Assembly (NCBI GenBank): GCA_977020255.1
Contig: CDROCS010002422.1
Location: forward strand, 62,001-126,000
From: Obrimoposthia wandeli
Taxonomy: Eukaryota
Length of the DNA stretch: 64,000 bases
Direction of reading: 5' to 3'
Below are positions 1-64,000 of the stretch, piece after piece (positions within the stretch are counted from its first letter, which is position 1; each line of letters begins with the position of its first letter). Made by a program: the position numbers and the translations under genes. The notes below the pieces were generated by a model. It saw nothing but the letters and a program-made list of their open reading frames with translations, searched no databases and was not told the DNA's origin.

Positions 1-2
1 TT

Positions 3-272
3 ATTGGTCTTGTCGATGTTCAAGAAAAAGTTAATCGGGTTGCCAAGCTTTATCACGCTGAATTTTCTAAGCTAGCCGACTCAAAAGTGACCATTGAATA
101 TAAAAAACTCAGCGTTGAAGATAAAGATACAACCGAGCGTAAAGGTTATTTGTATAGTCATTCAGCCAAAATTTTTGTCATTGACAAGAAAAGCCGAGTG
201 CGTGGTTTTTTCTATATGGGTACGCCGCTAGCAGACATGCGAGATCAAGTGATCGAATTATTAAATAATTAA
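3..272 (+). CDS. SCO/SenC family copper protein, C-terminal part (5' truncated by window)
   Basis: Frame is open from the window edge; ends ...YLYSHSAKIFVIDKKSRVRGFF, the typical SCO C-terminal H-S-x-x-I-F-L-I-D motif; next gene is a PCu(A)C chaperone. Confidence 0.75.
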   Translation: MGLVDVQEKVNRVAKLYHAEFSKLADSKVTIEYKKLSVEDKDTTERKGYLYSHSAKIFVIDKKSRVRGFFYMGTPLADMRDQVIELLNN

Positions 273-414
273 AGGGCAAGCCCTCTCGCATAGCGAGACT
301 TCACTTCGTGAAGCGGGGTATTTCTAGTTATTTTGGGTTCTAATAAGTTCACGCCTTAAGGGCCGTGGTATTTACCTTTGATGAGTTAGGTTATGCCTAA
401 TTCATCTCTATTAA
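273..414. repeat. Dispersed multi-hairpin intergenic element (relative of the 17.8-18.4 kb array unit)
   Basis: Hairpins agggc-aa-gccct, ctcgc-ata-gcgag, cttcac-ttc-gtgaag; aligns with 17831-17937 (cttcacttYgtgaagcggggtat ... gcctaattcatct). Confidence 0.85.
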
Positions 415-430
415 AATTTTGGAGAAATAC

Positions 431-853
431 ATGCGTAGATTGTCAATACTCACCGCGTTAATCGCTTTTACTTTATTCTCTCAGTTTTCTGTCGCTGCGA
501 CTATTAAGATCGACAATGCGTGGATAAGAGCCATGCCGCCAACTTCAAGGGTAATTCCCATTTATTTGACCATAAACAATCCCACTGACAAAAGTGTTGG
601 TTTAATATCAATATCTAGCACTAGAGGCTCTGTCGTCATTCATCAGACAATTATGCAAAATGACATGATGAAAATGGAACCCGTTGCCTCAGTACCTGTA
701 GCAGCTAAAGGAGTGGCAAAGTTAGAGCCGGCGGGTTACCACGGTATGATGAGTAATTTCACCGATGGAGTTCCTGCAAAAGGTGAAAATGTTCCTTTAG
801 TATTACTGTTTAATAATGGCAAAGAAATAACCGTAATGGCCGAGGTAAAATAA
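431..853 (+). CDS. Copper chaperone PCu(A)C
   Basis: Signal peptide, then IDNAWIRAMPP, YLTINN, H-x-T...M-x-M, LEPAGYHGMM; ATG 431 follows a GGAGA RBS (ORF track starts at 419). Confidence 0.9.
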   Translation: MRRLSILTALIAFTLFSQFSVAATIKIDNAWIRAMPPTSRVIPIYLTINNPTDKSVGLISISSTRGSVVIHQTIMQNDMMKMEPVASVPVAAKGVAKLEPAGYHGMMSNFTDGVPAKGENVPLVLLFNNGKEITVMAEVK

Positions 854-967
854 ACATCGGCAGTGGATAGCACGGCTATTTCATTAAAAATTGATCTGGC
901 GAGGTATTATTCTTGTTTCATTTGCAGTAACTTTTAGGACTGGAAAAACTCGGTTATTATTAATCCT

Positions 968-1672
968 ATGATTCGTGACACATGTATCAGGCAATTAGTC
1001 TATAAGCATCATCTATTCTCAAATTTAGCGGATGCTGAGCGTGAAAAGCTTATGGAGTTCGCTGTCAGGTTACAGCTAAATCCACAGCAAAATTTATTTT
1101 TTCAAGGGGATCCAGCCAAACGTTTTTATTTACTGTTACACGGAAATTTACAGCTTTATCGCTCAAGCCCACAAGGGCAAAATAAAGTAATCGAAGTAGT
1201 TCGCGATGGGAAAATTTTTGCTGAAGCTCTCATGTTTGATAAAAAGTCAATATACCCGGTGTCCGCTCAAGCTGTTTCCCAGTGCCAGCTAGTGAGTCTC
1301 GACAGTGAAAGCTATCGAGATTTGCTGCTGCACAATAATGCGGCCTGCATGGCGGTGATGTCTAACATGACCGTTAGACTGCGCAGGCATATCAATGAAA
1401 TCGAATTATTATCATTGCAAAATGCCCAGTCTCGACTGTTGCTGTTTTTGATGCAACACATGCAATCCACCTCAAAGAACCAAGGGCAAGTCTCGTTAGA
1501 TATTCCTAAACGACTACTAGCTTCACTGCTCTCTATTCAACCTGAGACTTTTTCTCGCTTGATGAAAAAAATGATAGCCAGCGATTTAATCTATGAACAA
1601 GGGCACGATATCATCATTAAGGACGTGAACAAGCTGTATGAAAGTGTTGAGCTTCTATTCGAACCTCAATAG
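968..1672 (+). CDS. Crp/Fnr family regulator, DNR/NnrR-like
   Basis: cNMP-binding fold (FFQGDPA, FAEALMF, YPVSAQA) plus HTH (LASLLSIQPETFSR); no N-terminal FNR cysteine cluster. Confidence 0.85.
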   Translation: MIRDTCIRQLVYKHHLFSNLADAEREKLMEFAVRLQLNPQQNLFFQGDPAKRFYLLLHGNLQLYRSSPQGQNKVIEVVRDGKIFAEALMFDKKSIYPVSAQAVSQCQLVSLDSESYRDLLLHNNAACMAVMSNMTVRLRRHINEIELLSLQNAQSRLLLFLMQHMQSTSKNQGQVSLDIPKRLLASLLSIQPETFSRLMKKMIASDLIYEQGHDIIIKDVNKLYESVELLFEPQ

Positions 1673-1743
1673 AAAAAGCACGGTGTTAGAGCTCAATCTT
1701 GGATATTTATATATTGACTTGAAAAAGCGATACCTCACAATAT

Positions 1744-2634
1744 TCATTCCATTTTATCAACAACGAAATCAAGCAGTTTTTTTACAACAGGGTCGTTTTC
1801 TCGCTTGTTAGCGTAAACGGCATACAATTTTGCCTTTTCAATTTCATAGTTTGTAAATAGTTGAACTAATTCACCAGAATCAAGTTCATCCTGTACAATG
1901 AACTTGGGGATTCTAGCGATTCCCTGCCCTGATTTAAGCGGCTCTTTCAATAAAGTACTGGTTGCAACAGTGAATCGCCCTCCCGCAAAGAATTCTTTAA
2001 TTTCACCGTTGATGAAAAACTTCCACTGCTTTTTTCCTGAATAATATTTGTAATGTAAACAATTAAAATGGCAAAGTTCTTCTGGATGCTTAGGTAGGCC
2101 CTTCTCAGCTAAATAAATGGGTGAAGACACAATGACAACGTCATAACTCGTTATTAGTTTGGCATAAACATTGTGATCTTGAGGAGGGAACCAAGACAAT
2201 ACAAAATCGTAAGGATCAGTGACAGGGTTCAGCGTTTGCTCTGCCATGTCTAACTCTATGTCAATTTCAGGATTTTCTTGGCTAAAGGCATGGAGTAAAG
2301 GCGACAATATCAACGTCGCTATCGCGGCTGGGGCAACAACGTTAAGATGCCCTTTGGTACTAATTTTAAATTCATCTAATTTACTCTCCAATTCATCAAT
2401 AGATTCGACCAATTGCTGAGCGTATTTGGACACCAATATACCTGCGTTAGTAAACTTTACCCCTCTAGGACTTCTCACTAATAGTGATACGCCATAATGC
2501 TCTTCGAGCTTAGCAACAGAGCGACTCACTGAAGCTTTGGTGATACCAAGTATTTCTGCCGAGCCAATAAAGCTAGATGTAGATGAGAACTGCGCGAAGA
2601 TAATAAGATCATTTGCAATTTTTTTAGGTGACAT
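1744..2634 (-). CDS. LysR family transcriptional regulator
   Basis: N-terminal HTH (SFIGSAEILGITKASVSRSVAKLEEHYGVSLL) and LysR substrate-binding domain; divergent from the MFS gene. Confidence 0.92.
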   Translation of the reverse strand: MSPKKIANDLIIFAQFSSTSSFIGSAEILGITKASVSRSVAKLEEHYGVSLLVRSPRGVKFTNAGILVSKYAQQLVESIDELESKLDEFKISTKGHLNVVAPAAIATLILSPLLHAFSQENPEIDIELDMAEQTLNPVTDPYDFVLSWFPPQDHNVYAKLITSYDVVIVSSPIYLAEKGLPKHPEELCHFNCLHYKYYSGKKQWKFFINGEIKEFFAGGRFTVATSTLLKEPLKSGQGIARIPKFIVQDELDSGELVQLFTNYEIEKAKLYAVYANKRENDPVVKKLLDFVVDKME

Positions 2635-2712
2635 TATGTTTCCAGTTTGATGCTTCTCTATGTGTGGAATGTCACCAATAATACACTCTTTGACTAAGGA
2701 GTATTATTCGAA

Positions 2713-3906
2713 GTGAAAACTTTTAAGTTTTTATTAACATCAGAATTAGGGCAAACATTTTCGACTGTTTTGCTTGCATCTCTGATACCCGTTTTACTAG
2801 CTAAATTGGACAAAACAGGGAATTTATTATCAATATCGTCTATAACATCAAACTTGTTAACTATCTTTCTATTGCCTTACTTCATTAACAAAACAGAATA
2901 CATACCTCCTATTAACTATATGTTAATTATAAGGTTTTTAATATTATTAAGTTGCTGTATTCTCATGTTTTTTCAATCAACTTTATTGTTAGTCTGTCTT
3001 CATGCGTTGGTAATTTTACTGATAAGTTTGCAACATTCAATTCGAAGTCATCTTTTAGTAAAGTTTGCAGGTGGGGTTAAACCTAGCAATTTATTTAGGT
3101 TTGAAGTAGGTGAAAGTGTTGTTATTTTATTAGCCGCATTTGCCTTGTTTCTGGTAGGCGATATGACTTATTCTGCGGTTCGTCAAGTGCTAGGCTGGAA
3201 CATAATTTTAATCACAGCAATGTTAATAGTTCTATTTATAAAAACCAGAACACGTTCTTTTAGCCTTACATTCATTGATGTTGCTATAGATAGAGGCATC
3301 GATACAAGCATCGCTAAAAGTACTTTATATATAAAAAAAGCACCTTTATCTATAACCACCAAACTCGAATTGGCTCGATCAAACGTAGCTTTTCTTTTTC
3401 AACGTTTGCTGTGGTTTATTGCACCTCTTTGGTTTGTACATAATGAAAGAGCTTATGATTTTTTTGAATGGCTTCTTCTTTCTGGCTTAGGCACATTATC
3501 AGCTGCTATATTGCTTAGATATAGTGTTTCATCTAAAAAATATTATTACTCACTGTTTAGATATTGCAATATATTGATTGTTATATCCTTGATAATAATG
3601 TTCTTTCATACCAATTATTTTACCATTTGTTTAGCAGGGATCGTGGCTAACCTTTCTTCCCCTATTCATCGCTCTTATTCTCGAGTTTTGGCTGAAAACA
3701 AAAAAAATCAGCAAGATCCTTAGTCAAAACTTTTAGGGCACGGGATCTTAACTGTTAGGATTATACATTTAGCATTAATGATTATTTTTCCATTCGTACT
3801 ATCCGATAAAAATTTTGGATGGCCAATAGCTCTTTCATTCATAGCAATTTTAACCTTAATTAATGCTAATAACATTCACACTAAATACAAGAGTATCTTT
3901 CAATGA
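2713..3906 (+). pseudogene. MFS-like transporter interrupted by an in-frame TAG at 3721-3723
   Basis: Polytopic membrane ORF; after the TAG the same frame stays open for 60 more codons (SKLLGHGILTVRIIHLALMIIFPF...GWPIALSFIAILTLIN) and ends at a TGA that overlaps the ATG of the next gene. Confidence 0.75.
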
Positions 3907-4301
3907 TAATACTAGACCACATAGTTCTAAATACCGACGATGTTGCCAGGTCAGCAGATTTTTACAAAAAGCTATTAAATATCGAACTTGAGAATTGGCA
4001 GGAATATATAGATAACAAAGTTAAATTTCCTAGTTTAAGAATTTCAAAAACATTCATTATTGACCTATTCCCTCCTACAATGTGGAATAACAACGGTAAT
4101 ACAAAAGGTGAAAATAACCTCAATCACTTCTGTTTAGCTGTAGATGCAGATCAATGGCTGAGAATCTTTAACTATGTCAAACAGCATGAAATAAAGATCC
4201 TTAAAGGACCTGATGTCTATTTTGGCGCACAAGGTGATGGCACCTCTATTTTTATTAAAGATCCTGATGGAAATGTGCTGGAAATCAGGAAATATAGTTA
4301 A
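3903..4301 (+). CDS. VOC/glyoxalase family protein
   Basis: LDHIVL...NHFCL...FIKDPDGNVLEI motifs. Confidence 0.92.
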   Translation: MIILDHIVLNTDDVARSADFYKKLLNIELENWQEYIDNKVKFPSLRISKTFIIDLFPPTMWNNNGNTKGENNLNHFCLAVDADQWLRIFNYVKQHEIKILKGPDVYFGAQGDGTSIFIKDPDGNVLEIRKYS

Positions 4302-4305
4302 AAGT

Positions 4306-4379
4306 ATAGGTACACGAGCTTTTATCGCCATAGGCGCACCTTTTACACTTCGATTTATTGGCTGTTGATGGTCACTAAT
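4306..4379. repeat. 74 bp dispersed direct repeat, copy 1
   Basis: About 85% identical to 6338-6411. Confidence 0.85.
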
Positions 4380-4484
4380 ACTTTATTTTATTGACCTGTA
4401 CTCAGATGTCTCTGGTGTGCTTACCATGTTAGCGCGAATGGAATTTTACTCAACATAAGCCATACAACTATGGATTTTTCTACT

Positions 4485-4523
4485 GGCTACTAGCTCAAAC
4501 GACAAATATCTGAGCTAGTAGCC
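4485..4523. terminator. Perfect 13 bp stem hairpin between convergent genes
   Basis: ggctactagctca-N13-tgagctagtagcc. Confidence 0.6.
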
Positions 4524-4542
4524 TGTCAGAATTGGATACGAA

Positions 4543-4824
4543 CTATTTATAAAAACAAAGATAAGCAGTAGGTTCTTTAACGATCACCGCGAATTCTGAA
4601 TTAGCAGCAACTTCAAATTCAGTACCGCTTTTATATTCAATATAGCTCGCTTGCCCTACTTGCTTAATCTGCAACGCTCCACTCATTACCTGCATCAATT
4701 CTTGCTGCTGTGTGGAAAATACATATTCACCAATGTCCATCACACCTGTCGACACTTTCCCCTCACTGTTAGTAAAACCGATTGATTTTACTTTGCCATC
4801 AAAATACTCATTTACTACGATCAT
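4543..4824 (-). CDS. ppnP: Pyrimidine/purine nucleoside phosphorylase
   Basis: VNEYFDGKVKSIGF...GVM..GEYVFST...TAYLCFY matches the PpnP/YaiE family. Confidence 0.93.
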   Translation of the reverse strand: MIVVNEYFDGKVKSIGFTNSEGKVSTGVMDIGEYVFSTQQQELMQVMSGALQIKQVGQASYIEYKSGTEFEVAANSEFAVIVKEPTAYLCFYK

Positions 4825-5210
4825 TAGTGTTACCTGCAAATTTTAAAAACGGCATTATATAAACAATTTTAGTAATTTTCTGAATTAGTTAATTTTCACC
4901 CATAAACGAGGCCGTAACGAGCATTTCAATGATGTATAAATTTTAAAAGTGACCGTTATTTACCTTTATTCAATTAAATACAAAGGGTTGTGATTACTTC
5001 TGGTTAGACTAGTGTTATTAGGAATTGCGTCTTTTAAAGGGATATTTGCCGATACGGATTTAGAATGTCCCCCTAAATCAGCCGGGCAGGAATGTCACAA
5101 AAATAATAATAAGGTAGCCAGTAACAGATGACCATCTGTCACATGATGATGGTATGGATGAGTACCCTTTTTTTCAGTCTATTTATGCGGGTAAGTAAGC
5201 CATAGGGTTA

Positions 5211-6116
5211 TTACGCCAACTTCAACTTCATCATGCTTTCATTGCTTTTACTGACAATAAGAGGAATTGTGTTTATCAGGTCATCGGTATCTAAAGTGAA
5301 TTCCACGTTTACTTTTGAAATGCAATTATTCTGAATTTCATCTAATAATTGTTGATGATCGAAATCTTGCCAATGAGCATTTTTTTCTATAATAATACTC
5401 ATAAAATCAGACACTTGAATTATATTTAGTAAGTTTTTAAAGTTATCATAAGATTTACATAACTCTACTTTATCATAATTATGATGCTGCTTAATTACTT
5501 GCGTAATCACGGCAGGGAGCTCCCATCGCTTCGAGGCTAAACACCCTACTTCGGCATGATTAAAACCAAAAAAAAGACTTTCGGTATCTGATAACTCTAG
5601 AGGTGTGTCCCAGCTTTTTGAATTGACAAACTCAATTGATTTACTCGCCACATTGAGTAGTACAAACCTTCCAATATCATGCAGGAGACCGCAAGTATAC
5701 GCTAGGCTGGGTTCGACTCCCAATGCAGGATTTACCTTTGCTATATGTTCAGAGAAGTTAGCGGTTTCAATAGAGTGCCTCCATAAATTTCTTTGTTCTA
5801 GTGTTCTAGGGGTGAACACTTTCATTACTGAGGATGTAGTGACATAGGATAGAATTTCATCTGCTCCAATTCTGATAATTGCTTGGCTAATATCTGTAAT
5901 TGGCACCTTAAGAGAAGATTGAGAAGAGTTTACTATCTGTAATACCCGAACCGCTAAGGCGGGTTCGTTTTTCGAAATAGATTCAATTGTCTCAAAGAAT
6001 TTATTCGAACTAGAATCTAATAGCATTAAATCACAAATAACGGAGGGTAAAAGTGGGAGGTTACCAATTCTTTTAGATATATTAGGTAAACTTAACTCGT
6101 TACTATTTGTCGCCAT
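5211..6116 (-). CDS. HDOD domain protein
   Basis: LPLLPSV, EPALAVRVLQIVNS, LWRHS, AYTCGLLHDIGR, HAEVG...W.LP..I...I..HH. Confidence 0.93.
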   Translation of the reverse strand: MATNSNELSLPNISKRIGNLPLLPSVICDLMLLDSSSNKFFETIESISKNEPALAVRVLQIVNSSQSSLKVPITDISQAIIRIGADEILSYVTTSSVMKVFTPRTLEQRNLWRHSIETANFSEHIAKVNPALGVEPSLAYTCGLLHDIGRFVLLNVASKSIEFVNSKSWDTPLELSDTESLFFGFNHAEVGCLASKRWELPAVITQVIKQHHNYDKVELCKSYDNFKNLLNIIQVSDFMSIIIEKNAHWQDFDHQQLLDEIQNNCISKVNVEFTLDTDDLINTIPLIVSKSNESMMKLKLA

Positions 6117-6337
6117 TGTGACTCCGAAATTAAATAGTCGTAAAAAATGCTACCACAGATAAATACAGATTCTAATGGTGAATCCGTATCACCTCTCCAA
6201 TTCCGCAGTATTCAATATGACAGTATAAAGCAACTTCAACAAGTTGTTTTCATTAGAAAGTGCACCTCTTGGACAGTACTTTTTGTATAAGTACCCCCTG
6301 TTCTTTGAGATAATAGCCTTGTGATAGGAAGTTCTTA

Positions 6338-6411
6338 ATAGGTACCCGAGCTTTTATCGACATAGGCATACCTTTTACACTTTGATTTTGTGACTGTTGA
6401 TGGTTACTAAT
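6338..6411. repeat. 74 bp dispersed direct repeat, copy 2
   Basis: Matches 4306-4379. Confidence 0.85.
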
Positions 6412-6546
6412 TAACCCCATAGCCAATAAAAAAACATAACACACTACTTTATAATAAAATAATTATAAACTGTGCATTGTAGAAATCAGTTCACCCCTAA
6501 CTCTATTGATTCAATAAGATAATTAAATATTACCCGTTTATATTCA

Positions 6547-6809
6547 GGAAGTAGCGAATAACTCCCCAGGTGTTCCCTGTGGATAACTAAGCGGTTAAAT
6601 GCGCGGAAGAACGTGCAGTGAATGTCCAGTCCTTTACAAATATTCTGACAAAGGAGTTGGCCGCTTAAAGACTTACCCTACGGGGCGTGCAGGATTATTC
6701 GTGCTCTTTGTTAATAATTTTCGCCGTGCAACCAGCCCGCCTGCAACCATTACCTCAATCACAAACAATCCTCTGCGCCAGTGGCGCCTGGGACTTGTTC
6801 GCTACTTCC
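6547..6809. mobile_element. IS5-family non-autonomous element (MITE), 263 bp
   Basis: Terminal inverted repeats GGAAGTAGCGAATAACTCCCCAGG and GGAAGTAGCGAACAAGTCCCAGG closely resemble IS5 ends (GGAAGGTGCGAA[T/C]AAG); flanks TTCA/TTAA resemble a YTAR target duplication; no transposase inside. Confidence 0.8.
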
Positions 6810-6822
6810 TTAAGTGAGTTTG

Positions 6823-8799
6823 TCATAGCACTGATCGCCGATTAAATTTAGCTTTCAAGAGCAATATCACAAAATACCCACCGCCTAAAGCGGCCGCTAA
6901 AGTCCCAGCGGCAACCTGGCTAGGATATAAAATATTGCGCCCTAACCAATCTGCAAGCACTAAGACGGCAGCGCCTAGCAAGGAAGAAACCAGTAGCTGA
7001 TTTTTAACCTGATTAGCACCTAATAACGCGGCTATATGTGGCGCTAATAAGCCAATAAAGGCGATAGGCCCTAAATAAGCCGTTACGATTGCACAACTAA
7101 AAGCCACTAATAGAAGCAGTAAGTTTGTACTTAGCTTCACGTTCAAACCTCGTGCACTCGCTACATCGGCATCTAAATTAAGTAGTGTTAACGTACGAGA
7201 GTTCAACACCGCGACTGTCAATATTAAAATGCTGGCGCCCAATAATATTAGGCTTTGTTGATATTTAACATGGTAAGTACTACCCGCCAACCATGACAAA
7301 ATACTGTAAACATCCTGACTACCTTTTGCCAGTATGAACTGTACTAGTGCTTCAACCATCGCTGTTAGCGAGATACCTAACAGTAAAATACTGCCACCAG
7401 AGAGCGCTTTAGCTCTAGTTAGTAATACTAGTATAAACAACATAACACCACTGCCTGATAATGCTACAAATGGGTTTAGCTCAACCAGCGATTGGCCTGT
7501 AAGCAAAGTACTCAACACAATAGCAGCACTGGCTCCTGCTGAAACACCCAGTAAGTCAGGGCTTGCCAAGGGATTATTGATCAGTCGCTGCAGTACTGTG
7601 CCCGCCACCGCCATACAAATACCTGCTGCAAAAGAGATGGCAATACGCGGTGCACGAAGACTAAAATCAAATTCACTGGGTATATTCCAACGCCAGCTTT
7701 GTCCGTCATTATTGAGTAGCATTGCAACAACCACACTGCACAACGCAACGCCAATGACGACTATTCCTTTGCGACGAGTGAAAGTAGCTAAATTAGCAAG
7801 TTGTGGCATAACCATTGGATCTTCAGCGCGCGAACTTCGCAGCGCTAAATAAATTAAAATAGGCGCACCAACAATCGCAGTAGCGGTCCCAGAGGGGATA
7901 ACATCGATGGTTATGCTACTGACAAATCTAGCAATAAAGTCCGCAAGTAATAATATTAAAGCACCTAATAAGGTTGAGTAATACAACTCATCTCTTGCGC
8001 TATTCGCACCGATAAAACGTGCGATATTAGGTGCAATTAACCCTATAAAGCTGATGATACCGACAGCCGTGATAGTCGCCGACATTAACCAAATAGCCGC
8101 TGAAAATAAGATAATCAGTATGGGAGTAGTTGCTAGGCCCAGTGACTTAGCGGCATGCTGCCCTACCCTTAATAACTGTAAAATCCTGGGAGCGAATACT
8201 AAGATAGCAATAGCTATTAGCAGTTTAGGTGCCAACCATTGCATCCACTGCCAGTCATTTTGCGCTAAATCCCCTGCTCCCCAAATAAATAAGTTCTTAG
8301 CGAACTGATCACGTAAAATAATAATCGCGCTAGTGATGGCGCCTAATAAAATATTAACTGCCATGCCAGCAAGTATCACGCGCAGTCCCGCGAGTTCCCT
8401 AGACCCTGCAATCAATAATACTAAGCTCATTGCCAATATGGAACCGAGCATGACTGCCAGTGCAGTTAAATCCGGTGCTAAACCTGGTGCCACTACACTG
8501 ACGATAATTAATGCTAACCATGCCCCAGCACTGGTGCCTAAGGTTAATGGTGAGAGCAACGGGTTACGCGTAATTTGTTGCAATAAACTACCGACTAAAC
8601 CCAGTACAGCTCCCACCATCAATGCCATCGCAAGCCTGGGCAATGTGGCAAAATAATAGACAAACTCCGGGAACAGCTCTGGTGTTTTTCCGTTTAGTAA
8701 TTGCCACTGCAAGCTACTCGAAATAGCAGCGTTATATGACAGGTATAACCCGCTAAAGACAATCAGTACAAAAACAGTAAGACTATAGCGAACTATCAT
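6823..8799 (-). CDS. fhuB: Fe3+-hydroxamate ABC transporter permease
   Basis: Two fused FecCD halves (RNPLLSPLTLG, NNPLASPDLLGV), 658 aa. Confidence 0.93.
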   Translation of the reverse strand: MIVRYSLTVFVLIVFSGLYLSYNAAISSSLQWQLLNGKTPELFPEFVYYFATLPRLAMALMVGAVLGLVGSLLQQITRNPLLSPLTLGTSAGAWLALIIVSVVAPGLAPDLTALAVMLGSILAMSLVLLIAGSRELAGLRVILAGMAVNILLGAITSAIIILRDQFAKNLFIWGAGDLAQNDWQWMQWLAPKLLIAIAILVFAPRILQLLRVGQHAAKSLGLATTPILIILFSAAIWLMSATITAVGIISFIGLIAPNIARFIGANSARDELYYSTLLGALILLLADFIARFVSSITIDVIPSGTATAIVGAPILIYLALRSSRAEDPMVMPQLANLATFTRRKGIVVIGVALCSVVVAMLLNNDGQSWRWNIPSEFDFSLRAPRIAISFAAGICMAVAGTVLQRLINNPLASPDLLGVSAGASAAIVLSTLLTGQSLVELNPFVALSGSGVMLFILVLLTRAKALSGGSILLLGISLTAMVEALVQFILAKGSQDVYSILSWLAGSTYHVKYQQSLILLGASILILTVAVLNSRTLTLLNLDADVASARGLNVKLSTNLLLLLVAFSCAIVTAYLGPIAFIGLLAPHIAALLGANQVKNQLLVSSLLGAAVLVLADWLGRNILYPSQVAAGTLAAALGGGYFVILLLKAKFNRRSVL

Positions 8800-9713
8800 T
8801 GCTCAGCCTCTGTGGCTAACGTCAATAAGCTAGCGGTCATTGCCTCCGCTAAATACTTTAATGACATTGCTCCACCGTAACTCCATGTCGGGGATACTGC
8901 TGCAACGCGATGATTGCGCACCACTGGCATTGCCTGCCACAACCTTGATGCTTGTAATTGTTGCCACTGAACAAAAGGTTCAAAATACAAAAGCGCACCG
9001 CTTTGAATTCGACTGAGCTCTAAGGTTCTTTTTTGTACCAGCCCCCATTGCGTTTTTTCTATATCAATAGCCGGCTTAATACCTAGCTGCTTAAGTGCAT
9101 ACTCACTCATTGAATTATTACCATAAACATACACTGATGCAGTATTGGCAAATCGTACACTAGATACAGCGGGTAACTTACCGTTAAAAGCGTGTTTGAG
9201 CTGTTTTTTGAGTTGATCAAAACGCTGCTGCATCGCCGTTAATTTTTGCTCAGCGAGTAGCTCTTTATTAAATAATTTAGCTAATACCCGAAAGGTGTTG
9301 ATCGCTTGCAAAGGGTTACTATGGTCCTTACTGTAGGTTTTGAAATTAAGCACTGGGGCTATTTTTTGCAAACGGTTCACTTGCTCAACTGAGAGATTGG
9401 CGACAATAATTACATCAGGTTTTAGCCGCGCCATCTTTTCTAAATTAGGCTCAGCTCTAGCACCTAAATCGACAATCTGATCGGGTAAAGCAGGCTTTAC
9501 TACCCACTCTTGATAACCCGCGGTGTCTGATATTGCCAGTAAAGGAGCCTCTAACTCTATTAATTGCTCTGCTATTGACCAAGTCAGTGCGACGGCTCTA
9601 ACGGGAGATTGTTTAAAATAATGCAAGCCTGCGCTGTCTTGTATCGTAATTTGTGCTGCACCCGTGCTAGATATCGAAATCATTGACAGTAATAACAAAA
9701 GCCGGATCAGCAT
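8796..9713 (-). CDS. fhuD: Iron-siderophore ABC substrate-binding protein
   Basis: LGARAEPNLEKM, WSYGGAMS; position in operon. Confidence 0.88.
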   Translation of the reverse strand: MLIRLLLLLSMISISSTGAAQITIQDSAGLHYFKQSPVRAVALTWSIAEQLIELEAPLLAISDTAGYQEWVVKPALPDQIVDLGARAEPNLEKMARLKPDVIIVANLSVEQVNRLQKIAPVLNFKTYSKDHSNPLQAINTFRVLAKLFNKELLAEQKLTAMQQRFDQLKKQLKHAFNGKLPAVSSVRFANTASVYVYGNNSMSEYALKQLGIKPAIDIEKTQWGLVQKRTLELSRIQSGALLYFEPFVQWQQLQASRLWQAMPVVRNHRVAAVSPTWSYGGAMSLKYLAEAMTASLLTLATEAEQ

Positions 9714-10474
9714 ACTACGACCACCTTTTCACGCTGATGGGGATGATCTATTAAGGTGAGTGGAATATTAAAAAGTTTACTCAATAACTTCTCATCACTG
9801 AATTGGCTAATGCAACCTTGATAAAATACTTTGCCTTGTTGCATCGCTAAGATATCGTTGGCAAAGCGCATTGCCAAATTGATATCGTGTAACACCACAA
9901 TAACACCGCAATTTTGCTCTTGATGCAATGTTTTGAGCAGCGTTAACAGCTGATGTTGGTGCGCCAAATCTAACGCCGCTGTCGGCTCATCTAAGATAAG
10001 CAACTTAGCTTGCTGCGCGAGTAACATGGCTATCCAAGCTCTTTGGCGCTCGCCACCCGATAATTGATCAACGGCGCTGTCTGCAAACCGCTGCGTATCG
10101 GTTTGAATCATTGCTTGCTCAATGATGTCTGTGTCTTCGCTACGCCATCGCCCTAACACTCCGCGCCAGGGAAAACGTCCTAGCTTCACCAACTCTGCCA
10201 CACTCAAGCCTTGTGCTTTAGGTAAATACTGGGGAAGGTAGCCCAGCTGTTTTGCCAATTCACGTGCGCCAAACTTTTGGGTGTCTTTATCGTTGAGTAA
10301 CACTTTTCCGCTATCTGGTTGCATTTGCCCTGCAAGCAGCTTGGCTAACGTAGATTTCCCTGATCCATTATGCCCGAGTACCAAAGTGAATGATTGGGTA
10401 TCAATCTCAAGTTTATCGATGTGAAGAATGTCGCGGCTGTTTCGGTTCACTCTTACGCCATTAAGTTTAAGCAT
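9707..10474 (-). CDS. fhuC: Iron-siderophore ABC ATPase
   Basis: GHNGSGKST, LSGGERQRAWIAMLLAQ, LDEPT, HDIN. Confidence 0.93.
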   Translation of the reverse strand: MLKLNGVRVNRNSRDILHIDKLEIDTQSFTLVLGHNGSGKSTLAKLLAGQMQPDSGKVLLNDKDTQKFGARELAKQLGYLPQYLPKAQGLSVAELVKLGRFPWRGVLGRWRSEDTDIIEQAMIQTDTQRFADSAVDQLSGGERQRAWIAMLLAQQAKLLILDEPTAALDLAHQHQLLTLLKTLHQEQNCGVIVVLHDINLAMRFANDILAMQQGKVFYQGCISQFSDEKLLSKLFNIPLTLIDHPHQREKVVVVC

Positions 10475-11213
10475 AATTTTTGGGTCTCTGTTTAGGGCAG
10501 TTTTTACAATAATCTTGTGTGTCTAATCGGTATTCTAAACAGCAGCTACTGCGCACTACTTGCTGGTCACTATCAAGTTGTAAAATGCGTGCAGGTAACC
10601 CCAATCCCAATAACCAGGCTTGAGTTTGTACAGCTAAATCAGCGCAACTAATATCTGGCACAAGCTCTGCAACTTTAGCCAGAGATTCCAGCAGCTGATC
10701 ACTGAGCAATCTTTGGCAGAATCGATATTTCAAAGGAAAACACTGGCTGATTTGCTGATAAAAACTCTCAATTAGCAACCGTAACTCGCGGCTGATATGC
10801 GCAATTATTGACAGCCTATCGCCTTGAAATTCCTTATCTATCTTTAGCTTATAGCCATATATACTCAATGCATGGCAGTTAATTTTTAATTGAGATAAAG
10901 GTAATGAAAGGTTGAGTGCATACACGCAGATCATACTTAAAAGTACAGGTTGCCATATTGTTAACTGCCAGCATTTGTGCGACCAATATGAGCTACCTGC
11001 TTCTGGGTAATGGTGCTTTAAGTTTTCATACAAACGAAGTAATGAACCACTGCTACTATTATTAACCTCAAGCGCTAAGCTATTATTACTTTCAAATTCA
11101 CAGTGCTTTAAATACGGATGAACTTGGGTAGACAACGAAAATAATTGTTGGTGTGTATTCAGCTGCACTGGAGTTTCTACCAGTGCAGCGTGTTGAGTAA
11201 TGCTAGAAGTCAT
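10467..11213 (-). CDS. Siderophore ferric iron reductase (FhuF-like)
   Basis: C-terminal RSSCCLEY...CKNCP 2Fe-2S motif. Confidence 0.88.
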   Translation of the reverse strand: MTSSITQHAALVETPVQLNTHQQLFSLSTQVHPYLKHCEFESNNSLALEVNNSSSGSLLRLYENLKHHYPEAGSSYWSHKCWQLTIWQPVLLSMICVYALNLSLPLSQLKINCHALSIYGYKLKIDKEFQGDRLSIIAHISRELRLLIESFYQQISQCFPLKYRFCQRLLSDQLLESLAKVAELVPDISCADLAVQTQAWLLGLGLPARILQLDSDQQVVRSSCCLEYRLDTQDYCKNCPKQRPKNYA

Positions 11214-13329
11214 ACTTGAACTTTACTTGGACGTTACGTTCAGCACCAAACCAACAGTTATTGGCATCGAAACAAGCACTATAGCGTTTATCAAAAACAT
11301 TATTGACTGACAAGTTTAAGCTGGCTGTTTCCAATTTTTTTCCAAAGTAACCTAATTCGGTTTTATAAGATAAATCGACTAATGTATAAGCTGGCACAGT
11401 ATCTGTGTTTAAAGCATCTAACTGTGTTTCTCCGACATAACGAACGCCTAAGCCAAGTTGACTCTTTACACTGGCCAATGGCAGGTCATAATTCAGCCAC
11501 ATTGATGCGGTTTTTTCAGCCACCCAGATAGGTGTTTTACCTTTTAGATCAGGATCTTTGGTGAACTCCATATCCATAATAGTCGCATTCAAATCTAAGC
11601 TTAAGTTGCCCGTTAGTGACTGCTTAAGTGCGAATTCAAGACCTTGTGATCTTATCTCACCCGTTTGAATTTTATCGTAAGCACTGCCACTAGGATCACG
11701 CGTAATTACTTTGTCTTTTACAATGCGAAATGCAGATAACGTGACAGCTGTATCACTATCAGTTGAATTGTATTTTAAGCCGATTTCAAATTGATCAGCA
11801 GTGGCAGGTTTAAACTCACGACCCAAACGATCACTGCCACTCACAGGCTCGAAGCTTTGCGCGTAGCTCATAAAAGGTGATACACCATTATCAAGGTTAT
11901 ACATCGCTCCTATACGCCCACTGACTTGGTTTTGCTTAAGTGAAGTATCTGTTGCGGCGTTATATTTCGTACCTTTTTCAGTGCTTTTAAAATTATCGTA
12001 TCTCAATCCGGCAATCACCGTTAGATCATCGATAACCATCTGGTCTTGAAAATATAACCCTGTCTGTTTTTTTGTGATATCAAAGTTACTGCTGTAAGCC
12101 GAACCTGAAATATCCATATTTTTGTTAATTGAGTAATGATCAGGAGCGTATAAATCAATACTTGTAGTGGCGACATCTTCATAGCGAATGTTTGATGTGA
12201 GTTTAGAGTAGTCCAATCCAAACAAAAGGTTATGCTCGACCTTACCGATATCAAACGCAGCAGAAAGCTGATTGTCGATAGCAAAACTGCGGCTTTTCTC
12301 ATCCGTTGTATAAGCGCGTCTGGATAACATCCTATTATCAGCAGCTAACCCACCTGTACTGTAGGTGTTCTTTTGATCAGCCGTTGCATCCATGACTTTA
12401 ACGTTTTGTAGGAAATTCCAATTGTCGTTAATATTATGGTTTATCTTATAACCTAACAGTGTGACATCACGATCGTACTCATTCCAGTTAGCATCACCGG
12501 CATAGCTATTCGTCGACAAGTCACCATTTGGGTTACTAAACACAGTCCCCTTTGATGGGTGTGAGTTATAAATACCCGCAGCAGGATCTTGCTGATGATA
12601 CACATTGAAATTCATTAAAGTGTCGCTAGTGGCTTGCCAATCGACAGATCCCGCTAATAAGTAGCGGGTAGCTTTAGAGGTAACCGCTTGAGTATCCTGA
12701 TCTTTTGCATGTGCTGTTAAAGTGTAAGACAGATCATCATTATCCGCTAATTTTCCTTGGCTATTAGCAGTCATGCTACGCAGATTCCCAGAACCTACAC
12801 CGAGCTCAAGTGCATTTGCTTTCTCACTAGATGGCTGCTTACCAATGATATTCACCATACCGCCGGGTGGCATATGTCCATAAAGTACCGAGGTAGGCCC
12901 TTTAAATATTTCGATCTGCTCTACTGCAGATGTATCTATTTGCGGCTGTAAGTTCCAATCATTAAATAACAGCGGGAGCCCGTCATAGAAATTAGTGCTG
13001 TTACTAAAGCCGCGAATATTAAATTGATCAATACGAGAGACCGCCCCACCTCTTAACTCAGTATTTACCGCAGGCACATAACGTAGCGCTTCATTTATCG
13101 AATCGGCGCCTCTTTGATCCAAACTCTCTCTGTTAATGACCGTTATCCCCTGCGGTGTTTCTTCTGGCTCTAACGCCGATTTAGAACCTGTATTTCTATA
13201 AGTGTCAGAGTACACAGTCAAAGTATCTAGTGTATCGCTTGGCTGCTGAGCTAATACATGGGTAGGTAATATAACGGCGGATATAGCAAGGTGTAATACA
13301 CCCAGAGAAAATGGAGCGTTAGGGGACAT
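11203..13329 (-). CDS. TonB-dependent hydroxamate siderophore receptor (FhuA/DesA-like)
   Basis: Plug motifs (ETPQGITVI, IEIFKGPTSVLYG), beta-barrel, terminal F; likely start MSPNAPF at 13329 (ORF track 13359). Confidence 0.93.
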   Translation of the reverse strand: MSPNAPFSLGVLHLAISAVILPTHVLAQQPSDTLDTLTVYSDTYRNTGSKSALEPEETPQGITVINRESLDQRGADSINEALRYVPAVNTELRGGAVSRIDQFNIRGFSNSTNFYDGLPLLFNDWNLQPQIDTSAVEQIEIFKGPTSVLYGHMPPGGMVNIIGKQPSSEKANALELGVGSGNLRSMTANSQGKLADNDDLSYTLTAHAKDQDTQAVTSKATRYLLAGSVDWQATSDTLMNFNVYHQQDPAAGIYNSHPSKGTVFSNPNGDLSTNSYAGDANWNEYDRDVTLLGYKINHNINDNWNFLQNVKVMDATADQKNTYSTGGLAADNRMLSRRAYTTDEKSRSFAIDNQLSAAFDIGKVEHNLLFGLDYSKLTSNIRYEDVATTSIDLYAPDHYSINKNMDISGSAYSSNFDITKKQTGLYFQDQMVIDDLTVIAGLRYDNFKSTEKGTKYNAATDTSLKQNQVSGRIGAMYNLDNGVSPFMSYAQSFEPVSGSDRLGREFKPATADQFEIGLKYNSTDSDTAVTLSAFRIVKDKVITRDPSGSAYDKIQTGEIRSQGLEFALKQSLTGNLSLDLNATIMDMEFTKDPDLKGKTPIWVAEKTASMWLNYDLPLASVKSQLGLGVRYVGETQLDALNTDTVPAYTLVDLSYKTELGYFGKKLETASLNLSVNNVFDKRYSACFDANNCWFGAERNVQVKFKYDF

Positions 13330-13347
13330 AGCAAAGCCTATACAGTT

Positions 13348-13366
13348 AAGAGTAATCATTCGTATT
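13348..13366. promoter_or_regulatory. Probable Fur box at the receptor promoter
   Basis: Minus strand AATACGAATGATTACTCTT, partial match to AATGATAATnATTATCATT, next to a TATAAT -10 element. Confidence 0.5.
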
Positions 13367-13438
13367 TAGATTATAGCCTGAGGGTAAATCGGCTTACTTA
13401 ACCATTTGGTGCACTGAATGAATTGATCATAAGAAATG

Positions 13439-14347
13439 TTATTTTGCAGTGACCGGGATCCAATACTCCATGTAGGCATCGTCCGTTTCAGAACTGTAAC
13501 TCCTGTTATAGCGCTCCAATTCATAACTGTGCTGCTGGACATAACCAGAGCTTGGCAGCCATTCCAGAATAAACCACTGCAATGTTTTTACCATGTCGTG
13601 TATGGGCCCTTTATGAGGGAGAATGGCGTAGTGTTGTTGAGGTATATCGATATAGTCGAGTTGCTTTTGCAACGCTACATTGTCAGTTTGAATTCCAGCC
13701 CAATAGACCATATCAGTATGATCAGAATTCGCTTGAGTGAGATCTATCATGCCGATATGCTGATCAAATTTATCCAGAGAAACGATGTCATTTAGCCCCT
13801 GCCATAGCTTTGGTACGACCTTTTGGAAGTTTTCATTTTCTGCAAATATGCCATTGAACTTACCTTTAACGCCGTACAGACGTATAGCAGCGTGAGTTTG
13901 TATTTTAATCTGCAGTAATTTAGGAGCTATTTTTGGTGTCACCTTATCAGGTCTACTAAGAGCAAAAGGCTGTTTCAAATCAAAATATTCACCGCGTTTA
14001 CGGTAATTCCCAGGGGTGCATTGATAAGCGTTGCGAAAGCTTTTATTAAAACTGATCTCTGAATCAAAGCCACATTCCAAAGCGATATCTAAATGCCGTT
14101 TATCAGTTGTTATTAATAACTTGGCCGCTTTACTTAAGCGTAAATGACGCACATATAAAGCAACACTGGTTCCTGTTACCCTTTGAAATACGCGCTGTAA
14201 TTGCCAGCGTGACCAATGCACTTTTTTGGCTAAAAGATCAACACTTAGCGGCTGGTCCAAGCTCGATTCAATATAAAATAAAGATTGCTGTATGCGATGC
14301 AATTGATGGTCTTCCAGCCAAGAGTCAGGAATTAAGCTTGCGCGCAC
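13439..14347 (-). CDS. AraC family regulator with GyrI-like effector domain
   Basis: AraC HTH (SRWQLQRVF, DIALECGFDSEISF, P..YRK) plus C-terminal WLPSSGY...ELERY...EYWIPV. Confidence 0.9.
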   Translation of the reverse strand: MRASLIPDSWLEDHQLHRIQQSLFYIESSLDQPLSVDLLAKKVHWSRWQLQRVFQRVTGTSVALYVRHLRLSKAAKLLITTDKRHLDIALECGFDSEISFNKSFRNAYQCTPGNYRKRGEYFDLKQPFALSRPDKVTPKIAPKLLQIKIQTHAAIRLYGVKGKFNGIFAENENFQKVVPKLWQGLNDIVSLDKFDQHIGMIDLTQANSDHTDMVYWAGIQTDNVALQKQLDYIDIPQQHYAILPHKGPIHDMVKTLQWFILEWLPSSGYVQQHSYELERYNRSYSSETDDAYMEYWIPVTAK

Positions 14348-14405
14348 AGTTATTCTCCACGAATGAAACTAATAGGAGAAACATTATAGCCAATTATTGT
14401 TAATT

Positions 14406-14424
14406 AATACAAATCATTATCATT
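14406..14424. promoter_or_regulatory. Fur box upstream of the AraC gene
   Basis: Minus strand AATGATAATGATTTGTATT, 15/18 match to the Fur consensus. Confidence 0.75.
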
Positions 14425-14648
14425 AGTATTATCTTTAAACACAAAGAAACAACACCACCGCGCTGACTGCTAAACGACGAAGCCGCTCAACCTTGTATTG
14501 CCGTCGGAGTAATTTGCTAAATTGGCGAAGCGCAGCGGCAAGATGGCGCTGATGTGCCTCCGTCTATTTAGTGAATTACCTGCTCGGCTGTAACTAGTTG
14601 TCTGGGTGTTCCGTAGCTATATCTATATAGAATAAATCAACTCTAGCC

Positions 14649-16064
14649 CTATTTAATCAACTTACTTAACACCTCAAACGCGCCCTCTTTTTGGCAATAC
14701 GCTACATTAAAGCGCATCCAAGGTGATATACCTGGGGTTAAACAAAAGGCATTTCCCGGAGCGACTATTGTATCTAGTTTTAAGGCATTGGTGGCTAGCT
14801 CTGCACTGTTCGCAATATTGCCTTGCCTGTCTGGTAAGCGCGCCCAAATGAAATAACCATACATTGGCGCGATAAAAGGAACTAAACCGAGCGATTCCAA
14901 TTGATTTAAGGTTGTGACACGCGCGGTGTCTAGTTTGCGCTGCAAGCGGGTTAAATGCTTGCGGTAAAGACCTTCTTTGAGAATTTCATAAGTGAGGCGC
15001 TCGTTTAACTCGCTGCCGGTAAAACAAGTGAGCATTTTTAAGTTGAGTAATTCCACTGCTAATCTCGTATTGCAGGCGATATAACCAACACGTAAGCCAC
15101 CCGATATGGTTTTAGAAAAACTGCTGATATGTATCACCCGCTGCAGTTGATCTAAGGTGGCTAAGTGGTTTTGCTGACCTGTGTGGTAGTCACCATATAT
15201 ATCATCATCAACTATTCGAAAATCGTGCATATCGGCCAAGTTCAGCAACTGAAACATGTTGGCAGGTGACATGCATGAACCTGTTGGGTTTTGCAATACG
15301 CTACTGGTGATAAAGAGTTTTACTTTATGTTGCTGCAATACTTGCTGCATTTGTTCGATGTTGGGCCCATCGGCGCAGCGTTCTATCCCTATAATGGTGG
15401 CACCTAAAGCTTGCAGACAGCCAAAAAGATTAAAATATGCTGGATCATCCACCAGCACTACATCGCCACGACGTATGAAGTAGCGGCCAATTAAATCCAG
15501 TGCATGTGATACACCATTGGTAGTAATGATTTGCTCAACGTTACTACTGATTCCCTGATTTTCTAAGCGCTGTTGCAATAAAGTTCGCAGGGGTAAATAA
15601 CCCTGCGCACGGCCGTATTGAACTAATGAATGTTGTGATCCGCGTGATACTTGGCGCATAGCACGTCGCACTAACTGATCATCTAACCAATCGGGCGGTA
15701 GCCATCCAGATCCCGGTTGAAAACGGCGTGATTCATCTTGCATGTAACGTTTAAGTACCCAGAGCACATCTACGGCTTGATCTAATTCAGTGCTTATAGC
15801 CGCTTGTTCTATGATGTCACTGGCAGTTTTATTTACATAAAAGCCGGAACCTTTGCGTGAGCTTATATGCCCAGATGCCACTAATCTATCGTATGCCTGC
15901 ACCACGGTAAAACGGCTTATTTGATGATCTAAGGCAAATTGTCGAATCGAGGGTAGTCGAGAACCAGAGCGAATTTTTTGTAAATCAATAAGCTGGCTTA
16001 ATCTTTGAACTACTTGCTCTACCAATGGTAGGCTATCTTGTGCATTGATCAAAATAATTGACAT
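14649..16064 (-). CDS. MocR/GntR family regulator (wHTH + PLP aminotransferase domain)
   Basis: RLPSIRQFA...SRFTVVQAYDRL; QNPTG, DDIY, SFSKTISGGLRVGY; start MSIIL at 16064 after an AGGTG RBS. Confidence 0.93.
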   Translation of the reverse strand: MSIILINAQDSLPLVEQVVQRLSQLIDLQKIRSGSRLPSIRQFALDHQISRFTVVQAYDRLVASGHISSRKGSGFYVNKTASDIIEQAAISTELDQAVDVLWVLKRYMQDESRRFQPGSGWLPPDWLDDQLVRRAMRQVSRGSQHSLVQYGRAQGYLPLRTLLQQRLENQGISSNVEQIITTNGVSHALDLIGRYFIRRGDVVLVDDPAYFNLFGCLQALGATIIGIERCADGPNIEQMQQVLQQHKVKLFITSSVLQNPTGSCMSPANMFQLLNLADMHDFRIVDDDIYGDYHTGQQNHLATLDQLQRVIHISSFSKTISGGLRVGYIACNTRLAVELLNLKMLTCFTGSELNERLTYEILKEGLYRKHLTRLQRKLDTARVTTLNQLESLGLVPFIAPMYGYFIWARLPDRQGNIANSAELATNALKLDTIVAPGNAFCLTPGISPWMRFNVAYCQKEGAFEVLSKLIK

Positions 16065-16240
16065 AATCACCTGTAAAAAATGATAGAACGCAGACCAAAA
16101 GTGTAACGTAATAATGACCAGTACAGTCAAATAATTATTTAAATAATTGTACATGTATTGTCAGATCAATTTTCAATATTATGCTTAATAAATCAATTCT
16201 GCAATACTGTTAATTAGCTTACTAAGCGCGGAGATACCCA

Positions 16241-17635
16241 ATGTCCCTATCATTACAAGATAAAATGTTTCAAGAAATGCGCGATAAAGAAATTTTTGAT
16301 CAAGCGCAGCAACATGCTTACGATTATTTAGATAATGCACTAGAACGTAATGTTTACCCAACTGAGAAAGCGCTGGCTAACTTAGCACATTTTGATCAGC
16401 CTCTTGCTGATAGTTCGACACCTACTGCACAAATTCTCAATGATCTACATCAATACGGTTCGCCTGCAAGCGTCTCACAAATTGGTGGGCGTTATTTCGG
16501 ATTGGTCAATGGTGGTATTGTACCGGCATCCCTTGCTGCACGTTGGCTAGCTGATGTTTGGGATCAAAACACTCCTTTGTATGTGACCTCACCTATCAAC
16601 TCAATCTTAGAAAGTGTGACTGAGCGCTGGCTTAAAGAACTACTTGGTTTACCAGATAATGTAGTGGCAGGTTTTGTCAGCGGGTCATCCATGGCTATTT
16701 TGTGTGGTTTAGCGGCTGGCCGCTATCGTATTTATGATAACGCAGGCTGGGATATCAATAAAAAAGGTTTTTACGGTGCACCTGAAATTAAAATCATTGC
16801 TGGCAAACACGCCCATGGTACGGTGGTAAAAGCCGCTGCCTTACTCGGCTTTGGTGTGGATAATATTCAATGGATTGATGTAGATGATCAAGGCAGAATT
16901 AAAGCAGATCAAGTGCCTGAACTTGATGACAGAACGATACTAATTCTACAGGCGGGTAATGTAAATTCTGGTGCATTTGATGATTTTGCAACCTTATGTA
17001 AACGAGCACACCAAGCGAATACTTGGGTGCATATCGATGGTGCATTTGGTTTATGGGCTGCAGGATCTAGCAAGTTAAAGCATTTAACTGAGGGTATGCA
17101 AACGGCTAACTCATTCTCAGTGGATGGCCACAAAACCCTAAATACCCCTTACGATAGTGGCATCATCTTATGTAACGATAAAGAAGCGTTAGTGAGCGCA
17201 TTGCAGGCCTCTGGCAATTATATTCTCTATTCTGATAAGCGCGATGGCATGCATTACACCCCTGAAATGTCGCGCCGCGCCAGAGTTATAGAACTGTGGG
17301 CGACACTTAAATATTTAGGCAAATCAGGCGTGGATGAATTGGTAAGCTCACTACACTCAAACGCTGTACTCTTCAGTGAGCAATTAACAGCCCAAGGCTT
17401 CAACATTCTCAATGAAGTTGTATTTAATCAGATACTGGTGGGTTTTGATGAAGATGCTACTGCCGCTAAAATCATAGCGCTGATCCAAGCTTCTGGTGAA
17501 TGCTGGGTAGGTGCTGGTGCCTGGAATGGTAAACCTGTTATCAGGATAAGCGTATGCTCTTGGGCAACAACCGAGCATGACATTGAGCGCTCAGTACAGG
17601 CATTTGTTAATGCTAGAGATCAAATAAATTGCTAA
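16241..17635 (+). CDS. Group II PLP-dependent amino acid decarboxylase
   Basis: WVHIDGAFGLW, SVDGHKTLNTPYDSG (PLP lysine); divergent from MocR. Confidence 0.9.
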   Translation: MSLSLQDKMFQEMRDKEIFDQAQQHAYDYLDNALERNVYPTEKALANLAHFDQPLADSSTPTAQILNDLHQYGSPASVSQIGGRYFGLVNGGIVPASLAARWLADVWDQNTPLYVTSPINSILESVTERWLKELLGLPDNVVAGFVSGSSMAILCGLAAGRYRIYDNAGWDINKKGFYGAPEIKIIAGKHAHGTVVKAAALLGFGVDNIQWIDVDDQGRIKADQVPELDDRTILILQAGNVNSGAFDDFATLCKRAHQANTWVHIDGAFGLWAAGSSKLKHLTEGMQTANSFSVDGHKTLNTPYDSGIILCNDKEALVSALQASGNYILYSDKRDGMHYTPEMSRRARVIELWATLKYLGKSGVDELVSSLHSNAVLFSEQLTAQGFNILNEVVFNQILVGFDEDATAAKIIALIQASGECWVGAGAWNGKPVIRISVCSWATTEHDIERSVQAFVNARDQINC

Positions 17636-17799
17636 ATTGTCGTAGCTTAGTGGCTAAGTGCAGCGAAGAGTAAATGCAGCGATCACATGGATATGAATGA
17701 GCTATAGAGGCAATGGTAAGACAACCTCTCGCAGAGCTCAGCTAAATCATGGACGACCTAGCTGAGCGAGAACTTTGTCATGACTGCTGTGAATCAACA

Positions 17800-17851
17800 A
17801 CCCCGAGGCAGGTCTTCTCGCTTCGCTCATCTTCACTTTGTGAAGCGGGGT
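17800..17851. repeat. Branched hairpin leading into the tandem array
   Basis: Outer stem accccg...cggggt with inner cttcac-ttt-gtgaag. Confidence 0.7.
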
Positions 17852-17859
17852 ATATCGAG

Positions 17860-18359
17860 TTTCTTTAGACTGCACTAGTTCAGTGCCGGGGAATTAACCC
17901 TTAATGATTTAGACTCCGCCTAATTCATCTTTACTAAATGAGCCTTTTATCTGCACAAATTTCTTTAGACTGAACTAGTTCAGTGCCGGAGAATTAACCC
18001 TTAATGATTTAGGCTCCGCCTAATTCATCTTTACTAAATGAGCCTTTTATCTGCACAAATTTCTTTAGACTGAACTAGTTCAGTGCCCGGGAGTTAACCC
18101 TTGATGATTTAGGCTCCGCCTAATTCATCTTTACTAAATGAGCTTTTTATCTGCACAAATTTCTTTAGACTGAACTAGTTCAGTGCCCGGGAGTTAACCC
18201 TTGATGATTTAGGCTCCGCCTAATTCATCTTTACTAAATGAGCCTTTTATCTGCACAAATTTCTTTAGACTGAACTAGTTCAGAGCCGGGGTACTTACCC
18301 TTGATGATTTAGGCTCCGCCTAATTCATCTTTACTAAATGAGCTTTTTATCTGCACAAA
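17860..18359. repeat. Tandem array of five 100 bp units
   Basis: Units start at 17860, 17960, 18060, 18160, 18260; each has the palindrome actgaactagttcagt (variant in units 1 and 5), a taggc-tcc-gccta hairpin (variant in unit 1) and a copy of the last ~27 nt of the 18334-20190 gene. Confidence 0.98.
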
Positions 18360-20190
18360 ATTGACTAAAAGTAGCTGACAACAGTTCAACATTAGTCTCA
18401 GGAGATAAAGCAACCCGTACAATGTAGTCTTTATCGTGCTCTTTGGTCGTTCCCTGGGTGGATGTTGCCGGTATCGTCCAATAACTGCCTTTAAGCTGTC
18501 CGTAACTAACACAGTGTTTACACTCTGTTGGGTGCACCTCTATCATATGCTCTATCAGCTGACTATTGAGCATTTTGCTAAAAGCTTGTCGCTCCTCGCC
18601 CGTTTCACCTATGGTCGGTAGATCCAAAGAGAACACTGAAGGTGTAAACCCTAACTCAGCTAAATCATCAGAGACAAAGTTGATTTTTGCAACCGGTAAT
18701 ACCTGTTGAATATGCTGAACAAATTGACGGGTTTTAAGATAGGCCGCATGGATGCGCTCTGGCATTGAAGGCATCGTTTCAGCTAACGTAATCAACTGGT
18801 GCTCCAAGGCACTGTTATCAGACAGCACAAGATGCTTGGCAATGATCGTTAACAGCGCACTCGCTTTATCGTTAGTCGCACAGTATCCGGCGATACACAA
18901 TCCACCACTCGGAAATTTCGAGCCACTGGAGAAAGAAACTGTTTTCACACCCGCCAGCTCACTCATCTGATCAAGCAACCTTACATTCGGGCAGAATGTT
19001 TGATCAACCATAAAGGTCGGCTCAATCGCCAAACTACCCTGTGGGGTCATACGTTTAGCGCTTAGCACTGCACCTAGATCATCTAGATTTGGCACTTCAA
19101 CCCGCGGGTTAGTCGGTATTTCGGCCAGTACTATCGGTACACCGTCGATTTTAGCAACGCCAGTAAGTGCCGTGTCTAAGCTGGCAACTAAATCTTGGCC
19201 ACCATCCACTAATAGATCAACAATACTCGCAGCCGGTATCAGAGCTGCCACACGTCGAGCCTGATCATTAGTGCCACCATAACAGTTAGGCGGTAATATT
19301 ATGTTAATCGGTTTGCCTGCATGCTCGACTAGCGCATCTTCAACTAACCCCATTAAAATGGCATATTGAACAGACAACCCACTGGTTGCTATTAGCGGCG
19401 TTGATGAACTGCCAGTATTGGCTTTGATACAGTCATAAAGACTATCTAGCTGCTGTTGTGAACAGCTGGTAACAGCGATGACTTCTTCGCCAACTATTTC
19501 CCGTAACAACTGCAACGCATTCACAGGGGTTATTGCTATTGATTCACGTCTTCTTACATGCTGCACATCACTAATTAAAGCTTCAATATCAGTATTATGC
19601 ACAAACATTGTGCTGCCGTAGTGTGGATGAATATTCACAGTCGCATCAATGTGAGCACTAGTGCTTAAGCAGGTTTTATAAGACGACTGTGTAACGAAGA
19701 TCACCGTACCATCACTGTGCGAAGGCACCTCAAGTACGCTGTTGACCTTGTGTAATTGAGCTTTATAACCATAGATGTTTTCAAGTCTTGGCAAGTCAAT
19801 TAATGGAGAGTTCTGCGTATCGTAATAAACATAGGTTTTACGATCCAATAAGCAGTTTTTACGCAACACAGCGAGGACAGGCATAGTGTTTGATGCAAAT
19901 GAAATAACTTGTTCCGCATCCAGTTTATTTATTTGTGCTAAGAGCCACTCTAATACACAGGACAATTGATGACCTAGGCGAATATAATCATAAGCCGTAG
20001 GCAGGTTTTCTAATGCTTGAGCTGAAAGTTTACCACTATCTTGTAGAGCGATTAACTGCGATAGAAACTGTGATTTAGCTTGTTTTTCATCATAGATATC
20101 TAAACGGTGAGTGGTTAAATTGATCCAGCTACTAGGCAGGTTTTCAAGGATTTTCCTTGTTGTTTGTAAGCATTGTTCTATTGAATTCAA
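18334..20190 (-). CDS. Cys/Met-metabolism-type PLP-dependent enzyme with long N-terminal extension
   Basis: CYGGT, EIPTNP, VDQTF, SGSKFPSGG motifs of the cystathionine gamma-synthase/beta-lyase fold; 618 aa. Confidence 0.75.
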   Translation of the reverse strand: MNSIEQCLQTTRKILENLPSSWINLTTHRLDIYDEKQAKSQFLSQLIALQDSGKLSAQALENLPTAYDYIRLGHQLSCVLEWLLAQINKLDAEQVISFASNTMPVLAVLRKNCLLDRKTYVYYDTQNSPLIDLPRLENIYGYKAQLHKVNSVLEVPSHSDGTVIFVTQSSYKTCLSTSAHIDATVNIHPHYGSTMFVHNTDIEALISDVQHVRRRESIAITPVNALQLLREIVGEEVIAVTSCSQQQLDSLYDCIKANTGSSSTPLIATSGLSVQYAILMGLVEDALVEHAGKPINIILPPNCYGGTNDQARRVAALIPAASIVDLLVDGGQDLVASLDTALTGVAKIDGVPIVLAEIPTNPRVEVPNLDDLGAVLSAKRMTPQGSLAIEPTFMVDQTFCPNVRLLDQMSELAGVKTVSFSSGSKFPSGGLCIAGYCATNDKASALLTIIAKHLVLSDNSALEHQLITLAETMPSMPERIHAAYLKTRQFVQHIQQVLPVAKINFVSDDLAELGFTPSVFSLDLPTIGETGEERQAFSKMLNSQLIEHMIEVHPTECKHCVSYGQLKGSYWTIPATSTQGTTKEHDKDYIVRVALSPETNVELLSATFSQFCADKKLI

Positions 20191-20558
20191 AATAATTTTC
20201 CCTTAAAAGCATTACATAAAGGCCTCTGCAAACCTATCACACAAAATTGAAGCAAGACAAAAAGCGGCCAAACAACGCACTTGTTGTTGGTATAACAGGT
20301 GTGATGAATATGTTGAGCCGATTTCTAACGCTGTATTATCGAGTGCTGTAGTATGCTGAGAACTCACATAAAAACATTCTTTTTACCTACCTCAAAACTA
20401 GGCAGGTTTAATGAGGGCTACCATAGTAATTTTCAGATAACAAAGCAAGCTAAAGGGATTGGTGGCTGCGTAGCTAGCTCATGTTTAATCAACATGTCTA
20501 CCTGCAATATAGCTAATTACCCAGATGATTTACTGGATAATCGATTTAGCTTAGGAAC

Positions 20559-21077
20559 ATAAACAGGCTGCCCCGGATTTTGCTATGTTTTTACGATCAT
20601 AGAGAGGTATTTTGAAGGAGTAGTGCGGCTTCGTAACTTAGTTAGTGCCCATCCAGAAACGGATGTCTACTGCGAACGCCTCACTAACTCAATCTACTCA
20701 CTACTAGAGCTAGATAATTGGAATAACCAAACGCCCATATCTAGTAGTACGTATCTTAAATCATTGGGACGCTCTCGCGACGACCCCGTTTCAGGATGAG
20801 CACTAGTTAGGGTTTGAATTTTGTTTAGGATAAAAAGACTTAAAATCCATCGATTGTAATAGCAAAAGAAAGGTCCAGCCACCCCTATCCAATTGCTGTT
20901 TTGTCTCGATTATTTCCCTGTATAAATTTAAATAAATGCTAAAACAGCAGCACTCAGGAATAGCCCAAGAGTTAACGACACCAGCAAAGCAGTTATCGCT
21001 CAAGAATGATTAACGGACAGAGATTACTATTAACTAATAAATCACTAACAATCAAACTATTTAGACCCCATTGATTT
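20559..21077. repeat. Long direct repeat copy 1 (with a 133 bp extra segment at 20672-20804)
   Basis: Near-identical to 23060-23445 apart from the extra segment; includes the last codons of the MocR gene. Confidence 0.95.
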
Positions 21078-22478
21078 TTCATGACATAATTTCCCCAATG
21101 TTTTAATGGCTTGTTGTATTATCGGATCACCACTATTTATCGAATTCAAGCGCATATAATGACTGTATTTATCGGTTGTTGAAAAAAAGCTTCCAGGTGC
21201 AATTGATATACCTTCATCTAAAGCTTTTTGATGTAGCTTGATCGAATTGATGGCTTTTGGCATTTCAACCCACAGCAAGTATCCTCCTTGTGGGAAACTA
21301 ACCCTTGTGCCCTCTGGCATATATTTACTTAGTAAATTAAGCATGATGTCTCTGTCACGCTTATTATTTAAGCGCGTTTTACGCAAGTGCTTTTCGTAAT
21401 ACCCTTGCGCTAAAAATTCCGCTATTGCTAATTGGTTTAATGATGGCGTATTCATACTTGAAATATATTTAGCCATTGTCACTTTCTCAATATACTTCCC
21501 AGGAATCACCCAACCTACTCTAAGCCCAGTGGCTATTGATTTAGAAAATGAAGAGCAATAAATAACCTGATCATTGGTATCAAAAGATTTAATGGTTCTA
21601 GGACGGGGAACCTTATACGTAAGATCCCCATAAACGTCATCTTCTATGAGGGGAATATCATATTTTTTGAGTAATTCTAAAAGCTTCACCTTATGACTAT
21701 CAGGCATTGTATAGCCTAAAGGATTGTTATTGGCAGGATTCAACAAACACGCTTTAACGGGCCATTGCTCTAAAGCGAGTTCTAAAGCTTCAAGACTAAT
21801 ACCTGTATCAGCATGAGTTGGAATTTCCAGCGCTTTTACTCGATTCATTTCAATTGCTTGTAGACTGCCGAAAAAGATGGGTGAATCAACGAGTATGATA
21901 TCTCCGGGTTCTGTAATAGCACGTAGTACACTCGTTAATGCTTCTTGGCAGCCTGTCGTGATAACTATTTCATCTGGGTGAATACTACAACCTGAATCAA
22001 TCATCAAACGGGCTATTTGATGACGTAGTTCAGGCCGCCCTTGTAAATTCCCATAGGAAAGTAAATCACTCCAAGATGTTCGATTTAACTCCCCTGTTAT
22101 TTTTCGAAGAGGTTTCAGTGTCGACACGTGAACATTAGGAGAAGCTCTGTTTAATGGTATAGCTTGGTTATCACTGGCATTTTTCAACATATGTAAAATT
22201 TCTTGCCATCTAGTCACTTCACGAGGCTTTGGTACGGGTCTGCTGATATGAGGAAGCTGAGGACGTTGCTGATTGGCGCGAACATAGTAGCCTGATTTCG
22301 GCCTTACTTTAGCTAACCCTGAATCAACCAATAAAGCATAAGCCTCCTGAACGGTAGATACACTAACCCCTTGCTCCTGGCTAGTCGCTCTAATAGAGGG
22401 CAATTTGTCACCTGTTTGATAATAGCCTTGTTCTACACGCTCTTGTAAACGCGTCGCGACCTGCTCATAAAGCTTCAT
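21057..22478 (-). CDS. MocR/GntR family regulator (YjiR/YdcR-like)
   Basis: KLYEQVA...KLPSIR...SVSTVQEAY; NNPLG, EDDVY, SSFSKSIATGLRVGW. Confidence 0.93.
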   Translation of the reverse strand: MKLYEQVATRLQERVEQGYYQTGDKLPSIRATSQEQGVSVSTVQEAYALLVDSGLAKVRPKSGYYVRANQQRPQLPHISRPVPKPREVTRWQEILHMLKNASDNQAIPLNRASPNVHVSTLKPLRKITGELNRTSWSDLLSYGNLQGRPELRHQIARLMIDSGCSIHPDEIVITTGCQEALTSVLRAITEPGDIILVDSPIFFGSLQAIEMNRVKALEIPTHADTGISLEALELALEQWPVKACLLNPANNNPLGYTMPDSHKVKLLELLKKYDIPLIEDDVYGDLTYKVPRPRTIKSFDTNDQVIYCSSFSKSIATGLRVGWVIPGKYIEKVTMAKYISSMNTPSLNQLAIAEFLAQGYYEKHLRKTRLNNKRDRDIMLNLLSKYMPEGTRVSFPQGGYLLWVEMPKAINSIKLHQKALDEGISIAPGSFFSTTDKYSHYMRLNSINSGDPIIQQAIKTLGKLCHEKSMGSK

Positions 22479-22527
22479 TGTTTCTCCCATACCTATAAAT
22501 AAAACACTACAGATTTAATTATTAATG

Positions 22528-22561
22528 GCAGTACAGAAGGCCACAACCCAATCTGTACTGC
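22528..22561. promoter_or_regulatory. Inverted repeat operator candidate for MocR
   Basis: Perfect GCAGTACAGA-N14-TCTGTACTGC, with extra TACAGAT/ATCTGTA half-sites nearby, between divergent genes. Confidence 0.65.
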
Positions 22562-22644
22562 TAATAATAATAGTTTTCTACATCTGTAATAGTACCAAAT
22601 AAATAACTAAAATAAAGCCTAATAAATGATACGGAGATAATACA

Positions 22645-22890
22645 ATGAAGGATTTAGTTATTTTTATTTGTGGTACATTACAAAACTTTATCTTTAACTA
22701 TACTAGCCGTAAAAAATTGCTAACGTTAAATGGTAGAGCCTTGCAGGATATAGGATTGAGCTATGAAGAGGCTATTGCGGAAGGTCAAAAACCCTTTTGG
22801 AAAGGCAATGCCTACCGATCTATTCCATCAGAAAAGGATATCCATGAAAACAACCAGAACAATAAACTCCATTCAAAGCTAATCACATGA
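22645..22890 (+). CDS. DUF1127 (YjiS-like) small protein
   Basis: RKKLLTLNGRALQDIGLS...E..KPFW; the divergent MocR-DUF1127 arrangement parallels E. coli yjiR/yjiS. Confidence 0.85.
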   Translation: MKDLVIFICGTLQNFIFNYTSRKKLLTLNGRALQDIGLSYEEAIAEGQKPFWKGNAYRSIPSEKDIHENNQNNKLHSKLIT

Positions 22891-23059
22891 ATTTAAACTT
22901 TAAAAATTGTATGTCAATTCCATACTTTTTTGAACTATCGATATGAGGTATTCGGGAGCTATAGAGTGGGCATTCCAACAGCGTTTTTAAATTTGTGTAA
23001 CTAAAAACTGTATTTTATCAATGTACCGCATTGAATTAAATAGAGATAATGAAATGAGT

Positions 23060-23445
23060 ATAAACATGCTGCCCCGGATTTTGCTATGTTTTAACGATCA
23101 TAGAGAGGTATTTTGAAGGGGTAGTGCGGCTTCGTAACTTAGTTAGTGCCCATCCAGAAACGGACGCCTACTAGTTAGGGTTTGAATTTTGTTTAGGATA
23201 AAAAGACTTAAAATCCATCGATTGTAATAGCAAAAGAAAGGTCTAGCCACCCCTATCCAATTGCTGTTTTGTCTCGATTATTCCCCTGTATAAATTTAAA
23301 TAAATGCTAAAACAGCAGCACTCAGGAATAGCCCAAGAGTTAACGACGCCAGCAAAACAGTTATCGCTCAAGAATGATTAACGGACAGAGAGTACTATTA
23401 GCTAATAAATCACTAACAATCAAACTATTCTGATCCCATTGATTT
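23060..23445. repeat. Long direct repeat copy 2
   Basis: Matches 20559-21077 minus the 133 bp segment. Confidence 0.95.
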
Positions 23446-23802
23446 CAAGTTGACAGAAGCGCTTCGTATAACGGCTATCTTTATAGACGAAATCACAAAA
23501 CTCTATTCGCCTTTTATTCATCCATACTTGGACTAATTCGATTTGTATCGAGCAAGGCAAACCACATATAGGTAAATCTTATACTGAGCGACGGACATAT
23601 TTATTAGTAGTGCCGATGGCACCTATCAATGGGTCTATTGCTTTAAAACGTTTATCACGATGACAGTGAACAATGACATTATTTAACGCTTCGTTATGCT
23701 CTATTTGATTGACGCATAGGCCTTTTAAAGCCAAAATAATGGCTATGTTTGACAGGTTTGTGAAAATTCGTTTGCTGTATTAGAAATACAGCACTGTGAG
23801 CC
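23446..23802 (-). mobile_element. ISL3-family left end plus truncated, degenerate transposase 5' fragment
   Basis: Minus strand begins GGCTCACAGTG (ISL3-like end); encodes LKGLCVNQIEH...RDKRFKAIDP...KYVRRSV*DLPICGLPCSIQIEL...SRYTKRFCQL. Confidence 0.65.
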
Positions 23803-24064
23803 TTGTATTATGAACTTTTGGGTAATCTTTTTTATATTCCAAAAATACAGCCCCAAGCTTTTGTAATATATTGTTTCTATTAGCTTATTATCAGTGTGTA
23901 AATATTTTCAACAATTCATTCAAACAACAGCCAAAATATTCGCTGGGATACTGATAGTCATAGATTTGTTGTTTATAAAGTTGCGGGAAGTCTTATATTT
24001 CGACAGCTTATATGATCATGAGCTATCCTTTCTCACTCATCTATCCGTAGAAGGGCCTATATTT

Positions 24065-24865
24065 ATGCTTAAAAAATATATTTATGAAGTATATAGCGCC
24101 ATATTGCTCATATTATTTCCCTTAGCTTCTTTTGGAAAACCCTTCCCTGATACTATATCGATTTCCAGCACTGTATATCCTCCCTTTGTAATTAATGATA
24201 ACGGCCAATTAAAAGGAATTGATTTCGATATTGTTGAAGAGGCTGGCAAACGCCTTGGCATCACTGTAAAACCACAATTAATACCATGGGGAAGAATTCA
24301 AAAGAATTTAAAACGGGAAACCAGCAAACTACAAGCTGTTGTATCTTTTTTTAAGACTCCTCAAAGAACTAAATATATGGACTACACGAATGTCCCAACT
24401 CATATAACAAAATACACACTCTTTGTAAAAACCGACAACACAATAACGTTTGAAAAGCTTTCAGACATAAATAACTTTGAAGGCAAAACAATTGGAATTA
24501 ACCGCTACTTTAAAAAAACTCCTGAGTTTAACCAATACAGGGAGTCAAATTTATTCAAAACTGAAATGGTAGATACAGATAAACAAAACTTTTCAAAACT
24601 AATGGCAGGGCGCGTTGATGCTGTATTAACAAACTACCATGTTGGTCATTACGCAATACAGCAACTTGAATTGTCACATGAAATAAAATCTTTACCTTAT
24701 TCGTTATCAGAAGAACCCGCTTTTTTAATTTTTGCTAAATCAGCAAAACTAGGTCATTTAATACCTCTGTTTAACGAGACCCTAAAGCATATGGTTAACG
24801 ACGGGACCTATAAGAGGATTTATTCTAAATATGGAATCATTACACCTTCAGCTACCGATTTTTGA
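24065..24865 (+). CDS. Family 3 (amino-acid type) periplasmic solute-binding protein
   Basis: YPPFV...GIDFDIV...PWGR...SFFKTPQRTKYMDY...L.AGRVDA; ORF track start 23894 is probably too long. Confidence 0.85.
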   Translation: MLKKYIYEVYSAILLILFPLASFGKPFPDTISISSTVYPPFVINDNGQLKGIDFDIVEEAGKRLGITVKPQLIPWGRIQKNLKRETSKLQAVVSFFKTPQRTKYMDYTNVPTHITKYTLFVKTDNTITFEKLSDINNFEGKTIGINRYFKKTPEFNQYRESNLFKTEMVDTDKQNFSKLMAGRVDAVLTNYHVGHYAIQQLELSHEIKSLPYSLSEEPAFLIFAKSAKLGHLIPLFNETLKHMVNDGTYKRIYSKYGIITPSATDF

Positions 24866-24910
24866 TTAGTGCATCTCTAGCGTCCACCTCAATTAATTTA
24901 CGGTGAATCA

Positions 24911-25090
24911 TACGGCTACGCGCCAGTTATTGCAGAAGGTGTTGAAACGGTTGAGCATGCAAATGTACCATTACAACAAGGCTGTGAATTAGCACTAGAT
25001 TATGGTATTGCTAAACCTATGCTGGCGAATAAAATCGCTGCGTTGCTTAGTGCTTGGGAACTAGAACCGAACTGGCATAATTTAAGGTAA
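24911..25090 (+). pseudogene. EAL phosphodiesterase C-terminal remnant
   Basis: VIAEGVETVEH...GCELALDYGIAKPM (degenerate QGY motif), with no upstream domain. Confidence 0.7.
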
Positions 25091-25154
25091 CGATTATAAA
25101 TATATCAAGATGATGCCGGAACTGTAATGAATGAATAACCTAAAAGGTGACGTT

Positions 25155-25928
25155 ATGTTTTTTTTAAAGCTTTTTTTACTGTTCATATTTATATTCACAA
25201 TTTTCGCAAAGCCATCGTATTCGCAAACAAATAAATTGACAGTTTCTGTGGGAGAGTGGCCTCCATATATAACCAAAGATTTAAAATATAATGGAGCTGT
25301 TGCTCACTTAATCAAAAATATTCTCGAGGATATTGGTTATGAAGCAGAGTTAATTTTTTACCCTTGGGCAAGAGCTTATTCACAAGCAGCGAATGGTAAA
25401 GATGATTTAACAGGTGTGTGGATGCACAAGTTAGAAAGAGAAGAAGATTTCTATTACAGTGAGCCAATACTTTCTGAAAAGTTTGTGTTTTTTCATCTTA
25501 AAGAACTTAATTTCAATTGGGATGTGTTGAAAGATTTAAGTGGTTTTACTGTATTAGGGATGAAAGGTTATAGCTATGGGGAAGGTTTTGATAACGCGAT
25601 TAAGAAAGGGAACATAAACATGATTGATAAAGTAACCAAGACGAAACAAGGTTTTGGAATGCTACTGCTCAATCGTGCTCAGCTTTACCCCCAAGAAATG
25701 AATATAGGAAACTATGAGCTTAAAAAGTATTTTAATGACCATGATATAGCAAGAATAACTTATCATTCTAAACCTTTTTTGATAAATAATAGTTATTTAC
25801 TTTTTCCTAAAAAAACACCTAAAAGCTTAGAATTATTACAGAAGTTTAATGAAAAGCTAAGAACTTATAGAACTACAGGCAAATATGACCGTTATTTTAA
25901 ATCGCTATCTGAAGGGTTTTATAACTAA
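25155..25928 (+). CDS. Family 3 periplasmic solute-binding protein
   Basis: GEWPPYI...YPWARAY...HKLEREEDFYYSEPI...GYSYG. Confidence 0.88.
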   Translation: MFFLKLFLLFIFIFTIFAKPSYSQTNKLTVSVGEWPPYITKDLKYNGAVAHLIKNILEDIGYEAELIFYPWARAYSQAANGKDDLTGVWMHKLEREEDFYYSEPILSEKFVFFHLKELNFNWDVLKDLSGFTVLGMKGYSYGEGFDNAIKKGNINMIDKVTKTKQGFGMLLLNRAQLYPQEMNIGNYELKKYFNDHDIARITYHSKPFLINNSYLLFPKKTPKSLELLQKFNEKLRTYRTTGKYDRYFKSLSEGFYN

Positions 25929-26076
25929 GCTGAGTTGTTTTTTTATAAATATACCGCTTTTTAGGCCCTGGATTATAAAGCGATTAGGCAATCTACGAAT
26001 AAGGTTTCTCTTCTGACTGCAGGCAACGTGAAACTAGTGATTTACTATACCTAATCAGTGCTAGATGAACCTCTAG

Positions 26077-26973
26077 TTAGTTTATAATTTCTTCCCAGAG
26101 CGCTGTCAGTTGCGGGTGAGCATTTTGTTTAGCTTTATAAACGCGAATTTCTAAAGGGATTTGCCAACTTGAATCGCCAGCAGGTATTAAATTAGTTTCT
26201 CTTTTTGATGTAAGCATACGCTCCGGTAGCCAGCCTAGACCGAAGCCCTCTTCAATCATAGCTTTTACACTGGTTGACTGTCCGCTTTCGCTGACGGTTA
26301 ATAATTGCGCTAATTCCGTTTTTTTAGCGAGAAACTTAGTGATCACTTTATTGAGCACTGTTTGATCGTTATAGCTAATATATGAGGTGTGATCAGCGCT
26401 TGGCAGTGAATATAGAGGTGAGCCATCTGTATCTGCAATACTCATAGGAAGGAGCTTTTCATGACCTACAGTCACGTAATCAAAGTCTCGTCCATCTATG
26501 GTGTCAAAGAAGTCGATATTGGGCGACCAATAACAAATCACTAGATCACATTTACTCTGTTCAAGCTCTTGTATCAACTGTCTACTTGCCCAGGACGCAG
26601 ATTTAAGATTAATTTTTAAATCGATATCAGAATTTAAGTTATTTACCCAGTTTCTATAAAAACTTAGATACAGAGATTGTGTTGTGGCAAGGCGCAACTT
26701 TTGGGATTCAACTTTTTCCAAATTGAGGCAACGATCTTTTACCTCTTTAAGTTGTTGGGTGATGTTCTCACAAGTTGCTAAAAATAACTCCCCTGAAGGG
26801 GTTAAGGTCAACGGCATTGTCTCGCGGTTGATCAACATAGCGTCCATTTCTTCTTCAAGAAGTTTAATGCGCCTGCTAAAGGTTGGCTGAGTGATGTTTC
26901 TCTCTTCTGCAGCGCGTGAGAAATGTCGAGTGCGTGCCAATGCACAGAAATCTTCTAGCCATCTAACTTCCAT
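26077..26973 (-). CDS. LysR family regulator
   Basis: MEVRWLEDFCALARTRHFSRAAEERNITQPTFSRRI. Confidence 0.92.
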   Translation of the reverse strand: MEVRWLEDFCALARTRHFSRAAEERNITQPTFSRRIKLLEEEMDAMLINRETMPLTLTPSGELFLATCENITQQLKEVKDRCLNLEKVESQKLRLATTQSLYLSFYRNWVNNLNSDIDLKINLKSASWASRQLIQELEQSKCDLVICYWSPNIDFFDTIDGRDFDYVTVGHEKLLPMSIADTDGSPLYSLPSADHTSYISYNDQTVLNKVITKFLAKKTELAQLLTVSESGQSTSVKAMIEEGFGLGWLPERMLTSKRETNLIPAGDSSWQIPLEIRVYKAKQNAHPQLTALWEEIIN

Positions 26974-27117
26974 TAATAGCCAGCTCCGTCCAAACTTGTG
27001 ATAAGCGAGGATATTGACGCTTCTATGAGTAAACACATACAGGGCATAAAATTAGCTTTCATTAGAATGGTTAAGCTTACACCACATCAAAAGTGGTGTA
27101 AGGGCGATGAGTATAAA

Positions 27118-28185
27118 CTAAATTCGATTTTCCTGTATGGCATGGCAGGCAACTTGTGAACTATCGCTTTGCAAGATCAGATGTGGAATTTCTTGTTTAC
27201 AGCGATCATTTGCATGCGGGCAGCGACCATGAAAGACACAACCACTGGGAAGGTTGATAGGGGTTGGTACCTCGCCAGTTAACTTTATATGTTTCGTACC
27301 ATTGTCATCAAGGCGCGGAATAGCACTCATAAGTGCTTGAGTATATGGATGCTTAGGGGTAGAAAATAGTGTTTTTGTCACCGCTAATTCACAAACAGTA
27401 CCTAAATACATCACTGCTACTCTAGTACCAAAATGCTCAACCACAGCTAAATCATGTGTGATAAACATATACGTAAGATCAAGCTGTTGCTGGGTATCCA
27501 TCATTAAATTTAGCACTTGAGCTTGAATGGACACATCTAGTGCAGAGATAGGCTCATCGGCTACAATAAATTCTGGCTCCACAGTCAAAGCTCTTGCAAT
27601 CGATATTCTCTGGCGCTGTCCACCGGAAAATTCATGTGGAAATCGCACTCCCCAATTAGGGTCTACCCCAACGGACTCCATCACTTGCGCTACTTTATCT
27701 TTGATTTGTGAAGCACTAAAGCTAGGATTGTGAAATTGTACTGGTTCTTCAAGGGTTTGGGTAATCGTTTTTCTTGGGTTTAAAGAAGCGTAGGGGTTTT
27801 GGAAAATCATTTGCATCTTTTTGCGGTAGGGCAGCATTTGTGAATTACTTAAATTATCGATGCGCTGGCCTTTAAAACAAACCTCTCCCATAGTGGGCTT
27901 TAGTAAACCCATAATGGTACGAGCTACTGTTGATTTCCCACAGCCGCTCTCTCCTACGACACACAGTGCCTCACCTTTGAATACTTCAAGATCGACGCCA
28001 TTTATCGCGTGGACGTGTTCTTTTTTACGAGATAGCTTGCCATCTTTAAACTGAATGCTATCGAGGAAATCTCCAGATATATCAAAGTGTTTATGTAAAG
28101 AACTCACTTGTAAAATACTTTCTTTGCTGCTTTTTTTGGGCTCAATATAATCCTCAGCAACAGCGTTTTGGGTGGTATTATTCAT
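27118..28185 (-). CDS. Di/oligopeptide ABC ATPase (DppF-like)
   Basis: GESGCGKST, FSGGQRQRISIARAL, C-terminal GCVFHGRCP. Confidence 0.93.
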   Translation of the reverse strand: MNNTTQNAVAEDYIEPKKSSKESILQVSSLHKHFDISGDFLDSIQFKDGKLSRKKEHVHAINGVDLEVFKGEALCVVGESGCGKSTVARTIMGLLKPTMGEVCFKGQRIDNLSNSQMLPYRKKMQMIFQNPYASLNPRKTITQTLEEPVQFHNPSFSASQIKDKVAQVMESVGVDPNWGVRFPHEFSGGQRQRISIARALTVEPEFIVADEPISALDVSIQAQVLNLMMDTQQQLDLTYMFITHDLAVVEHFGTRVAVMYLGTVCELAVTKTLFSTPKHPYTQALMSAIPRLDDNGTKHIKLTGEVPTPINLPSGCVFHGRCPHANDRCKQEIPHLILQSDSSQVACHAIQENRI

Positions 28186-29197
28186 CGTTAGTGAGTCCTT
28201 TTGCTTTGATTGCTTCCTCTTTGATTTCTTCCTCTTTCATTGCCTTGACCATATGACAGGCAACTAAACAACCGCCGGATTTTGTAAAATCTGGTCGCTG
28301 TGTTGAACAGGCATCGACTACAAAATCGCAGCGTGGGTTAAAGGAGCAACCGCTGGGTATTTCTTGCAAAGAGGGCATGGACCCTCGAATCTGGTTTAAC
28401 TTCTGCCCAGGAATGGTCTGCTGAGGTAAAGCATTAATCAAACCTTGAGTATAGGGGTGTTGTGCGTCATTAATTATCTCGTTAGTTGGCCCTTGCTCTA
28501 TTACTCGTCCCGCATACATCACCAGCGTTTTCTGAGTGACTTGAGAAACCACTCCTAAATCGTGAGTAATTAAAATAAGCGCCACGTTGTTAGAAGTACA
28601 CAGATCTAGCAGCAGCTCCATAATCTCGGCCTGAATAGTCACATCTAAGGCTGTTGTGGGTTCATCAGCTATGATTAATGCCGGATCCATTAACAGCGCT
28701 ATCGCAATGATGATACGCTGTTTCATTCCGCCTGATAACTCATGGGGATACTGATCCATACGCATCTCAGGGGACGGGATTTGCACTTGCTTTAACTTCG
28801 CAATAGCGATTTGTTTAGCGATCTTCTTTGAAATTTTACGATGTGCTCTAAGACATTCAATCATTTGTGCGCCAATGGTAAACACAGGGTTGAGTGTCAT
28901 CATCGGGTCTTGAAATATCATTGAAACTTTATTGCCGCGAATCTTGCGCATTTCTTTAGGGGATAGTTTTGAAAGATCTTGTCCCTCTAATAAAACTTCC
29001 CCAGAGGTAATTTCGCCAGGGCGACTCAGTAAATTCAATATGGCAAATGCCGCAACTGACTTGCCAGCTCCACTTTCACCAACGATCCCAAGGCGCTCTC
29101 CGCGCTCTAAGTCAAAACTGATATTTTGCAGGGCTTTTAATTCCATACTACGCAATTTGAAGCTAACTTCTAAATTTTTAACTTGTAAGAAGCTCAT
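28178..29197 (-). CDS. Di/oligopeptide ABC ATPase (DppD-like)
   Basis: GESGAGKS, YPHELSGGMKQR, ADEPTTALDVTIQA. Confidence 0.93.
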   Translation of the reverse strand: MSFLQVKNLEVSFKLRSMELKALQNISFDLERGERLGIVGESGAGKSVAAFAILNLLSRPGEITSGEVLLEGQDLSKLSPKEMRKIRGNKVSMIFQDPMMTLNPVFTIGAQMIECLRAHRKISKKIAKQIAIAKLKQVQIPSPEMRMDQYPHELSGGMKQRIIIAIALLMDPALIIADEPTTALDVTIQAEIMELLLDLCTSNNVALILITHDLGVVSQVTQKTLVMYAGRVIEQGPTNEIINDAQHPYTQGLINALPQQTIPGQKLNQIRGSMPSLQEIPSGCSFNPRCDFVVDACSTQRPDFTKSGGCLVACHMVKAMKEEEIKEEAIKAKGLTNDE

Positions 29198-29200
29198 GGT

Positions 29201-30169
29201 CTAATCCTTGTATAGTTTAGGATTGAGGACGTCGCGTAACCAGTCCCCGAGTAAATTCATAACCATCACTAACACCACTAGTAAGACACCAGGGATAGCC
29301 GTTATCCACCATGAACCACTGAATATATATTCAAAGCCGCTAGAGATAAGAGAACCTAGAGAAGGCTGAGAAACAGGCATTCCCAAACCGAGGAAAGACA
29401 GTGAGGCTTCACTAATAATAGCGTTTGCCACTTGTACGGTAGAGATAACAAGTAGAGGTGATAACGTATTCGGTAATATGTGGCGCAACATAATACGACT
29501 GCTGTTAAAGCCCATGACTCTTGCAGCATCCACATATTCTTTATGCTTTTCTGCCAATACTGATGCTCTAACAGTACGGGCATACTGTGGCCACTCGGCA
29601 ATACCTATAACGAGTATCAGCATGATTAAGGCCAATTTAGAATATAACTCTGCCCCAAAGGACGCTTGGAATACCGCCAATACCACGATAGCAACCATCA
29701 AAGTGGAAAAGCTCAACTGTATATCAGCCATACGCATTAAGAAACTATCTACTCGGCCACCAAAATAGCCGGCACAAAGGCCTACTATCACCCCTAAAAA
29801 ACATTGCAGCATGACAGCGCAAATACCTATTAATAGTGAAGTACGCATGCCATACAACATGGTGCTAAGCATATCTCGCCCTTGGGCGTCTGTACCCAAT
29901 AAGAACTGCTCTTCTGACTCGTCTTGCCATACAGGCGGTAGTTCTGAATCCATAATGTCTATTGAACTAGGATCGTACGGATCGAAGGGGGCAATTAATG
30001 GTGCTAAGATTGCGGCACTGGCAAAAAAAACAAACAGTGAAAAACTGGCAATCGCTACTTTATCTTTTTTGAAACTGTGCCATAGGTGTGAATTTTTGAA
30101 TCGCTGCCACATACTAGGCACACGATCATCGGTGGTGTTATCAATGCTGTTATCGATGACATTACTCAT
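29201..30169 (-). CDS. Peptide ABC permease (DppC-like)
   Basis: LLGTDAQGRDM, EYVDAARVMG, SFLGLG. Confidence 0.93.
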   Translation of the reverse strand: MSNVIDNSIDNTTDDRVPSMWQRFKNSHLWHSFKKDKVAIASFSLFVFFASAAILAPLIAPFDPYDPSSIDIMDSELPPVWQDESEEQFLLGTDAQGRDMLSTMLYGMRTSLLIGICAVMLQCFLGVIVGLCAGYFGGRVDSFLMRMADIQLSFSTLMVAIVVLAVFQASFGAELYSKLALIMLILVIGIAEWPQYARTVRASVLAEKHKEYVDAARVMGFNSSRIMLRHILPNTLSPLLVISTVQVANAIISEASLSFLGLGMPVSQPSLGSLISSGFEYIFSGSWWITAIPGVLLVVLVMVMNLLGDWLRDVLNPKLYKD

Positions 30170-31146
30170 TACTTCGCTCCCACAAGTTTAACGGTGGGAT
30201 TTACTAACCCATAAATTAAATCGACGATGGTGTTGGTAATGACAAATATGCCGCCAACAACAATTAGATAGGCAACAATCAAAGGAGTATCCACTCGATT
30301 GACAGCCTCTAGAAACAAGAAGCCCATTCCCGGCCACTGAAAAACGGTTTCCGTTAAAATGGTGTAGGCGACCATGGTGCCTATTTGTACGCCCCCTACT
30401 GTAATAACCGGTAGCATAGTATTTTTTAAAGCATGCATAAACCAGATACGCACCGGTGAAAGGCCTTTTGCCCATGCAAATTTTATGTATTCAGATTGTA
30501 ATACTTCCATCATTTCAGCTCGGATAAGCCTGATAAACAATGGCAGCATGATGGATGCTAAAGACAGGCAAGGCAATAATAAGTGCAGTAAGCCGTCGAT
30601 ATTGAAAAAGCCAGTGCTCCAGGAGCCTATCACGTGGTCTGTCTCACCCCGACCAAAAGAAGGTAACCAACCTAATTCAACGGAAAAAAGATAAATAGAT
30701 AGGATAGCAGTTAAGAAAACCGGTACTGATATTCCGATAATACTGATACCCATGACGGCTTTGGAAAATAAACTGGCAGGTTTTATGGCCGAGTAAACAC
30801 CGACCGGTATCGATATTAAAATAATGATGACACTGGCGCCAAATACTAACTCTAAAGTGGCGGGTAATTTGTTTAAGATGACTTCTAAAGCGGGTTTCTT
30901 AAAAAAGTAAGAAGTGCCCAAGTCTCCTTGCAGAGCTTTGCCTGCAAAGCGTAAATACTGAGTTACAAACGAATCGTTTAATCCTAACTCCTCTCTTAAC
31001 TGCAATCTGTCTTCTTCTGAGACTGATTGACCTACTAACTCGCGAAGTGGATCGCCCAAGTTATCTTGAATGGAAAAGCTGAGAACACTGATGACGAACA
31101 TCACGATCGCAGCCTGAAATAGACGCTTAATAAGAAAGGCAATCAT
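30169..31146 (-). CDS. Peptide ABC permease (DppB-like)
   Basis: RAEMMEVLQSEYIKFAWAKGL, ETVFQWPGMG. Confidence 0.93.
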   Translation of the reverse strand: MIAFLIKRLFQAAIVMFVISVLSFSIQDNLGDPLRELVGQSVSEEDRLQLREELGLNDSFVTQYLRFAGKALQGDLGTSYFFKKPALEVILNKLPATLELVFGASVIIILISIPVGVYSAIKPASLFSKAVMGISIIGISVPVFLTAILSIYLFSVELGWLPSFGRGETDHVIGSWSTGFFNIDGLLHLLLPCLSLASIMLPLFIRLIRAEMMEVLQSEYIKFAWAKGLSPVRIWFMHALKNTMLPVITVGGVQIGTMVAYTILTETVFQWPGMGFLFLEAVNRVDTPLIVAYLIVVGGIFVITNTIVDLIYGLVNPTVKLVGAK

Positions 31147-31269
31147 AAAAAATACTCGTTTAGAGGATACTTTTTTCTAGGAAAAAATTAACCCACCCCA
31201 GACCAGGTAGTGGGTTAAAAGCCCCCCTATATTTGAAACAGAGGGCAAATGGTGGAAACTTGCTAGACT

Positions 31270-32829
31270 TTACTTCTCATCGATGACCAGGTCACCAAGG
31301 TAAGGAAAGTTTTGAACATTGACGATTGGAGCAATGTTAACGCCTTTACGCGCAGCCCATGCTAGGTTTTGCCAATGTAGAGGAATGTACGCAGCATCGT
31401 CATACAAAATTTGTTCAACTTCTTGTAAGATCACGGCGCGTTTTGCAGGGTCAGTTTCAGTGGCACTGGCCTTAACTAAACTATCAACTTTAGGGTTACA
31501 GTAGTTACCGCTGTTGTATTGTCCTGCACCTGTTTCGGTATTTGGACAAACAGTTAGGAACTCTGAGAAGTTAGCTGAATCTTCAGTATCTGAGTGCCAG
31601 CCGATCATCATTAAGTCAGCGGCTCTCTCATCAAATGCTGGCCAGTATTGCGCTTTTGGCATCGCTTTAAGATTCACTTTAATGTTGATTTTAGCGAGCA
31701 TACCAACCACTGCTTGAGCGATTTTTTCATCGTTCACGTAACGGTTGTTAGGTGCCATCATCGTCACAGCAAAACCGTTCTCTAAACCAGCTTCTTTCAT
31801 CAGCGCTTTAGCTTTGTCTAAATCATAACGAGGCTTTAAGCTAGCTTTGTAGCCAACATAACCCGATGGCCCTTGCTGGGCGGCTGCTGTTGCAAAACCT
31901 TTCATGATTTTTTTAACAATACCTTCATTGTTGATAGCATGAACGATTGCTTGGCGAACACGAACATCTTTGAATTCTTCACGACGCTGTTGGTTCATTT
32001 GAAAAGTAATGATTCGAGTGCCCGGTAATGTCACCAAATCAGCTTTATCACTTGATGCAATGCGTTTGTGATCAGTTGGAGGAACAGGTGCGATAAAGTC
32101 AACATCACCTGAAAGTAGAGCTGCTACACGTGTAGGCGCTTCTTTAATGGGTGTCAAAATGATTTTATCGACGTTACCTTTACTTGATTTATCCCAGTAG
32201 CTTGCAGAGCGATCAAACACAATCTTAACGCCTTGCTCACGACTAGAGACAGTGTATGCACCAGTACCTGATACATTAGTAGCTGCGTAAGTACCCGCGT
32301 GTTTAACTAACTGATCCTTTGGCTTACCGTTTTCATCGGTTCCCGTATAAAACTTAGAATCCATTGGGAAAATATAAGTGGCTGTATGAAGAACTAGAGG
32401 GTATTCACCTTTAGTGACAAGCTCAAAGGTGTGATCATCAATAACCTTCACGCTTTCGAATTCTTTAAAAACCGCTTTGAAATCTGGACTGCTCTTTAGA
32501 CGATTAAACGTCCAAAGCACATCCTTTGCGGTCATTGCGTTACCTGAATGAAAGGTAACACCCTTACGTAGATTAAAGCGCACCGTACGTCCATCAATTC
32601 GTTCCCAGCTTTCAGCTAGGCGCCCTTCAAACCCAAGCTCTTGAGTCCAACGGATTAATGGGTCAAAGACCATATGGGACATTTGTAATGTGCCGCCAGA
32701 AAGTTGCTCATGCGGATCTAGTGACACGGGATCGGCATCGTAAGCCATTTTTAGGGTTGCTGCATTAACGCTTAGGGCTAAACTCAATGCTAGTGCACCG
32801 CCGGTTAAGACAGAGGTAATTCTACTCAT
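31270..32829 (-). CDS. Peptide ABC substrate-binding protein (family 5)
   Basis: Signal peptide, SLDPH, FNLRKGVTFH, DVRVRQAI. Confidence 0.93.
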   Translation of the reverse strand: MSRITSVLTGGALALSLALSVNAATLKMAYDADPVSLDPHEQLSGGTLQMSHMVFDPLIRWTQELGFEGRLAESWERIDGRTVRFNLRKGVTFHSGNAMTAKDVLWTFNRLKSSPDFKAVFKEFESVKVIDDHTFELVTKGEYPLVLHTATYIFPMDSKFYTGTDENGKPKDQLVKHAGTYAATNVSGTGAYTVSSREQGVKIVFDRSASYWDKSSKGNVDKIILTPIKEAPTRVAALLSGDVDFIAPVPPTDHKRIASSDKADLVTLPGTRIITFQMNQQRREEFKDVRVRQAIVHAINNEGIVKKIMKGFATAAAQQGPSGYVGYKASLKPRYDLDKAKALMKEAGLENGFAVTMMAPNNRYVNDEKIAQAVVGMLAKINIKVNLKAMPKAQYWPAFDERAADLMMIGWHSDTEDSANFSEFLTVCPNTETGAGQYNSGNYCNPKVDSLVKASATETDPAKRAVILQEVEQILYDDAAYIPLHWQNLAWAARKGVNIAPIVNVQNFPYLGDLVIDEK

Positions 32830-33189
32830 AGCTGAAATCCTTGAAAAATTGTTTTATTGAACTCGAAGGTTTAGAGATGTCTTTTTTATTAGTACTATTT
32901 ATCTGTATTTCTGCCCTTAGGATAGGGGAACATCTATAACGCTGGCAATCGAAATTGTAAACACTAGGGTATAGAGAATATGCATAACCCTAACTACGGC
33001 TTATTAGAACAGTCGTTAACAGTGATATTTGAAATCCAAGGTAGACCAAATAAAGTGGCGATTAAAATAGAAATATTCGTTGTAACTATCGGTGTTTTTC
33101 AAAGTGTTTGATCTTTGAGGTAATCGCCTTTCGCTAAAAAGGTTTTAGGGGCTACTCAATATTTTTTAGCTCTATTAATTAGATGCTTA

Positions 33190-33738
33190 GGCTTTTCATC
33201 AACTTTCCATTCTTCATCAATACGTTGTTTTATTGAGGTGCAATTCGATGTTGCTGGCGTTCCAGCCATCTTGGCCCAGACCGGATTTAATTCTACATAG
33301 CTCGTACAAGTTAAAAGTGCTTGCTCATCCAATAAGGCTTGGCTTTTAAAGCGCTCCTCCCACTAACTTTGATGGCTAAAGTTGAACAGTATTGCTGGCC
33401 CGAAGGGTGAGTGCCATGGATGGCAGCGAATATAAGCGGACTTTGCAATTATCTTCAATATTGGCTTTTCTGGCTATAAACTCATTCAGGCAACGCATGT
33501 ACCAACTAATGTCTGCTAAGCGTTTACGCCATTCATCTACAACCTGGCCTATTAAGCCATGGTGCTCTTTAGATAATTTTTCACCTTTGAAGTAGCGCTG
33601 AATTACATCTGGACCATTGTAAAGCTTGCGCCAACGCTCAATCACTTCTAGGTCGGTCAGTGCGTCGAACTCAATTTTATTTAGATAGAGCAAGAGATAA
33701 TAGTTAGACATGATCGCATAGGCACAGATATCAATACA
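33190..33738 (-). pseudogene. REP-associated tyrosine transposase (RAYT), degenerate and interrupted
   Basis: CIDICAYAIMSNYYL (HUH SNHxH motif lost)...WRKRLADISWYMRCLNEFIARKANIEDNC, then after a ~70 bp insert WEERFKSQALLDEQALLTC.SYVELNP. Confidence 0.85.
33363..33433. mobile_element. ~70 bp REP-like palindromic insert inside the RAYT gene
   Basis: Separates the codons for R-F and W-E of the GRFWEGRF motif; contains hairpins aacttt-gatggct-aaagtt and tgcca-tgga-tggca. Confidence 0.7.
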
Positions 33739-33783
33739 GGCGATCGCTATTTACGAAAGCAATTGATTCACGGTGCCAGAACA
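33739..33783 (+). mobile_element. Possible IS110 transposase micro-fragment
   Basis: Encodes GDRYLRKQLIHGART, resembling the IS110 RG[DN]xYLRxxLIHGAR motif, exactly where RAYT homology stops. Confidence 0.45.
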
Positions 33784-33833
33784 CATATATCATTTGAGCC
33801 TCCCGGCAGAACCAGGAGTTTACCTTTTGTAAA

Positions 33834-35084
33834 TTAATGCACGATTTTCTGAGCTAGGTTTTTATAGCTAACACTCGTCTTATCATCATTAATACAAATA
33901 CTTAGCAGGTCAGCAATGAAATAACTTAATGCTCTTTGCTCAATTCTTTTTACTTTACTTTGTTGCTCCATATTGAGCATGTGATATCTTGAAGCAGCAC
34001 CAAAATCACCAAAAATCAAATTAGCGTCTTCATCAATGAGCGTGTTGTGTGCATATAAATCACCATGGCAAACTTTGTGCTCGTGTAGGTGCTCAAATAC
34101 GTTCGTCATTTGGCTGACAATTTTTTGAATTTTTTCAATAGAGAGATAAAACCCTTCGCTAAAATTATCTCGGGTACAGCTTTCAAAACAAGGTGGTAAC
34201 CCGAGGTTTTTATAAGTATTGGGGATGAGGTTCATGACTAACGCAAGAAAATCAGGTTCGTTAACTTGTGCTAGTGACTGGATTAAGTTTGGGTGATTAC
34301 CAACCTTGAGACAAGCCTGTAATTCATCTTCGGGATAACCATCGCTAGTAATATCACCTTTAAATACTTTAACGGCGATTTCGTTAGGAAAACCGGTTGG
34401 TTGATTGTTCCATTGCGCTTTTGAAATGATACCAGAAGCACCTTGCCCAAGTACCTCACCAATATTGAGATCAGTAGAGCAAAGATTAGGTACCGTTTGA
34501 TCTTCAGTTGATGATTGGCTAAATGGGTTTCCAGCAAAGGCGAGCCACGCCAACTTTGGTAAACTTAATAGCTGATCCGGGCATTGTTTTAAATTATTAG
34601 CAGATATACGGACTAATTCAAGATTGTGTAATTGATTTAAATTTTCGGGCAGTGAAGCCAACTGATTACCAGCCAACGCCAGTTTTTGTAGTAGTTTGCG
34701 CTCACCTAAAGTGTCAGGCAGTACTTCAATTTGATTACCAGTTAATATCAACCAACGTAATTTTAATGGCAGAGAATCTGCTGGTACATAGTTAATCTGA
34801 TTTGATTTAAAGCCAATCATCTGTAAATTTGGGCATGCCCCAAGTGCTTCTGGCAAAGTCGTAAATTGATTATTTGAAGCAAATAGAATTTTTAACTTTT
34901 TAAGTTGTGCTATCTCTTTAGGTAAACTTGATAATTGGTTGTGCGATAAATCTAAAATTTCTAGACTGTCTGCTAAAGAAAGTATTTCAATCGGAAATTG
35001 GCTCAAATTATCGCTCAGGGCTAAGTGTTTAGTACCTAATAGTTTGCCACTACGTAGCTCAATAAGTGTGTGCAAAAATAACAT
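33834..35084 (-). CDS. Leucine-rich-repeat protein kinase
   Basis: N-terminal LRRs (LEILDLSHNQLSSLP etc.), kinase GQGASG, AVK, HGDLYAHN, DFG. Confidence 0.92.
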   Translation of the reverse strand: MLFLHTLIELRSGKLLGTKHLALSDNLSQFPIEILSLADSLEILDLSHNQLSSLPKEIAQLKKLKILFASNNQFTTLPEALGACPNLQMIGFKSNQINYVPADSLPLKLRWLILTGNQIEVLPDTLGERKLLQKLALAGNQLASLPENLNQLHNLELVRISANNLKQCPDQLLSLPKLAWLAFAGNPFSQSSTEDQTVPNLCSTDLNIGEVLGQGASGIISKAQWNNQPTGFPNEIAVKVFKGDITSDGYPEDELQACLKVGNHPNLIQSLAQVNEPDFLALVMNLIPNTYKNLGLPPCFESCTRDNFSEGFYLSIEKIQKIVSQMTNVFEHLHEHKVCHGDLYAHNTLIDEDANLIFGDFGAASRYHMLNMEQQSKVKRIEQRALSYFIADLLSICINDDKTSVSYKNLAQKIVH

Positions 35085-35374
35085 TCCTTGGTAGGTTGTT
35101 TTCAGTAGTTTAAATAAAGTTAAAAAACTTGTTCTTCATAATAGTGCTTATTGTTCTATATATACTGGCCTGATTTTTACAGACCTTCTAATCAACTCAA
35201 TTTCATAAATAATGACTGCAACTGAAACCAAACTTAATCTTGTAACTTCCTCGTTTAATACAACTATACCACTGAAAAAAGTTAAACTATTGTATTAAAA
35301 ACAAAAGGGTGTCCATATATGTCCTGTAGCTAGTTCAAGTGTGAGCTTACAAAGAAGATAGCGTGACTTTATAA

Positions 35375-35536
35375 AAAAGGGCGTTAAAAAGATTAATTGA
35401 GGATGGCTTACTCACTTCGAGGAATGATGAAACCGATAAAAGAGCAAAAAAAATTGCACTCACAAAAAAAGAGATTACCTGCTTATCCGAGGTTCTTCCT
35501 GGATATTTCAATGAAATAAATAAATTAATGGGATAA
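35375..35536 (+). pseudogene. MarR-family regulator C-terminal remnant
   Basis: LKRLIEDGLL...DETDKRAKKIALT; upstream in-frame stop and no N-terminus. Confidence 0.55.
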
Positions 35537-35747
35537 ATATGAAGAAAAAAATATTTAGAATTATTTTAACTTGGCCGTGTGTTTATCCTATTGTTACATT
35601 ACTAATATTTACACTCACAACCCTAGGTTTTCAAATACCCTGATGGCAACAAACTTTAGCAATAACAATGATTTTAGTTCCTATCATGGTTTTAATAATT
35701 GCGCCTAAAGTAACTGTGACGATAGATCGAATAGCACAATAGTAGGC

Positions 35748-35847
35748 AAATAACGCCGCTATAAACGGCAAAAAATAGTTGGCTAGAATTTGTGAGGCAC
35801 GAACAAAGCCAACTGTTTTTTTGTCTGATTTGATTGCCTTGTTATGT
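35748..35847 (-). mobile_element. Integron attC site
   Basis: Minus strand ACATAACAAGGCAATCAAATCAGAC-AAAAAAACAGTTGGCT...AGCCAACTATTTTTT-GCCGTTTATAGCGGCGTTATTT: inverse core, long imperfect palindrome, GTT core. Confidence 0.85.
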
Positions 35848-35899
35848 GCCACAACGTAGTATGTACATATTAACGTACATGACCACTTTGGAGAAAATT

Positions 35900-36151
35900 A
35901 TGAATGCAATAAGCTATACCGCCGCTCGTGCAAACCTTGCTAGTACAATGGCACACGTTTGTAATGATCATGCGCCAATTATTATTACCCGTAAAAGTGA
36001 AGACCCTGTAGTTATGATGTCTCTTGAAGACTATAACGCAATGCAAGAAACAACGTACTTGCTGAGATCTCCATCCAACGCCCGTGATCTACTTGAATCT
36101 ATTGCCGAACTTGAAAGTGGCAATGGAACACAAAGAGAGCTTCTTGAATGA
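35900..36151 (+). CDS. yefM: YefM (Phd/YefM) antitoxin
   Basis: MNAISYTAARANL...VMMSLEDYNAMQETTYLLRSPSNARDLLESI. Confidence 0.95.
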   Translation: MNAISYTAARANLASTMAHVCNDHAPIIITRKSEDPVVMMSLEDYNAMQETTYLLRSPSNARDLLESIAELESGNGTQRELLE

Positions 36152-36408
36152 AACTAACTTTTTCGACCAAGGCGTGGGAACAATATACCTATTGGCAAAC
36201 CACTGATAAAAAAATATTAAAGCGTATCAATACCCTTATTAAGGATATACAGCGCTTCCCTTATGAGGGGATAGGCAAACCGGAACCACTAAAACATGGA
36301 TTATCCGGTTACTGGTCACGCCGTATTAACGATGAGCACCGTCTTGTTTATAAGCATACTGGTGACACTGTTCTAATCGCGCAACTCCGCTATCACTACG
36401 GCACATAG
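36148..36408 (+). CDS. yoeB: YoeB (Txe/YoeB) toxin
   Basis: AWEQYTYWQ...GIGKPEPLKHGLSGYWSRRINDEHRLVY...RYHY. Confidence 0.95.
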   Translation: MKLTFSTKAWEQYTYWQTTDKKILKRINTLIKDIQRFPYEGIGKPEPLKHGLSGYWSRRINDEHRLVYKHTGDTVLIAQLRYHYGT

Positions 36409-36711
36409 ACATAATGACTCCCCACTATCAGTACAACGACCCTAAGTTGATTAAACTCCTCAAAAAGAAGCTCAAGGGCAGGTTTAGCTGATCATCAAAC
36501 AGTAAGCTACGATTATTACTTTGCCTCTGGCAGTAGAAAATCGCTTCAATATGAATATGGTTCATGTAGCTATACATAGCAAAAACACTGCTAAAAGTCC
36601 TTATCTTCTAAATAAAACCTTTAATTCTCTAAATTACATTATATGAAAACAATTAAATGAAAACGTTTTAGAAAGCTTCAATTAATATAAACCATCAGCA
36701 TGTCAAATAAA

Positions 36712-37686
36712 TTAACTCGGCCAGTTTCTATATTCAGGATAACAAGCTCTACCAGACTTAGTACTATGGTCAAAACTGAACACATGCTCACGTGGACTAT
36801 CAGTGCAGCTCCCAACTAACCGACCTTTCATTAAGCCGACACCTTCTTCGAGTTCAATTTTTCCTTCACATATAGGGCAAGATGCACTGTAGCTTACAAT
36901 TCTAAATTGTCGAATAGAACGTTCATTTTTATCTTTATCACCTGTTGGAACATATTCAAGTTGTGCAGTTCTGATATCTCCTGGTGTTAACATTACAGGA
37001 GCACTCACAATCCGTTTTATCACACATTGATAAAGTGGAGAGCCAAAGTAATAAACGCTAATAAGCAAACTACCAAAACCAATGATTATCTTGACCAAAG
37101 CTAACAAACTTTCAGCTTGTTGAAGAGAGTAGAGCCCAAGCAGAAGAATGAGCAAACCAAACAGGATGACTGAACTAATTCCTCCCACCAATAGCTTAAA
37201 TTTTAATCCTTGAGCTACATAATTATTTACCCACCGAGCCAAGAAATTTGGACTAGCTATTTTCTCAAGTGAATAACGAATATGTCCATTTGGTATTTCT
37301 ATATCTAACGGTTCTAAGTCTACGGAGTGCGCGGTAATTTTGTACTTATTTGGATTACCTGCACCTCCTCCTTTTTCAGTCTGCTTCAGTTTTGGCAAAA
37401 AGGAACATTCATTACCAATGGCTATTTTATTCAAAGCTGTGTATTGAACATCTAGCTCTGTTATCACTTCTGATATTAATTTTTTAAGCGTCTTCCCTTC
37501 GTTATCATGATCATTGCGCTCGGCGATATCTTGCCAAGAAAACTCAATCGTTTCATTTTTAGCAAGTTGGCCTTTAGTGTGATTAAGAATCCTCTTAATC
37601 ACACTAAATCTGCGCGCATTTGAAGTTTGCTCTTCAAGAAAAGCATATCCCGTTTTTAAAGCATCATCTAATTGATTTTCTTGCAT
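36712..37686 (-). CDS. Uncharacterised protein: wHTH-like N-terminus, two TM helices, C-terminal Cys/His (Zn-ribbon-like) domain
   Basis: GGGAGNPNKY wing-like motif; hydrophobic helices around aa 165-215; SCPIC...GSC..SPREH. Confidence 0.7.
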   Translation of the reverse strand: MQENQLDDALKTGYAFLEEQTSNARRFSVIKRILNHTKGQLAKNETIEFSWQDIAERNDHDNEGKTLKKLISEVITELDVQYTALNKIAIGNECSFLPKLKQTEKGGGAGNPNKYKITAHSVDLEPLDIEIPNGHIRYSLEKIASPNFLARWVNNYVAQGLKFKLLVGGISSVILFGLLILLLGLYSLQQAESLLALVKIIIGFGSLLISVYYFGSPLYQCVIKRIVSAPVMLTPGDIRTAQLEYVPTGDKDKNERSIRQFRIVSYSASCPICEGKIELEEGVGLMKGRLVGSCTDSPREHVFSFDHSTKSGRACYPEYRNWPS

Positions 37687-37792
37687 TAATTACCACCCCA
37701 AAACTGTTACGTCCCTGTTTAGGGCTGAAATACTACCACATAAATTGCTCAAATGGCTCTGCACTTAAGCATAAACATACGAGGAAATATAA

Positions 37793-38668
37793 ATGTGTAA
37801 TGACCAAGAGAAAGACCTCAAAGTAGGCATAAAAGAAGGTGCATTAGTCTTTATAGATGAAGTGGATAATGGGCTAAATTGTGGCTGTTTTTGCCCTCAC
37901 TGCAAAGGCATATTGATCGCCAAGAAAGGTGAAGTAAACAGCCACCATTTTGCCCATCACAAGATTGTTAACTGTGGTCAAGGTGTTGAAACAGCCCTGC
38001 ATCTTTTAGGGAAGGAAATCATAAAAACTCAAAGCTGTGTGACATTGCCTAATGGTAAAAAGCTGACCCAATTAACTAATGTGGAACTAGAAAAAAGCAG
38101 ACAAGGCTATATCGCAGATGTCGGTGCAATCATGATTAGTACAGGTGAAGAAATTGATATCGAGATCAAAGTCACACATGGGATTGATCAAAATAAACAA
38201 CACAAAATAGAAAGAAGCGGCGCACAAGTATTTGAGATAGACCTCAGCCATTTAGTTGGCGCTGATTTATCTAGATCAATAATAGTCACCGAAGTAATGA
38301 GCACAGCTCCAAGAGCATGGGCCAGAGATATTCAAACTCAAAAAAATGAAATAGCAGAGGATAACAACATGAAAGATAAACATTTAGTAGCAGGTTTTAA
38401 ATCTGTAAGCGGATACTCAAGAAAGGACCAACGTGATTTTGAATTCAACGAAATCTATATTTTGTCGGAGATAGCACCTAGTAGATCTTCCAACTACAAC
38501 GTTCATTTCAAAGGCGGCTTTGCAGTGGACAATATGTTTCTAACACCTGATGTAGAGTTATTTAAAAGACTAGAGTCAGTAACTTTCCCTGCATGGGTAG
38601 AGCTTGTTCCAGGGAGAAAAATAGTGAGAGGCAGAGTCGTAGATTTCGTAGCTGATGTAATAATTTAG
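37793..38668 (+). CDS. CoiA-like Zn-finger/PD-(D/E)xK nuclease fused to an RstB/inovirus SSB-like C-terminal domain
   Basis: CFCPHC...HHFAH, ETALH..GKEII, IADV...IDIEIKVTH; C-terminal 99 aa ending KRLESVTFPAWVEL. Confidence 0.65.
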   Translation: MCNDQEKDLKVGIKEGALVFIDEVDNGLNCGCFCPHCKGILIAKKGEVNSHHFAHHKIVNCGQGVETALHLLGKEIIKTQSCVTLPNGKKLTQLTNVELEKSRQGYIADVGAIMISTGEEIDIEIKVTHGIDQNKQHKIERSGAQVFEIDLSHLVGADLSRSIIVTEVMSTAPRAWARDIQTQKNEIAEDNNMKDKHLVAGFKSVSGYSRKDQRDFEFNEIYILSEIAPSRSSNYNVHFKGGFAVDNMFLTPDVELFKRLESVTFPAWVELVPGRKIVRGRVVDFVADVII

Positions 38669-38720
38669 TGAGCAAACCAGCTATGCATTAGCAATAGCAC
38701 TTAGCTAAGGAGGGCTACAT

Positions 38721-39053
38721 TTAGGATGTAGACCCTTCTTCTAAATCTTGAAACTCATACTTAAGGTACTGCTGTACTTTTTCAAGACCATCATCAGCTT
38801 CTGAAATCACTTCTAAAGCACTTTTACCTTTAAAGTGATCATTAGGTGCACGAAGCCAGTTCGCTGCTCTAAGCGGCTCCCATGTAGTTCCTAACAATCG
38901 GTAGATATTCAGTATTCTGGATAGACGGATAAGTGTCACATCATCTGTCAGGAACGCCTGCCGCTCAGGATCAGTTAGCTGCCATTGATCAAAAATGTTA
39001 TCGACTGTTTTTAGAGCTACTTGGAACTCTTTTGAAGAAATTGATTTTTCCAT
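38721..39053 (-). CDS. Xre/MbcA/ParS-family antitoxin (orphan)
   Basis: WLRAPNDHFKGKSALEVI...LEKVQQYL matches the DUF2384 C-terminal domain. Confidence 0.75.
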   Translation of the reverse strand: MEKSISSKEFQVALKTVDNIFDQWQLTDPERQAFLTDDVTLIRLSRILNIYRLLGTTWEPLRAANWLRAPNDHFKGKSALEVISEADDGLEKVQQYLKYEFQDLEEGSTS

Positions 39054-39436
39054 TTAGTTTCCCACTCGCCAAATTTTAAATAACAATAAGCTTTGCTTTC
39101 AAAATTGATTACATACTAAAGCAAATATCTCTCATCGCAACTTAGGCTACTCTTGCTGTCCTTGTAGTGTAAAGAATAGAAATTTATTAAACGATAATGT
39201 ATAGCATGACATTTCATTAGTTAGGTGATAGATTCAACCAATAATATTAGGTAATATTATTTATTTACAGTAACTTAAATGAATTTTCTTTTGTTTAATA
39301 ATGGCAACTAACTTCACATTTTTCTTACAAGCGAATATAAATCTAATATTGAAAACTACTTCATTGGATCCTCTAGTTTTATTTATGAATATTCTGGTAA
39401 TCTAGGGAAGGGAATGCAATTTGAGAAGGAAAGCTT

Positions 39437-40639
39437 ATGAGTATTGAGAAAACTCATTTTGATAAAACCTCGGCTGAAAAAAAATCTATAGGTTTCGATT
39501 ATCAATACTATTTCTTTTTGTGGAAAGTACTATCCCTTGAATACGGGCAGTCTGTCGGGCTAGAAGTTAAGGATGATGTTCATACTGAGTTGAATAATAG
39601 CACCCAAATACTCTATCAACTAAAGCATACTATAAGTAAAAAAGCCGACGGGAAGCCTATTAATCTAACGTCTTTAGATAAGGATTTATGGAAAACACTT
39701 TCTAATTGGATACAGGTGATTCAGGACCCTGCGGATGGAAGAAGCTCAAAAAGAGATCAAATAGAATTCATAAATAAAACTAGTTTTGTATTAGCAACCA
39801 ACAAATCATCCTCTAAATCTAATGATTTAGTGAATGCCATTTCAAGTTTTCAAAGTGGATCTAACTCAATAGAAGCTTTTAACGACTCTATAAATACACT
39901 ACTTTTGAACGCGAAAAGCAATACAATTATCGAATACATCACCAGAGTTATAAAAGTTAATAGTGATGTATTGTCTGAATTTATAAATAAAATTTATTTT
40001 GAGCTTGGTGAAGATGAAATAATTAATAAATGTAAAAATGCAATAAAGGCAGACAAGGTTCCAGAAAATAAAATCAACAGTGTATACACTTCATTAGACT
40101 CGATCATAAGAGAAGATAATTTCATAAATATTAAAAAAGGAAAAAAGATTCAAATTTCCTTTGATGACTTTTATAAAAGATATCGTAAGTACTACGATAT
40201 AGCGAGAAGCTGTACTTTATCAATTAACTCGTTTATTGGCCGTTTACCATCCAAAATGGAAGATCAAACATTCATAAGACAGCTACTAGAAATTCAGGAT
40301 GTTGATATCGCACATTTTGAGGATATTGCTGAGTTTACTACCCAAAGGTTAAAGCTTGTAAATAATATTGAAACTTGGCGTTCAGAAGGGTTACTTACCA
40401 CCGAAGAGATTGAACAGTTCCACGTAAACGCTATTCTTTGGTGGAAAAACGAACACAGGAGACAAATGAGAACTCCTGATGGAGGTAGCGCTCTCCAAGT
40501 GTTAGATTCTGCGAGGGTAAAAGAATTAACTATTTCAGGAGTTAGCTTGGGTTTGGAACTATCGAATGGATCGTTTTATGAACTTTCAAATATTCCACGT
40601 ATTGGCTGGAGAAAAGATTGGGTGAAGTATAAATCATGA
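39437..40639 (+). CDS. lmuA: Lamassu/ABC-3C effector: Cap4-like nuclease plus C-terminal domain
   Basis: SIGFDYQY...VGLEVKDDVH...ILYQLKH nuclease motifs; C-terminal FYELSN..RIGW.KDW; coupled to the next two genes by 4-nt overlaps. Confidence 0.75.
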   Translation: MSIEKTHFDKTSAEKKSIGFDYQYYFFLWKVLSLEYGQSVGLEVKDDVHTELNNSTQILYQLKHTISKKADGKPINLTSLDKDLWKTLSNWIQVIQDPADGRSSKRDQIEFINKTSFVLATNKSSSKSNDLVNAISSFQSGSNSIEAFNDSINTLLLNAKSNTIIEYITRVIKVNSDVLSEFINKIYFELGEDEIINKCKNAIKADKVPENKINSVYTSLDSIIREDNFINIKKGKKIQISFDDFYKRYRKYYDIARSCTLSINSFIGRLPSKMEDQTFIRQLLEIQDVDIAHFEDIAEFTTQRLKLVNNIETWRSEGLLTTEEIEQFHVNAILWWKNEHRRQMRTPDGGSALQVLDSARVKELTISGVSLGLELSNGSFYELSNIPRIGWRKDWVKYKS

Positions 40640-41079
40640 GTTTGAGTATTTATAATAATTTTGGGACAGGTGCTTTAGCAATAGTTGCTGTGTTAAACGA
40701 GTGTAAATCATTACCTATTGCTAAAGTGACTTTGATTTTTCCAATCATATCTCATTCTGACCTTCTAAATTACTTAAGCCATTCATCAGCAAAAGTTAAG
40801 AGTTTAGATAAATTAATTGTTGAAAAAACTATGTGCTTCTCTAATTTTAATAAGCGCTATTACGATTCTCTATCTAGCACTTTCAATGCCCTACAATATC
40901 TACATGATCTAGGTTACGTGGAGTTTACAGAGAATGAAATCTACTTAATAAAGCCTGTAGAATATTCTCCAACCATGGGTAAGCGCACAAAAAAAATCTT
41001 CTTGGCTTCTAAAAATTTAAGCTCGATTCTAAATGATCTGGTTGAGAAGCTATACCTAAATTTAAGGATTGAGTTGTGA
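40636..41079 (+). CDS. lmuC: ABC-3C middle component
   Basis: 147 aa gene between effector and ATPase (IYNNFGTG..AI...KSLPIAK..LIFPII). Confidence 0.75.
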   Translation: MSLSIYNNFGTGALAIVAVLNECKSLPIAKVTLIFPIISHSDLLNYLSHSSAKVKSLDKLIVEKTMCFSNFNKRYYDSLSSTFNALQYLHDLGYVEFTENEIYLIKPVEYSPTMGKRTKKIFLASKNLSSILNDLVEKLYLNLRIEL

Positions 41080-43029
41080 AGTTTAATATAGAAAAAATTA
41101 TTCTCTGGTTACGGAATGGAAAACGTAGAGAAATAAAATTTCTCCCTAACAAAGTCAATGTAATTACAGGTGATAGTAATACAGGTAAAACTGCTATTTT
41201 AGAAATTATTGATTATTGTTTCTTTGCATCTAAATCGAAAATTTCTGAAAGTATGATCAATGAAAACATTGGCTGGTATGGATTGACATTCAATATTAAT
41301 GATAAAAGATACACTATCGCAAGAAAGAGTTTGGATAACACAAAAGTATCCAACGAGTACTATTTTTCATCTATTGGTGAAAGTCCAGCCCAGCTGGAAG
41401 CAAATAATACAAGCGATGCAATAAAAACATTATTAGAGAATGAGTTTTCTATTGATAGAAAAGTTTCAGTATCTTACGGTAGTAATATTATTAGACCTGG
41501 TTCAAAAATATCTTTAAGGTATTTCTTATTATTTAATACCATATCTGGCAATATTATAGAAAGCGACTCTGGAATATTTTTTGATAAACAAAATGAAGCT
41601 AGATACAGAGATGCCCTACCTAGGATATTTGATTTAGCCGTAGGTATTGAAACTGTAGAAAATATTTTAAAAAAGGAAAAACAGGTAGATCTACAAAAGA
41701 AAATAAACGCCTTACTTAAAGCAAGCAAAATAATTTCAGATAAATCGACTGCGTTTAAATCAGAAAAAGAAAGTTTGATTAAAAAATCAAAAGAATTTTC
41801 TATAATACCAGAAGAACTAGACTTTGACTCCTCTATTAATAGACTTAAGGAAGAAATCAGCAATACCGATAAAAAACCTAACAACATAGGTTCACGAAGT
41901 GAACTAGAAAAAGAGTATTATATTTTAGAAAGAAAAATCAGGAATTTAAAATCATTTTCAAAAGAACATGCTTCTTTTAAGAAAAACCTTATTAACATCG
42001 AAGACAGCCTAAAGCCTATACAATTTTTAAAAGAAAGAGATAGCGAACTTCTAAAAACTTCAGTATTCGAAGATTTGCTGGAGTCCTATGCTAAAGAATT
42101 ACATGAAATAAAAGTAGCCAGAAAAAATAAAACTCCTATAGACAGGCAGGTTACCGATGCTATTGAAGAATATGAGAGTAGATTAAAAACATTACGGACG
42201 ACATTATTAATACTGCCGACCAGAGCCAAGAGCTTCGAAAACGAAAAATCTAAGTATATGTTCTTAGGGGAAGTAAAAGCTAAGCTAAATATTTTTTCTG
42301 ATAATAAAGATTCAATATTAACCAAAACAGATGATAAAATCGAAGTTTTAAGAGAAAATAATACTGAACTTTCTAATTCAGTCGGACTCTATTATGCTGC
42401 ATACAGCCGACTAGCAGCAAGCATCATACTAAGCATGAAGTTAAAAATCAACTAGTGAATTAAACAGCTCTCCCAGAATATAGAAATCATGATATCTAGC
42501 AGCTAAAGCCATCGAGATATCTAGTAAAAACCTGTTTTTGAATAAATAAAACAAACTCTGATGACGAAAGCACAAGTCTCTTGTTGTCTTGGAGATTACG
42601 AAAGCCAAGCAGTAAAAATCATATGGAAGCAGTTACTAATTTATTTCTCTACTGATAAAAATCTTTTTTTAACTCAAGAAGTCAACTAACTGAAGCATCT
42701 TGCAAGAAGTAGCTCTCCTACGTAAATCTACCTTTTAAATGCAAGTAGCTTTGCCATATTTAGTTATTGATCAACCTAGTCGTCCATATTATGGGGAAGA
42801 CCCTACATCAAAAAGAGCTAACATAGATCATAGCGATGAAACTAAAATCACCAAAGCATTCGAATTGTTAAATAATTTCATCCAAACAAGAAGAGATAAC
42901 GACTCTGAATTTCAGATGATTATTTTTGAGCATGTACCTACACGCATATTTGATGGTTTTGATAACATTCATGTCGTTGAAGAATTTCGAGATGGTAATG
43001 CTTTAATTCCCGAATGTTTGTTGAGCTAA
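41076..43029 (+). pseudogene. lmuB: Lamassu SMC-like ABC ATPase (DUF3732), broken by an anomalous segment
   Basis: Walker A ITGDSNTGKT and coiled coil in 41076-42455; Walker B YLVIDQPSRPYY and IIFEH in 42739-43029, in a different frame. Confidence 0.8.
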
Positions 43030-43122
43030 AAATACTTCAAGCTACTTGATCTTATATTACTGATGCCATGACAACACTATTACAGATATTGAACCTTTAA
43101 TCCTACTGAGGCCTTTGTTAAT

Positions 43123-45247
43123 ATGGAGTTTATATTACTTCCTAGTAATTCCGCGATACCAAGCTCAAACACAAGTACTGCTTTTCTAAAAATTGATAAC
43201 TGGAACGATTACTCATTTGTAACCCAGTTTTCATTAAGCGTCCGAGATGAAAAAGGAGTTTTGCATAATATAGGAAAATTGAAGATAGGTTTTAAAGGAC
43301 AGACTATAGAAAAATCGACCCATGGTGAGTTAGAGAGTAACTTCACGACATTATCGGGCAATTTTTTTTCAGCTGGTAATTCAGTAGACTATTACAACAC
43401 TTTGAATTTATTATCTGAAACTCTAAAAAACAACATACTAAACTCGTTACGCGACTTATCATATATACCTTCGTTGATAGAATATGTGAAAGGAGAAACT
43501 GTTTTTAAACATTCTCTTCTAAGAGATATTAGTTTGACAACGTTAAAGGGGAAATACGCAAGAGTAATCGCTAGAATGCCTGAGTTAAGCAATTTTAACT
43601 TTTCTTTTAAGCGCTTAGCATCTGAAGATTTAGCCTCTATTGATCTTGATTTTAAGGTTACTGAAAATTCAAAACCAAGCACTAATATACATGCATTAAT
43701 AGGAAGAAATGGATCAGGTAAAACAACGATTATAAAAAATCTCGGCCGCAAGCGACCGAGTTTGTAGAACAGCCCGAGCTGCTTACTATTTAATTCACTT
43801 TGTTCATGACCAATAGTTATTCGAACATATTTTCGTATTACTTCTTCTGCTAGCATTTCCAATTGTTTCCACGAAATAACTTTTGAGTCCACAGCTTCCT
43901 CCCCAGAAATACTTCTTTATAGCGGGGTGTAATCGAAAAACTCTTGAGCCAAAATACTTTTAAATACTTGCATCACATAAGATGGTGCTATTTTTGGATT
44001 TGTTCGCACTACCATATGAATATGATCAATAGGAATTTCAAGCTCTATAATTTCTATATCATAGTCATATCCAATTTTTTGGATAATCGCTTAAGATCAG
44101 CTCTAATGGCTCAACAAATACTTTATGGCGATACTTTGGAATCCAAACAAAAATGATACATTAATCTGAAAAAACATGGTGTGAATTTCGATACTCATAA
44201 GCTGAATATTCTTACAATGACTTCGTCATTGTACGCTATCCAGCTCGGGGGCAAGCCCCCGAGATTTACGCTATGCGGTTAAACGGAATGATTAAATCCA
44301 TCACCAATAAAACTGATACTTTGGGTCAATTTATTGATAAAGATTCAGATGAAAGCTTACCAATAACTGATGATTATTTCAGTAGATTAGTATCTGTTTC
44401 ATTCAGTGCATTTGATCCTTTTGAGCCTCCAAAAGAACAGTCAGACCCATCGAAAGGAACTTGCTACTTCTATGTAGGTTTAAAGAATATTAATGGTGAT
44501 GATTCCCTAAGAACAATTTCTGAATTAAGATTTGAATTCGTAAAGAATATCATTCACTGCTTTATGAATAAAACTAAAGAAAAGTCATGGCTTTCTGCAA
44601 TTAATAAACTTGGATCAGACGATAATTTTTCATCAATGAATTTAAGCAAGTTGAAAGATGAGTACTATAAATTTAAAGATATAGTTAATGCTACACAACC
44701 AGATGAAGATGGCTTTAGAGATGCTTTTTTACATCATATTGAAGATGAATTATCAAACATGAGCTCTGGGCATGCGATTGTTTTGTTCACCATTACTAAA
44801 CTTGTAGCTACTGTTGAGGAAAAAACTCTTGTACTAATCGATGAGCCTGAGGGTCATTTACATCCTCCTTTGCTTTCTTCATTCATAAGAGCACTCAGTG
44901 AATTACTATATGATCAGAATGGAGTGGCAATTATTGCAACCCACTCACCTGTTGTTATGCAAGAGATACCACAATCTTGTGCTTGGATCATAAATCGTTT
45001 TGGTCATGCTTTAACACCTTACCGACCTAAATTAGAAACTTTTGGCGAAAACGTAGGGATTTTAACTCGTGAGGTTTTCGGTTTAGAAGTTACAAACTCT
45101 GGATACCATGACATATTGCATAAGTCAGTGCAGAGCGGGGGGACTTATCAGGAAATATTAGAGGCCTATGATAACCAGCTAGGATTAGAAGCAAGAGCAA
45201 TACTAAAATCAATGGTGTTATTTCGAGATAGCGAGTTACAAAAATGA
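43123..45247 (+). pseudogene. ptuA: Septu PtuA-like AAA ATPase split by IS200
   Basis: Removing 43732-44278 gives in-frame GRNGSGKTTI|LNGMIK; C-half has LIDEPEGHLHPPLL and ATHSPVV. Confidence 0.85.
43732..44278 (-). mobile_element. tnpA: IS200/IS605-family element (tnpA only, frameshifted), 547 bp
   Basis: Fragments YHFVWIPKYRHK, DHIHMVV (HUH), YFWGGKLWTQSYFV, EEVIRKYV; subterminal hairpins ctcggccgcaagcgaccgag (43741) and ctcgggggcaagcccccgag (44244). Confidence 0.92.
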
Positions 45248-46134
45248 GAATGCTATCTAAACCACCGTATAGTCTAACAGACGTACTTCACAAATGTACT
45301 GAGGGTATGGCTAAAGATAGTACTAAAGCGCCATTCTTAAATGCCTTAAATAACCTTATCGAAAAGGGCGACGAGTACCTTTTATATGGCCAAGATGGCC
45401 AACTCTATAGAATTCCATATTCAGGGAAACCTAACAATACAGAAATCATTGTTAGGCCATTGTCTAAAAAGACACTGATAGGGCTTTATGAGAATTATTT
45501 AAGGAGCAAAAAAAATCCAGCACGGATAATATGGGAAGAACTTATTGCTTCTGCCAAAGAAAGCTGCCCTTTTTGTGGCGATATAGGGCGACCTACAAAC
45601 TTGGACCATTTCTTACCAAAAGCTCATTTTCCTCAGTTTTCTATCTTACCTATAAACCTTATACCATCATGTTCAGACTGCAACTCTGGTGAAAAAGGTA
45701 ATGATTTTACTTTAACAGCACAAGACCAAATTATTCACCCATACCTAGATAAAAGTCATTTCTTTGAAGAGCAATGGGTAACTGCTAAATATATAAATGA
45801 AGATGAAGGGGCTATTGTGTACTCTGTAAACCCGCCTGCAGATTGGAACATAGATGACAAAGCCAGAGTTGAAGAGCATTTTAAATCTTTAAATTTAGCC
45901 AAAAGATATAGTATTGAAGCAGCGAGTCACTTGAGCGAAATAATAAGCCTAAGAAACGCTTCTTACTCTAGCACAAGAAAGCTAATTCCAAATATAGAAG
46001 AGTCATCTTTAATTACTCACTTTTTAGATACAACTATTACTCCTATATCGACTGGACCATTATTTGCTAACCATTGGAAAAAAACAATGTACGCTACCTT
46101 AGCTAACACTGAAGAGTTTCTAAAACCTAGATAG
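45244..46134 (+). CDS. ptuB: HNH endonuclease (Septu PtuB-like)
   Basis: CPFCG...LDHFLPK..FP.FSILP.NLIPSCSDCN, IIHPYLD; overlaps the ATPase stop. Confidence 0.85.
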   Translation: MRMLSKPPYSLTDVLHKCTEGMAKDSTKAPFLNALNNLIEKGDEYLLYGQDGQLYRIPYSGKPNNTEIIVRPLSKKTLIGLYENYLRSKKNPARIIWEELIASAKESCPFCGDIGRPTNLDHFLPKAHFPQFSILPINLIPSCSDCNSGEKGNDFTLTAQDQIIHPYLDKSHFFEEQWVTAKYINEDEGAIVYSVNPPADWNIDDKARVEEHFKSLNLAKRYSIEAASHLSEIISLRNASYSSTRKLIPNIEESSLITHFLDTTITPISTGPLFANHWKKTMYATLANTEEFLKPR

Positions 46135-46377
46135 AGTTATTAGCAGTTGCATTTAAATACAGGCTCCCTAACTATTCTTTATAATTGCTAGAAACACAGT
46201 AATACAACCTCTATTGGAAAATCAAATTCCTAAAAAACACCAAAAACCGCTACAACCCATACCCGACTATGCCTAGAAGATTCCAAACTTTTCTGAACTC
46301 AGTTCAAGTACAGTTTGGAAATTACACTCACAAAAAATCAAAAAACACCTCAAAACTCTTTACCTTAAAAGAAAAAC

Positions 46378-46395
46378 GTACTATCGTACTAGTAC
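46378..46395. promoter_or_regulatory. TrpR operator
   Basis: GTACT-N8-AGTAC, same geometry as E. coli trp GAACT-N8-AGTAC, directly before the trpR ATG. Confidence 0.75.
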
Positions 46396-46677
46396 ATGAA
46401 TACACTATACCGAAAACAAGTTCTCGCATTGCTCTGTAACATCGATAACCACGATGAAATGGCGGCCGCCCTCGATATCCTGCTCACTGATAAAGAACAG
46501 CAAGATGTTGATCAGCGCCTGCAAATATTTCATATGTTGGAAACCCAAGTACCACAACGGGAAATATCCACTAAGCTCGGCGTGGGGATTGCCACCGTGA
46601 CGCGAGGTGCTAAAGCGATGCGCACAGACAGCTATAAGACCATTGCACAATTACTGCGCTCGGTGATACAGCGTTAA
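46396..46677 (+). CDS. trpR: Trp repressor
   Basis: LLTDKEQ....RLQI...L...PQREI...LGVGIATVTRG. Confidence 0.85.
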   Translation: MNTLYRKQVLALLCNIDNHDEMAAALDILLTDKEQQDVDQRLQIFHMLETQVPQREISTKLGVGIATVTRGAKAMRTDSYKTIAQLLRSVIQR

Positions 46678-46840
46678 AAACAAGCTCAAACTCCTCATTT
46701 ATAATTATAAACTGCGGATTTTCGCTTATTTTTGCCTTGCCTCACCTTCCCTCGCTACTTCGTGCAAAGCTCTTAATACATAAAACACACCGATAAATTG
46801 GCTCACTGTTGTAAAGACGCTGAGTAAAAATAGGTTAAAC

Positions 46841-48235
46841 ATGATCACTAAACCACTGCCGAAGATTGAGTTACCCGGCAAGCCCACATATTTAAAATTG
46901 ACTGAAGATTTTGACTTTTTTCAGCTGTTTCGCAGTATCGAAGCTAAATACGATAACTGCTTTATCTTAGAATCTCTCGGTGAAGAGAGCTATGTTTCAC
47001 GCCACCATATAATCGGTTTTGACCCTGAGCAAACCTTGTATGCCAAAGATTATAAAACCTTATGTATTCAAGATAATGCCACCGGTATTGTAGAAGAATA
47101 TCCTTGCGATAACCCCTACTATGAGCTGCGCAAAATAGTACCGCAAAACATTATTTCCAAACGCTATGCCGGCGGGATTGTCGGCTATTTAGGTTATGAT
47201 GCGGTTAACTTCTTTGAACCTAAGTTGAATGTTCAGCCAAGTGATTTATTTCAGCCATTTAAGTTTGGTGTGTATAAAGACGGCCTTGTTTACGATCATA
47301 TGACAGGGGAAATCTTTTACTATTATTACACTGATAACCGCTTTGCAGAGGTTGAGTCACTGCTGCATTTAGCGCAGCAGCCTTATGGTGATACTAGCAC
47401 TGTGTGCCTAGGCGATTCTATGTCTCGTGAAGAGCATGAAGCCTCGGTATTAAAGGTAAAGCAAGATATTATCAACGGCCGTATTTTTCAGACGGAAGTC
47501 GGTTTTAAAACCCGCTATAAAATTAAGGGCGATTGCACACAGCTTTATGCAAAATTGCGTGAAGTTAACCCGTCCCCTTATATGTATTACATGAAGTTTG
47601 GCGAGCAGAAAATCATTGGTGCTTCACCTGAATTACTGTTTCGCTTAAGCGATGGCGAAATGGAAACCTTTCCACTGGCAGGCACAGCAAAACGCGGTGC
47701 TAATGCGGCTGAAGATACGCAATTAGCGCGTGCCTTGCTCAATGATCCTAAAGAGATTGCCGAGCATAATATGCTGGTTGATTTGCATCGCAATGATATT
47801 GGCCGCGTGGCTAAATTTGGCACCGTGACTGTGCGTAATTTAATGTCGATTAAACGCTATTCACACGTGCAGCATATCTCTACTGAGATCTTCGGCATTA
47901 TGGCGGATAAAGAAGATATGTTTTCAGCACTGGCTTCTAACTTCCCGGCGGGCACTTTATCGGGTGCGCCTAAAATGGAAGCGATGAAGATCATTGATGA
48001 GCTTGAACCTGATGGTCGCGGCCCTTATGGTGGCGCGTTAGGCGAGTTTAGTTTTAACGGTGATTGCACCTTTGCTATTCCTATTCGCACCGTGTTTATC
48101 AATGGCGAAGAGGGTTATGCACAAACCAGTGGCGGTAATGTTTACGATTCTAACGCTGCGGATGAGTATTTAGAAATTCAACGAAAATTATCTGCTATGC
48201 GCAAAGTGCTAGCCTATTTTGAGGAGGCGAAATAA
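46841..48235 (+). CDS. trpE: Anthranilate synthase component I
   Basis: LESLG, NPSPYMY, PLAGTAKRG, EIAEHNMLVDLHRND, FPAGTLSGAPK; linked to trpR with its operator. Confidence 0.85.
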   Translation: MITKPLPKIELPGKPTYLKLTEDFDFFQLFRSIEAKYDNCFILESLGEESYVSRHHIIGFDPEQTLYAKDYKTLCIQDNATGIVEEYPCDNPYYELRKIVPQNIISKRYAGGIVGYLGYDAVNFFEPKLNVQPSDLFQPFKFGVYKDGLVYDHMTGEIFYYYYTDNRFAEVESLLHLAQQPYGDTSTVCLGDSMSREEHEASVLKVKQDIINGRIFQTEVGFKTRYKIKGDCTQLYAKLREVNPSPYMYYMKFGEQKIIGASPELLFRLSDGEMETFPLAGTAKRGANAAEDTQLARALLNDPKEIAEHNMLVDLHRNDIGRVAKFGTVTVRNLMSIKRYSHVQHISTEIFGIMADKEDMFSALASNFPAGTLSGAPKMEAMKIIDELEPDGRGPYGGALGEFSFNGDCTFAIPIRTVFINGEEGYAQTSGGNVYDSNAADEYLEIQRKLSAMRKVLAYFEEAK

Positions 48236-48885
48236 TGCGCGTTTTAATCATTGATAATTACGATTCTTTTACCTTTAATTTGTATCAGTACGTGGGCGAC
48301 ATTTTATCGCGTGAGCTTGAAGGGCAAACCTTTGAAGTGGTTGTGAAACGCAACGATGAAATTGGCTTAGATGAAATTCGACAACTCGCTTTTGATCGCA
48401 TCATTATTTCCCCAGGCCCTGGTACACCTGAAGATATTGCCTATTTTGGCATTTGTTCGCAAGTGATTAAAAAGCTTGGGGTTCACACGCCAGTATTAGG
48501 CGTTTGCCTAGGTATGCAAGGTATTGCGCACTGTTTTGGCGCTAAAGTGGTACTGGCCGGTGTGCCAATGCACGGTAAAGTATCGCCTATCAAACACGAT
48601 GAGCAAGGGGTGTATCAAGGGGTTCCACAACAGCTTGAAATTATGCGCTATCACTCGTTAATGGTGGATGTAAATACTTTGCCAGAGTGTTTAGAAATCA
48701 CTTCGGTGATTGATGATGAATACGCGGTTGGCACAAGTGACTTTAAACAAGCCGCACTTAACGGCAGTGAAATAATGGGCGTAAGGCACGTTGATTACCC
48801 TATTGAAGGCATACAGTACCATCCTGAATCCTTTGCCACTGAAGGCGGAAAAACCTTATTGAAAAATTTTTTATTACATAGATGA
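48235..48885 (+). CDS. trpG: Anthranilate synthase component II (glutamine amidotransferase)
   Basis: IDNYDSFT, ISPGPG, GVCLG, RYHSL, QYHPES. Confidence 0.9.
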   Translation: MRVLIIDNYDSFTFNLYQYVGDILSRELEGQTFEVVVKRNDEIGLDEIRQLAFDRIIISPGPGTPEDIAYFGICSQVIKKLGVHTPVLGVCLGMQGIAHCFGAKVVLAGVPMHGKVSPIKHDEQGVYQGVPQQLEIMRYHSLMVDVNTLPECLEITSVIDDEYAVGTSDFKQAALNGSEIMGVRHVDYPIEGIQYHPESFATEGGKTLLKNFLLHR

Positions 48886-48890
48886 TTTGG

Positions 48891-48946
48891 GTCGTGAGTC
48901 GTGAGTCGTGAGTCGTGAGTCGTGAGTCGTGAGTCGTGAGTCGTGA
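48891..48946. repeat. Heptamer VNTR (GTCGTGA)x8
   Basis: Eight perfect units, then a hairpin CGTGAGTAT-N8-ATACTCACG. Confidence 0.98.
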
Positions 48947-49037
48947 GTATTTTTTTTCATACTCACGTTGCTCGCTACTTTTTTGTTGCTTCTTTTTCGC
49001 GCAACTCGCCACTTTCTTACTCGCTACTGTTGTTAAC

Positions 49038-49913
49038 TTAAACTGCTCGCATCCCCTCAATTTTATGCCAATAGCCATTACATTCTTGCGATCTATCCAA
49101 CGCTATTGGATGACCTCCTAGCTCATTCGCTTGGTATTGTTCAAGCAACTCTAGGGTCGACTCTGATTGCGGGCTTAATCGCACCACATCAACAATCCCC
49201 TGCATTGATTTTAGCTCATTAATTAAATTATATTTTAGGCCTGACTGGGTTTGTACGCCGTTGATGACGAACAGCTGATTATCGTCTTGGCTGTTTACAA
49301 TTCGCCCTTGTGGGTAATCAATACAGCACAGTTTACAATCATCTTTTGAGCGGTTTTCAGACCGAGCGGTAAAGCAGCGGGCTGAATATGCCAGTGGCAT
49401 GTTGCCATAGGCGAAGACTTCTACTTCAAAATCTTGCCTTTTGTTTTGTAATATAGGATCAGTGACGATTTTAACTAGCCAATCGCGAGATAGCTCAACC
49501 GGCATAGTCCAACGTTTTAGCCCTTTTTCAATAAACAAGGCGAGCGTCTGGGGGTTGTAGCAGTTGACTGCTGGGCCAATACAAAAGTTTGCACCTTGTT
49601 CTGACAGTACCTGTACTGCTGCTAAATCATTGGCTTCTACCATGAATTCCTGCTGGTCGCAGTAACGTTTTAACATGGTTAAATCTGAGGGTGTTTCTAA
49701 TAAAGTCATGGTAGAAATACACACTTCTTTACCCGCATCTTGCAGCATTTTAGCGATATCAAACCAGTCTTGAGTTTTTAATTCTCGACGTTTAGCGCAC
49801 ACTGTTTCGCCTAAATACACGATATCAATGTTCGATAAAGCTACACGTTTGTAAAAATCTTCTACTCGTTGTTTTGGCCAATAATATTGGATTGGTCCTA
49901 AAGCGTATTTCAT
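49038..49913 (-). CDS. ubiV: Anaerobic ubiquinone biosynthesis U32 protein
   Basis: MKYALGP..YYW, VYLGETVC.KRR, PLAYSARCFTAR. Confidence 0.93.
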   Translation of the reverse strand: MKYALGPIQYYWPKQRVEDFYKRVALSNIDIVYLGETVCAKRRELKTQDWFDIAKMLQDAGKEVCISTMTLLETPSDLTMLKRYCDQQEFMVEANDLAAVQVLSEQGANFCIGPAVNCYNPQTLALFIEKGLKRWTMPVELSRDWLVKIVTDPILQNKRQDFEVEVFAYGNMPLAYSARCFTARSENRSKDDCKLCCIDYPQGRIVNSQDDNQLFVINGVQTQSGLKYNLINELKSMQGIVDVVRLSPQSESTLELLEQYQANELGGHPIALDRSQECNGYWHKIEGMRAV

Positions 49914-49941
49914 CTCAATATGTTCCTGGGCTGATTAGGGG

Positions 49942-50937
49942 TTACTTCCACTTCTTATGGTATGCACCTAACGTTGTTTGGCTTCCTTCAGATAAATGGC
50001 TCAAGCATTGCTCAGTTGCTGGCGAAGGTTTAAAGCTGTCGGGTGCTGCCCGGCAGTTGTCTATTGCCTCTCGCCATTGCTTAGTCACTTGAGAGACATA
50101 ACTAGGGCTGCGTTGCCTACCTTCTATCTTTAAAGCACTAATACCCATTGCCATTAACTCAGGCAACATCGACATACTATTTAGGCTCGTGGGTTCCTCA
50201 AGCACATGAAACCGCTCACTATCTACATCAAATCGGCCTTTGCATAAAGTGGGGTACCCCGCCTTTTCATCATCGGCAAACTTATCAATTAAAATGCCAT
50301 TTAGGTGGGTTTCTAACCCCGAGCTAGTCTCTTTGTATTCAACAAACTTGGCAGGAGAGCACGCCCCCGCAGTATTGGGCGATTCACCGGTTAAATATGA
50401 AGATAAATAACAGCGCCCTTCAGCCATAATGCATAAACTACCAAAGGCAAACACTTCTATCTCTACCGGGCTTTGTTTCACTAACTGGCGCACTTGGTGT
50501 ATCGATAACACTCTGGGTAACACCACTCTTTTGACATTAAAGTTATCGACGTAAAACTGGATAGCAGCAGCATTAGTAATAGAGGCTTGGACCGAGGCAT
50601 GAATTTCTACATCGGGATACTGTTTATGGCAGTAATCTAAGACGGCCAAATCAGCAATTATTAAGACATCAGCCCCTATCGCCACTGCTTTATCAACAGC
50701 TGCCTGCCACCGCAATATCCCATCGGGGTGTGCAAAAGTATTTATAGCGACATGCAATCTACGCTGGTGTTGTCGTATATATGCAACGCCTTGTTGCAAT
50801 TGCCGATCGTTAAAATTCAAACCGGCAAAATGTCTTGCATTCGTATCATCTTTAAAGCCGATATAAACCGCATCGGCACCAGCATCAACTGCTGCTTTTA
50901 AAGAGGATAGGCTACCCGCGGGGCACAGTAGTTCCAT
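49942..50937 (-). CDS. ubiU: Anaerobic ubiquinone biosynthesis U32 protein
   Basis: MELLCPAG, NARHFAGLNF, FGSLCIMAEGRCYLSSY, KIEGRQRSP. Confidence 0.95.
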   Translation of the reverse strand: MELLCPAGSLSSLKAAVDAGADAVYIGFKDDTNARHFAGLNFNDRQLQQGVAYIRQHQRRLHVAINTFAHPDGILRWQAAVDKAVAIGADVLIIADLAVLDYCHKQYPDVEIHASVQASITNAAAIQFYVDNFNVKRVVLPRVLSIHQVRQLVKQSPVEIEVFAFGSLCIMAEGRCYLSSYLTGESPNTAGACSPAKFVEYKETSSGLETHLNGILIDKFADDEKAGYPTLCKGRFDVDSERFHVLEEPTSLNSMSMLPELMAMGISALKIEGRQRSPSYVSQVTKQWREAIDNCRAAPDSFKPSPATEQCLSHLSEGSQTTLGAYHKKWK

Positions 50938-51001
50938 ATCAGTTACCATTGGTGATTAGATTATCTGAGCGCTAATCTAATGGCTTTTTAAAAATAGAAC
51001 C

Positions 51002-51015
51002 TTGATATAGGTTAA
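51002..51015. promoter_or_regulatory. Probable FNR box between ubiU and ubiT
   Basis: TTGAT-N4-GTTAA; ubiTUV are known FNR targets in E. coli. Confidence 0.55.
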
Positions 51016-51169
51016 GTTTAGAAGAGTTTAAACAGATTAAACTAGTCTTCTTTCATATATAGCTCTTTAATGTAGAGATCTATATATCTGTGACAAGCAT
51101 CTGTATAACACACAATGAACTTGGATGATGAAGGCAGGGCCTCGCTCATCTCTATTGAAGAGAACCAAC

Positions 51170-51712
51170 ATGATAAATCTAGCTAGCCATGAATTTATAT
51201 CCAATACTTTACAAAACTCTGTCTATAGCGCGGTCAACAAACTGCCGATAGCAACCAGACAGGCACTTAGGTTCATCCCCAATCGCATGCATACTAAAGC
51301 GCTGGAACTGGCTATTAATAACGTGTTCGAGGTAGCCTTGCTCGATGGTGAGCTAGATTTCTTAACCGATAAGTGGCTTAAAATATCAGTGACAGATATA
51401 GGGACTAGCTGGTTTATTTCTCAACAATATGAAGGGGAAAAGGCAAAGCTTATTGTCAGCCCAAATGCACTGGCTGATGACAGTATTGATGTTTGTATTA
51501 AAGGTAGCTTTAATAATTTTGTATTACTGGCAAGCAATAACGCCGACCCAGATACGCTGTTTTTTAATCGCCAGCTACTGCTGACCGGTAACACTGAACT
51601 AGGCTTAGAAATAAAATCATTACTCGAAAACTTTGAAGCGACTGCCTTTTCCAAGCATTTAAGCAAATTATTACATTGGCACAGCCAGCAAATACTCAAC
51701 GCGCCTAGCTAA
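51170..51712 (+). CDS. ubiT: SCP2-domain ubiquinone accessory factor
   Basis: GELDFL..KWL.I.V.D, DPDTLFFNRQL...GNTELGL. Confidence 0.9.
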   Translation: MINLASHEFISNTLQNSVYSAVNKLPIATRQALRFIPNRMHTKALELAINNVFEVALLDGELDFLTDKWLKISVTDIGTSWFISQQYEGEKAKLIVSPNALADDSIDVCIKGSFNNFVLLASNNADPDTLFFNRQLLLTGNTELGLEIKSLLENFEATAFSKHLSKLLHWHSQQILNAPS

Positions 51713-51854
51713 TTTAAAGGCGTGAGTTTAAGGGCCGACTGAACTGCTCAGTGGCCCCTATAAAATAATCACTTAGTAGCTGTTTTTTATTCGTGATTCT
51801 TTTGACTACTGTCTGTTAACGATCCTCTTCTAGCGCTTATTTTAGCATTAGCGA

Positions 51855-52853
51855 TTACTCAGCCAAGCCTTGTAACTTTTCAATTAATTCACTATTAACT
51901 GCTCTTGGTCCTGTATCCTTGCGTAGCTTATGACGGCGCTGACCTGGAAGGCGAATACCATCTATCGCTTCCAATTTTTCAAACAGTTTCTCAGCATGCT
52001 GTGCCCAGTTATCGCCACCCATAATTTTAGGGTCTATCGCTAAGATAAACTCGCCACCTTGTGGAGGGCCACCATCACCGTTATCACCTTCTTTCGCTTC
52101 AAAGCTAAAGCCTTCACCTACCATTGGCCCCGCCATTAGCTCTACCATCATGGAAATAGCAGAACCTTTGTGGGCACCGAATGGCAGTAATACGCCTTTC
52201 AAGATTTCTTTAGGGTCTTCAGTCAGCTCTCCATCAGGACCTAGGCCAGTACCTAGTGGCACTTGATGACCATCACGTGCGGCTATTTGTACTTCACCCA
52301 TTGCCATCGCGGCGGTTGCCATATCGACCACTAATGGCACTTTGCCAGGCCTTGGCCAGGCAAAAGAAATTGGGTTAGTGCCAAATAACGCTTCTTTACC
52401 ACCAGCGGGCGCCACCATTGGCATGTAAGATACACAGGCGAAACCCACTAAACCTAGCTCAGCAAGTGCTTCTGTTTCTGGCCAAAGAGCAGCGAAATGA
52501 TGTGAATGGGTTAAGCTTAGCGCCGCAATGCCGCACGTTTGTGCCGATTGCGCCAGCATGGCTACGCTGCGCGCAATGGCCAGTGGTGCATGGCCGTTTT
52601 CACCGTGGCAACGTACTAATGCAGGGGTGACTTGTTCAGGTTGTGGATTCGCTTTACCGTTCACTTTGCCGCTGTTAAGCGTTGCAACGTAACCTGGAAT
52701 GCGAAATAAACCGTGAGAAACGGACCCATCACGCTCGGCACGCATGACGGTATCAGCCACGGCATCCGCATTGGCATGATCCGCCCCCGCTTTGGTTAAA
52801 CAGTTAAAGGCTAGTTTGTAAATGTCATCTAAGCTTAGTTGTACTGTGCTCAT
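51855..52853 (-). CDS. Ldh_2-family oxidoreductase, probably Delta1-pyrroline-2-carboxylate reductase (DpkA-like)
   Basis: SHGLFRIPGY, HHFAALWPE, GTNPI.F, LPFGAHKGS; adjacent to a hydroxyproline dehydratase. Confidence 0.75.
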   Translation of the reverse strand: MSTVQLSLDDIYKLAFNCLTKAGADHANADAVADTVMRAERDGSVSHGLFRIPGYVATLNSGKVNGKANPQPEQVTPALVRCHGENGHAPLAIARSVAMLAQSAQTCGIAALSLTHSHHFAALWPETEALAELGLVGFACVSYMPMVAPAGGKEALFGTNPISFAWPRPGKVPLVVDMATAAMAMGEVQIAARDGHQVPLGTGLGPDGELTEDPKEILKGVLLPFGAHKGSAISMMVELMAGPMVGEGFSFEAKEGDNGDGGPPQGGEFILAIDPKIMGGDNWAQHAEKLFEKLEAIDGIRLPGQRRHKLRKDTGPRAVNSELIEKLQGLAE

Positions 52854-53026
52854 GCTTATCCTTATAAAATCGGTGTTGTGTTACTCTCTTCAAAGTCTTT
52901 GCTGTCACAAAAACTTGGGAGCACTCAATAAGTTAGTCGCTAAATAATATGCACTACTCTATCAGTATTAGATGCCATTTTTCTAGCTAATTGCTACTTA
53001 ATTGCGACCTAATTACTGTCTAGTTA

Positions 53027-54079
53027 CTACCTAAAAATAAAGCCGTCTTTCAAGGGATCTTTAGGGTCAATAATAAACTCACATTTAGCTGCAATGTGCG
53101 CACTGCCTGTCACCCTTGGAATGATCGCCGCATGTGGCCCGTACTGAATTTCCCGCTGCACTTGTACTTGAAAGCGCGAATCGAGGATAGAACCAATAGT
53201 GATTGATTCTTCAAGTGCTAGCTCACCTCGTGCATAGTGAATGGCTGCTCGTCCTGATACGCCTGAACCTGTTGGACTGCGATCTACTTCCCCTTCTGCA
53301 AACACGCACACGTTGCGCGAATGTAGCTCAGGGTTATCCATGTTTTCAACGAAAATGCTGCCATATAAGAAGCCTAAATCTTCTTCAAATGGATGCTCAA
53401 TCGCAAACTGCTCGTTCACTGCTTTTTTGATCAATCGTCCAACCCGTATTAGTTCGCCATAATGCGCTTCATCGCACATAAGGCCCACATCAGCGGCATT
53501 GACATACGCATAAAAAGCACCGCCATAGGCTAAATCAAAACGTATATCGCCAAATTCAGGTATTGACACCATCGCGTCTTTTTTTGCCACGAAAGAAGGC
53601 ACACAATCAAAAGTTGTTTCACTCACTTGCCCACTCGCATCACTTTGTGCCCAAGCAACGATTAAACCACAAGGTGCATCAATACGCACTTCGGTGCGCC
53701 CCCCTGTGCGGGGCACTAAACCGGATTCCACCGCGAATTTACTCATGGCGATAATGGCATGCCCACACATGGTTGAGTAACCTTCGTTGTGGATAAAAAT
53801 AGCACCAAAGTGTGAATCGGCCCGTTCAGGCGCTGTCACTAGCACACCGTACATGTCTGCGTGACCGCGCGGTTCAAACATTAAAGCGGTCCGCAAATGA
53901 TCAAAATGCTGCATACAATAACGGCGCTTTTCCAGCACAGTGGAACCCAGTAATTCAGGGAAGCCCTCAGTGATGATACGCAGTGGCTCGCCACCGGTAT
54001 GGCAATCTAAGGTTTTTATGGTTAAAAAGTCAGCACTTGGCTGCCAATTTTGAAAGGCTTTGCTTATTTGTTCGCTCAT
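53027..54079 (-). CDS. Proline racemase family, probable trans-3-hydroxy-L-proline dehydratase
   Basis: HTGGEPLR, MCGH and DRSPTGSG (Cys/Thr catalytic pair, the dehydratase signature). Confidence 0.85.
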   Translation of the reverse strand: MSEQISKAFQNWQPSADFLTIKTLDCHTGGEPLRIITEGFPELLGSTVLEKRRYCMQHFDHLRTALMFEPRGHADMYGVLVTAPERADSHFGAIFIHNEGYSTMCGHAIIAMSKFAVESGLVPRTGGRTEVRIDAPCGLIVAWAQSDASGQVSETTFDCVPSFVAKKDAMVSIPEFGDIRFDLAYGGAFYAYVNAADVGLMCDEAHYGELIRVGRLIKKAVNEQFAIEHPFEEDLGFLYGSIFVENMDNPELHSRNVCVFAEGEVDRSPTGSGVSGRAAIHYARGELALEESITIGSILDSRFQVQVQREIQYGPHAAIIPRVTGSAHIAAKCEFIIDPKDPLKDGFIFR

Positions 54080-54393
54080 GATTATCTCTGACTAGGTGGG
54101 TCGCTTATTTAAATTAGCTTACTGTTAAAATGAGATCTGAATAAGCACAAATGATGAATATCAATTTAGCAAGAATACAGTTTGCGTACAATTAATTTTT
54201 TAGCGAGCAGCTTAAATAACCAACTTATCTTTTTCATCTAAATACGCCGATGCAATGCTGTGATTTCCATCACTATTATTGCCGTAAGCTGCATATGTTT
54301 AGCGATGGCTAATTTACATTCATACAGGTTCGCATGTTAGTTAACGAGTGTGTTAAAATCGCTCTTTTATAGTTTTTCTCGGTATTTCTTTAT

Positions 54394-55032
54394 ATGAATC
54401 AAAGTGCAGAAGTCAAACCTAAACGTCTTTCCAGAAAAATTATAGAGCAGAAAATTTTACTCGCTGCTGAAGATGTTTTTGCGCAATATGGTTATCAAGG
54501 TACTGCAATTAATACCATTGCTGAACTCACTGGCCTCACCAAGCAAAACCTGCTGTATTACTTCCCATCTAAAGAAGTGCTCTATCAAAAAGTATTAGAA
54601 AATATTTTGGATCTTTGGCTAGATAAAATGGCGTTATTAGTCCAACAAGGTGATAGTCCTAAAGCGATGATTGCCAGCTATGTTAGAGGCAAAATGGAGA
54701 TATCACAAAGCCACCCTAACGGTTCAAAAGTTTTCGCCACTGAAATCATTCAGGGAGCCCCGCACTTAAAAGAATACTTAACCAGCCATTTATTACCCCA
54801 GCTTGAAGACGACATTGAGCTGATCAAAATGTGGATTAAAGAGGGCAAAATGGATGCTGTTGACCCTTACCATTTGTTTTTTATGATATGGGCTTCTACG
54901 CAAACTTATGCCGATTTTTCGACTCAAATAGCACTGGCTTTGAACAAAGCTACGATACAGCCACAAGATTTTGAACAAGCTACCTTATTTTTAACTAACT
55001 TAATTGTTAAAGGGCTGGGAATTAAAGAATAG
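54394..55032 (+). CDS. TetR family regulator (RutR-like)
   Basis: ILLAAEDVFA..G..GT..IA..GLTKQNLLYYF; C-terminal VDPYHLFFMIWASTQTYADF. Confidence 0.9.
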   Translation: MNQSAEVKPKRLSRKIIEQKILLAAEDVFAQYGYQGTAINTIAELTGLTKQNLLYYFPSKEVLYQKVLENILDLWLDKMALLVQQGDSPKAMIASYVRGKMEISQSHPNGSKVFATEIIQGAPHLKEYLTSHLLPQLEDDIELIKMWIKEGKMDAVDPYHLFFMIWASTQTYADFSTQIALALNKATIQPQDFEQATLFLTNLIVKGLGIKE

Positions 55033-55215
55033 TACTTGTCTAGAAACGCCCTCTTCGCTTGTGTTGCGTTATCTAAAATGAGCACGACTAGAATGAGCAC
55101 GGCTAAATAGAAGCCGTTTCGTTTTAACGAACAACACCATCTAGCCGTCATCAGCGCGAATTAAGTAAACCTTCGCGCTAACCCTTCATTTGCAAACCAA
55201 CGCTTGCAACTGCGA

Positions 55216-56649
55216 TTATTGCCAATCTGTAATATGTTTCACTTCTAGATAATCCTCTAACCCCCACTTACCCCCTTCACGACCATTACCCGACTGTTTC
55301 ATACCGCCAAAAGGCGCTACGGTGGCGGTATCAATACCGTTAATGCGTACCATGCCAGAGCGCATTTGACGCGCTACTCGCTTAGCTTTTGCGTTATCGG
55401 TGGTTTGAATATAGTTGGTCAATCCGTATGGAGTATCATTCGCAATTTCAATGGCCTGCGCTTCTGTATCAAAAGGTATGATAGCCAATACCGGGCCGAA
55501 TATCTCTTCACGGGCAATCGTCATATCGTTATGCACATCAGCGAATACCGTCGGTTTAACATAGTAACCCGTGCTGATTCCCGCAGGTCGACCGACACCA
55601 CCTGCAATTAAGCTAGCCCCCTCATCTATGCCCTTTTGAATCAGCCCTTGAACTTTTTCGAAATGCTGTTCACTGACTAAAGGCCCAAGATCTGCACTGC
55701 TATCGATAGGTGCCCCTACTGTCACAGCGTTGGCTACTTCTTTTGCACACTGCACTGCTTGATCATAGACAGACCTTTCAACCAGCATTCGTGTCGGTGC
55801 ATTACAAGATTGCCCTGTGTTATCAAAGCACTGCAGTACTCCCCTTTTAACAGCTTGCGTATCGGCGTCTGCAAAAATAATATTTGCCCCCTTACCGCCT
55901 AATTCTAAAGCCACCCGTTTGACGGTTTGGGCGGCAGCTTTGGTTATTAGTACCCCTGCACGCGTTGAGCCGGTAAACGACACCATATCTACATCTGGAT
56001 GCGCGCTAAGATGTGCCCCACTACACTGGCCATCACCATTGATCATATTAAATACTCCTGCAGGTAATCCAGCTGCTTCAACAATTTGTGCGAACACTAT
56101 TGAGGACAACGGAGCTATTTCCGAAGGCTTTAACACTACGCTACAACCTGCAGCCAGTGCCGGCATCACTTTGTGGGTCACTTGATTCATTGGCCAGTTC
56201 CAAGGTGTTATCAAGGCGCATACACCTATCGCATCGTGAATGATTATTTCATCATTAATATCATCACTTATAGGGTGCTCTAGGGAGAACTCACTAAAGG
56301 CGTCAATGACCCCTTGCATATTGTGAATGCCGGATCCTACTTGTGCAGCTTCAGACAGCGCTTTAGGCGCGCCCATTTCCATGGAAATGGCCGCCGCCAT
56401 ATCAGGCGCGCGCCGCTTATATTCAGTCAAAATAGCATTGAGTTTTTCAAGTCGCTCTGCCTTGCTGGTATTTGCCCAAGCAGGTAGTGCCGCTTTTGCC
56501 GCAGCAACCGCACTATCCACATCTACTTTGCTGGCGATTGATATCACAGCACAGCTTTTTTCTGTTGCGGGGTTAATCACCTCTAAATCACAAACTTCAG
56601 CGGGGGCTACCCAAGCGCCGTTAATGAAAAAAGATCTTTTATTTAGCAT
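55216..56649 (-). CDS. Aldehyde dehydrogenase
   Basis: ITPWNWP, FTGST, LELGGK, GQSCNAP, EEIFGPV. Confidence 0.95.
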   Translation of the reverse strand: MLNKRSFFINGAWVAPAEVCDLEVINPATEKSCAVISIASKVDVDSAVAAAKAALPAWANTSKAERLEKLNAILTEYKRRAPDMAAAISMEMGAPKALSEAAQVGSGIHNMQGVIDAFSEFSLEHPISDDINDEIIIHDAIGVCALITPWNWPMNQVTHKVMPALAAGCSVVLKPSEIAPLSSIVFAQIVEAAGLPAGVFNMINGDGQCSGAHLSAHPDVDMVSFTGSTRAGVLITKAAAQTVKRVALELGGKGANIIFADADTQAVKRGVLQCFDNTGQSCNAPTRMLVERSVYDQAVQCAKEVANAVTVGAPIDSSADLGPLVSEQHFEKVQGLIQKGIDEGASLIAGGVGRPAGISTGYYVKPTVFADVHNDMTIAREEIFGPVLAIIPFDTEAQAIEIANDTPYGLTNYIQTTDNAKAKRVARQMRSGMVRINGIDTATVAPFGGMKQSGNGREGGKWGLEDYLEVKHITDWQ

Positions 56650-56852
56650 TTTTTTTATCCTATTATTTAGTTTTATGAACTGCATCAGCTGAGCTATTCA
56701 CGGCTATAAGCTGTCGACTAATTCTGAGTAAACTTATTTACTTTCATTCGATTACAATTCCATATCAAGACAGTATTTGACATAGAACAGGCGCTTTATC
56801 TTTTCATCAATATCTTAACTTTGTCTTGACATCTAGGTTCTTTAAGTTAATT

Positions 56853-56868
56853 ATGTAATCGATTACAT
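56853..56868. promoter_or_regulatory. LacI-family operator
   Basis: Perfect palindrome ATGTAATCGATTACAT upstream of the sugar ABC operon; weaker copy near 56743. Confidence 0.8.
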
Positions 56869-57043
56869 TCTATTCTAATCAATTATCTAACGCAATAAAG
56901 TAAAAATAAAAACGACGAGATAAAACGACTAACATTAGGGCTAGTAATTTTAAATAATTATTAGCTATGAAGCACTTAAGTCTAGTAGCGGTATTTTGTA
57001 AACGACGCTCACATCTCATAATTAGCCTAAATTGGAGAGCAAG

Positions 57044-58273
57044 ATGACGGTATTAAGATCGATTCTATGTGCAGGTGCACTTTTAACTACTCAAGCAACT
57101 TTCGCCACTGACCTTGAGGTAACCCACTGGTGGACTTCTGGTGGAGAATCTGCGGCAGTTGCAGAGTTTGCAAATGCATTTAATGCCACGGGAAACAAAT
57201 GGGTTGATGGAGCAATAGCAGGATCTGGTACCGTTGCTAGGCCAATTATCATCAGCCGTATTATCGGTGGTGATCCGATGCACGCCACTCAATTAAGCCA
57301 CGGGCGCCAAGCTGAAGAGTTAATTGAAGCGGGGCTTATGCAAGAACTAACCGATGTAGCAAAAAGAGAAGGCTGGAGCGATATTATAAATCCTAAGGGC
57401 CTGCTCGATAGCTGTACGGTTGATGGCAAAGTGTATTGTGTTCCGGTGAATATTCATTCGTGGCAGTGGATTTGGCTATCGCACAAAGCTTTTAAAGATG
57501 CGGGGATTGAAGTGCCGACAAACTGGGATCAATTTGTCGCTGCAGCACCCGCACTTGAAGCAGCAGGCAAAGTACCTCTAGCAATGGGCCAACAAGGCTG
57601 GCAAACCAACGGCGCTTTTAACGTTATTAGTGTCGCGGTTGGGGGCTTGCAGTTATGGAAAGATATTAACGTCAATCGCTCTGTAGAAGCCGCGTCAAGC
57701 CCTGCGATGACTAAAGTATTTGTAGCGGCAGATGCCGCACGAAAATTATCAAAAGACAGCAAAGTTAGCGATTGGAACTTAGCCACTGCAATGGTCATTA
57801 ACGGTGAAGCTGGCGGCCAAATAATGGGCGATTGGGCGCAGGGGGAGTTTGCGGTTGCCGGTCAAAAGGCTGGTATCGATTACTCTTGTCTGCCGGGATT
57901 AGGTGTTAATGAGGTTATTTCAACTAACGGAGATGCATTCTACTTTCCTAAAAATGATGACCCGGATGTCACCGCTGCGCAAAAAAAGCTAGCATCGCTG
58001 ATTCTTTCTAAAGAAGTTCAAGTGGCCTTCAACTTGAAAAAGGGATCTTTGCCGGTACGTGGAGATATTGATCTGTCGGATGCCAATGATTGCATGAGAA
58101 AGGGCTTAAGCATTCTCGCTGCAGGCAAAACACTACCTTCGAACTTTCAAGTGTTGTCACCGGATACCACAGGTCAGCTAGAAGATTTATTTGTCGAATT
58201 TTGGAACGACCACTCAATGCAAACCGCTACGGCACAAGCGCGTTTTGTTGAGCTAATCCGCCAGGCCAATTAA
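57044..58273 (+). CDS. Sugar ABC substrate-binding protein
   Basis: Signal peptide, HWWTSGGE.AA, MGDWA.GEF. Confidence 0.9.
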   Translation: MTVLRSILCAGALLTTQATFATDLEVTHWWTSGGESAAVAEFANAFNATGNKWVDGAIAGSGTVARPIIISRIIGGDPMHATQLSHGRQAEELIEAGLMQELTDVAKREGWSDIINPKGLLDSCTVDGKVYCVPVNIHSWQWIWLSHKAFKDAGIEVPTNWDQFVAAAPALEAAGKVPLAMGQQGWQTNGAFNVISVAVGGLQLWKDINVNRSVEAASSPAMTKVFVAADAARKLSKDSKVSDWNLATAMVINGEAGGQIMGDWAQGEFAVAGQKAGIDYSCLPGLGVNEVISTNGDAFYFPKNDDPDVTAAQKKLASLILSKEVQVAFNLKKGSLPVRGDIDLSDANDCMRKGLSILAAGKTLPSNFQVLSPDTTGQLEDLFVEFWNDHSMQTATAQARFVELIRQAN

Positions 58274-58381
58274 ACTCCCATAATAACAACGACCTGCCAA
58301 AAAAAGGCAGGTTGCATTCTCCTAAGTTCGGCGCTAGATCGCAAAATATAGGATAATCATTCACTGCTTTTAGGTCACGCT

Positions 58382-59278
58382 ATGGCTCAAAAAAAACAAC
58401 CCAGTAAGCTATTTAAGAATATCAATTCAAAAGTGGCGGCTCTGCCAATGGTCGCGACAGCCCTTGTTATCTTTATTGGCTGTACACTGTGGACTGTTGT
58501 TTATTCCTTCACCAGCTCGCGTATGTTACCTAAACTGAAATTTATCGGCTTGGATCAATACGAACGGCTGTGGTCTACTTCACGCTGGTTAATTTCGATA
58601 GAGAACTTAGCCATTTATGGCATTCTATCGATTATTATCTGCATCTCATTAGGCTTTTTTTTAGCCACTTTACTCGATCAAAAAATACGTTTTGAAAATA
58701 CTTTTCGCTCAATTATTCTCTTTCCGTTTGCCTTGAGTTACGTCGTGACAGGCTTAGCTTGGCAGTGGATATTAAATCCTGATTTCGGCATCCAATCAAT
58801 CGTGCGTAGTTGGGGCTGGCAGAGCTTTACGTTTGATCCGTTATACAACCCAGACATCGTTATTTACGGCATTTTAATCGCTGGTACTTGGCAGGGGTCA
58901 GGGCTTATTATGGTGTTAATGCTCGCAGGCCTAAGAGGCATAGATGAAGACATTTGGAATGCATCGCGTGTTGATGGTATCCCTAAATGGAAAACCTATA
59001 TTTTTATTGTCATCCCGATGATGAAACCAGTGCTGGCTACCGCATTAGTGATGACCAGTGCTGGCATTGTAAAAATCTATGATTTAGTACTAGCACAAAC
59101 CCAAGGAGGCCCAGGCATAGCTTCGGAAGTCCCGGCAAAGTATGTTATGGATGCCATGTTCAGTAAACAAAATTTAGGCCAGGGCTTCGCCGCTTCTACT
59201 ATGATGCTGCTGTGTGTGTTAATTATTCTGATTCCCTATGCTTACATTCAACTTGGAGGACGCCGTCGTGCTAAATAA
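58382..59278 (+). CDS. Sugar ABC permease
   Basis: EAA-loop-like LRGIDEDIWNASRVDG. Confidence 0.92.
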   Translation: MAQKKQPSKLFKNINSKVAALPMVATALVIFIGCTLWTVVYSFTSSRMLPKLKFIGLDQYERLWSTSRWLISIENLAIYGILSIIICISLGFFLATLLDQKIRFENTFRSIILFPFALSYVVTGLAWQWILNPDFGIQSIVRSWGWQSFTFDPLYNPDIVIYGILIAGTWQGSGLIMVLMLAGLRGIDEDIWNASRVDGIPKWKTYIFIVIPMMKPVLATALVMTSAGIVKIYDLVLAQTQGGPGIASEVPAKYVMDAMFSKQNLGQGFAASTMMLLCVLIILIPYAYIQLGGRRRAK

Positions 59279-60257
59279 CTCAGCCATGGATAAAGTTAAA
59301 AAGACTGCTGAGCTGCCCCTTAAAGATGGCTTTTTGGCTCGTATATTAAAGCGCCAACCAAAAGTACTCGGCGCAGCTCTACACCCTCGCGGCCCTAAAC
59401 CTAGCAATCGTATCAATCCGCGCAACATCATACTTTATGGTACGTTAATTTTAGTTTCATTTTATTATTTGCTACCACTATATGTGATGATCGTTACCTC
59501 ATTAAAAGGCATGCCAGAAATTCGCTTAGGCAATATTTTTGCCCCTCCCGTTGAAGTCACTTTTCAGCCCTGGGTAAAAGCTTGGACCAGCGCCTGCACT
59601 GGCCTCAATTGTGATGGATTAAGTCGTGGTTTTTGGAATTCGGTGTTTATTTTAGTGCCCTCAGTTTTTCTATCGATACTGATTGCTTCCGTCAATGGTT
59701 ATGCCTTGGCAAACTGGAAATTCAAAGGCGCTAATTTCTTTTTCACCGTGTTAATATTTGGTGCTTTTATCCCCTATCAAGTGATGATTTATCCTATTGT
59801 TATTATTCTTCGTGAACTGGGTTTAATGGGTGATCTAGCGGGTTTAGTGTTAGTGCACACCATTTTTGGCATGCCTATATTAACCTTGCTGTTTAGAAAC
59901 TATTTTAGCGCCTTACCTGAAGAACTGTTTAAAGCGGCGCGTATTGATGGCGCAAAGTTTTGGAGCATTTATTTTCGTATCATGCTGCCTATGTCAGTGC
60001 CTATTTTTGTGGTGGCGATGATTTTGCAAGTGACGGGTATTTGGAACGATTTTTTATTTGGTGTGATCTATACCAAACCTGATACCTACCCAATGACCGT
60101 GCAGTTAAACAACATCGTAAACTCTGTACAAGGAGTGAAAGAATACAATGTTAATATGGCAGCCACTTTAATCACTGGGTTAGTACCATTAACTATCTAC
60201 CTTTTAGCAGGTAAATTTTTTGTACGCGGTATTGCCGCGGGAGCGGTTAAAGGATAA
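59268..60257 (+). CDS. Sugar ABC permease
   Basis: LPEELFKAARIDGA, WNDFLFG; start uncertain (GTG 59268 after GGAGGA). Confidence 0.9.
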   Translation: MLNNSAMDKVKKTAELPLKDGFLARILKRQPKVLGAALHPRGPKPSNRINPRNIILYGTLILVSFYYLLPLYVMIVTSLKGMPEIRLGNIFAPPVEVTFQPWVKAWTSACTGLNCDGLSRGFWNSVFILVPSVFLSILIASVNGYALANWKFKGANFFFTVLIFGAFIPYQVMIYPIVIILRELGLMGDLAGLVLVHTIFGMPILTLLFRNYFSALPEELFKAARIDGAKFWSIYFRIMLPMSVPIFVVAMILQVTGIWNDFLFGVIYTKPDTYPMTVQLNNIVNSVQGVKEYNVNMAATLITGLVPLTIYLLAGKFFVRGIAAGAVKG

Positions 60258-60259
60258 TT

Positions 60260-61354
60260 ATGATCAGCGTAGCAATTAAAGAACTTACTGTTCAATACGA
60301 ACACCTTAAAGTGTTAAACAAACTGGATATGGAGATTAAAAAGGGCGAATTTTTAGTCTTACTTGGCGCTTCGGGTTGCGGAAAATCAACCTTGCTTAAC
60401 TGCATTGCTGGTTTACTTGATATCACCGATGGCGAGATTCATATTTCAGGTAAAAATGTCACTTGGGCAGAGCCTTGTGATCGCGGTATCGGCATGGTAT
60501 TTCAATCTTATGCGCTCTACCCGCAAATGACCGTTGAGGGTAATCTTACCTTTGGTTTAAAAAACGCAAAAGTGGCGAAAGAAGAAATCAAAAAAAGAGT
60601 CAGTAAAGTCGCCGATATATTACAAATTGGGCCCTTACTTGCACGCAAACCTGCCGCGCTTTCAGGTGGCCAACGCCAGCGCGTGGCTATTGGCCGTGCC
60701 TTAGTGCGCGACGTTGACGTGTTCTTATTTGACGAACCATTATCTAATTTAGACGCTAAATTACGCGCGGATTTACGGGTTGAATTAAAACGTTTACATC
60801 AGCGCTTAAAAAACACCATCATTTATGTGACTCACGATCAGATTGAAGCGATGACACTGGCGGATCGTATCGCCATTATGAAAGATGGTGTTGTGCAACA
60901 ACTCGACGTACCGCATCGCATTTTCCACTATCCACAAAATCGCTTTGTGGCTGATTTTATTGGATCCCCTTCAATGAACTTTCTTGAGGGGGACCTTGAG
61001 ATCGACACAGTGAGTACCCATTTCACCACGGCAGAGCTTAGATTCGATGTCAGCGATTATGAAATGAATCAAACACAGACAGCACCGCTCGCTTGTAAAG
61101 CAACATTAGGTATTCGCCCTGAAGCGGTGTTGACAGGCGCGGCTGCAAAAGAAGCCCCTTTTAGTCAGCTTATCACTGTCAACTTCGTTGAGCCTATGGG
61201 TTCTGATACGCTAATTTGGACGGTACTGGCAGGTCAAACTTTCCGCTTTAGAATGGATGGTAAAACGACGTTAGCCGCGGGAGAACAGGTGACTATCGGC
61301 TTTGACCCCGCCGGCGGCTCACTATTTGATTTTGTAACTGAACAACGCATTTAA
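60260..61354 (+). CDS. Sugar ABC ATPase (MalK-like)
   Basis: GASGCGKST, LSGGQRQRVAIGRA, DEPLSNLDAKLR. Confidence 0.95.
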   Translation: MISVAIKELTVQYEHLKVLNKLDMEIKKGEFLVLLGASGCGKSTLLNCIAGLLDITDGEIHISGKNVTWAEPCDRGIGMVFQSYALYPQMTVEGNLTFGLKNAKVAKEEIKKRVSKVADILQIGPLLARKPAALSGGQRQRVAIGRALVRDVDVFLFDEPLSNLDAKLRADLRVELKRLHQRLKNTIIYVTHDQIEAMTLADRIAIMKDGVVQQLDVPHRIFHYPQNRFVADFIGSPSMNFLEGDLEIDTVSTHFTTAELRFDVSDYEMNQTQTAPLACKATLGIRPEAVLTGAAAKEAPFSQLITVNFVEPMGSDTLIWTVLAGQTFRFRMDGKTTLAAGEQVTIGFDPAGGSLFDFVTEQRI

Positions 61355-61378
61355 GCTACCTCATTAGGAGAAAAAAAC

Positions 61379-62125
61379 ATGCAAGTCTCTTTCCAACTAT
61401 ACAGCGCTCGCAATGCACCCAATCAAATAGAGTGCTTAGCCCAGCTCGCCACTCTTGGCTATACCCATGTTGAAGGTTTTGCCGGTGTCTATGATAATCC
61501 CGCTGAATATGCTGCTGCTCTTGCAGATAAAAACCTTCATATGCGCTCTGGACACTTTAGTATTCAAGCACTTGAAGAACAGCTTGATCAGGTTTTAAGC
61601 ACTGCGACTACACTATCAATGGAAATGATATTTGCACCCAATTTACAAGTTCACGAGCGCCCTACTGACGCCCAAGGCTGGAAGAATTTCGCACAGCGCC
61701 TTACCGCTATTGGCGACAAAATTAATGCCTCAGGTTTTAAATTTGGTTGGCACAATCATCACTTTGAATTCATTGAACTGCCCTGTGGGCAACTACCCAT
61801 CGACATTTTGCTAGCTAACGCCCCTTCGTTACACTGGGAGGCAGATCTTGCATGGATCCAACGTGCAGGTAAAGACCCTAAAGCTTTTTTAACAGACTAC
61901 GCGGATCGTATCATCGCTATACATGTTAAAGATATCGCCGTTCAGGGCGAAAAAGAAGATGAAGACGGTTGGGCTGATGTCGGCACTGGCATTATGAATT
62001 GGCCTGATTTACTCGCGACTCAACGACGTTTAATCCCCGAGGCTCTGTGTGTCATGGAGCACGATAACCCTAGTGATGTTACGCGCTTTGCACGTGAATC
62101 TATTCGTAATTTGCGGGAGATGTAA
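61379..62125 (+). CDS. Sugar phosphate isomerase/epimerase (xylose isomerase-like TIM barrel)
   Basis: QLYSAR, WHNHHFEF, HVKD, EHD. Confidence 0.9.
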   Translation: MQVSFQLYSARNAPNQIECLAQLATLGYTHVEGFAGVYDNPAEYAAALADKNLHMRSGHFSIQALEEQLDQVLSTATTLSMEMIFAPNLQVHERPTDAQGWKNFAQRLTAIGDKINASGFKFGWHNHHFEFIELPCGQLPIDILLANAPSLHWEADLAWIQRAGKDPKAFLTDYADRIIAIHVKDIAVQGEKEDEDGWADVGTGIMNWPDLLATQRRLIPEALCVMEHDNPSDVTRFARESIRNLREM

Positions 62126-62126
62126 A

Positions 62127-63260
62127 GTGGATTCTCCTCTTCGTGTTGGCATTGTTGGTTGCGGTACTATTTCTGATTCTTATCTGCGCATGGCCAATTT
62201 TTTCAAAGATTACCAAGTAATCGCCTGCGCTGATATCAATCCTGCCTCTGCGCAGAGCAGAGCTGATGAATTCAATATAGAAGCACGTAGTCTTGACGCG
62301 CTTTTCAATGCTGATGACATCGACATTATTGTCAATTTAACCATCCCTAGTGCACATTTTGAAGTCTCTAGAGCAGCGCTAGTCGGCGGCAAGCATGTTT
62401 ACTCAGAAAAACCTTATATTTTGCAGCTAGAAGAAGGAAAAATACTCGCAGAGCTGGCACAGCAAAAAGGATTACGCATTGGTTCAGCTCCCGACACTTT
62501 CCTTGGAGGCAGCCACCAGCAAGCCCGCTCAATAATAGATAGCGGCGACATAGGAGAGATTAGCTCTGGCACGGTTTTCATTATGAACCATGGTATGGAA
62601 AGCTGGCATCCAAACCCAGATTTTTTCTTTCAAGCAGGTGGCGGGCCTGTATTAGATTTGGGTCCTTACTACCTCAGCAATTTAGTGCAATTATTGGGAC
62701 CTGTTAGCCATGTTAAAGCGCTGTCTAGTACCCCATCTGTGGAACGAACCATTGGCAATGGCGCACGCTGTGGTGAAAAAATAGCCGTCACCACGCCCAC
62801 CACCATTCATGCTTTACTGCAATTTGAAAGCGGTGCGCTAATTAACTTCGGTGCAAGTTGGGATGTGTGGGCTCATGAACATAACCCTATTGAACTATAT
62901 GGAAGTCTTGGCAGCCTCTACTTACCTGATCCCAATTTCTTTGGCGGTGAGGTTAAAGTAACGCAACACGCACAAGCAGTCGTTACAGCTGCTTGGCAAC
63001 ATCCATTTTCTATTATCAATGATCGAGATAAAGCGGGAGTTAGCCGTGCTAATTATCGCGGCGCGGGCCTCGCTGATATGGCATTAGCGATTAAAAATGG
63101 AACTGCTCATCGCTGTAACCAGGAGTTTGCCCTGCATATTATCGATGTACTAAACTGTATGCTTGACGCCGCAGAAAATGGCCATAACAGCGAAATATCA
63201 ACGCGCTGTGATCGCCCTATGCCCTTATCGATTGCGCAAGCTAGCAGCCTTATCGCTTAA
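62127..63260 (+). CDS. Gfo/Idh/MocA family oxidoreductase
   Basis: VGIVGCGTIS, GKHVYSEKP, DLGPYY; GTG start just after the previous stop. Confidence 0.92.
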   Translation: MDSPLRVGIVGCGTISDSYLRMANFFKDYQVIACADINPASAQSRADEFNIEARSLDALFNADDIDIIVNLTIPSAHFEVSRAALVGGKHVYSEKPYILQLEEGKILAELAQQKGLRIGSAPDTFLGGSHQQARSIIDSGDIGEISSGTVFIMNHGMESWHPNPDFFFQAGGGPVLDLGPYYLSNLVQLLGPVSHVKALSSTPSVERTIGNGARCGEKIAVTTPTTIHALLQFESGALINFGASWDVWAHEHNPIELYGSLGSLYLPDPNFFGGEVKVTQHAQAVVTAAWQHPFSIINDRDKAGVSRANYRGAGLADMALAIKNGTAHRCNQEFALHIIDVLNCMLDAAENGHNSEISTRCDRPMPLSIAQASSLIA

Positions 63261-63349
63261 TGATAATTAACTCCACAGCCCTGCTGTGGAGGAGCCCTAC
63301 TGCTGATAGTACCGGAAAACTATTGCGCTCAAGAACTGGTCGTTGCTAA

Positions 63350-63377
63350 ATGACTCAACATTATCATGTTGAGTCAT
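63350..63377. terminator. Perfect 12 bp stem hairpin between convergent genes
   Basis: ATGACTCAACAT-TATC-ATGTTGAGTCAT. Confidence 0.55.
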
Positions 63378-63501
63378 CACTCTCATTCACATCAGCAATA
63401 CCCATAAACAACAAATCCTCAATAGGCGCTATATCAGCGCACGATAACAAACAGATCTATCGATAATTTATTGATAATTTATTCAAAGGTAAATCAAGTT
63501 T

Positions 63502-64000
63502 TTATATCGCTGCGGTTGTACCACGTAACTTTAACTCCACCGGTAAAGTGCTATTGGTAGGCTGTGCTTTTCCTGCCAGTAAATCTAATAGGCGCAGCAT
63601 AGCGGTTTCGCCAATCAACTGTCGCGGTTGATGCACGGTGGTTAGCTGTGGTGTACAATATTCACTAAATGGGATGTTATCGAAACCTACTACAGACAGC
63701 TGCTCAGGTACATCAATCCCCAGCTCACGGGCATGTCTTAACACCCCAATTGCCATTTCATCGTTATAACAAAAAATAGCGCTAGGGCGCTCTTTCAAGC
63801 GCAATAAATCGCCCGCCAGATCATAACCTGACTGTAGCGTATAATCGCCTTCACATATGAAATTTTGTGGCAGCGTTAATTGTACACTTTCCATGTAATT
63901 GGCCACGCCTTTCATGCGCGCCAGCGTAATCGCATTATTTGCATGACCGGTGATACAGGCTATTTTTTTATGACCCAATTTTACGAGTAACTCTACCACA
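63502..64000 (-). CDS. LacI family regulator, C-terminal part (5' beyond window)
   Basis: LGHKKIA.ITG, AIFCYNDEMAIG, SVVGFDN, PQLTTVHQP. Confidence 0.92.
   Translation of the reverse strand, partial: VVELLVKLGHKKIACITGHANNAITLARMKGVANYMESVQLTLPQNFICEGDYTLQSGYDLAGDLLRLKERPSAIFCYNDEMAIGVLRHARELGIDVPEQLSVVGFDNIPFSEYCTPQLTTVHQPRQLIGETAMLRLLDLLAGKAQPTNSTLPVELKLRGTTAAI

What the first reader, a model, noticed from the sequence alone, without database searches (positions are those of the whole stretch)
17800..18359. Five exact 100 bp units, each made of a palindromic element plus a copy of the host gene's 3' end
Seen: each unit is ~73 bp of the dispersed element plus ~27 bp encoding the C-terminus and stop of the adjacent PLP enzyme (CADK[K/R]LI*). 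The element boundary coincides with the TAG stop codon. Variants are polarised: units 1-2 share ttaat, units 3-5 share ttgat, and the end units diverge most. The array hangs off a larger branched hairpin. Known: RAYT/HUH enzymes have been proposed to amplify REP plus flanking DNA (BIME formation). Inference: a snapshot of element-driven amplification that captures host sequence, rather than simple slippage.
Basis: partly seen in the sequence, partly recalled or inferred. Interest (0 to 1): 0.75.

Follow-up and report, generated by a model that had tools for sequence, protein, structure and literature searches.

The report
Hairpin repeat array copying a gene's end
A small hairpin-forming repeat element that sits right against a bacterial gene's stop codon has been duplicated five times in a row together with the gene's last seven codons. 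This is a clear new example, in an undescribed marine element family, of the tandem "repeat plus flanking DNA" clusters already known from REP elements.

Summary
The array is real but not exact. It has five 100-bp units at 17860-18359, with 11 variable sites and 1-8 differences per pair. Each unit holds about 75-79 nt of a dispersed three-hairpin element plus the last seven codons and stop of the convergent 618-aa PLP-enzyme gene.

The element occurs at least 126 times in the assembly and also in Oceanospirillaceae/Nitrincolaceae MAGs. It is typically 150-160 nt and inserts next to a TTAAA, so its end often overlaps a gene's stop codon.

A close relative (95-97% nt identity) carries one full element at the same site. 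The array therefore arose after insertion, with the caveat that the relative is a MAG assembly in which an array could have collapsed.

At least ten other tandem arrays of the same core hairpin exist: nine in this assembly and one in a MAG. One clearly, and one probably, also repeat the neighbouring gene's last codons.

No RAYT or other enzyme is linked to the element. The window's unit junctions do not lie at the element/stop-codon boundary.

Best reading: tandem duplication promoted by the hairpin, then unequal exchange. Element-enzyme-driven amplification remains a live rival.

Tandem REP/REPIN clusters that include flanking DNA, and REP ends that supply stop codons, are already published. 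Copy number could not be checked with long reads.

This scan's earlier notes record similar REP-like arrays and a stop-codon-hugging repeat on other DNA of this assembly.

The parts
16241..17635 (+). Convergent neighbour gene, a PLP-dependent decarboxylase of 464 aa. It is not the gene whose end is copied.
   Evidence: Pfam PF00282, E 2.3e-34.
17793..17859 (+). Left arm (module A) of the dispersed element. It is a GC-rich outer stem with an inner hairpin, is present once, and lies outside the array.
   Evidence: Aligns to the left arm of the single orthologous element in L080 and to about 40 solo copies. Fold.
17860..18359 (+). Tandem array of five 100-bp units. Each unit is the element's middle module plus pre-core, core hairpin and short tail, followed by a copy of the gene's stop and last 7 codons.
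   Evidence: TRF period 100, 5.0 copies, 96% matches. Repeat family D1. Variant table.
17869..17884 (.). First of five 16-nt palindromes, one per unit at +100 steps. They are perfect in units 2-4. They replace the middle hairpin of the ancestral element.
   Evidence: Inverted repeats I1-I10. Comparison with L080. Fold.
17903..17929 (+). Core hairpin of unit 1. The other cores are at 18003-18029, 18103-18129, 18203-18229 and 18303-18329.
   Evidence: Pattern search. Core fold -6.3 kcal/mol, z -6.3. A T.T mismatch is kept in 112 of 117 copies, and the centre base of the loop varies.
17934..17959 (-). Non-functional copy of the gene's stop plus last 7-8 codons. The other copies are at 18034-18059, 18134-18159 and 18234-18259.
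   Evidence: Sequence reading. Units 1, 2 and 4 read K-R-L-I. Units 3 and 5 read K-K-L-I.
18334..20190 (-). Intact 618-aa PLP-enzyme gene of the Cys/Met-metabolism type. Its stop TAG is at 18334-18336, and its real 3' end forms the last 26 bases (stop codon plus the last 7-8 codons) of unit 5.
   Evidence: 8000 homologs of the same length, many carrying PF01053. The C-terminus ...FC....LI* is ancestral. My own Pfam scan was blank.
263..417 (+). Second, solo copy of the same element in the window. It has a partly deleted left end and lies just upstream of the ATG at 432.
   Evidence: Core match at 380-406 with 3 mismatches. Sequence.

Best explanation
A non-autonomous, REP/MITE-like element sits immediately beside the native stop codon of the PLP-enzyme gene. 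It is typically 150-160 nt and has a GC-rich left hairpin, a middle hairpin and a conserved 27-nt core hairpin. It inserted there in an ancestor shared with a related marine Oceanospirillaceae/Nitrincolaceae bacterium.

Inferred steps: later, in the window's lineage, a 100-bp segment was duplicated in tandem. The segment runs from the start of the element's middle module to 21-25 nt inside the gene. The first duplication most likely came from replication template-switching or slippage at the hairpin-rich DNA. Unequal exchange between the 100-bp repeats then expanded the array to five units and partly homogenised it. Gene conversion from other element copies probably added the clustered variants.

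Shown: the gene itself stays intact, and the four extra gene-end copies are non-coding passengers. The element family as a whole is prone to such arrays.
For: - Array anatomy is given.
- The orthologous locus L080 has flanking genes 95-97% identical and one full-length element at the same gene end, with a TAA stop.
- Thirty distant orthologs have no element and end at the same ...LI stop, 17 of them with TAA.
- The copy number is exactly 5.0. Neither junction lies at the element/stop boundary, and no homology extends beyond 17860 or 18359.
- Ten other arrays of the same core exist, with periods of 52-72 and 2.2-7.7 copies. Several show decayed edge units, as expected from unequal exchange.
- Arrays make up roughly one in seven of the distinct core loci seen, against two or three unrelated long-period arrays in the rest of the DNA fetched.
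- No cognate enzyme was found.
- Published precedent exists. Pseudomonas fluorescens SBW25 has 16 tandem REPIN clusters that include flanking sequence (PMC3116915). [quoted passage not shown]
Against: - There is no microhomology at the window's junctions that would mark a slippage event.
- The left end of the unit coincides with an internal module boundary at which truncated element copies also start elsewhere (L097, L045).
- In several short arrays the repeated block starts exactly at the first base of the core. Such fixed end points could reflect a site-specific nick rather than polymerase stalling.
- The single-copy state in the relative comes from a metagenome-assembled genome whose assembly method I did not check; a short-read assembly could have collapsed an array.
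- The mechanism of tandem REP clusters is unresolved in the literature.
Confidence: 0.5

Rival explanations
1. Element-enzyme-driven amplification. A strand-specific nuclease (HUH/Y1-type or another kind) acts on the core hairpin or a module end and nicks at a fixed point. Replication or excision then runs past the normal end into the gene. The excised or rolling-circle product (a small circle of one unit) is multiplied and recombined back, giving arrays that carry captured flank.
For: - One end of the repeated block is fixed relative to the element in many arrays. It is the first base of the core in L064, L066 and L071, and within 2-3 nt of it in L065, L067 and L070.
- The window's unit starts where truncated copies start in L097 and L045.
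- Flank capture recurs, and the far end of the unit lies a few codons inside the neighbouring gene (WIN, L068, L066).
- Insertion beside a conserved TTAAA without a clear target duplication, together with head-to-tail abutting copies (L093, L089), resembles IS200/IS605-type target-adjacent insertion.
- The core keeps a conserved T.T mismatch, as protein-recognised hairpins do.
Against: - No enzyme is associated with the family. Intact Y1-transposase genes are not flanked by the element. RAYT-like genes carry a different repeat. No DUF559 gene lies on any contig seen to carry the core (only 100 of the 126 core matches were listed).
- No long copy of the element carrying a gene was seen; lengths from the left end to the end of the core were 67-158 nt.
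- In the window neither junction lies at the hairpin foot or at the stop-codon boundary.
- Seven of the eleven arrays show no detectable flank capture.
Confidence: 0.27
2. Repeated independent insertion of the element at the same TTAAA target. This would give a head-to-tail pile-up of copies, with no duplication of host DNA as such.
For: - Head-to-tail dimers and trimers of complete elements exist (L093, L089).
- Two array spacers resemble element left arms (L089 0 of 200 shuffles, L069 1 of 200).
- The target TTAAA survives insertion.
Against: - It cannot explain the window. Every unit carries about 21 nt of coding sequence beyond the stop codon, and every unit lacks the element's left arm.
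- The units share private features absent from all other copies, namely the 16-nt palindrome and a 10-nt deletion. They are therefore copies of each other, not of dispersed donors.
Confidence: 0.03
3. Assembly artefact. The true locus has one unit, or a different number of units.
For: - Copy number was not confirmed by spanning reads. Only short contigs were available, and they break inside the array.
- The related MAG shows one copy.
Against: - The five units have distinct, substitution-only variant combinations.
- An independent 503-nt contig reproduces the left junction and unit 1 exactly.
- Nine other arrays of the same architecture are assembled elsewhere in the assembly.
Confidence: 0.05
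4. The array is kept by selection as a functional 3' module for the two convergent genes, for example as stacked terminators, mRNA-stabilising hairpins or protein-binding sites. This reading does not exclude any of the mechanisms of origin.
For: - Arrays sit between convergent genes and abut real, complete genes.
- The core followed by a T-rich tail scores as terminator-like on the + strand, with 4 sites against 1.2 expected.
- REP/BIME elements have such reported roles (background in PMC3733652).
Against: - There are no expression data.
- The units decay at the array edges, and most variants fall in one segment outside the core.
- The close relative manages with one copy.
- Rfam finds nothing.
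Confidence: 0.1

Closest known systems
Tandem REP/REPIN clusters that include flanking sequence (Pseudomonas fluorescens SBW25, Bertels and Rainey 2011, PMC3116915; GTAG/CGTC REP families, Di Nocera et al. 2013, PMC3733652)
   Same: Short palindromic extragenic repeats are reiterated head to tail together with a segment of their own flanking DNA. Many such clusters occur per genome. The element ends often provide or touch stop codons. The mechanism is unknown and is described as a 'second mechanism' beside transposition.
   Different: The sequence family is different. There is a single conserved AT-rich core hairpin inside a modular three-hairpin element. There is no GTAG or CGTC tag and no RAYT flanked by it. 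Here the captured flank is demonstrably coding sequence, the last 6-9 codons of the neighbouring gene.
BIMEs of Escherichia coli (REP pairs with fixed linker motifs, associated with RAYT/TnpA-REP)
   Same: Both are arrays of hairpin repeats between convergent genes. HUH enzymes have been proposed as drivers.
   Different: BIME units alternate REP orientation and use linkers that are conserved across the genome. Here all cores point the same way and the linker is specific to each array. No RAYT link was found.
MITEs (for example Correia, RUP, Nezha) and IS200/IS605-derived palindrome-associated elements
   Same: The element is small and non-autonomous, shows presence/absence polymorphism, has subterminal hairpins, shows a marked target preference, and is tolerated at gene ends.
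   Different: The terminal inverted repeats are only about 8-9 nt and imperfect. No clear target-site duplication and no parent insertion sequence were found. Tandem arrays are much more frequent than is usual for MITEs.
CRISPR arrays
   Same: The direct palindromic repeat of about 27-35 nt with a 52-62-nt period would trip CRISPR finders.
   Different: The spacers are the same within an array, and the arrays abut gene stop codons. This is not CRISPR.

Membership tests
REP / REPIN (RAYT-associated) | Short (20-40 nt) imperfect palindrome, extragenic, present in many copies | tested here: met
   The 27-nt core folds with z -6.3. It gives 126 matches against 0 in the control.
REP / REPIN (RAYT-associated) | Conserved unpaired GTAG or CGTC tag at one end of the hairpin | tested here: not met
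   The tail next to the core is TCTA followed by the flank TTAAA (reverse: TTTAA then TAGA). No GTAG or CGTC is present.
REP / REPIN (RAYT-associated) | A RAYT (Y1 HUH) gene flanked by the same repeats | tested here: not met
   None of 20 Y1_Tnp loci is bracketed by the element. One decayed copy has a single element beside it. Two RAYT-like genes are bracketed by a different 25-nt inverted repeat. The search covered only the best-scoring loci.
REP / REPIN (RAYT-associated) | Replicative unit is an inverted doublet of REPs | tested here: not met
   Solo copies hold one core. Arrays hold direct, not inverted, cores.
MITE | Terminal inverted repeats | tested here: inconclusive
   Only about 8-9 nt of imperfect similarity links the left end (ATAAAGAT...) to the reverse of the right end.
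MITE | Target-site duplication | tested here: inconclusive
   The right flank is TTAAA in nearly all copies and belongs to the target, as an empty site in C5599 shows. The left end reads ATAA[A/T/C]. A 3-bp TAA duplication would destroy the ancestral stop of the PLP gene.
MITE | Related autonomous insertion sequence with the same ends | tested here: not met
   All 37 full copies measure 67-158 nt from the left end to the end of the core. No paired ends enclosing a gene appeared in the listed matches. The census is incomplete.
MITE | Presence/absence polymorphism between related genomes | tested here: met
   The flanks of the L092 copy are adjacent in G000:C5599, with a 1-nt gap. The L088 site in C6408 holds 43 nt instead of 149.
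Tandem REP cluster with flanking DNA | Head-to-tail units, each holding the repeat plus the same piece of local flanking sequence | tested here: met
   Own right flank against own spacer: window z 7.7, L068 z 5.3, L066 z 2.5 against cross-array controls.
IS200/IS605-type palindrome-associated element | Insertion beside a fixed 4-5-nt target without duplication, subterminal hairpins, and mobilisation by a Y1 transposase | tested here: inconclusive
   The TTAAA adjacency and the abutting head-to-tail copies fit. No matching transposase ends were found. Cleavage cannot be tested here.
CRISPR | Unique spacers between direct repeats | tested here: not met
   Spacers within each array are 86-98% identical.

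The most novel reading that the evidence does not exclude
The family is multiplied by a dedicated, still unidentified strand-specific nuclease. It would nick at a fixed point beside the core hairpin or a module end and produce unit-length circles of 52-100 nt that include the neighbouring gene's last codons. If so, these arrays are footprints of a rolling-circle-like, flank-capturing amplification in bacteria. That would explain the long-unresolved origin of tandem REP clusters.
Probability: 0.22. Interest if true: 0.75.

Novelty: new member of a known kind. Interest (0 to 1): 0.42.

Why it matters
How tandem REP/REPIN clusters form has been an open question since they were described. This family offers unusually readable cases.

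- The captured flank is coding sequence with a known ancestral state.
- A close relative keeps the single-copy precursor.
- Many arrays share one core, and at least one end of the repeated block appears to be fixed.

Together these make the choice between polymerase slippage and a site-specific enzyme experimentally testable. The family also shows how a mobile hairpin element can live directly against stop codons without harming genes.

Tried and rejected
- Rfam, permissive threshold, 17500-18600: no match.
That strain's locus could not be seen.
- Reads: only Logan contigs were available, so copy number and circles could not be tested.
- Metagenome scan for orthologous loci: only distant relatives (68% aa identity or less), none with the element.
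- RAYT link: rejected on present evidence.
- Search for a parent insertion sequence through the left-end motif: most of the 16 matches pair with a nearby core.
- Local-alignment test of array spacers against their flanks: negative except for the window and degenerate extra units. An in-register test and a global test were more sensitive.
- Spacers against element left arms: significant only for L089 and L069. The origin of six arrays' spacers remains undetermined.
- Literature search for the core sequence: only chance primer hits.
- A 3-bp TAA target duplication was considered and rejected because it would remove the ancestral stop of the PLP gene.

Full report
**What is there**

The window is bacterial DNA inside a very large mixed assembly of 1.35 Gb in 6912 contigs. 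It is C2422:62001-126000.

At 17860-18359, Tandem Repeats Finder reports a period-100 array of exactly 5.0 copies. It has 96% matches, no indels and a score of 895. It is the only repeat with a period above 21 in the 64 kb.

The units are not identical. There are 11 variable positions and pairwise differences of 1-8. Seven of the 11 positions fall in unit positions 25-37 (P about 2e-4). Units 1-2 differ from units 3-5 at position 44. Units 1 and 5 carry the most private changes.

**The two genes**

The array lies between two convergent genes.
- The + strand gene 16241-17635 is a PLP-dependent decarboxylase.
- The - strand gene 18334-20190 (618 aa) gave no Pfam hit of its own.

The - strand gene nevertheless has thousands of homologs of the same length, which carry PF01053 and are named cystathionine beta-lyase/gamma-synthase.

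Its C-terminus ...FCADKKLI* matches the ancestral ...FC....LI* of its homologs. The stop is therefore native. Unit 5 contains the real gene end. Units 1-4 contain non-coding copies of the stop plus the last seven codons.

**The dispersed element**

The centre of each unit is a 27-nt hairpin (window:18103-18129).
- It occurs 126 times in the assembly at up to 2 mismatches, against 0 for the reversed control.
- It occurs 6 times in the window against 0 expected.
- It occurs in marine MAGs labelled Oceanospirillaceae (Nitrincolaceae) and on one Colwellia MAG contig.

Aligning about 60 solo copies shows a modular element, typically 150-160 nt long. In order it holds:
- a left end, ATAA[A/T/C]GATCCCC;
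- a GC-rich hairpin of variable length;
- a middle hairpin;
- a short pre-core;
- the conserved core;
- a tail, TCTA, followed almost always by TTAAA.

The core keeps a T.T mismatch in 112 of 117 copies. The centre base of its loop varies. Rfam has no match, and the core sequence appears in no searchable paper.

**Where the element sits**

The TTAAA belongs to the target, not to the element. In a related contig the flanks of one copy are adjacent, and the homology resumes at TTAAA. A second site also differs between relatives.

Read on the other strand, TTTAA contains TAA. The element therefore often lies exactly against a stop codon.
- Among 23 solo copies with a convergent long ORF nearby, 8 have the stop at that one offset.
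- At the left end, 6 of 15 nearby ORF stops (14 copies) coincide with the TAA in the terminus.
- The genes beside seven arrays are real, and where the domain sits at the C-terminus its Pfam profile is matched to its last position.

Di Nocera et al. report the same for GTAG REPs (PMC3733652).

**History of this locus**

A MAG contig (L080) is 95-97% identical in both flanking genes. It carries one full-length element at exactly this gene end, with a TAA stop. Thirty distant orthologs have no element.

The insertion therefore preceded the array, and the array arose in the window's lineage. The caveat is that a short-read MAG could have collapsed an array.

Compared with the ortholog, the window's units lack the left arm, which is present once at about 17793-17859. 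They have a remodelled middle module with a 16-nt palindrome and a 10-nt deletion found in no other copy. The five units are therefore copies of each other.

**Other arrays**

The same core forms at least nine more tandem arrays in the assembly, with periods of 52-62 and 2.2-7.7 copies. One more lies in a MAG, with period 72. All cores within an array point the same way, and several arrays show decayed edge units.

Spacers are specific to each array. I tested each spacer against its own flank, using the other arrays' flanks as controls.
- The window scores z 7.7, with 0 of 110 controls as high.
- L068 scores z 5.3. Its spacer is a diverged copy of the last six codons of an AsnC-type gene.
- L066 scores z 2.5, with 2 of 110 controls as high. 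Its spacer resembles the last nine codons of a DUF1513 gene.
- The rest show nothing.

Two spacers (L089, L069) instead resemble element left arms. Those arrays look like head-to-tail concatemers of short complete elements. Abutting dimers also exist (L093).

In summary, flank capture recurs but is not universal. Six arrays remain undetermined.

**Mechanism**

The proposed cleavage at the CTA/TAG boundary does not fit the window. That boundary is internal to each unit. The junctions are at 17859/17860 and 18359/18360, and the copy number is an exact integer.

No enzyme is tied to the family.
- None of 20 Y1-transposase loci is bracketed by the element. One decayed copy merely has a single element beside it.
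- RAYT-like genes are bracketed by a different repeat.
- No DUF559 gene lies on any contig seen to carry the core.

The most economical reading is a tandem duplication promoted by the hairpin-rich DNA, followed by unequal exchange. It is supported by the decayed edges, the partial homogenisation and the published REP clusters.

Some features keep an enzyme-driven model alive.
- The window's unit starts where truncated copies start elsewhere.
- Several short arrays start at the first base of the core.
- There is no junction microhomology.
- The core's mismatch is conserved.

The literature leaves the mechanism of such clusters open.

**Limits**

- Long reads were not available. One 503-nt contig confirms the left junction and unit 1.
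Empty sites and a full census could not be read.
- Earlier notes of this scan report similar REP-like arrays and a stop-codon-hugging repeat on other DNA of this assembly. I treated these as leads only.

Noticed in passing
window 263-417: A second, solo copy of the same element, with its left end partly deleted.
   Followed up: partly
window 48891-48948: A perfect heptanucleotide repeat, GTCGTGA x 8.3 with 100% matches, between the + gene ending at 48885 and the - gene ending at 49038. It is a possible slippage-prone tract.
   Followed up: no
L124:1651-2488 and L125:1915-2702 (G000:C2735 and C3921): RAYT-like Y1 genes with open frames of 235-253 aa, bracketed by a 21-25-nt inverted repeat of a different REP family (core GGGTCAGAGTAAA).
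   Followed up: partly
L121:1196-2371 (G000:C4620): Tandem arrays of period 80-90 nt, up to 5.4 copies, that lack this core. They surround a Y1_Tnp-like match at L121:1501-1827 (G000:C4620:30248-30574): one array lies just upstream of it and the others begin about 70 nt downstream. The arrangement recalls the REP clusters next to RAYT genes in Pseudomonas.
   Followed up: no
L110:2070-2212 (G000:C1143): One element copy lies about 210 nt from a decayed Y1-transposase pseudogene with 5 internal stops. This is the only Y1 locus with the element nearby, and it is probably a coincidence.
   Followed up: partly
window 18335-19800, laid run X2: An ice-metagenome contig matches the PLP gene at about 95% identity and stops exactly at the gene's stop codon. 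This is as expected if a repeat breaks the assembly there in that relative too.
   Followed up: no
L045 (G000:C4455:19941-22967): A cluster of three element copies within 1.2 kb, with several partial middle modules between two cores. It looks like a hotspot of nested or adjacent insertions.
   Followed up: partly

What the first reader, a model, noticed from the sequence alone, without database searches (positions are those of the whole stretch)
37793..38668. CoiA-like nuclease fused to an RstB/inovirus SSB-like domain with its own internal in-frame start
Seen: an in-frame ATG at 38369 preceded by GAGGA at Shine-Dalgarno spacing would give a separate 99 aa protein (MKDKHLVAGFKSVSGYSRK...FKRLESVTFPAWVEL). 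From memory this resembles CTX/RS1 RstB (V.G....G.S.K...KLE...FP..V). Known: Ff phage makes pX from an internal start in gene II. Inference: one gene may make both a ssDNA-targeted nuclease and a free SSB-like protein acting as regulator, decoy or replication factor.
Basis: partly seen in the sequence, partly recalled or inferred. Interest (0 to 1): 0.7.

Follow-up and report, generated by a model that had tools for sequence, protein, structure and literature searches.

The report
Nuclease–SSB fusion gene with internal start
A bacterial gene in a defence island fuses a CoiA-like DNA-cutting enzyme to a filamentous-phage-type single-strand-DNA-binding domain. A conserved second ribosome-binding site at the domain boundary probably lets it also make the binding domain alone, and it always sits beside an unknown membrane protein.

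Summary
ORF 37793-38668 (+, 291 aa) has an in-frame ATG at 38369, 7 nt after GAGGA (38357-38361). The gene's own start has the same motif and spacing.

- **N-terminal half:** a CoiA-type zinc finger plus a PD-(D/E)xK nuclease core.
- **Residues 193-291:** a confident OB fold. It matches phage RstB profiles across the family and, by fold, small free-standing viral SSBs of 87-99 aa.
- **Internal start, short-linker clade:** 30 of 35 proteins keep the Met. One replaces it with Val encoded by GTG behind AAGGAG. Glu codons at the SD position are always GAG. The surrounding mRNA is among the least structured 1-11% of each gene.
- **Internal start, long-linker sister clade:** none of these signals is present.
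- **Neighbour:** a divergent 324-aa membrane/zinc-ribbon gene (36712-37686, -) accompanies the gene in 31 of 33 loci, in variable islands. Here those islands hold Lamassu, Septu and toxin-antitoxin genes.

Best reading: a two-gene, probably defensive, ssDNA-directed nuclease cassette that makes both the full-length enzyme and a free OB protein. Translation of the short product and the function are inferred, not shown.

The parts
36712..37686 (-). Conserved divergent partner gene, 324 aa. It has a soluble N-terminal domain with a glycine-rich motif (invariant G108, G110), a 59-residue hydrophobic hairpin (aa 160-218, window 37033-37209) and a C-terminal Cys/Cys/Cys/His zinc-ribbon-like domain (C270, C273, C294, H301 invariant).
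   Evidence: Found head-to-head with the nuclease gene in 28 of 29 loci and in 3 of 3 further loci. Alignment and invariant residues. Hydropathy. No Pfam, PADLOC or PDB sequence match.
37687..37792 (.). 106-bp divergent intergenic region. It holds the nuclease gene's SD (GAGGA 37781-37785, 7-nt spacer) and a hairpin at 37746-37771.
   Evidence: Promoter-like matches in the region are no more frequent than in shuffles.
37793..38668 (+). Full-length gene, 291 aa: CoiA-type zinc finger, PD-(D/E)xK nuclease core, disordered linker and RstB-like OB domain.
37886..37975 (+). CoiA_N zinc finger (aa 32-61). C34, C37, H51, H52, H55 and C61 are invariant.
   Evidence: Pfam PF25164, 28.6 bits against a cutoff of 26.3. 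Found in 46 of 46 relatives. Invariant residues.
37976..38341 (+). PD-(D/E)xK-type nuclease core and helical tail (aa 62-183). E66, H70, K74, E100, D109, E124, H129 and K135 are invariant.
   Evidence: Invariant residues. AF2 model pLDDT 85. Foldseek PDB hits to ACE1 (Cas4 family), RecU and PA endonuclease at E about 7e-3 to 5e-2. Homology to proteins annotated as CoiA family over aa ~9-176.
38342..38368 (+). Disordered interdomain linker (aa 184-192) that carries the internal Shine-Dalgarno GAGGA at 38357-38361.
   Evidence: pLDDT below 50 for residues 184-192 only. SD conservation. SD and ATG are unpaired in the predicted mRNA fold.
38369..38668 (+). Internal in-frame start (ATG 38369-38371) and the RstB-like OB domain (aa 193-291). 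This would be the separate 99-aa product.
   Evidence: phrog_929 E 1.9e-6. Family-level PF07459 and phrog_929 matches. Domain model pLDDT 93 with OB topology. Fold neighbours are SSB, PriB, gene V protein and viral RstB-like proteins. Start-site signatures.

Best explanation
The locus is a conserved two-gene cassette that moves between variable or defence islands of marine and methanotrophic Gammaproteobacteria.

Gene 1 (37793-38668) encodes a cytoplasmic enzyme with three parts: a CoiA-type zinc finger, a PD-(D/E)xK nuclease core and, after a 9-residue disordered linker, an OB-fold ssDNA-binding domain of the filamentous-phage RstB type.

Shown: this architecture; its homology and fold assignments; the conservation of an SD plus start codon exactly at the domain boundary; and the strict linkage to a divergent membrane/zinc-ribbon gene.

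Inferred: ribosomes start both at 37793 and at 38369, giving a ~33-kDa nuclease-OB protein and a free ~11-kDa OB protein. The OB domain directs the nuclease to single-stranded DNA, such as rolling-circle or entering ssDNA of filamentous phages, plasmids or other mobile DNA. Small phage SSBs act as dimers that bind cooperatively (established for Ff gene V protein). The free OB protein would therefore co-assemble with, or compete against, the fused domain. That would set the ratio of nuclease to binder on ssDNA and limit damage to the host's own ssDNA, much as Ff pX tempers pII. The membrane partner is inferred to anchor or regulate the enzyme at the inner membrane.
For: Architecture:
- CoiA_N is above threshold and present in 46 of 46 relatives.
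- D109 and E124 are invariant, matching the catalytic D and E reported for CoiA (bioRxiv 10.1101/2024.02.06.579203).
- PD-(D/E)xK fold hits were found, though weak.
- The OB domain model has pLDDT 93.
- All top-50 PDB fold hits are OB ssDNA binders.
- BFVD top hits are 87-99-aa free-standing viral SSBs, including an inovirus SSB and an 'RstB-like protein'.
- PF07459 is hit by 41 of 46 relatives and phrog_929 by 28 of 28.
- RstB is an ssDNA-binding protein (PMC3089051).

Internal start:
- The ATG is aligned in 15 DNA loci, with GAGGA-, AAGGAG- or GGGAG-like motifs at about -12 to -8, although the linker residues differ.
- 12 of 15 have an SD of -5 kcal/mol or stronger, against 13 of 69 other in-frame ATGs.
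- All 13 distinct loci (12 plus L170) with Glu at the SD position use GAG. Elsewhere in 15 of these genes GAG:GAA is 113:269.
- 30 of 35 short-linker proteins keep the Met, in a linker whose other columns are 16-38% conserved.
- One 'exception' (P0018) has Val encoded by GTG behind AAGGAG, with SD -9.3.
- L005 has an ATG 8 codons upstream with SD -8.0.
- The mRNA from -25 to +20 is in the least structured 1-11% of windows in 13 of 13 short-linker genes. In the long-linker clade, which lacks the SD-ATG, the median is 57%.
- The Met lies within 3 residues of profile position 1 of the free-standing phage proteins.
- The only disordered stretch of the model ends at residue 192.

Cassette and context:
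- The partner gene is present in 28 of 29 loci plus 3 of 3 further loci.
- Neighbours are Lamassu, Septu, YefM/YoeB, HigBA, Mrr, HNH, integrases and restriction-modification genes.
- A CoiA-domain protein is a validated E. coli defence gene (PMC9519451).
Against: - No expression data exist, so the short product is not observed.
- The test that isolates codon choice alone is modest (Fisher p = 0.018).
- The long-linker clade (Colwellia, Thalassotalea, Ferrimonas) has the same two genes without the SD-ATG. A free OB protein is therefore not essential to the family.
- Two short-linker members (P0038, P0025) have lost it.
- Fold-search E-values against solved structures are weak: 0.06-0.4 for the OB domain and 7e-3 for the nuclease.
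- Neither gene matches any PADLOC model, and the defence role rests on context only.
- The partner's function is unknown.
Confidence: 0.55

Rival explanations
1. Only the full-length protein is made. The boundary Met is kept for structural reasons, as the first residue of the OB domain. The SD-like motif is a by-product of an acidic Glu/Asp-rich linker, and the low mRNA structure comes from its A-rich composition.
For: - The synonymous-codon resampling test gives individual p-values of mostly 0.1-0.6.
- The linker is rich in Glu, Asp, Asn and Lys.
- The sister clade functions without the signal.
- 13 of 69 other in-frame ATGs also have SD-like motifs.
Against: - The Met sits at the edge of a disordered linker and is far more conserved than its neighbours.
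- The one Met-to-Val change uses GTG behind a strong SD.
- GAG is used 13 of 13 times at the SD position, against about 30% elsewhere.
- The contrast in mRNA structure between the two clades is not explained by protein constraints.
Confidence: 0.2
2. The SD-ATG is a fossil of the fusion event. An rstB-like gene captured from a filamentous phage once lay downstream of a CoiA-like nuclease gene and was fused by loss of the stop codon. Its old ribosome-binding site survives without current function.
For: - The Met coincides, within 3 residues, with the N-terminus of the free-standing phage family profiles.
- Free-standing viral homologues are 87-99 aa.
- The signal has decayed in the long-linker clade and in a few short-linker members.
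Against: - Members that keep the signal are only 35-50% identical overall, and their linker residues are scrambled. A neutral relic should have decayed.
- ATG-to-GTG replacement and the relocation of an SD-ATG 8 codons upstream look like maintenance.
- No natural split version was found; the four short hits are fragments of fused genes.
Confidence: 0.1
3. The cassette is not defensive. It would be a recombination, repair or DNA-uptake factor: a CoiA-like D-loop or ssDNA endonuclease with its own SSB domain, anchored near the membrane to process incoming or damaged DNA.
For: - CoiA is an ssDNA or D-loop endonuclease of natural transformation.
- The protein has an OB ssDNA-binding domain.
- The membrane partner could place it near DNA-uptake machinery.
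Against: - True CoiA is restricted to Bacillota, and other bacteria use YraN.
- The Pfam CoiA nuclease and C-terminal domains are absent.
- The cassette is sporadic, lies in variable islands with toxin-antitoxin, restriction and Lamassu genes, and differs in neighbours between close relatives.
Confidence: 0.15

Closest known systems
RstB of filamentous vibriophage CTXphi (Pfam PF07459 CTX_RstB; PHROG 929) and other small inovirus ssDNA-binding proteins
   Same: The C-terminal 99 residues match these family profiles: phrog_929 at E 1.9e-6 for the window copy, and 28 of 28 and 41 of 46 relatives at family level. They are predicted to have the same small OB fold and the same size as the free-standing viral proteins.
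   Different: - Here the domain is fused behind a nuclease in a chromosomal gene.
- No rstA-, rstR- or other inovirus-type gene is seen among the gene's neighbours in the window.
- The window copy is below Pfam's own threshold.
- tblastn against 50,697 phage genomes found nothing.
CoiA, competence-induced PD-(D/E)xK D-loop resolvase of Bacillota
   Same: It has the N-terminal Cys/His zinc finger (PF25164), a PD-(D/E)xK core with an invariant Asp on one strand and Glu on the next, and homology over the N-terminal ~175 residues.
   Different: - There is no match to the CoiA nuclease model PF06054.
- The CoiA C-terminal region is replaced by an OB domain.
- The hosts are Gammaproteobacteria, and the gene lies in an island rather than a competence regulon.
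Ff (f1/M13) gene II / gene X: in-frame internal initiation giving a C-terminal-domain protein that modulates the full-length enzyme (established knowledge)
   Same: An in-frame start with its own SD inside a DNA-processing enzyme gene would yield a protein identical to the C-terminal part of the long product. The system concerns ssDNA.
   Different: - The short product here would be an SSB-type OB domain, not part of a replication initiator.
- The gene is bacterial.
- Production of the short protein is inferred, not demonstrated.
CoiA-domain anti-phage gene found by functional selection in E. coli (Vassallo et al. 2022, PMC9519451)
   Same: A CoiA-related domain is used in phage defence, and the gene lies in accessory or defence regions.
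   Different: The window protein and its partner match no PADLOC v2 model. That system is not reported to carry an RstB-like domain or a membrane partner.
Bacterial SSB, PriB and Ff gene V protein (OB-fold ssDNA binders)
   Same: The predicted topology is the same: five strands with a helix between strands 3 and 4. All top-50 PDB fold neighbours belong to this group.
   Different: Similarity is at fold level only (E 0.06-0.4, TM 0.3-0.47). There is no sequence similarity.

Membership tests
CTX_RstB / inovirus ssDNA-binding protein (PF07459, phrog_929) | The window protein itself scores above Pfam's curated threshold | tested here: not met
   12.4-12.5 bits against a cutoff of 26.2, E 0.2, although it covers profile positions 4-78 of 92.
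CTX_RstB / inovirus ssDNA-binding protein (PF07459, phrog_929) | Significant profile similarity of the domain family | tested here: met
   phrog_929 E 1.9e-6 for the window copy and 28 of 28 relatives at E <= 0.01, best 5e-14. PF07459 is hit by 27 of 28 domains at E <= 1, best 2e-10, and by 41 of 46 full-length relatives at E <= 0.1.
CTX_RstB / inovirus ssDNA-binding protein (PF07459, phrog_929) | Small OB-fold SSB structure | tested here: met
   This is a prediction only. The AF2 domain model has pLDDT 93 and OB topology. BFVD hits have E 1.5e-4 to 3e-3 and TM 0.49-0.66, to 87-99-aa viral SSB or RstB-like proteins. PDB hits are all OB ssDNA binders but weak.
CTX_RstB / inovirus ssDNA-binding protein (PF07459, phrog_929) | Free-standing small protein encoded in a filamentous-phage replication/integration module | tested here: not met
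   The domain is fused to a nuclease, and no inovirus-type gene is seen among the window neighbours. No full-length relative was found in viral contigs. Only one relative (L170) lies near a weak Rep/G2P hit.
CTX_RstB / inovirus ssDNA-binding protein (PF07459, phrog_929) | Binds single-stranded DNA | not testable with these tools
   This would need a structure with ssDNA or a binding measurement.
CoiA competence protein | N-terminal Cys/His zinc finger (PF25164) | tested here: met
   28.6 bits against a cutoff of 26.3. Found in 46 of 46 relatives. C34, C37, H51, H52, H55 and C61 are invariant.
CoiA competence protein | CoiA nuclease domain (PF06054), with the CoiA C-terminal region | tested here: not met
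   No hit in the window protein at E <= 1 or in any of the 46 relatives at E <= 0.1. The C-terminal region is an OB domain instead.
CoiA competence protein | PD-(D/E)xK fold with catalytic Asp and Glu | tested here: met
   D109 and E124 are invariant. The N-terminal half is homologous to proteins annotated as CoiA family, at E 1e-21 to 1e-27. Fold hits to RecU, Cas4-family ACE1 and PA endonuclease are weak, at E about 7e-3 with probability up to 0.93. Catalysis is not tested.
CoiA competence protein | Restricted to Bacillota and part of the competence pathway | tested here: not met
   The hosts are Oceanospirillales, Methylococcales, Alteromonadales and Vibrio. The context is islands with toxin-antitoxin and defence genes.
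In-frame internal initiation producing a C-terminal-domain protein (Ff gene II/X type) | In-frame start codon with SD at functional spacing | tested here: met
   ATG at 38369, GAGGA at 38357-38361, 7-nt spacer, identical to the gene's main start. Both are unpaired in the predicted mRNA fold.
In-frame internal initiation producing a C-terminal-domain protein (Ff gene II/X type) | The start signal is conserved among relatives beyond what protein constraints explain | tested here: met
   Short-linker clade: 30 ATG plus 1 GTG among 35 proteins. SD is present in 12 of 15 DNA loci. GAG is used 13 of 13 times at the SD position, against GAG:GAA of 113:269 elsewhere. The mRNA is unstructured at the site. 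The signal is absent in the long-linker clade. The synonymous-only test is modest, p = 0.018.
In-frame internal initiation producing a C-terminal-domain protein (Ff gene II/X type) | The short protein is actually produced | not testable with these tools
   No expression data were available.
Catalogued anti-phage defence systems (PADLOC-DB v2) | Match to a model of a known or candidate system | tested here: not met
   No hit for the nuclease-OB protein. The partner had none either: 23 members were scanned and only chance-level hits were found.

The most novel reading that the evidence does not exclude
A previously undescribed two-gene immune system in which bacteria have captured a filamentous phage's own ssDNA-binding protein (RstB type) and welded it to a CoiA-like nuclease, so as to find and cut single-stranded mobile DNA at the membrane. 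Programmed dual initiation within one gene would supply free OB subunits that tune or gate the nuclease.
Probability: 0.25. Interest if true: 0.8.

Novelty: new variant of a known kind. Interest (0 to 1): 0.6.

Why it matters
Defence against ssDNA elements (filamentous phages, rolling-circle plasmids, conjugative or transforming DNA) is poorly understood compared with defence against tailed phages. A nuclease that carries a phage-derived SSB as its targeting module would be a clear case of a host recruiting a viral protein against ssDNA invaders.

The conserved internal start would add a bacterial chromosomal example of the 'long enzyme plus short C-terminal modulator from one gene' design known from Ff gene II/X. 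It also comes with a natural control, because the sister clade lacks the signal. The strictly linked membrane partner of unknown fold defines a new protein family to characterise.

If the internal start proves unused, what remains is still an undescribed domain fusion and gene pair, but of ordinary interest.

Tried and rejected
- **Sequence search of the protein and of the domain profile against PDB.** It gave only chance hits to antibody heavy chains.
- **Word-indexed search with the 99-aa product alone.** No candidates. No database entry annotates it as a separate protein.
- **Exhaustive phmmer of the 99 aa.** It gave 18 hits. Nearly all were 290-350-aa fusions of the same family. Two giant proteins (P0121, P0124) had repeat-like partial matches and no relevant domains, and were treated as spurious.
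- **Profile search for free-standing versions.** Four short hits were found. From their sequences, P0134-P0136 carry linker or nuclease-tail residues and lie in decayed copies in defence regions; P0137 is a 60-aa fragment. None is a true split gene.
- **tblastn of the OB domain against phage genomes.** No match.
- **Full-length protein against plasmids.** Only the N-terminal half matched.
- **Viral contigs.** Only N-terminal nuclease relatives were found.
- **Idea that the partner's zinc ribbon is homologous to the CoiA_N finger.** hhalign gave 9% probability, limited to the CPxC knuckle, so it was rejected.
- **Internal promoter.** sigma-70-like matches are no more frequent than in shuffles.
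- **Look-up of P0011.** Not on record.
- **Full-length Foldseek.** Too weak for the OB domain, so a domain-only model was made.

Full report
**1. The observation**

ORF 37793..38668 (+) encodes 291 aa. An in-frame ATG lies at 38369-38371, and GAGGA lies at 38357-38361, 7 nt upstream. The product from that ATG is 99 aa. The gene's annotated start has the same GAGGA (37781-37785) with the same 7-nt spacer and the same predicted anti-SD energy, -5.9 against -5.8 kcal/mol.

**2. The domains**

- **Zinc finger.** Pfam finds the CoiA N-terminal zinc finger at aa 32-61, above its curated threshold. All 46 aligned relatives have it.
- **Nuclease core.** The alignment shows invariant C34, C37, H51, H52, H55 and C61 (zinc site), and invariant E66, H70, K74, E100, D109, E124, H129 and K135. 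The Asp/Glu pair is the arrangement reported as catalytic for CoiA, a PD-(D/E)xK ssDNA and D-loop endonuclease restricted to Bacillota (bioRxiv 10.1101/2024.02.06.579203).
- **Homology of the N-terminal half.** Many proteins annotated as CoiA family match only this half. No member matches the Pfam CoiA nuclease model.
- **Full-length model.** The AlphaFold model has pLDDT 85, and its only disordered internal stretch is residues 184-192, directly before Met193. Its PDB fold neighbours are PD-(D/E)xK nucleases (Cas4-family ACE1, RecU, PA endonuclease), but weakly.
- **C-terminal domain, sequence.** The window copy hits Pfam CTX_RstB only at E 0.2 but hits PHROG 929 ('RstB') at E 1.9e-6. At family level the link is solid: 27 of 28 isolated domains and 41 of 46 full-length relatives hit PF07459 (best E 2e-10), and 28 of 28 hit phrog_929 (best 5e-14).
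- **C-terminal domain, fold.** A domain-only model has pLDDT 93 and OB topology, five strands with a helix between strands 3 and 4. All top-50 PDB neighbours are OB ssDNA binders (SSB, PriB, PrgE, Rim1, Ff gene V protein), at weak E-values. In BFVD the best hits are free-standing 87-99-aa viral proteins: an unnamed 99-aa protein (E 1.5e-4, TM 0.66), the SSB of Thermus phage OH3, and an 'RstB-like protein'.
- RstB is an ssDNA-binding protein needed for CTXphi integration (PMC3089051).

**3. Conservation of the internal start**

About 60 full-length relatives exist. They fall into two groups:
- a short-linker group: Oceanospirillales, Methylococcales and a Vibrio MAG;
- a long-linker group: Colwellia, Thalassotalea, Cognaticolwellia and Ferrimonas.

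DNA was obtained for 33 loci. Five lines of evidence bear on the short-linker group.

- **Start codon and SD.** 15 loci have an ATG aligned with 38369. Each is preceded at about -12 to -8 by motifs such as GAGGA, AAGGAG, GGGAG or GAGGG, although the linker residues differ from locus to locus. 12 of 15 have an anti-SD duplex of -5 kcal/mol or stronger, against 13 of 69 other in-frame ATGs. In most genes only 3-8% of codons have as good an upstream SD.
- **Codon choice.** The 13 distinct loci with Glu at the SD position (12 plus L170) all use GAG. Elsewhere in 15 of these genes GAG:GAA is 113:269. In three loci the flanking Glu codons are GAA and only the SD-forming one is GAG.
- **Protein-level conservation.** 30 of 35 short-linker proteins keep the Met, while neighbouring linker columns reach only 16-38% for their commonest residue.
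- **The exceptions.** P0018 has Val encoded by GTG behind AAGGAG, with SD -9.3. L005 has an ATG 8 codons upstream with SD -8.0, and L007 has that same Met with a weak SD. P0038 and P0025 have lost the signal.
- **mRNA structure.** The -25..+20 segment around the internal ATG is in the least structured 1-11% (median 5.7%) of windows in all 13 short-linker genes tested. At the aligned boundary of 11 long-linker genes, which lack the SD-ATG, the median is 57%. In the window the SD and ATG are unpaired.

A stricter test that keeps the amino acids and resamples only synonymous codons is modest: p = 0.01-0.6 per gene, Fisher p = 0.018 over 8 lineages. The loci are related, so none of these counts is a true probability.

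The Met coincides, within 3 residues, with position 1 of the free-standing phage family profiles.

**4. Fused or split?**

An exhaustive phmmer search with the 99 aa returned almost only 290-350-aa fusions. A profile search restricted to 55-173-aa proteins found four hits. By sequence and context, P0134-P0136 are fragments of decayed fused genes and P0137 is a 60-aa fragment. No natural split pair was seen. No full-length relative was found in viral contigs or in phage genomes.

**5. What surrounds it**

- **Partner gene.** The divergent neighbour 36712..37686 (-), 324 aa, is present head-to-head in 28 of 29 loci analysed and in 3 of 3 further ones. All other neighbours vary.
- **Partner features.** It has a soluble N-terminal domain with a glycine-rich motif, a 59-residue hydrophobic hairpin (aa 160-218) and a C-terminal domain with invariant C270, C273, C294 and H301. 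It matches nothing in Pfam, PADLOC or PDB sequences. Its zinc ribbon is not demonstrably related to CoiA_N.
- **Window context.** The pair lies between a YefM/YoeB module and an orphan Xre/MbcA/ParS-type antitoxin gene, next to Lamassu (LmuA, LmuC, LmuB) and Septu-like genes.
- **Other genomes.** Neighbours include integrases, HigBA, Mrr, HNH and restriction-modification genes.
- **Synteny.** The closest genome (CP093399, 80% identity) is syntenic, with trpR, trpE and trpG downstream, but lacks the Lamassu/Septu block.
- **Precedent.** A CoiA-domain protein has been validated as an E. coli anti-phage gene (PMC9519451).

**6. Interpretation**

Shown:
- the fusion architecture;
- the family-level RstB and OB assignment;
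- a clade-specific, multiply supported translation-initiation signature at the domain boundary;
- a strictly linked membrane partner;
- the island context.

Inferred:
- the gene yields both a ~33-kDa nuclease-OB protein and a free ~11-kDa OB protein;
- the OB domain targets the nuclease to ssDNA of mobile elements;
- the free domain co-assembles with, or competes against, the fused one to tune activity, by analogy with Ff pII/pX and with the dimeric, cooperative gene V protein (established knowledge);
- the partner anchors or regulates the enzyme at the membrane.

Rivals are a protein-level by-product, a fossil ribosome-binding site from the fusion, and a recombination or uptake role instead of defence.

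**7. Novelty**

No paper or catalogue found here describes this fusion, its partner or its internal start. The ingredients are known: PD-(D/E)xK defence nucleases, OB SSBs and in-frame internal starts. The finding is therefore a new variant of known kinds.

**8. Note on procedure**

In one search my script printed, for 24 alignment columns around the boundary, the commonest residue with its share. All sequences handled were natural sequences as returned by the tools.

Noticed in passing
window 36712-37686 (-): A 324-aa membrane/zinc-ribbon protein of unknown family is strictly linked head-to-head to the nuclease-OB gene across 31 of 33 loci. It has no Pfam, PADLOC or PDB match.
   Followed up: yes
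window 39437-43029 (+): Lamassu-type system: LmuA (39437-40639), LmuC (40636-41079) and LmuB. LmuB appears interrupted once, into two ORFs. The first matches the N-terminal three quarters of the LmuB profile and a 96-aa ORF matches its C-terminal end (DUF3732).
   Followed up: partly
window 43123-46134 (+): Septu-like PtuA appears split into an N-terminal ORF (PADLOC PtuA / PDC-M01A, profile positions 1-207 of about 510) and a separate ORF with the C-terminal AAA_21/AAA_15 part. A 296-aa ORF without any Pfam hit follows.
   Followed up: partly
window 38721-39053 (-): Xre/MbcA/ParS-type antitoxin gene with no room for a cognate toxin gene. It converges on the 3' end of the nuclease-OB gene. The same arrangement is present in the closest genome (L169) but not in more distant loci.
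   Followed up: partly
window 35834-36408 (+): Intact-looking YefM (Phd/YefM antitoxin) and YoeB toxin pair, immediately upstream of the cassette.
   Followed up: no
window 33834-35084 (-): A 416-aa protein that combines leucine-rich repeats with a eukaryotic-type protein kinase domain. A 111-aa ORF (33376-33711, -) with no Pfam hit lies beside it.
   Followed up: no
L169 (CP093399) versus window 38700-48900: The closest genome is syntenic: partner, nuclease-OB gene and Xre antitoxin, then trpR/trpE/trpG further on. The window carries extra Lamassu and Septu-like genes in between, so this is a hot spot for defence-gene insertion.
   Followed up: partly
L170:1-338 (-): In one metagenomic relative the cassette lies next to a gene with a weak match to the filamentous-phage replication protein family (REP_ORF2-G2P). 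This may be a neighbouring inovirus-like element.
   Followed up: no
window 37746-37771: A 10-bp-stem hairpin in the divergent intergenic region, just upstream of the nuclease gene's SD. It may be an operator or an attenuator. Its conservation was not examined.
   Followed up: no
L011, L012, L088, L089, L117 (about 21 nt into the OB domain): Some long-linker genes have an ATG 7 codons inside the first OB strand, preceded by GAAGGA-like motifs (SD about -5.5). Starting there would truncate the domain, and it was judged probably fortuitous.
   Followed up: partly

Follow-up and report, generated by a model that had tools for sequence, protein, structure and literature searches.

A noisy but collinear block inside the lmuB gene of a Lamassu locus is most likely an assembly or consensus artefact

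About 400 nt inside lmuB, the ATPase gene of a bacterial anti-phage locus of the Lamassu type, are, as far as alignment can tell, a heavily corrupted version of the very lmuB coding sequence that is missing there, with its order preserved. In all likelihood this block is a local artefact of assembly or consensus building and not the product of a new mutational process. The broken lmuB frame most likely reflects a faulty record and not the organism, in which the gene is probably intact. The window, that is, the whole stretch of DNA that was analysed, comprises 64,000 nt of gene-dense bacterial DNA that contains no N (C2422:62001-126000). It belongs to an assembly (G000) of 1.35 Gb in 6912 contigs, which is made up of a host plus many bacterial genomes; a profile of the P-II (glnB-type) family finds 40 matches in it, spread over a large number of contigs of which some reach several Mb. 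On another contig (C122:280075-280373, minus strand) a glnB-type gene is recovered in two overlapping pieces of the P-II profile, 1-57 and 49-102, and looks as if its frame were broken around the T-loop.

The locus is a Lamassu system, and all three of its components, LmuA, LmuC and LmuB, are supported by Pfam and PADLOC profiles (Table 1). The three genes abut or overlap one another. The features expected of LmuB are found by PADLOC and Pfam, namely an SMC/Rad50-like ABC ATPase and a DUF3732 C-terminal region; the 3' part of the gene corresponds to the C-terminal end of DUF3732, beginning at the Walker B region YLVIDQP. An uninterrupted lmuB frame, which is likewise expected of Lamassu, is absent from the sequence as written, where the frame closes at 42455 and reopens elsewhere in another frame.

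Table 1. Components of the Lamassu locus and the corrupted block, in window coordinates.
Feature	Coordinates	Strand	Status and support
lmuA, Lamassu effector component	39437..40639	+	open, apparently intact; PADLOC LmuA PDLC03848, E 5e-45, profile 5-366/373
lmuC, middle component (MC3 of ABC-3C systems)	40636..41079	+	open; Pfam PF20131 MC3, E 6e-9; PADLOC LmuC, E 6e-9
lmuB 5' part, clean coding, aa 1-425	41076..42350	+	75% identity to P0001; PADLOC LmuB PDLC03859, 1-432/611
Corrupted block, lmuB codons ~426-521	42351..42749	+	collinear alignments; X2 contigs; closed in all frames
lmuB 3' part, clean, in another frame, to the stop	42750..43029	+	Pfam PF12532, 101-186/186, E 1.5e-19; PADLOC LmuB 539-605/611

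The closest intact LmuB relatives are 611-616 aa long, and the 5' part of the window's lmuB follows one of them, P0001, without a single gap until the homology is lost at nt 42350; HMMER carries it slightly further, to aa 434 at nt 42371. Within aa 330-425 exact words such as RKNKTPID are common to the window's lmuB and P0001-P0003. The open reading frame 41076-42455 continues beyond the end of homology as nonsense and finishes at a false stop codon (42453-42455). Homology is back at 42739/42745 and continues in a different frame as far as the stop at 43029. The initial annotation had already described a frame that drifts and stops at 42455, with homology regained near 42750 in another frame at an offset of 1663 nt, and both observations stand. 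Its estimate that the gap is about the size of the missing segment has to be corrected. The missing part of P0001 (aa 426-521) amounts to 96 residues, or 288 nt, and the intervening DNA spans 394-399 nt where 288-293 nt are expected, so that there is a surplus of about 106 nt and the block is roughly 37% too long; the larger figure, 399 nt, is measured to the point where a read contig starts to fit (42750). The same read contig sets the right edge at 42749/42750, and the left edge is fuzzy (42351-42395). GC content (33.8% in the block against 29.5% and 34.0% in the flanks) is uninformative.

The relation between the block and the missing codons was assessed with two profiles. The first is position-specific, describes the 96 missing residues on the basis of relatives, and was aligned to the DNA at the codon level with cheap frame changes. 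It yields a single collinear path, which places aa 432 at 42397 and aa 521 at 42734-42736 and has a score of 85.9 against 50.3 ± 7.0 for dinucleotide shuffles (maximum 77, n = 200), 45.9 ± 7.6 for other pieces of the window, 44.9 for the reverse complement and 42.9 for the plain reversal. The second, an independent formulation, is a nucleotide profile back-translated from the 12 closest proteins with the codon usage of the locus itself and compared by ordinary gapped local alignment. Back-translation was used because DNA scans gave only distant or partial relatives; metagenome and genome contigs returned relatives at 50-57% only, plus one partial locus at 73% that covers query aa 1-197 only. 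The nucleotide profile scores 93.8 against 59.9 ± 5.3 for shuffles, 52.9 ± 7.4 for other window pieces and 70.5 ± 6.2 for the order control, in which the 24-nt blocks of the profile are permuted. The observed alignments beat order-permuted profiles at z 3.4-4.7, with one order-permuted control nearly equal to the observed score (85.1 against 85.9, and 93.6 against 93.8), and these statistics hinge on cheap indel penalties, the signal being gone when frameshifts are penalised stiffly. The 3' end of the block (42701-42736) taken alone matches aa 510-521 with a score of 23.8 against 13.9 ± 2.1, and the best three HSPs of a tblastn search are collinear in three frames, placing 42303 at aa 410, 42587 at aa 479 and 42700 at aa 510.

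These alignments bear directly on the motif words from which the block had been regarded as scrambled. The words KPVFE, KSL, LRKP, NHM, GSS and QEVA are indeed present where the initial annotation placed them, distributed over three frames, and are genuine words of the closest relatives. What does not survive is the claim that their order is permuted, with NHM before GSS. The path from aa 432 to aa 521 is collinear, and PSSKNHM at 42605-42625 stands in the proper place for the GSSSNHM of the relatives, so the GSS at 42625, which lies in another frame, is a chance word. The initial annotation had itself named collinear alignment to intact lmuB with simple indels among the outcomes that would speak against shuffling; a collinear alignment is what we find, with indels that are many and not simple. 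Inversion, plain reversal or complementation of the segment was considered separately and rejected, since six-frame translations and translations of the reversed and complemented sequence are blank and the reverse complement scores at the null level.

To calibrate the extent of the damage, undamaged 288-nt pieces of lmuB were given synthetic noise and scored by the same procedure, a clean piece reaching about 215. The observed score of the block is equivalent to a substitution rate of roughly 10-15%, with insertions at 18-25% and deletions at 5-7%. Damage per base inside the block is by this calibration about 35-45%, compared with no difference at all over more than 3 kb of flanking sequence, and it exceeds that of a typical raw long read. 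In a lenient nucleotide alignment, the 3' part of which is unreliable, insertions form about 30 runs and deletions 13. No part of LmuB is better conserved than the missing one (mean pairwise identity 0.74, rising to 0.83 for aa 471-521), and the weak match of the block is therefore not due to low conservation. Short direct repeats are mildly enriched locally, with nine pairs of 7-mers no more than 80 nt apart (mean, 3.5), which places the block in the top 3% of window pieces. This is suggestive but not decisive evidence that stutter has duplicated one or two short stretches; GATGACGAAAGC and GATTACGAAAGC, which lie 34 nt apart, are an example.

The locus was also compared with contigs assembled from accurate reads. 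The public run X2 (2025) was consulted as Logan contigs and not as raw reads, a form in which presence is shown and absence is not. It contains 61% of the words sampled from 41500-43600 and is probably the source sample, although it may represent a different individual from the one assembled. When aligned to 40600-46200, its contigs are 100% identical to the window over 40600-41618, 41602-42122 and 42750-43069, and further downstream over 44254-44950, 45323-45684 and 45799-46200; among those listed for this interval there is no contig joint across the block. One contig, record 11 (855 letters, depth 6.1), reaches the right edge. Only its letters 536-855 fit, from nt 42750 onward, and the first 535 fit the window nowhere at 80% likeness or more. 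Apart from record 11 the depth is about 0 over 42470-42749 (0.59 in the bin 42470-42656), and the value of 3.07 in 42657-42843 is exactly the share that record 11 contributes from 42750; with a depth of about 6, X2 has other coverage holes as well, such as 43405-43591. The artefact branch of the initial annotation gains from these contigs, which agree perfectly with the flanks on either side but do not match the block, and one of which carries other letters up to nt 42749. By depth arithmetic the bins would fit a record 11 that starts near 42098 and also covers about 42098-42350. Between the two clean parts it would then hold some 282 letters against the 399 of the window, near the 288-293 of an intact gene.

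A second run, X1, from a marine sediment metagenome, contains short contigs 90-97% identical to parts of lmuB within 40768-42968. None of the pieces listed lies between 41954 and 42804, a span that includes the corrupted block. At this level of identity, close relatives of the bacterium or of its Lamassu island would be free-living in sediment.

A plausible course of events can be put together from these observations. The true sequence would be the ordinary, well-conserved middle of lmuB, codons 426 to 521 or thereabouts, with GSSSNHM and MQE among its motifs. What was deposited would be a very noisy version of it, in which small insertions are many, deletions fewer, substitutions also occur, and stutter has probably duplicated one or two short stretches. 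The cause of the corruption would be technical, and the likely route is a stretch with poor long-read support or one where the consensus or a join was mis-aligned. Short reads would have polished the flanks to perfection and left the block unrepaired, as polishing fails where accurate reads no longer map. An in-silico alteration made at a later stage would look the same as a failure of the consensus.

The likeliest of the alternatives is a real degenerate allele, in which lmuB was inactivated by a local burst of indels and substitutions, for example through error-prone break repair or conversion from a decayed copy, and X2 stands for a sister population with an intact gene. Such an allele would be derived from lmuB, as the collinearity of the block demands; inactivation is common among defence genes, a repeat truly interrupts the Septu-like ATPase gene next to lmuB, and contig data are unable to prove absence. 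We nevertheless consider it unlikely, given that it calls for more than 40 indel events and some 10-15% substitutions in 400 nt and none in over 3 kb of X2-identical flanks, and that record 11 shows other sequence abutting 42750 in an otherwise identical strain. A donor is also wanting, as neither a second intact lmuB nor any donor copy is present in the assembly. To our knowledge, no neutral or repair process gives dense indels and substitutions confined to about 400 nt. That a clonal marine bacterium has had an lmuB segment of about 290 nt rewritten with its order kept, by localised indel hypermutation or sloppy templated repair, appears very unlikely, and nothing in the data calls for template switching acting on a defence gene.

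Shuffling at the level of k-mers, whereby the original 290 nt would have been broken up into short words and put back in another order, either in silico or through micro-rearrangement, does account for recognisable words in three frames, for one GSS that follows NHM, and for the modest excess of short local direct repeats. It is hardly credible in view of the single collinear path, which beats order-permuted profiles, and of the GSSSNHM motif retained in order; moreover, the block is 106 nt longer than the segment it replaces and is therefore no permutation of it. Least credible of all is a foreign insertion accompanied by a deletion, in which a small mobile element, an intron or unrelated DNA would have replaced the middle of lmuB. 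The sharp boundaries and the closure of every frame would suit such an event, but the block is itself homologous to the lmuB codons that it should have displaced. A mobile element of the IS, MITE or intron kind was rejected on account of the unique copy, the lack of end repeats and the lack of an Rfam family: the block matches only itself in the 1.35 Gb assembly, its terminal inverted and direct repeats do not rise above chance (inverted repeats of at most 15 nt at 80%), and no Rfam family is found in it at E<=1. The initial annotation had noted the absence of IS ends, a target duplication and an ORF, which agrees with these results as far as convincing terminal repeats, an Rfam match, a second copy and open frames are concerned.

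Immediately downstream lies a gene that serves as a control for what a real interruption looks like. A PDC-M01A/PtuA-like (Septu-like) ATPase gene at 43123-45247 is split by a multi-copy repeat of about 540 nt (43740-44283), and its halves meet cleanly, the PADLOC profile being covered from 1 to 207 in 43123-43767 and from 203 to 507 in 44273-45247; the intact partner gene PDC-M01B follows at 45244-46134. For the repeat, the assembly yields 23 matches at 68-93% identity, on C2422, C84, C2735, C3914 and other contigs, and pieces of it also occur in the marine sediment metagenome X1. In X2 its contig depth is 100-267 against about 6 on the flanks, and diverged copies are present. The repeat is thus seen in X2 as a genuine high-copy sequence, and real insertions are therefore visible by contig comparison.

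Two other places in the window deserve mention in their own right. On the minus strand at 33376-35084, an ORF with LRR and protein-kinase domains (33834-35084), in which the kinase domain is cut at about position 150 of 263 in the profile, is followed by a separate ORF of 111 aa (33376-33711) with no Pfam match; this is possibly another interrupted gene. An element of about 300 nt is present in two copies, 20694-21003 and 23143-23371, which carry near-identical small minus-strand ORFs (MSDNCFAGVVNSWAIPECC...) and each sit in an unusually long gap with few ORFs, 20190-21057 and 22490-23894 respectively.

In biological terms the case is of little weight, since this Lamassu system is an ordinary one and its ATPase gene probably undamaged in the organism. 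Its interest lies in the fact that sharply bounded corrupted sequence in a mixed assembly of host and bacteria imitates pseudogenes, "scrambled" motifs and novel rearrangements, and conclusions on gene decay or loss of defence drawn from this assembly should first be checked against reads.

Compared with known systems, the locus resembles the Lamassu systems of the ABC-3C type (LmuA-LmuC-LmuB) that have a DUF3732 SMC-like ATPase, with which it shares the gene order, the overlapping starts and stops and the profile matches of three components. It differs from its Lamassu relatives in that lmuB is unreadable from about codon 426 to about codon 521, the most conserved part. The interrupted PtuA-like gene next to it is likewise a defence ATPase gene in which about 0.5 kb of internal sequence is non-coding; however, that stretch is a clean multi-copy insertion, whereas the block in lmuB has no second copy, takes the place of coding sequence and is not seen in the X2 contigs. 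A further likeness is to residual consensus errors that break genes in long-read or hybrid assemblies, described for small genomes in the Kastor paper (PMC12007338). Frameshifts and premature stops in genes with intact relatives, apparent disagreement with accurate-read contigs and clean neighbours are common to such errors and to the lmuB block. Consensus errors are usually isolated single-base indels, often in homopolymers, while the lmuB block consists of about 400 nt of dense errors and is some 37% too long. Errors that fill the whole block, together with its surplus length, therefore suggest a stretch that escaped polishing entirely, or else a faulty join, instead of residual errors of the scattered kind.
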